From: Clostridiales bacterium
Lineage (GTDB): Bacteria; Bacillota; Clostridia; Oscillospirales; Oscillospiraceae
Length of the DNA stretch: 32,000 nucleotides
NCBI GenBank assembly: GCA_021203185.1
Contig: JAJQBR010000160.1
Span: 1,790-33,789 of the forward strand
Direction of reading: 5' to 3'
Part shown: positions 1 to 32,000 of the stretch, one piece after another
How positions within the stretch are numbered: the first letter of the stretch is position 1
Layout: each line of letters begins with the position of its first letter
The notes under the pieces: model-generated
What the model was told of the DNA's origin: nothing
Database searches by the model: none
Seen by the model: only the letters and a program-made list of their open reading frames with translations
Program-made: the position numbers and the translations under genes

Positions 1-412
1 CCACCTCGTCGAACAGCACCCCGGCCAGGGTGATGCCCTGAATGAGAGCGTAGCTGCTCTCGTCTTTGCCGCCGAAGATATAAAAGCGGTTTTCCCGGCC
101 CAGCCCGCGAACCATCAGGACGTGGTCGGCTCGACGATAGGTCAGGGAGAAATACGCCTGCAAGTCCGCTTGTTCCTGCGCCGGGCGGATGATGTTCCGC
201 TCCGCGCTGGCCACGGTTTTTCCACAGATGCCGAAGTTCTGGCCGTTGAAGTTACGCATGGCCCACAGAATGAAGGCCGTCAGCATACAGACGGTTTTGC
301 CGCTTCTGACGGCTCCATCACAGATGAGGGCCTTGTATTTGTCCCGCGTGGAGGGCGTAAATGCCCATTTCAGCACGGTTTTTTGTTTGGGGGAGAGTTC
401 GGAGAGGGTCAT
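1..412 (-). CDS. terL: Terminase large subunit, N-terminal ATPase part (gene truncated by window edge)
   Basis: Absent from the ORF track because it is truncated. Own translation from ATG 412..410: MTLSELSPKQKTVLKWAFTPSTRDKYKALICDGAVRSGKTVCML...ITLAGVLFDEV, with Walker A (GAVRSGKT) and Walker B-like (VLFDE) motifs. ATGA overlap with the terS stop. Confidence 0.8.
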   Translation of the reverse strand, partial: MTLSELSPKQKTVLKWAFTPSTRDKYKALICDGAVRSGKTVCMLTAFILWAMRNFNGQNFGICGKTVASAERNIIRPAQEQADLQAYFSLTYRRADHVLMVRGLGRENRFYIFGGKDESSYALIQGITLAGVLFDEV

Positions 413-795
413 TCAGAATTTTCCTTTTCCAGCGCATCAAAGAGCTTGGAGGCGGCTTTTTCCTGGTCAGGGCTGCTGGCGAGTTCCGGCTTGTCCCGCC
501 ACTTGTCCGGGCGGCGGTTTTTCAGCCAAAAGATTTGGGCGGTGGTGTTGCCCTCCAGGGCCGCGCCCAACAAGGCGTTTTCCACCTGGTAGTCTACGAC
601 CTCTTTGCCCTTTTTTAGGGCCTGCGAAATCTGCGGATACCGCTCTTTCCATTCGTACAGTGTACGGACGTTGCACCCACAGTTCTTTGCAATTTGTTCA
701 TCGGTCAGGCCGTCCCTGGCCCAACCCTCCAGCAGCAGGAGGCCGTCCGGCTCCAGCCACTTTTGATATTTACCCTTCGCCACAACGGGCCTCAC
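409..795 (-). CDS. terS: Terminase small subunit (HTH type)
   Basis: 128-aa ORF directly upstream of and overlapping terL. N-terminal HTH GLTDEQIAKNCGCNVRTLYEWKERYP. The start may be GTG 795 or GTG 783. Confidence 0.7.
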   Translation of the reverse strand: MRPVVAKGKYQKWLEPDGLLLLEGWARDGLTDEQIAKNCGCNVRTLYEWKERYPQISQALKKGKEVVDYQVENALLGAALEGNTTAQIFWLKNRRPDKWRDKPELASSPDQEKAASKLFDALEKENSE

Positions 796-1051
796 CGCCT
801 TTCAGGGTATGACAAAGCCGCCCCGATTGGAGCGGCCCGTCAGAAGGAGAAAACGTCCGGTGGGCGGCTCGTGCGCCGCCAGGAGGCAGGGATGTTGAGG
901 AATCCTCCATCACCGGCCCATAGGACAACCAGAATTGCACTGGGAACGCGCCTGTGGTGCGCTGCCCCTTTTACGCCTGGGGCATTGAAGGAGGTGACAT
1001 CAATGAAGAAAGCAAACAATCCTTGTTTTCATCTTTCATCTTACCACGCTA

Positions 1052-1492
1052 TCAGTTTACATCAGAATTTTGGCTCTTGGGGGCCAACTTTTCTGTCAGC
1101 CCCATATTTTCGGCTACCAGGACGAGAAACCCGTTGACCTTCCGGCGGGCTGTCCGGTAACTGACATGGACCGTCTGAGCGGCCCCCTCCAGGGTGTGGG
1201 TACGCTGCCAGAACACCAGCCGCACCAACTGCACGGTGATTTCTCCGTCGGGTCGAGCCTGCACCACGCGTAGCGCCGCCTCTACTGCCTCCAGCTCTCG
1301 CTGCTCCTGCTTGTCTGGCAGCACCCGCAGGGCCAGGGCCTCCGCCGGACGGCCTGTCCCGCTGCCGTGTCCGCCGCCCTCCCCGTGGGACTGCAACGGC
1401 GCTTGCAGCGCGTCCAGCTCTGCGCGCATCCGGGGGTATTCGTACAAAATCCGGCGGATGTAACTCCACCATTTGTTGCGTGGTTTGCTCAC
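1052..1492 (-). CDS. Phage late-gene transcriptional regulator (RinA/sigma-70 region-4-like HTH)
   Basis: 146 aa with GTG start after GGGGTAAGGAGGACAA. C-terminal LVFWQRTHTLEGAAQTVHVSYRTARRKVNGF resembles a sigma region-4 HTH. Its position just upstream of terS is typical of late activators. Confidence 0.55.
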   Translation of the reverse strand: MSKPRNKWWSYIRRILYEYPRMRAELDALQAPLQSHGEGGGHGSGTGRPAEALALRVLPDKQEQRELEAVEAALRVVQARPDGEITVQLVRLVFWQRTHTLEGAAQTVHVSYRTARRKVNGFLVLVAENMGLTEKLAPKSQNSDVN

Positions 1493-1596
1493 TTGTCCTC
1501 CTTACCCCAGCTTGCCGCCACACACAGGGCAGTCACAAACAGCCCCAAACCACCGCCCAACAGCAGCCCGATCACAAATCCCAATACAAACATCAT
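1489..1596 (-). CDS. 35-aa single-TM peptide (MMFVLGFVIGLLLGGGLGLFVTALCVAASWGKEDK)
   Basis: Own translation. ATGA overlap with the upstream stop and GTGA overlap with the downstream start. Hydrophobic core. Confidence 0.4.
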   Translation of the reverse strand: MMFVLGFVIGLLLGGGLGLFVTALCVAASWGKEDK

Positions 1597-1754
1597 GCGT
1601 TCCCCTTCACCTTCTTTGGCCGGTACACCCGCCCGTTGAGATACGCTTTATACCCCGCCTTCGCCATCTCCGCGATGGTCTTAGCGTCATAGATGCAGTT
1701 TTCATCCTCGGTCTGCATCATGGTTTTGCCGTTTAGCTTGATTTCAAATTTCAT
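1593..1754 (-). CDS. Small phage protein, 53 aa (MKFEIKLNGKTMMQTEDENCIYDAK...)
   Basis: Internal start of track ORF 1593..1991, preceded by GGGAGTGGGAGGTGGAAC. The upstream part of the track ORF has poor third-position GC. Confidence 0.5.
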   Translation of the reverse strand: MKFEIKLNGKTMMQTEDENCIYDAKTIAEMAKAGYKAYLNGRVYRPKKVKGNA

Positions 1755-1884
1755 GTTCCACCTCCCACTCCCAGCAGTCGCAGCAGTCGTTGTTGTCTGC
1801 GTCCTCCATGAAGTTTTCGCTTTCGGTGCAGTTGCAGTCTCCGAAAATGGGATCTCTCCATCCGCAGTTACAGCAGCTTTCCAT
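1744..1884 (-). CDS. Cys-rich acidic microprotein, 46 aa (MESCCNCGWRDPIFGDCNCTESENFMEDADNNDCCDCWEWEVEHEI)
   Basis: Own translation; below the track size cut-off. RBS GGAGGAG lies 8 nt upstream. Third-position GC is much higher than in the alternative frame. It overlaps the next start. Confidence 0.5.
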   Translation of the reverse strand: MESCCNCGWRDPIFGDCNCTESENFMEDADNNDCCDCWEWEVEHEI

Positions 1885-1999
1885 GCGGTCATCTCCTCCC
1901 CTTCCCCACCTTCACCCGATGGGGATGTCTCATTTTGCCCCTGTGGGGCTGTGTGTGGGCCTGTAAGCGCCTCATTCCGTCCCATGTCCACCGAGATAG

Positions 2000-2113
2000 G
2001 AGACGATTATGAGACGGCATGAGACGCAAATGAGACGGCCCTGAGACGACTTTGAGACGGCATGAGACGCAAATGAGACGGCCCTGAGGCGATTTTGAGA
2101 CGGCTACGAGACG
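2000..2113. repeat. Array of 11 phased (T)GAGACG heptamers, including a 43-bp tandem duplication (2011-2053 / 2054-2096)
   Basis: GAGACG starts at 2000, 2011, 2021, 2032, 2043, 2054, 2064, 2075, 2086 (GAGGCG), 2097 and 2108, a spacing of 10-11 bp. The stretch is non-coding. Confidence 0.9.
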
Positions 2114-2994
2114 GTTTCCGCCTTGACAATTCGGCCCACCTGAGCCTTACTCAGCCCAAACTTATCCGCCGCCTTTTGGTAGCTGTTCCCGGCCTGCACA
2201 TAAGCCCTGATTGATTCGTCTCTGTTCTCCGGCTCATTTGCTGGTTTCCAGTCCTCCAGCTCTTGCCTGTATTGTTGGGCCTCAGCCTGGGCAGCGCTCA
2301 GGGCCTCTTGCGTTTCCTGCAACCGGCGCTTGGTGTAGTCCAGCTCTGCCGCCGTATCCTCCCGCAGAATCGCCTTGTCTTTCCACCCGTTGGCCGCTAT
2401 CTCTGCCTCGCTCAGCTTCTTTTTCAGCCGATCCGTCTCTGCCTGTCTCCCCTCCATGCCGGAGAGATAGGCCAGCAAATACACAGCCTTGTAAGCCCTT
2501 GTAAGTTCATCCTCGTTACACTCCATACCGAGGGCTTGATGTAAGAGGGCGCGGGTTTGGCGGCATCCGTCCTGTTCCCACGCCGTTCCCGGTTCCCACT
2601 CCCCGCCGTGGGTCAAGTGGGCCAGCACTGTGTCAACCTCCGGGCTTTGTTGCACCTCCCAGGCCAGCAGCCACGCTTTACGCCTCCACAGGGCCACAGC
2701 CACGCACCCGGCGGCCAGCAGAATCAGCAGCACCGCCACAATCGGGGCCTCCATAACGGCCATAGCAGCGGCCATAGCCACAAGCAGGATAGAAAGTATC
2801 ATCATAGAGCGGGACAGCGGGGGCAGGCAGCGATTCAGGCAGCCCCACGGGTTGAACCAGATCACGCAGGCCAGCTCCCCCACAAGGCAAATAGCCACGG
2901 CAACGGGGTGAATCCGCTCCGGCTGACACCCGGCAACTACCAGGGCCAGCAGAGGGACGCCACAGGCCAGCACAGAGGAACGGGCGTGGAGCAT
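2104..2994 (-). CDS. Membrane-anchored coiled-coil protein with C-terminal HTH
   Basis: 296 aa. The N-terminal third is hydrophobic with several TM-like segments. The middle is coiled coil (LKKKLSEAEIAANGW...QEALSAAQAEAQQYRQELE). The C-terminus IRAYVQAGNSYQKAADKFGLSKAQVGRIV is HTH-like. The start is uncertain. Confidence 0.6.
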   Translation of the reverse strand: MLHARSSVLACGVPLLALVVAGCQPERIHPVAVAICLVGELACVIWFNPWGCLNRCLPPLSRSMMILSILLVAMAAAMAVMEAPIVAVLLILLAAGCVAVALWRRKAWLLAWEVQQSPEVDTVLAHLTHGGEWEPGTAWEQDGCRQTRALLHQALGMECNEDELTRAYKAVYLLAYLSGMEGRQAETDRLKKKLSEAEIAANGWKDKAILREDTAAELDYTKRRLQETQEALSAAQAEAQQYRQELEDWKPANEPENRDESIRAYVQAGNSYQKAADKFGLSKAQVGRIVKAETVS

Positions 2995-3065
2995 CCCGGC
3001 CAGAGGCCAGATACTCCACCCGCCGGTCGAAGTCCTCTTGCGTGATGATAGGCCCCTTCATGGCC

Positions 3066-3248
3066 TCACCACGTCCCGAAGGCCAGGCCCAACACACCAC
3101 AGGCCAGGGCCAGCACTCCCACACCAATCATGGCGGGGCCGGTGTGGAGGGCCAGGGCAGCAGCTCCCACGGCCAGAGATACCAGGGACAGCACCCGGTC
3201 AACGGGCAAAGAGCTGTCAAAGGGTCCGCGTTCCTTGTTGTTCCTCAT
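3066..3248 (-). CDS. Small membrane protein, 60 aa
   Basis: RBS GAAGGAGGTAAAGCG precedes the ATG. Two hydrophobic segments. Confidence 0.55.
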   Translation of the reverse strand: MRNNKERGPFDSSLPVDRVLSLVSLAVGAAALALHTGPAMIGVGVLALACGVLGLAFGTW

Positions 3249-3263
3249 CGCTTTACCTCCTTC

Positions 3264-3506
3264 TTACAACATGGTCAGGACGCCGCCCCACATGGCAAGC
3301 ATACCCACAAAGGCGATAACTGTTTGCACCGCCCCGGCGTATTTGTAGGGCAACAGTGCGCCAGCGGCAAAAATCAGAAACGACAGCACCGCCAGCACTT
3401 GCGCAACTGACAGCATCGGTTCTGACAGGCTCCACAGCCAATCAATGCGCCAGACCATGAAGCCAAACCAGGCGGCCAGGGCAACGCCCCAAAATATACG
3501 GTTCAT
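3264..3506 (-). CDS. Small membrane protein, 80 aa (MNRIFWGVALAAWFGFMVW...)
   Basis: Internal start of track ORF 3264..3605, preceded by GGATGGAGGAAACACC. ATGA overlap with the upstream stop. Confidence 0.55.
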   Translation of the reverse strand: MNRIFWGVALAAWFGFMVWRIDWLWSLSEPMLSVAQVLAVLSFLIFAAGALLPYKYAGAVQTVIAFVGMLAMWGGVLTML

Positions 3507-4354
3507 GGTGTTTCCTCCATCCATTCCGTGTCCGCCAGCAGCTTTTCCAACTGCCGCCGGTTTTCTTCCAGTTCTGCCTCTGTCGCCCGGCGCGGAGTTG
3601 CGCACGGCTCCGGCCCGGTGGCTTTTTTGCGGCGGGACGGCACCCGCCTTTGGCTGGCCGCATCAGTCAGCCCGTCTCGCTCCCAGCGCCGCATAATGGC
3701 CTCCAGGTAGCCGAATTTCCGCGCATCGTTGGCTCCGGCCTCGCGGATCAGCCGCTCCACAGTCTCGCTGCCGTAACTTCGATACCAGCCCAGCAGGGTT
3801 TCCCTCGCCCTCGCATTTGGCTCAATGGCGGTTTCCGCCCGCAGCAGAGCGGAAAAATCATCCAAAGCCCTTTCTTCGGCAGCAGCAGCCGCAGCCAGAG
3901 CGCCGGAATCGGCATCACGGTCAGGCTCAGGCTCAGGGCCATGCTCAGGCTCAGGCTCAGTATCAGGTTCAGTATCATTATCAGGCTCAGGCTCATTATC
4001 ATTATCGGGTTTTTTCGCTTTTGTTCGGTTTTCAAAAAAACCATTCGGTTTCTCCGGGTTTTCTGAAAAACCGTTCGGTTTCTTATGTTTGGGCGGTCTG
4101 CCGCCCTTTTTCCCGTTCTCCTGATTCTGACGGCATTTCTCTTTGTACTTTTCCCGATCCCGGTCAAATGTACGGCGGATAAATCGAAACACGGCTCTCA
4201 CGGAGGGATCGTCACCGGCATAGACTTCCCCACGCTTCTGATAGGCGAACATGGCGCGCAGCAGCGCCCCCGCCTGCTCGTCAGTGAAGTCCTCGATGTC
4301 CTCTTCCCAGTCGTAGTAAACAATGAAGCTCTGCTTTACGCCATCCTTCCCCAT
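3503..4354 (-). CDS. Phage replication initiation/replisome organizer protein (DUF6291-like N-domain, acidic EP/DN linker, DnaD-like C-domain)
   Basis: The start MGKDGVKQSFIVYYDWEEDIEDFTDEQAGALLRAMFAYQ matches the recalled DUF6291 pattern. The C-terminal ETLLGWYRSYGSETVERLIREAGANDARKFGYLEAIMRRWERDGL is DnaD-domain-like. Confidence 0.7.
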   Translation of the reverse strand: MGKDGVKQSFIVYYDWEEDIEDFTDEQAGALLRAMFAYQKRGEVYAGDDPSVRAVFRFIRRTFDRDREKYKEKCRQNQENGKKGGRPPKHKKPNGFSENPEKPNGFFENRTKAKKPDNDNEPEPDNDTEPDTEPEPEHGPEPEPDRDADSGALAAAAAAEERALDDFSALLRAETAIEPNARARETLLGWYRSYGSETVERLIREAGANDARKFGYLEAIMRRWERDGLTDAASQRRVPSRRKKATGPEPCATPRRATEAELEENRRQLEKLLADTEWMEETP

Positions 4355-4358
4355 CCGC

Positions 4359-5393
4359 TCACCCGCCCTTCTGACAGACCGTAACCCGCACCTGTGGCGG
4401 CACACAGCGGCGGACGGCCTCGATGAACCAGGCCTCGTCGGAACAGGCGTCCGACAAATGCAGCAGGAAGATTTCCCGGCAGTCCTCCAGCGGCATGGAG
4501 GACAGATAGCCGCACAGCGTTCCAATTTCCATGTGGCTGTTGCGGATTCGGCGCACCACCTGCTCCGGCATCCGGGTTTGGCGGGACAGAATCACGTCCC
4601 AGTAGTTGGCTTCGATGGCCAGCAGGTTCAGGCCGGGGAAGCGGTAACGCAGGTTGGCGGTGTCGGTGGCGAAGGCCAGCCTGTCCCCGTCGGCTCCCAG
4701 CAGCAGGAAGCCAACCGGTTCTCTGGCGTCGTGGAAGGTTCGGAAGGGCAGCACCTTCCAGCTTCCAATGTCCACCGGCGCGCCCACGTCCTGCCCCACC
4801 TCCGGGGCCAGAGGGACGGCACCCTCAGCGCCCAGGGCCTGCATGGTCCCGTGGGACATATACACCGGCACACCCGCCTCCAGCAGCTTGTCCCAGCAGC
4901 GGGAGTGGTCCTTGTGTTCGTGGCTGACCAGGCACCCGGCCAGCCGGGAGACGGAATAACCCGCCCCCCGGACCAGCTGGCTCAACCGCCGGAAGCTGAC
5001 CCCGCACTCGATCAGCAGTACGCTTTCCCCATCGTCCACCAGATAGGCGTTGCCATGGCTGGAGCTGCCCAGCAAAGTATCCGTGTCGAAGGCGGCAAAG
5101 GCGTCGTCGGTGAACGCCGTCCCCGTCCAGCTGCCCAAAAACTTGCGCAGGTTGCCCTTTTTGCTGGCGCTGACCGCAAAGGTGCGGCTCAACTGCCGGG
5201 GCTTCATCTCCCCATCGACTTCAATGGTTTTGGCGGGAATCTCAAAGGTAAACATGATTTGGTTGGCGTAACGGGTTTTGTTCTTAAATTCCGTCTGCTG
5301 CTCCCCCAGCTCGTAGATACCAACGCACACCGCCAGGTAAGTACCAGGCTCCACCGGAGGCGTTTTCGGCTTTACTCTCGTCCCGATTATCAT
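4359..5393 (-). CDS. Fusion protein: DUF669-like (phage SSB-partner-like) N-domain plus MBL-fold metallo-hydrolase C-domain
   Basis: The N-terminal roughly 105 aa (VEPGTYLAVCVGIYELGEQQTEFKNKTRYANQIMFTFEI...) resemble DUF669. From LGSSSHGNAYLVDDGESVLLIECG, with the HxHxDH motif SHEHKDHS, it is MBL fold. Confidence 0.7.
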   Translation of the reverse strand: MIIGTRVKPKTPPVEPGTYLAVCVGIYELGEQQTEFKNKTRYANQIMFTFEIPAKTIEVDGEMKPRQLSRTFAVSASKKGNLRKFLGSWTGTAFTDDAFAAFDTDTLLGSSSHGNAYLVDDGESVLLIECGVSFRRLSQLVRGAGYSVSRLAGCLVSHEHKDHSRCWDKLLEAGVPVYMSHGTMQALGAEGAVPLAPEVGQDVGAPVDIGSWKVLPFRTFHDAREPVGFLLLGADGDRLAFATDTANLRYRFPGLNLLAIEANYWDVILSRQTRMPEQVVRRIRNSHMEIGTLCGYLSSMPLEDCREIFLLHLSDACSDEAWFIEAVRRCVPPQVRVTVCQKGG

Positions 5394-7309
5394 TCCAATA
5401 CCTCCCTCAGTGTCTTATCGCCCTTGCTGGCCACCAGCCGAATGACCTGGGTGTCCACCTCCAACAGGTGGGTCACGCTCTCCGCGTTGTCCACGAACAG
5501 CGGCACCCGGACGCCGTTGGCCCGGCTGAGCACATCAATGACATCCAGCCCGGCGTTGACCTTTTCGCCGCTGTTCAGGTCGCTGTAGGGGACGCCGCCC
5601 ACCGTGGCCCGGCAGCAGTCCACCAGTGCCCCGTTGATTTGGGTATCGAACAGCTTCCACCGCACCCGGCGAAACAGGCTGTTCACCCGCTGGTCGATAT
5701 ATGCGGCCTTCGCCGTGGTGAACTGGTCGCACAGGGCCAGCAGCGCGTCTACGTCCTCCAGCTCTGCCGCCGCTTTTCGGGCGGCCTCGGTCAGCTCCTG
5801 CTGGCGGCTCTGGGCGTTTTGCAGCACCTGTTCCCCGGCCAGCACCCCGTCCATGTCCCGGAGGGTCTGGGACGCCTGAAGAAACCGGTCTCTCGCGGCA
5901 GAGATGGCCCCGGCGCTGTCCTGCCTCACCTGTCGGATCTGCTCTTGCAGCTCTGCCACCTGTTGGGTCAGCTTGTCCTTCTGGGCGGCATAGCCGGGGA
6001 GGTTCGTCACCTCCTGCCCCTCCAGGGCGGTCAGCTGGGCCATCAGGTCGGTTTTCTGTCCGGCGGCCTGCCGCAGTTCTTCCCGCAGGCTGTCCAACCG
6101 TCGGTTGGTTTCCTCCAGGCGCTGTTTGTGTTCGTTGGCTTGACTGATCGCCAGGGCTTTCCGCTGGGCCTGCTCCGTCTGGAACTTCTGGCGGGCTTCC
6201 TCCACCCGCTCCCTCGGAAAAGCCTGCCCACAGGTGGGACAGCGGCCCGGCGTGAACTGTTCTGCCGCCGCCGCTTTCCAGGCGCTCCGGCACTGTTCCA
6301 CCTGTTCCTGCATCCGCGTGATGTCGGATTCCAGATAGCTCTGCTCCTGCGTCAAACGGGCGGTGTTTCGCTCCAGCCGGTCAAGCTCACGCTTGGCTCG
6401 GTCTACTGCGTCGGGGTCTTGTTGCCCGGCCCGGTGCGCATCGTTCTCGGCCTCCAGCTTGTCCAACTGGGCCTGTACTGCGGTCAGCTGGCTTTCCTGC
6501 AATTTGGCGCTGTCGCTGGAGCGCAGGTTGTCCAGTTCCCGCTGGCGGCGGTCCCGCTCCCCGGCCAGTTCCTCCCGCTGCTGCCGGAGGCTGGCAAAGT
6601 CCAGGTCACAGTATTCCGTCACCGTCCGTTTGCACTCGTCCAGCCGGGCGGGAATGGTGTTGCGTTTGGTGTTCAGGGACCGGCGCTGGGCCTGTAATGC
6701 CTTCCGGGTGTCCTCCACGGTGCGGCCCGCCATAGACGCCGCCAGCGGCGCAAACTGGGGATCGCTGTTCAGGATGTCCCCCTCGTCGGCCCCGCCGATC
6801 AGATCGAATAGAGCCGCCCGTCGGCTGTTCTCGTCCATCCCGGCGCAGAACCAGGTCACGTCCGTCAGCGCCCGGAAGGTGGATTCCTCCACCAGCTCGC
6901 CGATGCGCCGGTCATACTCGTTCTTTTTCAGCGGCACCCCGTCCACGAAAAACTCGCTGGAGTTGCCGTCGAAGGACTTCCCCGCCCGGCCCCGCTTCTG
7001 GGTCCAGAGTTCAAAGTAGGTGCGCCGCAGGGTCAGCGGCTGCCCGTCCACCAGCAGAATGGCCTCCACAGAGGTCTCCGCCCCGTGATCCAGCACCTCC
7101 CCGGCCCCGTCCAGGGGCTTGATGTGGAACTTGGTCTGTCCCTTGCTGTCCTTGCCGAACAGCAGCCAGGTCAGCGCGTCGTAGATGGTGGTTTTTCCGG
7201 CGGCGTTCTCGCCGTAGATGCTGCAATTCCGCCCTCCCAGCTCCAGCCGGAGGGAGGGGCAGCCCTTGAAGTTCCGCAGCTCCAGGGTGTCGATGGTGAT
7301 GGTTTTCAT
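5390..7309 (-). CDS. Rad50/SbcC-like SMC-type ATPase with CxxC zinc hook
   Basis: The start MKTITIDTLELRNFKG follows RBS GGAGAAGGAGG. Walker A is GENAAGKTT. A long coiled coil has central CPTC (nt 6230-6241). The C-terminal region is signature/Walker B-like (LFVDNAES). Confidence 0.8.
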   Translation of the reverse strand: MKTITIDTLELRNFKGCPSLRLELGGRNCSIYGENAAGKTTIYDALTWLLFGKDSKGQTKFHIKPLDGAGEVLDHGAETSVEAILLVDGQPLTLRRTYFELWTQKRGRAGKSFDGNSSEFFVDGVPLKKNEYDRRIGELVEESTFRALTDVTWFCAGMDENSRRAALFDLIGGADEGDILNSDPQFAPLAASMAGRTVEDTRKALQAQRRSLNTKRNTIPARLDECKRTVTEYCDLDFASLRQQREELAGERDRRQRELDNLRSSDSAKLQESQLTAVQAQLDKLEAENDAHRAGQQDPDAVDRAKRELDRLERNTARLTQEQSYLESDITRMQEQVEQCRSAWKAAAAEQFTPGRCPTCGQAFPRERVEEARQKFQTEQAQRKALAISQANEHKQRLEETNRRLDSLREELRQAAGQKTDLMAQLTALEGQEVTNLPGYAAQKDKLTQQVAELQEQIRQVRQDSAGAISAARDRFLQASQTLRDMDGVLAGEQVLQNAQSRQQELTEAARKAAAELEDVDALLALCDQFTTAKAAYIDQRVNSLFRRVRWKLFDTQINGALVDCCRATVGGVPYSDLNSGEKVNAGLDVIDVLSRANGVRVPLFVDNAESVTHLLEVDTQVIRLVASKGDKTLREVLE

Positions 7310-7515
7310 GGCCGGGCCTCCTTCTCCGGGGTGTATTTCAGGGTGTAGCGCATCCGCCCACAGCAGGCGCATTTTGCCTTCCGGCTCCGAGCCGGGGTCA
7401 GTTTCAAGTTGTAGCGGCCTTGCACGGTGTCGCTGACCGCCTCAGCGCAGGGTCTGCACAGACGTTCCGGTCTGTCCACCTTCAGGAGGATGGTTTTCGT
7501 GGGGTTCTCACTCAT
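7306..7515 (-). CDS. Small zinc-ribbon-like phage protein, 69 aa
   Basis: CxxC motifs (CRPC and CACC). ATGA overlap with the ATPase gene start. Confidence 0.5.
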   Translation of the reverse strand: MSENPTKTILLKVDRPERLCRPCAEAVSDTVQGRYNLKLTPARSRKAKCACCGRMRYTLKYTPEKEARP

Positions 7516-7664
7516 CCCTCCTCCGCCTCCTTCTGCTCCGCTGCGAACAGCAGGTGGTACAGCTCATTCAACGTGTTATAAGCAGCCTCGGCGCCGATGT
7601 ATCCATCTGACACCGCCTGAACGATAGAAGAAATTGCAGTTTTTAGCGCGGTTGATGTTTTCAT
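7512..7664 (-). CDS. Small helical phage protein, 50 aa (MKTSTALKTAISSIVQAVSDGY...)
   Basis: Own translation. RBS CAAGGAGGAAACAAAATCA. The stop overlaps the next start. Confidence 0.45.
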   Translation of the reverse strand: MKTSTALKTAISSIVQAVSDGYIGAEAAYNTLNELYHLLFAAEQKEAEEG

Positions 7665-7700
7665 TGATTTTGTTTCCTCCTTGTGGTATTCTGTAAGTGG

Positions 7701-8234
7701 TTATTTTGCCTTGCCGCTGTCGGAACTGGTACTTCCGGCGGCGGCTTTTTTTGGCCCGGCGCCGCGCCTTTTGTACGGGATGTCAATGCCCCGCTTGCCA
7801 AGCGCATAGATAGCCGTGGTCACTGTATGGGTGTCCGTACCCAGCACAGCGGCGATTTGGTCTGAGGTCATGCTGCTCCAGTCGCGGCTTTGCAGCCGCC
7901 CTCTGATGGATAATCCAGATTTGCCACGACTCCCCGCTGGTCGTCCAGTTTCCGGGTCCAGATTTGGCTCTTTGTGCGCCAGCCTCCGCTCGTCCGGCAT
8001 GATGGGCCAGCACTCGTTGAACCCCTTGTCTACCCGGTGGCCGGTGCTGTCGTAGCCCTCCAGCGGGAGATGCACCGTGGCAAACCGCCGCTGAGTGTGG
8101 ATATAAATCACCAGCCCGGTCAGGGCGTGGGGCGGCTGACAGTGTTCGTTGCCGTTGTCCTTCTTGTCCAGGGCATAGGGCGTCAGCCGCAGCCTGTCCC
8201 CGATGGCGACGGTGCGGAGGAGGTAGGGGATCAT
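7701..8234 (-). CDS. Hypothetical phage early protein, 177 aa, with a possible C-terminal HTH
   Basis: Track ORF. RBS GGAGGCGG and ATGA coupling. SDQIAAVLGTDTHTVTTAIYALGKRG is HTH-like. Confidence 0.55.
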   Translation of the reverse strand: MIPYLLRTVAIGDRLRLTPYALDKKDNGNEHCQPPHALTGLVIYIHTQRRFATVHLPLEGYDSTGHRVDKGFNECWPIMPDERRLAHKEPNLDPETGRPAGSRGKSGLSIRGRLQSRDWSSMTSDQIAAVLGTDTHTVTTAIYALGKRGIDIPYKRRGAGPKKAAAGSTSSDSGKAK

Positions 8235-8467
8235 CTGGCCGCCTCCATTTCTTCATATTCGTGGACGGCCTCCCTGTAGATGTCAGCAACTTTTTCAACG
8301 TCGATGTTGGCGTCTAGCGTCGCCTGGGCCAGCCCCGCAATTAAAGCGCTGACAATATGGGAGGTATACCCATCGCAAGCAAAAATCGGCACCGGGTCGT
8401 TTGCTTTCTTCGTAATATTGATGCTAAATTCGGCGTTCAGCATTTCGGCCAATATTTCCTGTCTCAT
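8231..8467 (-). CDS. Hypothetical phage protein, 78 aa
   Basis: Internal start MRQEILAEML preceded by GGGGAGGG. Translationally coupled on both sides. Confidence 0.5.
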   Translation of the reverse strand: MRQEILAEMLNAEFSINITKKANDPVPIFACDGYTSHIVSALIAGLAQATLDANIDVEKVADIYREAVHEYEEMEAAR

Positions 8468-8643
8468 CTGCAATCCCTCCCCGCAATCAGCGCTTCCAGC
8501 CACCACCCGGCGGCAGCCAGGCACAGGATACTTCCGGCGTTCGTCCGCCCGCAAAGGGCCACGGCGATACCGGCGCAGGCAGCGACAAAGCCCAGCAGGG
8601 CGGTCAGGCCGAAGATGATCAGGGCGGTTTCAGCGTGTTTCAT
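8464..8643 (-). CDS. Small membrane protein, 59 aa
   Basis: Internal start MKHAETALIIFGL preceded by GGGAAAGGAGG. Two hydrophobic segments. Confidence 0.5.
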   Translation of the reverse strand: MKHAETALIIFGLTALLGFVAACAGIAVALCGRTNAGSILCLAAAGWWLEALIAGRDCR

Positions 8644-8989
8644 GGTCGGCCTCCTTTCCCAGCGGCCAGCGGAACTCCCAGTGGTCAACGGCATCGTTGC
8701 TAGGGTAGCAACTGGCGCAGTCGGCGCAGGGCGGCTCGTAGGTGTGCTTTTCTTTGTGCTTGCACGCTACACAGTACCCGTGCATGTCCTGCTTGATTTC
8801 CTCCAGCACCTCCACCGCCTGGACAGCGGCGGTCAGGGCCTGCTTGTCGCGGGCAACCTCTACCGCCGAAAAGGTATCAGCGGTCAGCCGGGAATAGGTG
8901 AATGACACCTGGCTCAGCCGGTCGATGATCTCTTTTGTGGTCATTGGCGCCCTTGTCTGCGGCGCTAGGGGCGTGATGTTGTCTGTCAT
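8630..8989 (-). CDS. Hypothetical phage protein, 119 aa, with a Cys cluster (CVACKHKEKHTYEPPCADCASC)
   Basis: Internal start MTDNITPL preceded by GGAGGAAACACA. Confidence 0.55.
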   Translation of the reverse strand: MTDNITPLAPQTRAPMTTKEIIDRLSQVSFTYSRLTADTFSAVEVARDKQALTAAVQAVEVLEEIKQDMHGYCVACKHKEKHTYEPPCADCASCYPSNDAVDHWEFRWPLGKEADHETR

Positions 8990-9015
8990 TGTGTTTCCTC
9001 CTTTGTGCATTATGG

Positions 9016-9243
9016 TTACTTTCTTGCCAGGCCGTCCCGCAGTTGCGCGGCGACCTGCTGGGCGTGGCGGCGGCGCTGGGCCAGCTCCTCCGGCGTGGCC
9101 TGGAGTACATAGTCGTCGCACTCCATCACCGTGCCGTATGGCGTCTTGATGGTGTGGACCACGTGGCCGTGCTGGGCCAGATACCGCATCAGCTCCGGCG
9201 TCTTGCGCATGGGCAGCTTCTCCATCTTGGAATAATCCGTCAT
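9016..9243 (-). CDS. Hypothetical phage early protein, 75 aa
   Basis: ATG preceded by GGGAGGTGATTGAT. Track ORF 9016..9252. Confidence 0.5.
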   Translation of the reverse strand: MTDYSKMEKLPMRKTPELMRYLAQHGHVVHTIKTPYGTVMECDDYVLQATPEELAQRRRHAQQVAAQLRDGLARK

Positions 9244-9294
9244 ATCAATCACCTCCCGAAAGTCTATGACGGGTGCGGTTTGTCCTATTAGTGG

Positions 9295-9390
9295 TTACGC
9301 TTGCAACAGAAACAATACTCCGTGGAATACCAATGCTGTGGCAATGGATACAAGCGATGGGATGATGTAGTCCCAGAGGGCTTTTTTCAC
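9295..9390 (-). CDS. Possible 31-aa membrane peptide (MKKALWDYIIPSLVSIATALVFHGVLFLLQA)
   Basis: Own translation. GTG start after GGAGGAGGTGAGAAGGC. Very short, so weakly supported. Confidence 0.3.
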   Translation of the reverse strand: MKKALWDYIIPSLVSIATALVFHGVLFLLQA

Positions 9391-9461
9391 GCCTTCTCAC
9401 CTCCTCCATAGCGCGTGGGTGGTTACTGTCCGTTGTGGTGGTCGCTGGAGGTCAGGCCCGG

Positions 9462-9614
9462 TTACTGGTTCAATCCACGCTCAATCAGCGTCCGAATCAG
9501 CTCCGCCCAGGACATCCTGCAAAATTCATCGGTTTTACGCAGTTCAATGAGCCTGGCTTCAATTTCGGCAGGGATTGAAATGGTAATCCTCCGGGTTTCC
9601 GTCACGGTTCTCAT
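9462..9614 (-). CDS. Ribbon-helix-helix DNA-binding protein, Cro-like first gene of the early operon (50 aa)
   Basis: Own translation MRTVTETRRITISIPAEIEARLIELRKTDEFCRMSWAELIRTLIERGLNQ, showing a beta strand followed by two helices. The start is ATG 9614 or GTG 9605. Confidence 0.6.
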   Translation of the reverse strand: MRTVTETRRITISIPAEIEARLIELRKTDEFCRMSWAELIRTLIERGLNQ

Positions 9615-9623
9615 CTCCTTTTT

Positions 9624-9677
9624 TCACCATTGGTGAGATTCTATGGCTATTATAATTCACCATTGGTGAAAAGTCAA
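9624..9677 (-). promoter_or_regulatory. Early (lytic-direction) promoter with two palindromic operators
   Basis: On the minus strand: TTGACT (9677..9672), a 17-nt spacer, then TATAAT (9654..9649). Palindrome TTCACCATTGGTGAA lies in the spacer (core 9657-9669). A second copy is at 9624-9636 over the 5' UTR, 33 bp away. Confidence 0.6.
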
Positions 9678-9706
9678 GTAGATTAGACCTCGAAAAAAGA
9701 AAAAAT

Positions 9707-9750
9707 TTCACCACTTCACCGTTTACATTTTGGTGAAGTGGTGTTATACT
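9707..9750 (+). promoter_or_regulatory. Lysogeny-direction promoter with a 12-bp inverted-repeat operator
   Basis: TTTACA (9722-9727), a 17-nt spacer, then TATACT (9745-9750). The IR CACCACTTCACC (9709-9720) / GGTGAAGTGGTG (9732-9743) brackets the -35. It reuses the TTCACC half-site of the other operators. Confidence 0.6.
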
Positions 9751-9771
9751 GTCAAATAGGAGGTGACGCTT

Positions 9772-10083
9772 ATGTCCGATGCACGATTTTCTGTTACAAT
9801 GTCAGAAGAACTATATCAAGAGGTAGACCAATTCCGTCATGCTCATAAGTTCAAGACCCAGACAAAAGCTGTGGTTGCACTGGTAGAAAAAGGGCTAAAT
9901 TCTTTGGGGCTGCCGGAGCCGCTGCCAGATGGAGAGGTTTCTATCGCAGATGCCCGCAGCACCCTTATGGAGATTCGTTTTTCACAGTTGGATGACCAGG
10001 ATAAGGCTTCTGTTTACAGCTATGCCGGGTATCTGCTGGAGAAGGAGAAATATAATAAGTCAGATGACATTGATACGCCTTAA
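9772..10083 (+). CDS. RHH-type regulator, probable prophage repressor (103 aa) with an extra C-terminal domain
   Basis: ATG preceded by ATAGGAGGTGACGCTT. ARFSVTMSEELYQEVDQFRHAHKFKTQTKAVVALVEKGL is RHH-like. It is divergent from the Cro-like gene and in the same direction as int. Confidence 0.55.
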   Translation: MSDARFSVTMSEELYQEVDQFRHAHKFKTQTKAVVALVEKGLNSLGLPEPLPDGEVSIADARSTLMEIRFSQLDDQDKASVYSYAGYLLEKEKYNKSDDIDTP

Positions 10084-10104
10084 AAGGGTATATGAGGTAT
10101 TTCA

Positions 10105-11166
10105 ATGGGTTTCTTCGATTTTTTCAAGAAAAAGAAAATTCCACCTTCTGAGGCTCCTATCCCAGAGGATGAAAAGAAATTCTATCAGCCGGATTCCTAC
10201 TATACGCAGGGCGCTTTTCAGGGGACGATGTTTGCCCGGCCTGTTGTTACCTTTGAGGAGCGGAAAAAGACGACCTATTCGTCAAAGCGCGGCCTATATC
10301 CTGCTGAGATCATGCTGCTAAAGTATTGCACATATGGAACATACCCTCTTTCCAGCGGCTCCTATCCGGGCCTGTGGTGGTTTCAGTATGGGATTCGGAA
10401 CGTTATTGCAATGTTGAAATCTCTTGAAGAAAGAGGATTCATCTGCTACGCGCCAGCGAAACAGCATATATCCAGATTGAAAGTAGCGCAGTTAAAAGAA
10501 CTTTTGGCGTATTTCAATCTGCCCGTTTCTGGTAAAAAGGCAGATTTGGTGGAACGCTTGCAAAACAACGTTGCAGACGCAGACCTCGAAACTGTCGTAC
10601 CGGACAAGAAGTATATGCTCACCCCATTGGGCGAACAGGAACTTACGGAGAATGAGTATGTGCCGTATATGCACGCCCATAGGCACACAGAAGTTTCTGT
10701 TTATGATTTGAATGTCCTCATTCATAAAAATCCGTCTGTCCCTTTCCGAAAACTTTTATGGGACGAATACACGCGCTTGTGTTTGGAACATTTTCGTGCT
10801 GGTGAAAACGGGTCAGGCCGAAATATAACGCTTGCTATGGCCCGGTTCTTGAAGGAAGAAAGACAACCGGAAGGGGCATTAGGGCTGTTTGCGCAGATAG
10901 TTTATCTCGATTTGAATCGTGAACCGCTTCCATTCGCAGACCCTGACCATGTGCTTGCTCCCGCGATTCTTGATGATATTTCACGTATATCAGAACAGAT
11001 AGGCTGCAAAGGAAACAGGTTAATTGACTATATAGAGTGGTGTTTAGGTAAAATTCGACCTGCTTATAAAAATTATACAGAGACAGAAGCGGCCACCATC
11101 ATTACCATTTATGTATCAGGGCATAAAGACCGCGCTGAACAGATGATAAGGCAAAAATGGCAATAA
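10105..11166 (+). CDS. SAP-domain protein of unknown function (353 aa), co-directional with the repressor
   Basis: A clean ORF in a visibly AT-richer segment. SAP motif LKVAQLKELLAYFNLPVSGKKADLVERLQNNV (about nt 10474-10572). No catalytic motif recognised. Confidence 0.7.
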   Translation: MGFFDFFKKKKIPPSEAPIPEDEKKFYQPDSYYTQGAFQGTMFARPVVTFEERKKTTYSSKRGLYPAEIMLLKYCTYGTYPLSSGSYPGLWWFQYGIRNVIAMLKSLEERGFICYAPAKQHISRLKVAQLKELLAYFNLPVSGKKADLVERLQNNVADADLETVVPDKKYMLTPLGEQELTENEYVPYMHAHRHTEVSVYDLNVLIHKNPSVPFRKLLWDEYTRLCLEHFRAGENGSGRNITLAMARFLKEERQPEGALGLFAQIVYLDLNREPLPFADPDHVLAPAILDDISRISEQIGCKGNRLIDYIEWCLGKIRPAYKNYTETEAATIITIYVSGHKDRAEQMIRQKWQ

Positions 11167-11275
11167 CCGCAACGCCAAACAGCTCAACGCCCAGGGGCTG
11201 CAAAAGCTGGTGGACTACTCAGACGACCTACTGGGCAATCCTGTTTATAAGAAGAAAACGCCGGACGGATTTTCA

Positions 11276-11304
11276 GTATCCGATGGGCGAGACGATAAAA
11301 TGGC
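11276..11304. repeat. 29-bp direct repeat, copy 1 (GTATCCGATGGGCGAGACGATAAAATGGC)
   Basis: Identical 29-mer at 11942-11970. Confidence 0.9.
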
Positions 11305-11337
11305 ATGACTTGAACCGAAAGAGAGAAGGTGCAGCAT

Positions 11338-11724
11338 ATGCCGGAAAACCGGCTGTTCCGGGTAGGGGAATACCTGGAGCGGTATAATGAAATAACCGGT
11401 CAGTCTATCCCGCCCGGCGGCATTTATCAGTCCCCCGGTCTTGTCCGGCATATTGAGAAGCGGCACCCGGAGAACGTGTCACAAATCGACTTGATACCGG
11501 AGATTCTGGCCGCTCCAGATTACATTGGACACAACCCCAAAGAGACGGACAGCGTGGAGCTGGTCAAGGTGTACGGGCAAAATTTGATGGTCTGTGTAAA
11601 GCTGGATCGAAGGAAGGGTTACTTGTTTGTGGCCAGTTTTTTCAGCATCAGCCAGGGAAAGTTGAAAAACCGGCTCAACAGCGGCAGGCTGAAACGTCTG
11701 GAGAAGAAAACAAAAATAGATTGA
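11338..11724 (+). CDS. Barnase-EndoU-ColicinE5/D-RelE (BECR)-fold, PBECR-like putative RNase/toxin (128 aa)
   Basis: The pattern IYQSPGLVRHIEKRHPENVSQIDLIPEILAAPDYIGHNPKETDSVELVKVY...VKLDRRKGYLFVASFFSIS..KLKNRLNSGRL matches the recalled signature of phage/plasmid PBECR domains. Recall only, not searched. Confidence 0.55.
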   Translation: MPENRLFRVGEYLERYNEITGQSIPPGGIYQSPGLVRHIEKRHPENVSQIDLIPEILAAPDYIGHNPKETDSVELVKVYGQNLMVCVKLDRRKGYLFVASFFSISQGKLKNRLNSGRLKRLEKKTKID

Positions 11725-11749
11725 CGCCAGCGACAATGTGTGGTATAAT
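11721..11749 (+). promoter_or_regulatory. Near-consensus sigma-A promoter overlapping the stop codon of the RNase-like gene
   Basis: TTGACG (11721-11726), a 17-nt spacer, then TGgTATAAT (11741-11749). Confidence 0.55.
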
Positions 11750-11755
11750 AAAGCC

Positions 11756-11925
11756 ACTAAAAGCATATGCTTTAATGAGCAGTGAGGTCGGAAAGGCTCC
11801 CGACGCTCCCGGAAACGGGAACCTGAGATGCAGGATACGCCGCCCTGCCATTGCTCAACAGGCCCCTGGCAGTAAGCGCCCCCGCGATATGGGGGAGATC
11901 TGAACCCAGGGGCTTTATTTATACA
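11756..11925 (+). ncRNA. Candidate structured sRNA of about 170 nt, class unknown
   Basis: It lies downstream of the promoter above. Hairpins: AAAGCATATGCTTT (11760-11773), GUCGG/CCGAC, CCCG-GAAA-CGGG, CUGCCA/UGGCAG and CCCCC/GGGGG. GCCCCUGG (11862-11869) pairs with CCAGGGGC (11906-11913), followed by UUUAUUUAU. No ORF has a credible RBS. Confidence 0.35.
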
Positions 11926-11941
11926 CAAAAACCGCCCCGGT

Positions 11942-11970
11942 GTATCCGATGGGCGAGACGATAAAATGGC
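11942..11970. repeat. 29-bp direct repeat, copy 2
   Basis: Identical to 11276-11304, with 666 bp from copy start to copy start. Confidence 0.9.
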
Positions 11971-11972
11971 GT

Positions 11973-12006
11973 AAAAAAAGCCCCCAGCGCCGAAGCACCG
12001 GGGGAG
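11973..12006 (-). terminator. Intrinsic terminator of hicAB
   Basis: On the minus strand: CCCCCGGUGC-UUCG-GCGCUGGGGG followed by UUUUUUU. The two non-Watson-Crick pairs are G.U only in the minus sense. Confidence 0.7.
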
Positions 12007-12019
12007 AGGAAGGGAACTG

Positions 12020-12415
12020 TTACCCGATATTCAGTTTTTCTTTCAGGGCTTCCTGGAGGACGCCGGAGAAGTTGATGCCGTTGCTTTCGGCCAGATCATT
12101 CAGCCAACTGGGGATGGTCAACGTCTTTTTTACGGCCTTGCTGTCATAGAACCGGCGATACCAGTCGGTGTCACAGCCCACCAGCGAGACAAATTCGCCG
12201 CTTTCGTGCTGTACATCGTTCACCCCGGAGGGCGCGGGGATGGTTTCTCCGTCTTTCTCCATCCAGTACAAGGTCAAACACAGGGCGTCCTTCGCCATTT
12301 CGATTCCTTCGTTTACGTCGGCGGCGCTGGTGTAGCAGCTTTCCAGGTCGGGGAAACGGATGCTATATCCCTCTTCTTCCTTCGTGAAAATCGCCGGATA
12401 TGCGTATTTTGCCAT
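12020..12415 (-). CDS. hicB: HicB-family antitoxin
   Basis: 131 aa. MAKYAYPAIFTKEEEGYSIRFPDLESCYTSAADVNEGIEMAKDAL is the typical HicB N-domain. The C-terminal TLTIPSWLNDLAESNGINFSGVLQEALKEKL is RHH-like. Confidence 0.85.
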   Translation of the reverse strand: MAKYAYPAIFTKEEEGYSIRFPDLESCYTSAADVNEGIEMAKDALCLTLYWMEKDGETIPAPSGVNDVQHESGEFVSLVGCDTDWYRRFYDSKAVKKTLTIPSWLNDLAESNGINFSGVLQEALKEKLNIG

Positions 12416-12451
12416 GATAGAACCTCCTATTTAGGGGAGGGAGTTGGGGCT

Positions 12452-12634
12452 TTACAGCCCCGCATCCCGTAGGATTGATTTGAGTGTTCCTTTTGGTATC
12501 TCTTCTGTTTTGTGGCGGCTGACCGGGAAGCGTTTCCCTGTGATGGGACTATACCAAATACAGTGATTTGCACCTTCCCGGAGTATCGTGCAGCCTGCCT
12601 TTTTCAGCTTCTTTTCCAGTTCGCTGTATCGCAT
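12452..12634 (-). CDS. hicA: HicA-family mRNA interferase toxin
   Basis: 60 aa. The sequence MRYSELEKKLKKAGCTILREGANHCIWYSPITGKRFPVSRHKTEEIPKGTLKSILRDAGL is the typical HicA pattern. Confidence 0.85.
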   Translation of the reverse strand: MRYSELEKKLKKAGCTILREGANHCIWYSPITGKRFPVSRHKTEEIPKGTLKSILRDAGL

Positions 12635-12659
12635 TGCCGTCCCTCCTCTTTACGATTCT

Positions 12660-12688
12660 ATTTTACACGTATTTTATACGTATGTCAA
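12660..12688 (-). promoter_or_regulatory. hicAB promoter with a palindromic operator in the spacer
   Basis: On the minus strand: TTGACA (12688..12683), a 17-nt spacer, then TAAAAT (12665..12660). The spacer contains the palindrome ACGTAT-AAA-ATACGT. Confidence 0.65.
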
Positions 12689-12699
12689 GACCTAAACGC

Positions 12700-12735
12700 A
12701 AAAACCTCCCCCGGTGTAACCAGCACCAGAGGAGG
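12700..12735 (-). terminator. Minus-sense intrinsic terminator immediately upstream of the hicAB promoter
   Basis: On the minus strand: CCUCCUCUGGUG-loop-CACCGGGGGAGG followed by UUUUU. The mismatches are G.U only in the minus sense. Confidence 0.55.
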
Positions 12736-12746
12736 CAAAGAGGTGA

Positions 12747-13149
12747 TAAAACAAAGAAACAGACAACGCCGAGCCAAGCCCTGAAAGGGGAAGGTGTAAC
12801 GACTGGACACGGAGCGACCCATCGGGCCGAAGGCACAGTCTGAACTCACAGGCGACTGTGAGAGCCGGGCGGAAACGACCCGACCCCGCTGAAAGGCGGA
12901 GTAACAAATTTGGAAGTCTATTAGAGATATGATCCCTGACACTGTGTCTGGCATTGTTAAGCCCACCAGTATCGCGCAGATGCTGAGTGATTCGTTCGAG
13001 GTGACCGCAAGCATTCCTGAACCCATCTCTGCCACTCTCGGTTCCTTCAACGCCATCAACACTACTTGCGAGGTGAACCATCGCCCTGCCGTGGAGCAAT
13101 CCACGGTCTGCACTCCGTAAATTCGGCGAACCTCTGTTTCTTTGTTTTA
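12747..13149. ncRNA. Candidate large structured non-coding RNA locus (orientation unresolved; ROOL/GOLLD-like class is only a hypothesis)
   Basis: A 17-bp perfect long-range complement joins 12747-12763 to 13133-13149, extended by CGCCGA (12767-12772) / TCGGCG (13123-13128). There are at least six internal hairpins, including three GAAA tetraloops (12783-86, 12872-75, 12891-94). No convincing CDS is present. Confidence 0.4.
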
Positions 13150-13197
13150 CATATAGCATCATCACCGGACGAAGAAGTAGAATCTCCATCTGGTGAT

Positions 13198-13226
13198 ATG
13201 ATACCACATTTGTCCGCATAGCGCAA
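13198..13226 (-). promoter_or_regulatory. Possible minus-strand promoter reading into the structured locus
   Basis: On the minus strand: TTGCGC (13226..13221), a 17-nt spacer, then TGgTATCAT (13206..13198). Confidence 0.4.
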
Positions 13227-13227
13227 G

Positions 13228-13263
13228 AAAAACCGCCCCGGTGCTACCAACACCGAAGCGGTT
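13228..13263 (-). terminator. Minus-sense terminator-like hairpin
   Basis: On the minus strand: AACCGCUUCGGUG-loop-CACCGGGGCGGUU followed by UUUCUU. It shares the AAAAACCGCCCCGGTG arm with 11928-11943. Confidence 0.5.

Positions 13264-32000: not shown

Follow-up and report, generated by a model that had tools for sequence, protein, structure and literature searches.

A phased repeat array as the probable docking site of an adjacent, predicted membrane-HTH protein in an Oscillospiraceae prophage

Introduction

The p16.7 protein of phage phi29 is an early phage protein made up of an N-terminal membrane anchor with one transmembrane (TM) helix, a coiled coil and a C-terminal DNA-binding domain, and it binds DNA without sequence specificity, in addition to terminal protein. 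To our knowledge, p16.7 is the only well-studied phage membrane organizer of DNA. In Bacillus subtilis, the sequence-specific proteins Noc and RacA recruit particular DNA sites to the membrane or the cell pole; both are chromosomal, contact the membrane peripherally (through an amphipathic helix or via DivIVA) and act at dispersed sites. The p16.7 protein anchors phage DNA replication to the membrane (PMC4974454), and the CGP3 protein AlpA binds the alpS repeats and is needed for efficient replication of the phage DNA, for which membrane targeting was proposed by the authors (PMC4446434).

Phased iteron arrays that are bound by the product of a neighboring gene are an already known kind of element. 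Specificity has diversified against cross-talk in Rep-iteron, ParR-parC and repressor-operator pairs. The parC site of R1 consists of ten 11-bp direct iterons, each bound by about one ParR dimer, with cooperative coating of one face of the DNA (PMC2241845). In SaPI origins, 6–12 iterons, some of them in opposite orientation, lie immediately 3′ of rep (PMC9371898). Binding by KfrA of IncU and IncP plasmids requires several repeats, of which three are direct and two inverted (PMC7783346).

Here we follow up a sequence-only reading of a 32-kb stretch of Oscillospiraceae DNA (the window), which had called attention to a phased array in a prophage and had named an iteron origin, a ParR-type centromere and a terminase recognition site as candidate functions. 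Comparison with related loci leads us to another proposal, in which the array very probably is a docking site for the DNA-binding tail of the adjacent, predicted membrane-embedded protein.

Results

An array of phased repeats closes a prophage replication operon

The feature under study is the following:

2000–2113, minus strand: repeat array of 11 direct repeats, 10–11 bp apart, identified by repeat finding, by exact-word search and by relatives that carry arrays at the same place

An exact-word search recovered all 11 units where the sequence-only reading had placed them. GAGACG is exact at 2000, 2011, 2021, 2032, 2043, 2054, 2064, 2075, 2097 and 2108, and the sole variant of this core, GAGGCG (CGCCTCA on the gene strand), is at 2086. 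The spacings of 11, 10, 11, 11, 11, 10, 11, 11, 11 and 11 bp have a mean of 10.8 bp, in agreement with the helical phasing that had been described. The count of eleven units also holds, but their description as TGAGACG heptamers was too strict: the exact heptamer occurs in just 8 of the 11, the others being TGAGGCG, GGAGACG (the first unit) and CGAGACG (the last). The neighboring genes are encoded by the minus strand; read the way they are transcribed, the repeat is CGTCTCA, and the array occupies the 3′ end of its neighbor gene, ORF 2104–2994. The clustering is far above chance. Both strands of the whole window contain 28 copies of GAGACG (13.6 expected), and 10 of these fall within the 114 bp of the array, where ∼0.03 would be expected (Poisson P ∼3e-22).

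A 43-bp tandem duplication within the array, also described previously, was recovered by TRF (period 43 × 2.6 copies, 91% matches, score 191) and by a repeat search in which 2000–2042 and 2043–2085 are 95% identical. TRF also reported periods of 11 and 22 bp. Since the close relative L090 carries the same array with 7 units instead of 11, the window array appears to have gained one 43-bp block of four units.

The ORF list contains no ORF of 60 or more amino acids over 2023–2103, as had been stated. The array was said to touch the stop codon of ORF 2104–2994; the contact is real, but the array in fact straddles the end of the gene, overlapping the stop codon (2104–2106) and the last codons, which contain unit 2108–2113. 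A coding repeat was ruled out, as neither the 10–11 bp period nor the 43-bp indel is a multiple of 3. A Rho rut-like, C-rich RNA was also rejected, as it leaves the co-variation with the HTH (below) unexplained. A search of the array region against Rfam gave no relevant match, and the pattern GAGACG-N4-5-GAGACG-N4-5-GAGACG retrieved 73 unrelated stretches from IMG/VR, mostly single chance matches.

Beyond the array, toward the late genes, the repeat recurs in inverted, degenerate form:

1968–1984, plus strand: two degenerate inverted copies, CGCCTCA (1968–1974) and CGTCCCA (1978–1984), with homologous copies in relatives
1922–1935, plus strand: third inverted copy, GGGATGTCTCATTT, 86% complementary to AAATGAGACGGCCC within the array, found by inverted-repeat search; its core is TGTCTCA (1926–1932)

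The first two are 10 bp from each other and 16 bp past the array. Inverted copies homologous to those of the window are present in L090, L074, L087, L105, L106, L101 and L103 and are missing in L086, L078, L094, L088 and L091. The GC content is 55% in the array, 61% in the spacer and 53% in the gap, versus 57% for the prophage background; a GC scan found no AT-rich unwinding element beside the array, and the stretches of lowest GC are elsewhere. No terminator was found between ORF 2104–2994 and the array in the window. Promoter scans of the window, L092 and L086 detected no sigma70-like promoter between the array and a conserved leader that follows it:

1893–1949, minus strand: conserved leader, identified by comparison of loci, with a short GC hairpin (CCCCACAGGGG), an A-run, a second hairpin and a G-box (GGGGAAGGGGAGGAG, 1893–1907)

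The G-box is placed as the Shine-Dalgarno sequence of a Cys-rich ORF (1744–1884). No ∼10-kb locus has more than one, and it is 3′ of the array in every locus where a phased array is seen; the exact pattern is absent in four loci and also, through one extra G, in the window. RNAalifold gave −4.5 kcal/mol and one compensatory pair for the leader, and given these values we make no claim of a conserved RNA structure.

This region has genes on the minus strand only. Listed as they are transcribed, genes for an SbcC-like ATPase (5390–7372) and an MBL-fold hydrolase (4359–5393) are followed by:

3503–4525, minus strand: DnaD-like replication protein (DUF6291 and DnaB_2), in the replication operon that the cassette closes
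3264–3605, minus strand: second small membrane protein, probably ∼80 amino acids from an internal start, present in loci of the DnaD-like type only
3066–3248, minus strand: small two-TM protein of 60 amino acids, part of the cassette, which directly precedes the membrane-HTH gene in all loci with called genes but one

Next are ORF 2104–2994, the array and the leader, and then small ORFs, including the Cys-rich ORF of 46 amino acids, a RinA-family regulator (1052–1492) and the small terminase subunit TerS (409–795). TerS carries an HTH_23 domain, and its gene is 1.2 kb from the array with at least four ORFs between. This order matches the earlier description of a non-coding phased array with the replication module on one side and the RinA-like regulator and TerS on the other, and the comparisons below support the suggestion that it binds protein. 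The prophage ends with an integrase gene (13319–14542) beside two tRNA-Ser genes, after which there are host genes (DnaE, PolA, RuvB and others); the array is ∼11–12 kb from this attachment region. The linker-coding part of the DnaD-like gene contains two 30-bp, palindrome-bearing repeats (4014–4073). Positions 1–9000 of the window had no megablast match among 50,697 phage records. Searches for ParM, ParA and TubZ in the cassette and the window prophage (Pfam, PHROGs, NCBIfam and the gene calls of relatives) found none, and PADLOC returned only coiled-coil noise.

The adjacent gene encodes a predicted membrane-anchored HTH protein

2104–2994, minus strand: gene of the presumed binder, 296 amino acids, with four N-terminal hydrophobic helices, a helical domain, a long helix and a C-terminal HTH

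Hydropathy places four hydrophobic segments within the first ∼105 residues, followed by RRK and by a conserved helical domain (QSPEVD..GCRQTRALLHQ in the window). An AF2 model, run on a 23-sequence alignment, contains four N-terminal helices, one continuous helix at 161–248 and a three-helix HTH at 258–295. The continuous helix is a predicted coiled coil of ∼88 residues, for which a length of about 13 nm would be expected. Confidence in the model is moderate (pLDDT 69, pTM 0.33), and the small, conserved helical domain at its center is modelled poorly. From the number of TM helices, four, and the basic residues on the loops predicted to be cytoplasmic, we expect both ends of the protein, including the HTH, to be in the cytoplasm. 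Pfam gave just a weak HTH_23 match (262–292) and NCBIfam a sub-threshold match of the HTH to sigma70-ECF region 4. The protein has no PHROG match and matches neither ribbon-helix-helix nor ParR families, its predicted fold being a three-helix HTH; PDB, queried by sequence profile and, with the model, by Foldseek, yielded only generic coiled-coil and small HTH domains. The sequence-only reading had mentioned the membrane anchor but had missed its importance as what we regard as the key to the mechanism.

In the window, a 7-bp duplication (TCTGGCC, ∼3003–3009) frameshifts the first 21 codons of the ancestral gene, whose start was at 3061. The 296-residue ORF begins at the next Met after the frameshift and keeps all of the TM helices. 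Because the first 21 codons have been lost, this copy of the gene may be impaired.

The cassette recurs in phage and satellite elements

Close homologs number 23, all from uncultured Clostridiales/Oscillospiraceae MAGs. The wider family comprises 271 representatives at 50% identity (E ≤ 1e-3; 104 with E ≤ 1e-10), which share an architecture of TM helices, a QSPEVD..GCRETRALLHQ domain, a coiled coil of variable length and an HTH. Searches with tblastn found no homologs in 50,697 isolated-phage records or in 72,556 PLSDB plasmids, and two JGI metagenome scans found none. Scanning IMG/VR with the protein of a close relative gave no match; three IMG/VR loci were found solely with an alignment of distant members.

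About 25 loci were retrieved, and arrays were quantified in 14 of these, from uncultured Clostridiales/Oscillospiraceae MAGs. The arrays have 5–13 units with a mean spacing of 10.5–11.1 bp. They begin within a range of about −25 to +7 nt relative to the homolog's stop codon, except in L092, whose array is immediately 5′ of the small-TM gene, itself located ahead of the homolog gene. A detector of phased repeats that is blind to motif found essentially one array per ∼10-kb locus, always beside the cassette. More distant relatives (36–40% identity; L095, L098, L099, L101 and L103) also have an array beside the cassette. In L101 and L103, it consists of seven downstream copies of CGTATTYT with three inverted copies; in L098 and L099, of upstream CGGTCAC-type units ∼22 bp apart; and L102 has four TTTCA-N-TGAAA palindromes ∼22 bp apart, downstream. 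As in L092, the arrays of L095, L098 and L099 are directly 5′ of the small-TM/HTH operon, upstream of which L097 and L100 carry repeats that are not phased. Steps of 10 and 12 bp alternate in L088, L089, L091 and L078, giving a 22-bp super-period, and some distant relatives have 22-bp units with inverted half-sites.

The cassette (small two-TM gene, membrane-HTH gene and array) is the last part of the replication operon in the window, in most relatives and, counting only loci with readable upstream genes, in all but one; in L079 and L092, other genes lie between the cassette and the primase gene. It occurs with five replication-protein families, namely DnaD-like, DUF3987 primase, D5_N, Toprim-DnaB_C and DUF927 (plus helicase), and is mobile between the replication modules of phages and satellites. 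The elements of the relatives have att-like sites at their ends. Downstream of array and leader, at least seven satellite-type loci have nothing but a terminator before the element stops, and in satellite-type relatives, the array is 150–250 bp from the end of the element. An array of the same kind accompanies a Terminase_4 TerS in L077, and in several other loci no TerS was called in the stretch read.

Elements with different words reside in the same MAG: four in C.9_6 (L086, L091, L094 and L096), two in U_127109 and two in C.1_13, with the caveat that several cassettes per MAG could reflect binning errors. The assembly of the window itself encodes a second homolog, P0005, with a different recognition helix.

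The repeat word follows the recognition helix

The sequence-only reading had proposed that motif and phase be compared among related prophages. Position and phase are conserved; the motif is not, and varies instead with the recognition helix of the adjacent protein, as listed here (helix, repeat word, loci):

AQVGRIVK, CGTCTCA: window, L090
TQVGRIAK, TGTCCCA: L104
SMVGVIVK, CGTCCAA: L106
TQV[HY]RIIN, CGTTCCG: L074, L087, L093
SQVWRLAN, CGTTCC: L088
TGVHRLVK, CGTTCCA: L089
TKVWRLAR, CGTTTCA: L091
TRVAQIVK and TSVANIVK, CGTTCA(G): L105, L092
YAVEKI, CTGTCYGA: L086, L078
SKVALLVK, CTGTCCA: L094

In a Mantel test over 14 loci, motif distance was correlated with recognition-helix distance (r = 0.36, p = 0.002), a modest correlation among loci that are not phylogenetically independent, but not with the distance between the rest of the proteins (r = −0.04, p = 0.59). 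Individual pairs behave likewise. The window protein and that of L090 differ by 61% outside the HTH region, yet helix and word are identical, whereas L090 and L106 (11% different outside the HTH region) and L074 and L104 (12%) differ in both helix and word. L075, with a DnaD-like replicon, and L078, with a DUF3987 primase replicon, have word and HTH helix in common, which excludes the DnaD-like protein as the specificity determinant. TerS was also ruled out as the specificity partner, as the word follows the adjacent HTH helix and the TerS families vary. Of the three binders that had been suggested, these comparisons favor the HTH of the 2104–2994 protein and speak against TerS and the DnaD-like protein.

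Because the word tracks the recognition helix and not the rest of the protein, the type of replication module or TerS, the array is best read as the cognate site of the adjacent HTH, and we hold with considerable confidence that array and membrane-HTH protein would form a cognate pair. Such co-variation is a stronger sign of function than conservation of the motif would be. The presence of several words in single MAGs is the pattern that would be expected of a self-recognition system under pressure against cross-talk.

Discussion

How might such a pair function? With a protein in the membrane and the array bound by it, tethering follows physically, and the position of the cassette at the end of the replication operon favors a role in replication at the membrane. 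We therefore propose that the cassette may be a replication-linked, sequence-specific DNA-to-membrane tether in which the array is bound by the 2104–2994 protein, an account in which we have middling confidence and which could equally prove wrong. In this model, the protein would form a parallel coiled-coil dimer that sets its two HTHs on two successive repeats, ∼21–22 bp or two helical turns apart. One dimer per two units would fit the 22-bp super-period of several arrays, the 22-bp TRF period and the 22-bp units of distant relatives. Four to six dimers would be aligned on one face of ∼110 bp of DNA, their ∼13-nm stalks linking it to the four-helix membrane domain, which probably has a partner in the small two-TM protein of the preceding gene. 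This would pin the genome of the phage or satellite to the cytoplasmic membrane, where the cassette would organize or anchor it as it replicates, and a word private to each element would allow co-resident elements to do so without cross-talk. Such a tether would be a counterpart, with sequence specificity, to phi29 p16.7 or to the CGP3 pair AlpA-alpS. Within this scheme, the membrane topology with a cytoplasmic HTH and the geometry of one dimer per two units are what the protein and the spacing would predict, and the role in replication is suggested, through guilt by association, by position.

What a pure tether model does not account for is the invariant leader, with its G-box, found after every array. 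It can also be held against a tether that integrated elements have no obvious need for one.

More tentatively, the temperate phages and satellites of gut Oscillospiraceae may use a self-contained "membrane centromere", made up of an integral-membrane, coiled-coil protein with sequence-specific DNA binding and of a private phased iteron array, to fix each genome to its own patch of membrane, giving them separate territories for replication or packaging, with a rapidly diversifying protein-DNA code that prevents incompatibility; we consider this extension possible but doubtful. If true, the code would avoid incompatibility between co-resident phages and the satellites that parasitize them.

Other explanations of the array deserve consideration. 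It could be a replication origin, with the membrane-HTH protein as an origin-recognition factor that recruits the DnaD-like or primase-helicase machinery. The array comes directly after replication genes, beginning at the stop codon of a gene with a predicted C-terminal DNA-binding domain, a placement that resembles the SaPI origin with its iterons, some inverted, just 3′ of rep (PMC9371898). The two or three inverted copies past a short gap in the window and several relatives, and specificity private to each element, which is typical of Rep-iteron pairs, also point this way. However, the canonical iteron origin envisaged in the sequence-only reading should include the AT-rich unwinding element that we did not find beside the array (GC 53–61%, against a background of 57%), and the inverted copies are missing in five loci. 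One cassette that works with five unrelated replication-protein families is hard to reconcile with specific recruitment contacts, and the palindrome-bearing repeats in the DnaD-like gene are another origin candidate in the window. We also know of no initiator with four TM helices, and we regard an origin as unlikely. A transcriptional operator or roadblock seems to us similarly improbable. Here, the protein would coat the array and control read-through from the early operon into the small ORFs, the RinA-like gene and TerS, with autoregulation in the "upstream-type" loci (L092, L095, L098 and L099), where arrays directly precede the small-TM/HTH operon. The leader with a strong Shine-Dalgarno sequence after the array in all loci with a phased array, the lack of a terminator between gene and array in the window and the sub-threshold likeness of the HTH to sigma70 region 4 would all suit such a role, and the arrays of ParR and KfrA serve as operators as well (PMC2241845; PMC7783346). 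Yet the scans of the window, L092 and L086 showed no sigma70-like promoter between array and leader, and in the satellite-type loci (at least seven) where only a terminator and the element end follow the leader, there would be nothing to regulate. A build-up of early protein that blocks entry into the late genes contradicts the temporal logic of phages, and an operator leaves the membrane anchor unexplained.

A partition centromere, for which the membrane-HTH protein would be the centromere-binding protein and the membrane would replace the motor, could serve excised or plasmid-state copies. Its geometry would be near that of R1 parC, with ten 11-bp iterons and about one ParR dimer on each (PMC2241845); specificity has diversified among co-resident elements much as described for the ParMRC families of C. 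perfringens (PMC9426499); and partition sites, like the arrays, can be 5′ or 3′ of their genes. Against this, and against the ParR-type centromere of the sequence-only reading in particular, neither ParR nor ParM was found, nor were ParA or TubZ, in the cassette or window prophage. The elements are integrative (an integrase beside tRNA-Ser in the window, att-like ends in relatives), none of the 72,556 plasmids has a homolog and the gene is in a lytic early operon, all of which make a centromere rather unlikely. The earlier suggestion of a pac site, read by the HTH ring of the small terminase (409–795), fares worse. The HTH motifs of TerS rings are about one helical turn apart. They form a circular array (PMC4737164), and the TerS of the window has an HTH_23 domain, with the array between the early genes and terS. 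But 1.2 kb and at least four ORFs separate the array from terS, the word follows the adjacent HTH helix, and arrays of the same type, always abutting the membrane-HTH gene, occur with a Terminase_4 TerS (L077) or where no TerS was called, which leaves a pac site very improbable. Hardly credible, finally, are sites for a recombination directionality factor near attP, analogous to the direct repeats of Cox, Apl and Xis that are one helical turn apart. Satellite-type relatives do carry the array 150–250 bp from the element end, but that of the window is ∼11–12 kb from the integrase and tRNA-Ser, outside the attP arms, no gene resembling such a factor co-varies with the motif, and a membrane protein is implausible as an excisionase.

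If the tether model is correct, this would be the first sequence-specific DNA-to-membrane tether in the form of a compact cis/trans cassette in phages and satellites. Nature would have supplied, in this family, no fewer than 11 pairings of a recognition helix with a 7-bp word, some on near-identical backbones, from which the specificity code of a small HTH could be read directly and orthogonal DNA-anchoring parts drawn. Different words within one genome would offer a way to test how co-resident phages and satellites separate their genomes. With 271 clusters at 50% identity, a Pfam model for little of its length and no members in the isolated phages and plasmids searched, the family represents uncharacterized biology of gut phages. 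As far as our searches reach, a predicted sequence-specific binder with four TM helices, a coiled coil and a private array has not been described, nor is a characterized homolog of this one known.

How does the cassette compare with known systems? In contrast to the dispersed sites of Noc and RacA, there is a single phased array here, and we found no homology to these proteins. The likeness to phi29 p16.7 (membrane anchor, coiled coil and C-terminal HTH, encoded among early genes) is one of architecture, on which hydropathy, AF2 model and place in the operon agree; no match to p16.7 came from PHROGs, from Foldseek against PDB or from profile searching of the PDB sequences, and the predicted four TM helices and dedicated cis-acting array set the cassette apart. 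KfrA resembles the 2104–2994 protein in combining an HTH and a long alpha-helical coiled coil with an array of short repeats, but its HTH is N-terminal, it has no membrane domain and its contiguous 9-bp repeats overlap its own promoter. Like AlpA-alpS, the cassette would be a prophage-encoded early adaptor that probably binds short repeats clustered next to the operon encoding it. AlpA, however, is soluble and acts through actin-like AlpC filaments, whereas the adaptor here is predicted to be itself in the membrane; and no phasing like that of the window array is described for the alpS repeats (TTAAnnG, 24 copies).

The closest parallels are in geometry and placement. As in ParR-parC of R1, the array has a regular series of units (11, with a mean of 10.8 bp), which we presume from the sequence to be bound, and its specificity is private to each element, as in the C. 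perfringens ParMRC families (PMC9426499). Unlike ParR, a soluble ribbon-helix-helix protein, the presumed binder carries its HTH at the tip of a coiled coil that is predicted to be anchored in the membrane; moreover, no ParM was found, the window array is 3′ of the gene and not in a promoter, and the host element is an integrative prophage. From the SaPI/PICI origins, the cassette differs in having no central AT-rich region, in a predicted membrane-integral binder that is neither helicase nor primase and in its combination with five replication-protein families. It shares with them short, element-specific iterons right after a gene whose C-terminal domain is here predicted to read them, and several of its relatives, as SaPI and PICI, are satellite-like islands.

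A common leader follows the phased arrays

The same leader lies 3′ of each phased array found, in the window and in the relative loci L074–L106, which come from uncultured Clostridiales/Oscillospiraceae MAGs and carry homologues of the membrane-HTH gene.

1893–1949, minus strand: leader, with homologous positions in L074–L106

A short GC hairpin is followed by AAAA(C) and a C-rich stretch; after a second hairpin comes the G-box GGGGAGGGGAGG, of which no ~10-kb locus has more than one copy. The G-box is the Shine-Dalgarno sequence for the next gene, which is the gene for the small two-TM protein in those loci where the array lies 5′ of it; in satellite-type loci, the G-box is an orphan and a terminator follows. 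No convincing covariation was found in the leader RNA.

On the other strand, the words of all arrays become TGAAACG, GGAACG, TGAGACG or CTGAACG, and these look like ECF-sigma −35 elements.

The membrane-HTH gene and its boundaries

Relative to L074, the membrane-HTH gene has its first 21 codons thrown out of frame by a 7-bp duplication of TCTGGCC at about 3003–3009.

2104–3061, minus strand: membrane-HTH gene, including the frameshifted 5′ part

The duplication may be an artefact of assembly; alternatively, the protein may be truncated at its N-terminus or the gene may be starting to decay. At the other end of the gene, the reading frame in locus L106 runs on through the initial two or three repeat units (3874–3903), which add a C-terminal tail (..SNDRPIAVQ*) to the protein, and therefore the boundary between gene and array shifts. 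The HTH domain, which gave a sub-threshold match to sigma70-ECF region 4 (E = 0.002), may have descended from sigma region 4.

Prophage ends and other elements in the window

The TerS encoded at 409–795 lacks a 25-residue internal segment found in the 73%-identical TerS of locus L083 and may be defective. The remaining features are as follows.

11777–11856, plus strand: skipping-rope RNA (Rfam, 75.5 bits), prophage accessory region
13319–14889: prophage integrase (407 aa) and two adjoining tRNA-Ser genes (GCT and TGA anticodons)
20160–20335 and 22097–22200: two paralogous intergenic elements, either side of a PLD/cardiolipin-synthase gene

The tRNA-Ser genes are likely the prophage attachment site; host genes for replication and repair (DnaE, PolA and RuvB) come after this region. 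The skipping-rope RNA comes straight after a PBECR3 nuclease ORF (11329–11724) and ahead of a HicB-like gene (12020–12415). Both paralogous elements, neither of which matched Rfam, contain a run of four to five TAGCTNT heptamers and, about 110 bp (20160–20335) or about 50 bp (22097–22200) downstream of its end, a complementary run of three to four AGCTAAC-type heptamers, the two runs together forming a long imperfect inverted repeat of heptamers.

A candidate origin and satellite-like relatives

Two 30-bp repeats (4014–4073), each containing the 14-bp palindrome AAACCGAAYGGTTT, sit in an A/T-richer stretch within the linker-coding part of the DnaD-like replication gene and are kept only in the close relative L083.

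3921–3995: hexamer coding repeat (PEPEPD linker), adjoining the 30-bp repeats

The palindromic repeats are a candidate origin inside the initiator gene, in the style of lambda O.

Many homologous cassettes lie within small integrated elements (L077, L078, L075 and L082). Such elements either have no genes beyond those for a repressor, for a primase or DnaD-like protein and for capsid and/or TerS, which makes them capsid-forming satellites or PICI-like, or they end at att-like repeats, of GGGGTAACA (three to five copies) in L075 and of AATTGCTTG in L082.

What the first reader, a model, noticed from the sequence alone, without database searches (positions are those of the whole stretch)
11276..11970. 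Cassette bounded by 29-bp direct repeats: BECR-fold RNase-like gene plus a downstream promoter-driven structured sRNA (candidate toxin/RNA-antitoxin or abortive-infection module)
Identical 29-mers GTATCCGATGGGCGAGACGATAAAATGGC at 11276-11304 and 11942-11970 bracket exactly one gene (11338-11724) and one candidate RNA. The gene product matches the recalled signature of phage PBECR/BECR-fold RNases (HIEKRHPE...PDYIG.NPKE...VKLD...YLFVAS). A near-consensus promoter (TTGACG, 17 nt, TGgTATAAT) overlaps the gene's stop codon. It would drive a hairpin-rich transcript of about 170 nt ending in a stem plus U-tract near 11925. The transcript's 5' palindrome AAAGCAUAUGCUUU (11760-11773) can form 9 bp with AGCAUAUGC (11333-11341), which spans the start codon of the RNase-like gene. 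That would fit RNA-mediated translational control of a toxin. No protein antitoxin candidate is adjacent. The 9-mer ATAAAATGG within the repeat recurs in the tandem 12-mers next to int (14557-14565), so an integrase-related site is conceivable.
Basis: partly seen in the sequence, partly recalled or inferred. Interest (0 to 1): 0.75.

Follow-up and report, generated by a model that had tools for sequence, protein, structure and literature searches.

The report
Phage RNase gene with partner RNA
A prophage carries a small RNase-like gene that is almost always followed by a catalogued structured RNA of unknown function (skipping-rope), and the genomic pattern suggests, without proving, that the RNA neutralises the RNase.

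Summary
The 29-mer occurs exactly twice (11276-11304, 11942-11970). The ORF 11338-11724 is a Pfam PBECR3 protein (E=6e-24). The downstream "sRNA" is a full-length skipping-rope RNA (Rfam RF02924, 11777-11856, 75.5 bits), with a near-consensus promoter and an intrinsic terminator.

- **Gene to RNA:** 57 of 59 loci encoding a homologue, down to 25% identity, carry this RNA immediately downstream. One exception is cut by a contig end. The other has a frameshifted gene.
- **RNA to gene:** only 10 of 31 RNA clusters in viral contigs have the gene.
- **Promoters:** the RNA has an 11-12/12 sigma-70 promoter in 28 of 37 loci. Upstream of the gene, promoter scores are at background.
- **Partner:** no protein partner is conserved.

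This asymmetry fits a toxin plus protein-binding RNA antitoxin (type III-like). That reading is inferred, not shown.

The 29-bp repeats are not a cassette att site. The closest relative lacks repeat 2 and the adjacent HicAB block, and repeat 2 cuts a terminator hairpin in half. The repeats look like a recombination scar. The RNA family and its link to a nearby protein were published in 2017; its function is still unknown.

The parts
11210..11308 (+). 3' part of a small upstream reading frame 'X' that ends ...VSDGRDDKMA*. Its last 29 nt before the final codons form repeat copy 1. The start codon is uncertain: the ATG used in L002 is out of frame here.
   Evidence: Translation. The homologous 45-aa ORF at L002 4278-4415 has a different C-terminus. 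DNA homology to L002 ends at 11267.
11276..11304 (.). Direct repeat copy 1 (29 nt). It is also present in relative L001, with one mismatch.
11338..11724 (+). Solo PBECR3 (BECR-clade) RNase-like gene of 128 aa, the candidate toxin. H38, D61, K88, D90, R112 and S115-G116-R117 are invariant in 30 homologues.
   Evidence: Pfam PF18812 E=6e-24. Alignment A1. AF2 model with pLDDT 92. BFVD structural matches to MuF-C and polyvalent-protein domains, TM 0.6-0.71. PDB top hits are RelE/HigB, weak.
11721..11749 (+). Dedicated sigma-70 promoter of the RNA (TTGACG-17-TGgTATAAT). Its -35 overlaps the gene's stop codon.
   Evidence: An equivalent 11-12/12 promoter sits about 25-31 nt upstream of the RNA core in 28 of 37 loci.
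11760..11773 (+). Small 5' hairpin (AAAGCAUAUGCUUU) in the RNA leader. Several relatives have similar hairpins with different stems, but it is not universal.
11777..11856 (+). Skipping-rope RNA core (Rfam RF02924): a closing stem around three hairpins. The two outer hairpins are alike, each a 5-bp stem with a 9-nt loop preceded by GAG.
   Evidence: 75.5 bits. Own covariance model 91.5 bits. Covariation: 96.7% of cells paired, 18 of 20 pairs with compensatory changes. Consensus.
11860..11924 (+). Intrinsic terminator of the RNA: a long GC-rich stem with an inner hairpin, followed by UUUAUUUAU.
   Evidence: Terminators follow the RNA in most relatives and are reported for the family (PMC5737381).
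11927..11942 (.). Left half only of the 'J' hairpin (AAAAACCGCCCCGGTG), cut off by repeat copy 2. This marks a recombination junction.
   Evidence: The exact 16-mer recurs at 13228-13243, where the hairpin is complete. L001 has the complete hairpin at this position.
11942..11970 (.). Direct repeat copy 2. It again encodes VSDGRDDKMA* and is the left end of the HicAB block that L001 lacks.
11981..12004 (-). Intrinsic terminator of hicB (context).
12020..12634 (-). Neighbouring, independent type II toxin-antitoxin pair: hicB 12020-12415 and hicA 12452-12634, with a promoter at 12688-12660. Not part of the module.
12700..12740 (-). Variant copy of the J minus-strand terminator hairpin at the right edge of the HicAB block.
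13228..13265 (-). Intact J minus-strand terminator hairpin next to the integrase gene. L002 joins its cassette directly to this point.

Best explanation
The region holds a conserved two-part prophage accessory module. One part is a solo PBECR3 (BECR-clade) RNase-like protein. The other is a separately transcribed skipping-rope RNA of about 170 nt, made from its own near-consensus promoter and ended by an intrinsic terminator.

The most likely mechanism is type III-like toxin-antitoxin or abortive-infection logic. The abundant structured RNA binds the RNase directly and keeps it inactive. Each of the RNA's two similar hairpins probably binds one protein molecule. When RNA supply falls, for example on infection, transcription shut-off or loss of the element, the RNase is freed to cut cellular or phage RNA.

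What is shown:
- the identities of the gene and the RNA;
- near-obligate gene-to-RNA linkage;
- a strong promoter dedicated to the RNA but no recognisable one for the gene;
- no conserved protein partner;
- no conserved antisense pairing.

What is inferred: toxicity, RNase activity, direct RNA-protein binding and the trigger.

The 29-bp direct repeats are not part of the mechanism. They are best read as a scar of illegitimate recombination between related prophages. That event stacked the HicAB block, which carried the 3' end of the same upstream ORF, behind the cassette.
For: **Identity.** Pfam PBECR3 E=6e-24. Rfam skipping-rope 75.5 bits. AF2 pLDDT 92, with BFVD matches to MuF-C and polyvalent (PBECR-clade) domains at E 3e-7 to 7e-4 and TM 0.6-0.71. 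PDB top hits are RelE/HigB/YoeB toxins. [quoted passage not shown] 2017 (PMC5512222) give as the PBECR active site, are invariant.

**Linkage.**
- 15 of 15 loci by Rfam and 57 of 59 loci by my own model have the RNA just 3' of the gene. This holds from Oscillospiraceae to Streptococcus, Bacillus and Fusobacterium, down to 25% protein identity.
- Of the two exceptions, L024 is cut by the contig end. L022 has a gene frameshifted inside the HxKKHHPE motif.
- In L030 the RNA is convergent on the other strand, with its own promoter and terminator, so it acts as a separate transcript.
- Published Streptococcus suis prophages carry the same pair.

**Asymmetry.** Only 10 of 31 RNA clusters found by an RNA-only pattern have the gene. 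The orphan RNAs still score 67-94 bits (one weak, partial match excepted) and still covary.

**Expression.** The promoter score upstream of the RNA averages 11.0/12, with 18 perfect matches. Upstream of the gene it averages 8.35, against 7.77 for random windows.

**Partner.** No protein neighbour is shared by more than 11 of 39 loci, and those that recur are repressors or integrases.

**Precedent.** Another motif from the same 2017 screen, abiF, forms the RNA RCd22, which neutralises a prophage AbiF toxin by direct binding (bioRxiv 10.1101/2025.04.15.648962).

**Repeats.** L001 lacks repeat 2 together with HicAB. Repeat 2 truncates the J hairpin. Both copies encode the same ORF end.
Against: No experiment or computation here shows toxicity, RNase activity or RNA-protein binding.

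The module departs from canonical type III systems. The RNA is a single non-repetitive unit, it lies downstream of the gene, and it has its own promoter.

PADLOC and PHROGs give no hit for the protein.

The PDB fold matches are weak (E 0.03-0.3, TM 0.3-0.5).

Most orphan RNAs lack the consensus promoter, so some may be remnants. Their existence also fits an RNA with a function of its own.

Perfect repeats of 27-49 nt also bracket the cassette in L003 and L005, and imperfect ones in L018 and L036. A cassette-specific insertion mechanism is therefore not excluded.
Confidence: 0.5

Rival explanations
1. Ribonucleoprotein enzyme. The skipping-rope RNA is a required cofactor, scaffold or specificity element of the PBECR3 protein rather than its inhibitor, and the pair acts together on a host or phage RNA target.
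For: Near-obligate gene-to-RNA linkage. Highly conserved loop nucleotides and a complex structure. The discoverers thought the RNA may perform 'a biochemically challenging task' (PMC5737381). Iyer et al. proposed that PBECR domains attack host RNA-based defences (PMC5512222).
Against: Two thirds of RNA clusters lack the gene while keeping a conserved structure. That is not expected if the RNA only serves this protein. The conserved loops are invariant rather than variable, so there is no guide-like programmable segment. A very strong RNA promoter beside a promoter-less gene fits an inhibitor made in excess better than a stoichiometric cofactor.
Confidence: 0.2
2. Processing pair. The RNA is the main functional product, a trans-acting phage sRNA or decoy used in lysogeny or superinfection control, and PBECR3 merely matures or turns it over.
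For: The RNA occurs widely without the gene, near integrases and repressors. It has its own promoter and terminator. Orphans retain covariation.
Against: The gene is essentially never found intact without the RNA, which suggests the protein is harmful or useless alone. Orphans show that the RNA does not need this protein. No conserved complementarity to an obvious target was found, at least not to the gene's own mRNA.
Confidence: 0.12
3. A type I-like system in which the RNA's 5' palindrome base-pairs with the start-codon region of the RNase mRNA and blocks translation.
For: In this window 9 nt (AGCAUAUGC) can pair. The best window duplex is -32.3 kcal/mol, rank 3 of 37.
Against: The pairing is not conserved. 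Cognate and mismatched loci give longest complements of 4.59 and 4.50 nt. They give duplex energies of -22.6 and -22.2 kcal/mol, and the mean cognate rank is 17.8 against an expected 19. One 9-mer match within 700 nt is about what chance gives (my own arithmetic, roughly one expected). The leader hairpin varies in sequence and is often absent.
Confidence: 0.03
4. The 29-bp repeats are functional ends (att-like or target-site duplication) of a mobile gene-plus-RNA cassette that inserts by a dedicated mechanism.
For: Perfect direct repeats of different, locally derived sequence bracket units of 577-637 nt in three independent loci: the window (29 nt), L003 (27 nt, the RBS and start of int) and L005 (49 nt, the 3' end of an HTH gene). 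Each unit begins 33-38 nt before the start codon and ends 50-85 nt after the RNA core, downstream of the RNA's terminator. L018 and L036 have imperfect repeats, and L009 and L025 have exact tandem duplications. Homology between unrelated loci is confined to gene plus RNA.
Against: About 30 of 39 distinct loci have no such repeats. In the window's own lineage, L001 has the cassette with repeat 1 but lacks repeat 2, which travels with the HicAB block. The cassette encodes no recombinase. The repeat sequences differ between loci, which excludes a conserved att core. One unequal illegitimate crossover between two related genomes explains every case. No empty site was found.
Confidence: 0.1

Closest known systems
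Skipping-rope RNA motif (Rfam RF02924; Weinberg et al. 2017, PMC5737381)
   Same: A full-length match well above the gathering score, with a 3' intrinsic terminator and a location in phage or prophage DNA. It associates with one nearby protein, as the paper states in general terms.
   Different: Nothing structural differs; this is a member. New here:
- the partner protein in these loci is identified as PBECR3;
- gene-to-RNA linkage is near-obligate, while RNA-to-gene linkage is about one third;
- the RNA has a dedicated consensus promoter.

I could not read the paper's supplement, so I cannot say which protein domain it named.
PBECR3 / phage BECR RNase domains (Pfam PF18812; Iyer et al. 2017, PMC5512222)
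   Same: A significant Pfam match, conserved His and Ser active-site positions, and a predicted fold that matches MuF-C and polyvalent-protein domains.
   Different: This is a solo 128-aa protein in the lysogeny and accessory-gene region, not a virion-packaged polyvalent or MuF fusion. It is paired with a structured RNA, which that paper does not mention.
Type III toxin-antitoxin systems (ToxIN, CptIN, TenpIN; AvcID)
   Same: A protein toxin candidate (an endoRNase-type fold), an adjacent non-coding RNA, RNA expression predicted to exceed protein expression, phage or prophage context, and a toxin gene not found intact without the RNA.
   Different: The toxin fold is BECR, not the ToxN/Kid-like fold. 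The RNA is one structured unit rather than tandem repeats. It lies downstream with its own promoter, rather than upstream behind a leaky terminator. Binding and toxicity are untested.
AbiF/RCd22 of a Clostridioides difficile prophage (bioRxiv 10.1101/2025.04.15.648962)
   Same: A prophage-encoded toxin with an associated structured RNA from the same 2017 motif screen. That RNA contains two similar motifs and neutralises the toxin by direct binding.
   Different: The protein family (Abi_2) and the RNA motif (abiF) are different. That system has experimental proof and this one has none.
HicAB type II toxin-antitoxin (neighbour at 12020-12634)
   Same: It sits in the same accessory-gene region and is also an RNase-type toxin module.
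   Different: It has a protein antitoxin, lies on the opposite strand, and is absent from the closest relatives L001 and L002. It is independent of the PBECR3/RNA pair.

Membership tests
Rfam RF02924 skipping-rope RNA | Covariance-model score at or above the curated gathering score over the full model | tested here: met
   75.5 bits against 36.7, model positions 1-80 of 80, E=8e-17
Rfam RF02924 skipping-rope RNA | Conserved multistem structure supported by covariation | tested here: met
   On 45 distinct sequences, 96.7% of cells are paired and 18 of 20 pairs have compensatory changes. The covariation score is 0.689, against 0.20 when shuffled and at most 0.11 when slid. The alignment was fitted to the model, which favours the structure.
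Rfam RF02924 skipping-rope RNA | Rho-independent terminator at the 3' end (Weinberg 2017) | tested here: met
   A stem at 11860-11915 followed by UUUAUUUAU. Terminators follow the RNA in most relatives.
Rfam RF02924 skipping-rope RNA | Association with one specific nearby protein domain (Weinberg 2017) | tested here: met
   A PBECR3 gene lies immediately upstream here and in 57 of 59 homologue loci. Whether this is the domain named in the paper's supplement could not be checked.
Pfam PF18812 PBECR3 | HMM score above the curated cutoff | tested here: met
   84.6 bits against 30, residues 9-111 on profile positions 3-115 of 115
Pfam PF18812 PBECR3 | BECR-type fold | tested here: met
   The AF2 model has pLDDT 92.1. 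BFVD hits to MuF C-terminal and polyvalent-protein domains have probability 1.0 and TM 0.6-0.71. PDB hits to RelE/HigB/YoeB are only weak, E 0.03-0.3.
Pfam PF18812 PBECR3 | [quoted passage not shown] | tested here: met
   H38 (helix 34-42) and S115 are invariant, and K41, H43 and S100 are at least 90% conserved in 30 homologues. Which Ser is catalytic was not determined.
Pfam PF18812 PBECR3 | Endoribonuclease activity | not testable with these tools
   Needs biochemistry
Type III toxin-antitoxin system | The protein is toxic when expressed alone | not testable with these tools
   Only indirect evidence: the single RNA-less homologue is frameshifted
Type III toxin-antitoxin system | [quoted passage not shown] | not testable with these tools
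   Inferred from linkage and promoter asymmetry
Type III toxin-antitoxin system | The antitoxin is encoded as tandem direct repeats that the toxin processes | tested here: not met
   There is a single structured unit and no tandem array in the window. Only two similar hairpins lie within one RNA. Some relatives have two RNA copies in a row, for example L010 and L009.
Type III toxin-antitoxin system | The antitoxin lies upstream of the toxin, separated by a terminator that sets the ratio | tested here: not met
   The RNA lies downstream with its own consensus promoter. An excess of RNA is still predicted.
Type I toxin-antitoxin system (antisense RNA) | Conserved base-pairing between the RNA and the toxin mRNA | tested here: not met
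   Cognate pairs are no better than non-cognate pairs
Site-specific mobile cassette (att-flanked or integron-like) | The same flanking repeats, or a presence/absence polymorphism of exactly the bracketed segment, in relatives | tested here: not met
   L001 has repeat 1 only and L002 has none. The 29-mer is absent from the viral and metagenome collections. Repeats in other loci have unrelated sequences.

The most novel reading that the evidence does not exclude
PBECR3 plus skipping-rope is a previously unrecognised family of RNA-antitoxin (type III-like) abortive-infection or addiction modules. It would have a BECR-fold toxin and a single pseudo-dimeric structured RNA antitoxin driven by its own promoter. 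The many gene-less skipping-rope RNAs in phage genomes would then be stand-alone antitoxin decoys that let phages escape this toxin in hosts or rival prophages. This would assign a function to an RNA class that has been unexplained since 2017.
Probability: 0.4. Interest if true: 0.75.

Novelty: new variant of a known kind. Interest (0 to 1): 0.6.

Why it matters
In 2017 skipping-rope was singled out as one of a few bacterial RNAs with the hallmarks of a sophisticated biochemical function, but with no hypothesis for what it does.

This analysis gives a concrete, cheap-to-test hypothesis. It rests on three results:
- the protein partner in these loci is a solo BECR-clade RNase that is essentially never found intact without the RNA;
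- the RNA, not the gene, carries a consensus promoter;
- the RNA often travels alone.

If the hypothesis holds, it adds a new toxin fold and a new RNA architecture to RNA-antitoxin systems. It would also suggest RNA decoys as a phage counter-defence in gut Bacillota.

For the 29-bp repeats the message is cautionary. A perfect repeat bracketing a cassette can be a recombination scar rather than a functional site.

Tried and rejected
- **Antisense model.** I tested longest complementarity and RNAduplex energies against mismatched-locus controls. Rejected as a family feature.
- **Empty site for the 29-mer.** Exact scans of viral contigs and metagenome contigs found nothing. Exact-protein look-ups found only one 1.65-kb contig, with the same arrangement as the window. 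A search with the SAP-domain neighbour found one distant locus.
- **9-mer ATAAAATGG near int as an integrase site.** There is one extra occurrence. I judged this to be chance level.
- **Defence and phage family libraries.** PADLOC, PHROGs and NCBIfam give no hit for the protein.
- **PDB by sequence.** Nothing significant.
- **A second conserved protein partner.** None was found next to PBECR3 loci or next to orphan RNAs.
- **Weinberg 2017 supplement.** It names the associated protein domain but is not held in the library.
- **'spbA'.** This is the name given to the Streptococcus suis homologue. A literature search found nothing relevant.
- **Origin of the repeats in L003, L005, L018 and L036.** None of these loci has a close relative among the fetched loci.
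Full report
**1. Observation**

The 29-mer GTATCCGATGGGCGAGACGATAAAATGGC occurs exactly twice in the window, at 11276-11304 and 11942-11970. No further copy appears with up to three mismatches, and none is expected by chance.

Between the copies lies the ORF 11338-11724. Its ATG is preceded by AAGGTG, and it encodes 128 aa. It matches Pfam PBECR3 (PF18812) at E=6.1e-24 and PBECR2 more weakly.

A promoter TTGACG-17-TATAAT with an upstream TG lies at 11721-11749 and overlaps the stop codon. The downstream 175 nt fold to -71.4 kcal/mol (z=-4.5) and end in a long stem plus U-tract. All descriptive elements of the finding are therefore confirmed.

**2. What the RNA is**

An Rfam scan of the whole window gives one non-tRNA hit. 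Coordinates 11777-11856 (+) are a full-length skipping-rope RNA (RF02924) at 75.5 bits, against a gathering score of 36.7.

Weinberg et al. 2017 (PMC5737381) described this motif. It is highly conserved, is followed by a Rho-independent terminator and showed no self-cleavage. The paper reports a 'compelling association' with one protein domain encoded nearby, and offers no functional hypothesis. The supplement that names the protein is not held in the library.

**3. What the protein is**

- The AF2 model built on 30 homologues is confident (pLDDT 92.1, pTM 0.86).
- Against predicted viral structures, it matches MuF C-terminal domains and polyvalent-protein nuclease domains at probability 1.0 and TM 0.6-0.71. 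Iyer et al. 2017 (PMC5512222) defined this clade as phage BECR (PBECR) RNases.
- Against the PDB, the top hits are RelE, HigB and YoeB toxins, but weakly (E 0.03-0.3).
[quoted passage not shown] It is conserved here: H38 and S115 are invariant.
- A full-library profile search finds 562 cluster representatives at E<=0.001. Almost all of those listed are small proteins of 65-236 aa.
- PADLOC, PHROGs and NCBIfam give no hit.

**4. Are the gene and the RNA a unit?**

*From the gene side.* I fetched 44 genome loci and 15 viral loci that encode homologues, at 98% down to 25% identity.
- Rfam found skipping-rope immediately downstream on the same strand in 15 of 15 loci tested.
- A covariance model built from those hits found it in 57 of 59 loci.
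- L024 ends at the contig edge.
- L022 is the only locus with sequence but no RNA. Its gene is frameshifted in the A-run of the conserved HxKKHHPE motif, and its 3' end is replaced.
- In L030 the RNA is convergent on the opposite strand, with its own promoter and terminator. It is therefore a separate transcript, not a 3' UTR.
- The published Streptococcus suis prophages phiJH1301-1 and phiLP081102 carry the pair between lysin and the att site. The gene is annotated 'spbA' and the RNA scores 80 bits.
- The RNA structure is strongly supported. 96.7% of cells are paired and 18 of 20 pairs show compensatory changes. The covariation score is 0.689, against 0.20 shuffled and at most 0.11 slid.

*From the RNA side.* An RNA-only sequence pattern recovered 108 viral loci.
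- Nearly all are full-length matches at 67-97 bits; three are weak (35-36 bits).
- They fall into 32 clusters at 90% identity, of which 31 can be assessed. Only 10 have a PBECR3 gene, always just upstream. The other 21 have none within the locus, even with a broadened family profile.
- Neighbours of these orphans are integrases, HTH repressors and assorted phage genes, with no common partner.
- Orphans keep the structure: 96.6% of cells are paired and the covariation score is 0.54 against 0.18.

**5. Expression logic**

In 37 distinct gene-plus-RNA loci, the best sigma-70 match in the 70 nt before the RNA averages 11.0/12. There are 18 perfect matches and 10 with 11/12. The promoter sits at a fixed distance of about 25-31 nt.

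In the 120 nt before the gene, the score averages 8.35. Random windows average 7.77. Most loci have a terminator right after the RNA.

The RNA is therefore predicted to be made in large excess over the protein. No protein neighbour is conserved: the most frequent families are HTH regulators (11 of 39 loci) and integrases (7 of 39).

**6. Mechanism**

Five results need explaining:
- the protein is essentially never intact without the RNA;
- the RNA is often found without the protein;
- the RNA is strongly expressed and the protein weakly;
- there is no protein partner;
- the module sits in the prophage lysogeny and accessory-gene region.

This is the pattern expected of a toxin with an RNA antitoxin that acts on the protein, which is type III-like. 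The RNA has two similar hairpins, each a 5-bp stem with a 9-nt loop preceded by GAG. That suggests two protein-binding sites.

A close precedent exists. The abiF motif comes from the same 2017 screen. It forms the RNA RCd22, which has two motif copies and neutralises a prophage AbiF toxin by direct binding (bioRxiv 10.1101/2025.04.15.648962).

I rate this reading at about 0.45-0.5. Toxicity, RNase activity and binding are all inferred. The rivals are an RNP in which the RNA is a cofactor (0.2) and a pair in which the protein only processes an independently functional sRNA (0.12).

**7.

The 9-nt pairing of the leader palindrome with the start codon is present only in this lineage.
- Across 39 loci, the longest leader/start-region complement averages 4.59 nt. 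Mismatched locus pairs average 4.50 nt.
- Duplex energies are -22.6 kcal/mol for cognate pairs and -22.2 kcal/mol for non-cognate pairs. The mean cognate rank is 17.8, against an expected 19.
- The leader hairpin itself varies and is often absent.

This mechanism is rejected as a family feature.

**8. The 29-bp repeats**

Both copies encode the same C-terminus (VSDGRDDKMA*) of a small upstream reading frame, X.

L001 is the closest relative, 95% identical over 11205-11942. It has repeat 1 with one mismatch. After the cassette it continues straight into sequence equal to window 12717 onward. It lacks 11943-12716, which holds repeat 2, the hicB terminator, hicB, hicA and their promoter.

L002 also ends its cassette homology at 11942, and then jumps to 13228.

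The junction sequence AAAAACCGCCCCGGTG (11927-11942) is the left half of a minus-strand terminator hairpin, 'J'. J is complete at 13228-13265 and in L001, and a variant copy lies at 12700-12740. Repeat 2 therefore cuts a hairpin in half, which is the mark of an illegitimate junction.

The simplest history is one unequal crossover between two related prophages:
- one parent had X-cassette-J;
- the other had X-terminator-hicBA-J;
- the crossover left both modules in the product, with the overlapping 29 nt of X duplicated.

At 95% identity, a perfect 29-nt match between the two parents is not improbable (0.95^29 is about 0.23, my arithmetic). The repeats are real, but they are not terminator modules and not an att site of the cassette.

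I could not find an empty site or a HicAB-only relative. This explanation is therefore likely (about 0.65), not proven.

**9. A loose end**

Perfect repeats of unrelated, locally derived sequence also bracket the cassette in two other loci:
- L003: 27 nt, the RBS and first 11 nt of the integrase gene;
- L005: 49 nt, the 3' end of an HTH gene.

Imperfect repeats of about 75-110 nt bracket it in L018 and L036. L009 and L025 have exact tandem duplications with periods of 611 and 955 nt.

In the three perfect cases the bracketed unit is 577-637 nt. It starts 33-38 nt before the start codon and ends 50-85 nt after the RNA core, downstream of the RNA's terminator. Homology between unrelated loci is confined to gene plus RNA.

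Unequal crossovers at module edges can explain all of this. The recurrence leaves room, about 0.1, for a dedicated insertion mechanism.

**10. Context**

The module sits in a prophage. To its left are minus-strand replication and recombination genes. It is followed by hicBA, a tyrosine integrase (13319-14542) and two tRNA-Ser genes. The 3' end of tRNA-Ser(gct) faces the integrase, so the att site is about 2.7 kb from the RNA.

**11. Verdict**

The RNA family and its protein association are already published, so the element is a new member of a known RNA class. The proposed working, a BECR-fold toxin with a single structured RNA antitoxin driven by its own promoter, would be a new variant of type III-like systems. 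It would also give a testable function to an unexplained RNA. Interest 0.6.

Noticed in passing
L061-L168 (viral contigs); representatives L068, L085, L074, L067, L069, L079, L127 and others: About two thirds of skipping-rope RNA clusters in phage contigs (21 of 31) have no PBECR3 gene in the locus, and most lack the consensus promoter. They still keep a full-length covarying structure. They often lie near integrases or repressors. They could be stand-alone decoys or antitoxins, or have another function.
   Followed up: partly
L003 4936-5597; L005 4907-5581; L018 ~4305-5217; L036 ~4690-5565; L009 4996-6222; L025 4813-6712: The gene-plus-RNA cassette is repeatedly bracketed by duplications of local flanking sequence: 27 and 49 nt perfect, and about 75-110 nt imperfect. 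Elsewhere it is exactly duplicated in tandem, with periods of 611 and 955 nt. Unit boundaries are consistent: 33-38 nt before the start codon, and 50-85 nt after the RNA core, past its terminator. The mechanism is unresolved.
   Followed up: partly
L022 5001-5370: This is the only homologue locus with downstream sequence but no skipping-rope RNA. Its PBECR3 gene is frameshifted in an A-run inside the conserved HxKKHHPE motif, and its 3' flank is replaced. It could be decay after RNA loss or a homopolymer sequencing error.
   Followed up: partly
window 11927-11942, 12700-12740, 13228-13265: A minus-strand terminator hairpin ('J') recurs three times and delimits the variable blocks between the cassette and the integrase: one truncated copy, one variant copy and one intact copy. 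L001 lacks the HicAB block. L002 lacks both HicAB and 12717-13227. J looks like a recombination hot spot for module shuffling.
   Followed up: yes
window 12020-12634 (-): A complete HicB/HicA type II toxin-antitoxin pair, with its own promoter (12688-12660) and terminator (12004-11981). It is absent from the two closest relatives.
   Followed up: yes
window 11143-11308: The small frame X lacks the ATG used by its L002 homologue (a 1-nt difference). It overlaps the end of the SAP-domain protein gene (10105-11166) in another frame. It may be a pseudogene, use an alternative start (GTG at about 11210), or involve a frameshift.
   Followed up: no
window 14551-14574: A tandem GGGGTATAAAAT x2 lies between the integrase stop and the 3' end of tRNA-Ser(gct). 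It may be an arm-type or att-associated site. Its 9-mer overlap with the 29-bp repeat looks like chance.
   Followed up: partly
L010 5418-5642; L009 5418-6253; L019 5844-6343; L003 6858-6937: Some loci carry a second, divergent skipping-rope copy directly after the first. L019 carries a second paralogous gene-plus-RNA module. L003 has an extra RNA downstream of the integrase gene.
   Followed up: no
L002 4945-4975 vs window 11975-12005: The hicB-type terminator sequence (AAAAAA-CCCCCAGCGCCGAAGC..GGGGGAGAGG) lies immediately upstream of the PBECR3 gene in L002, but downstream of the cassette in the window. This is further evidence of module reshuffling around shared terminators.
   Followed up: no
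L171 (KX077891.1) 2477-2950; L172 (KX077890.1) 2375-2884: In published Streptococcus suis prophages the homologue is annotated 'spbA protein' and the adjacent skipping-rope RNA is not annotated. The pair is the last feature before the att site.
   Followed up: partly
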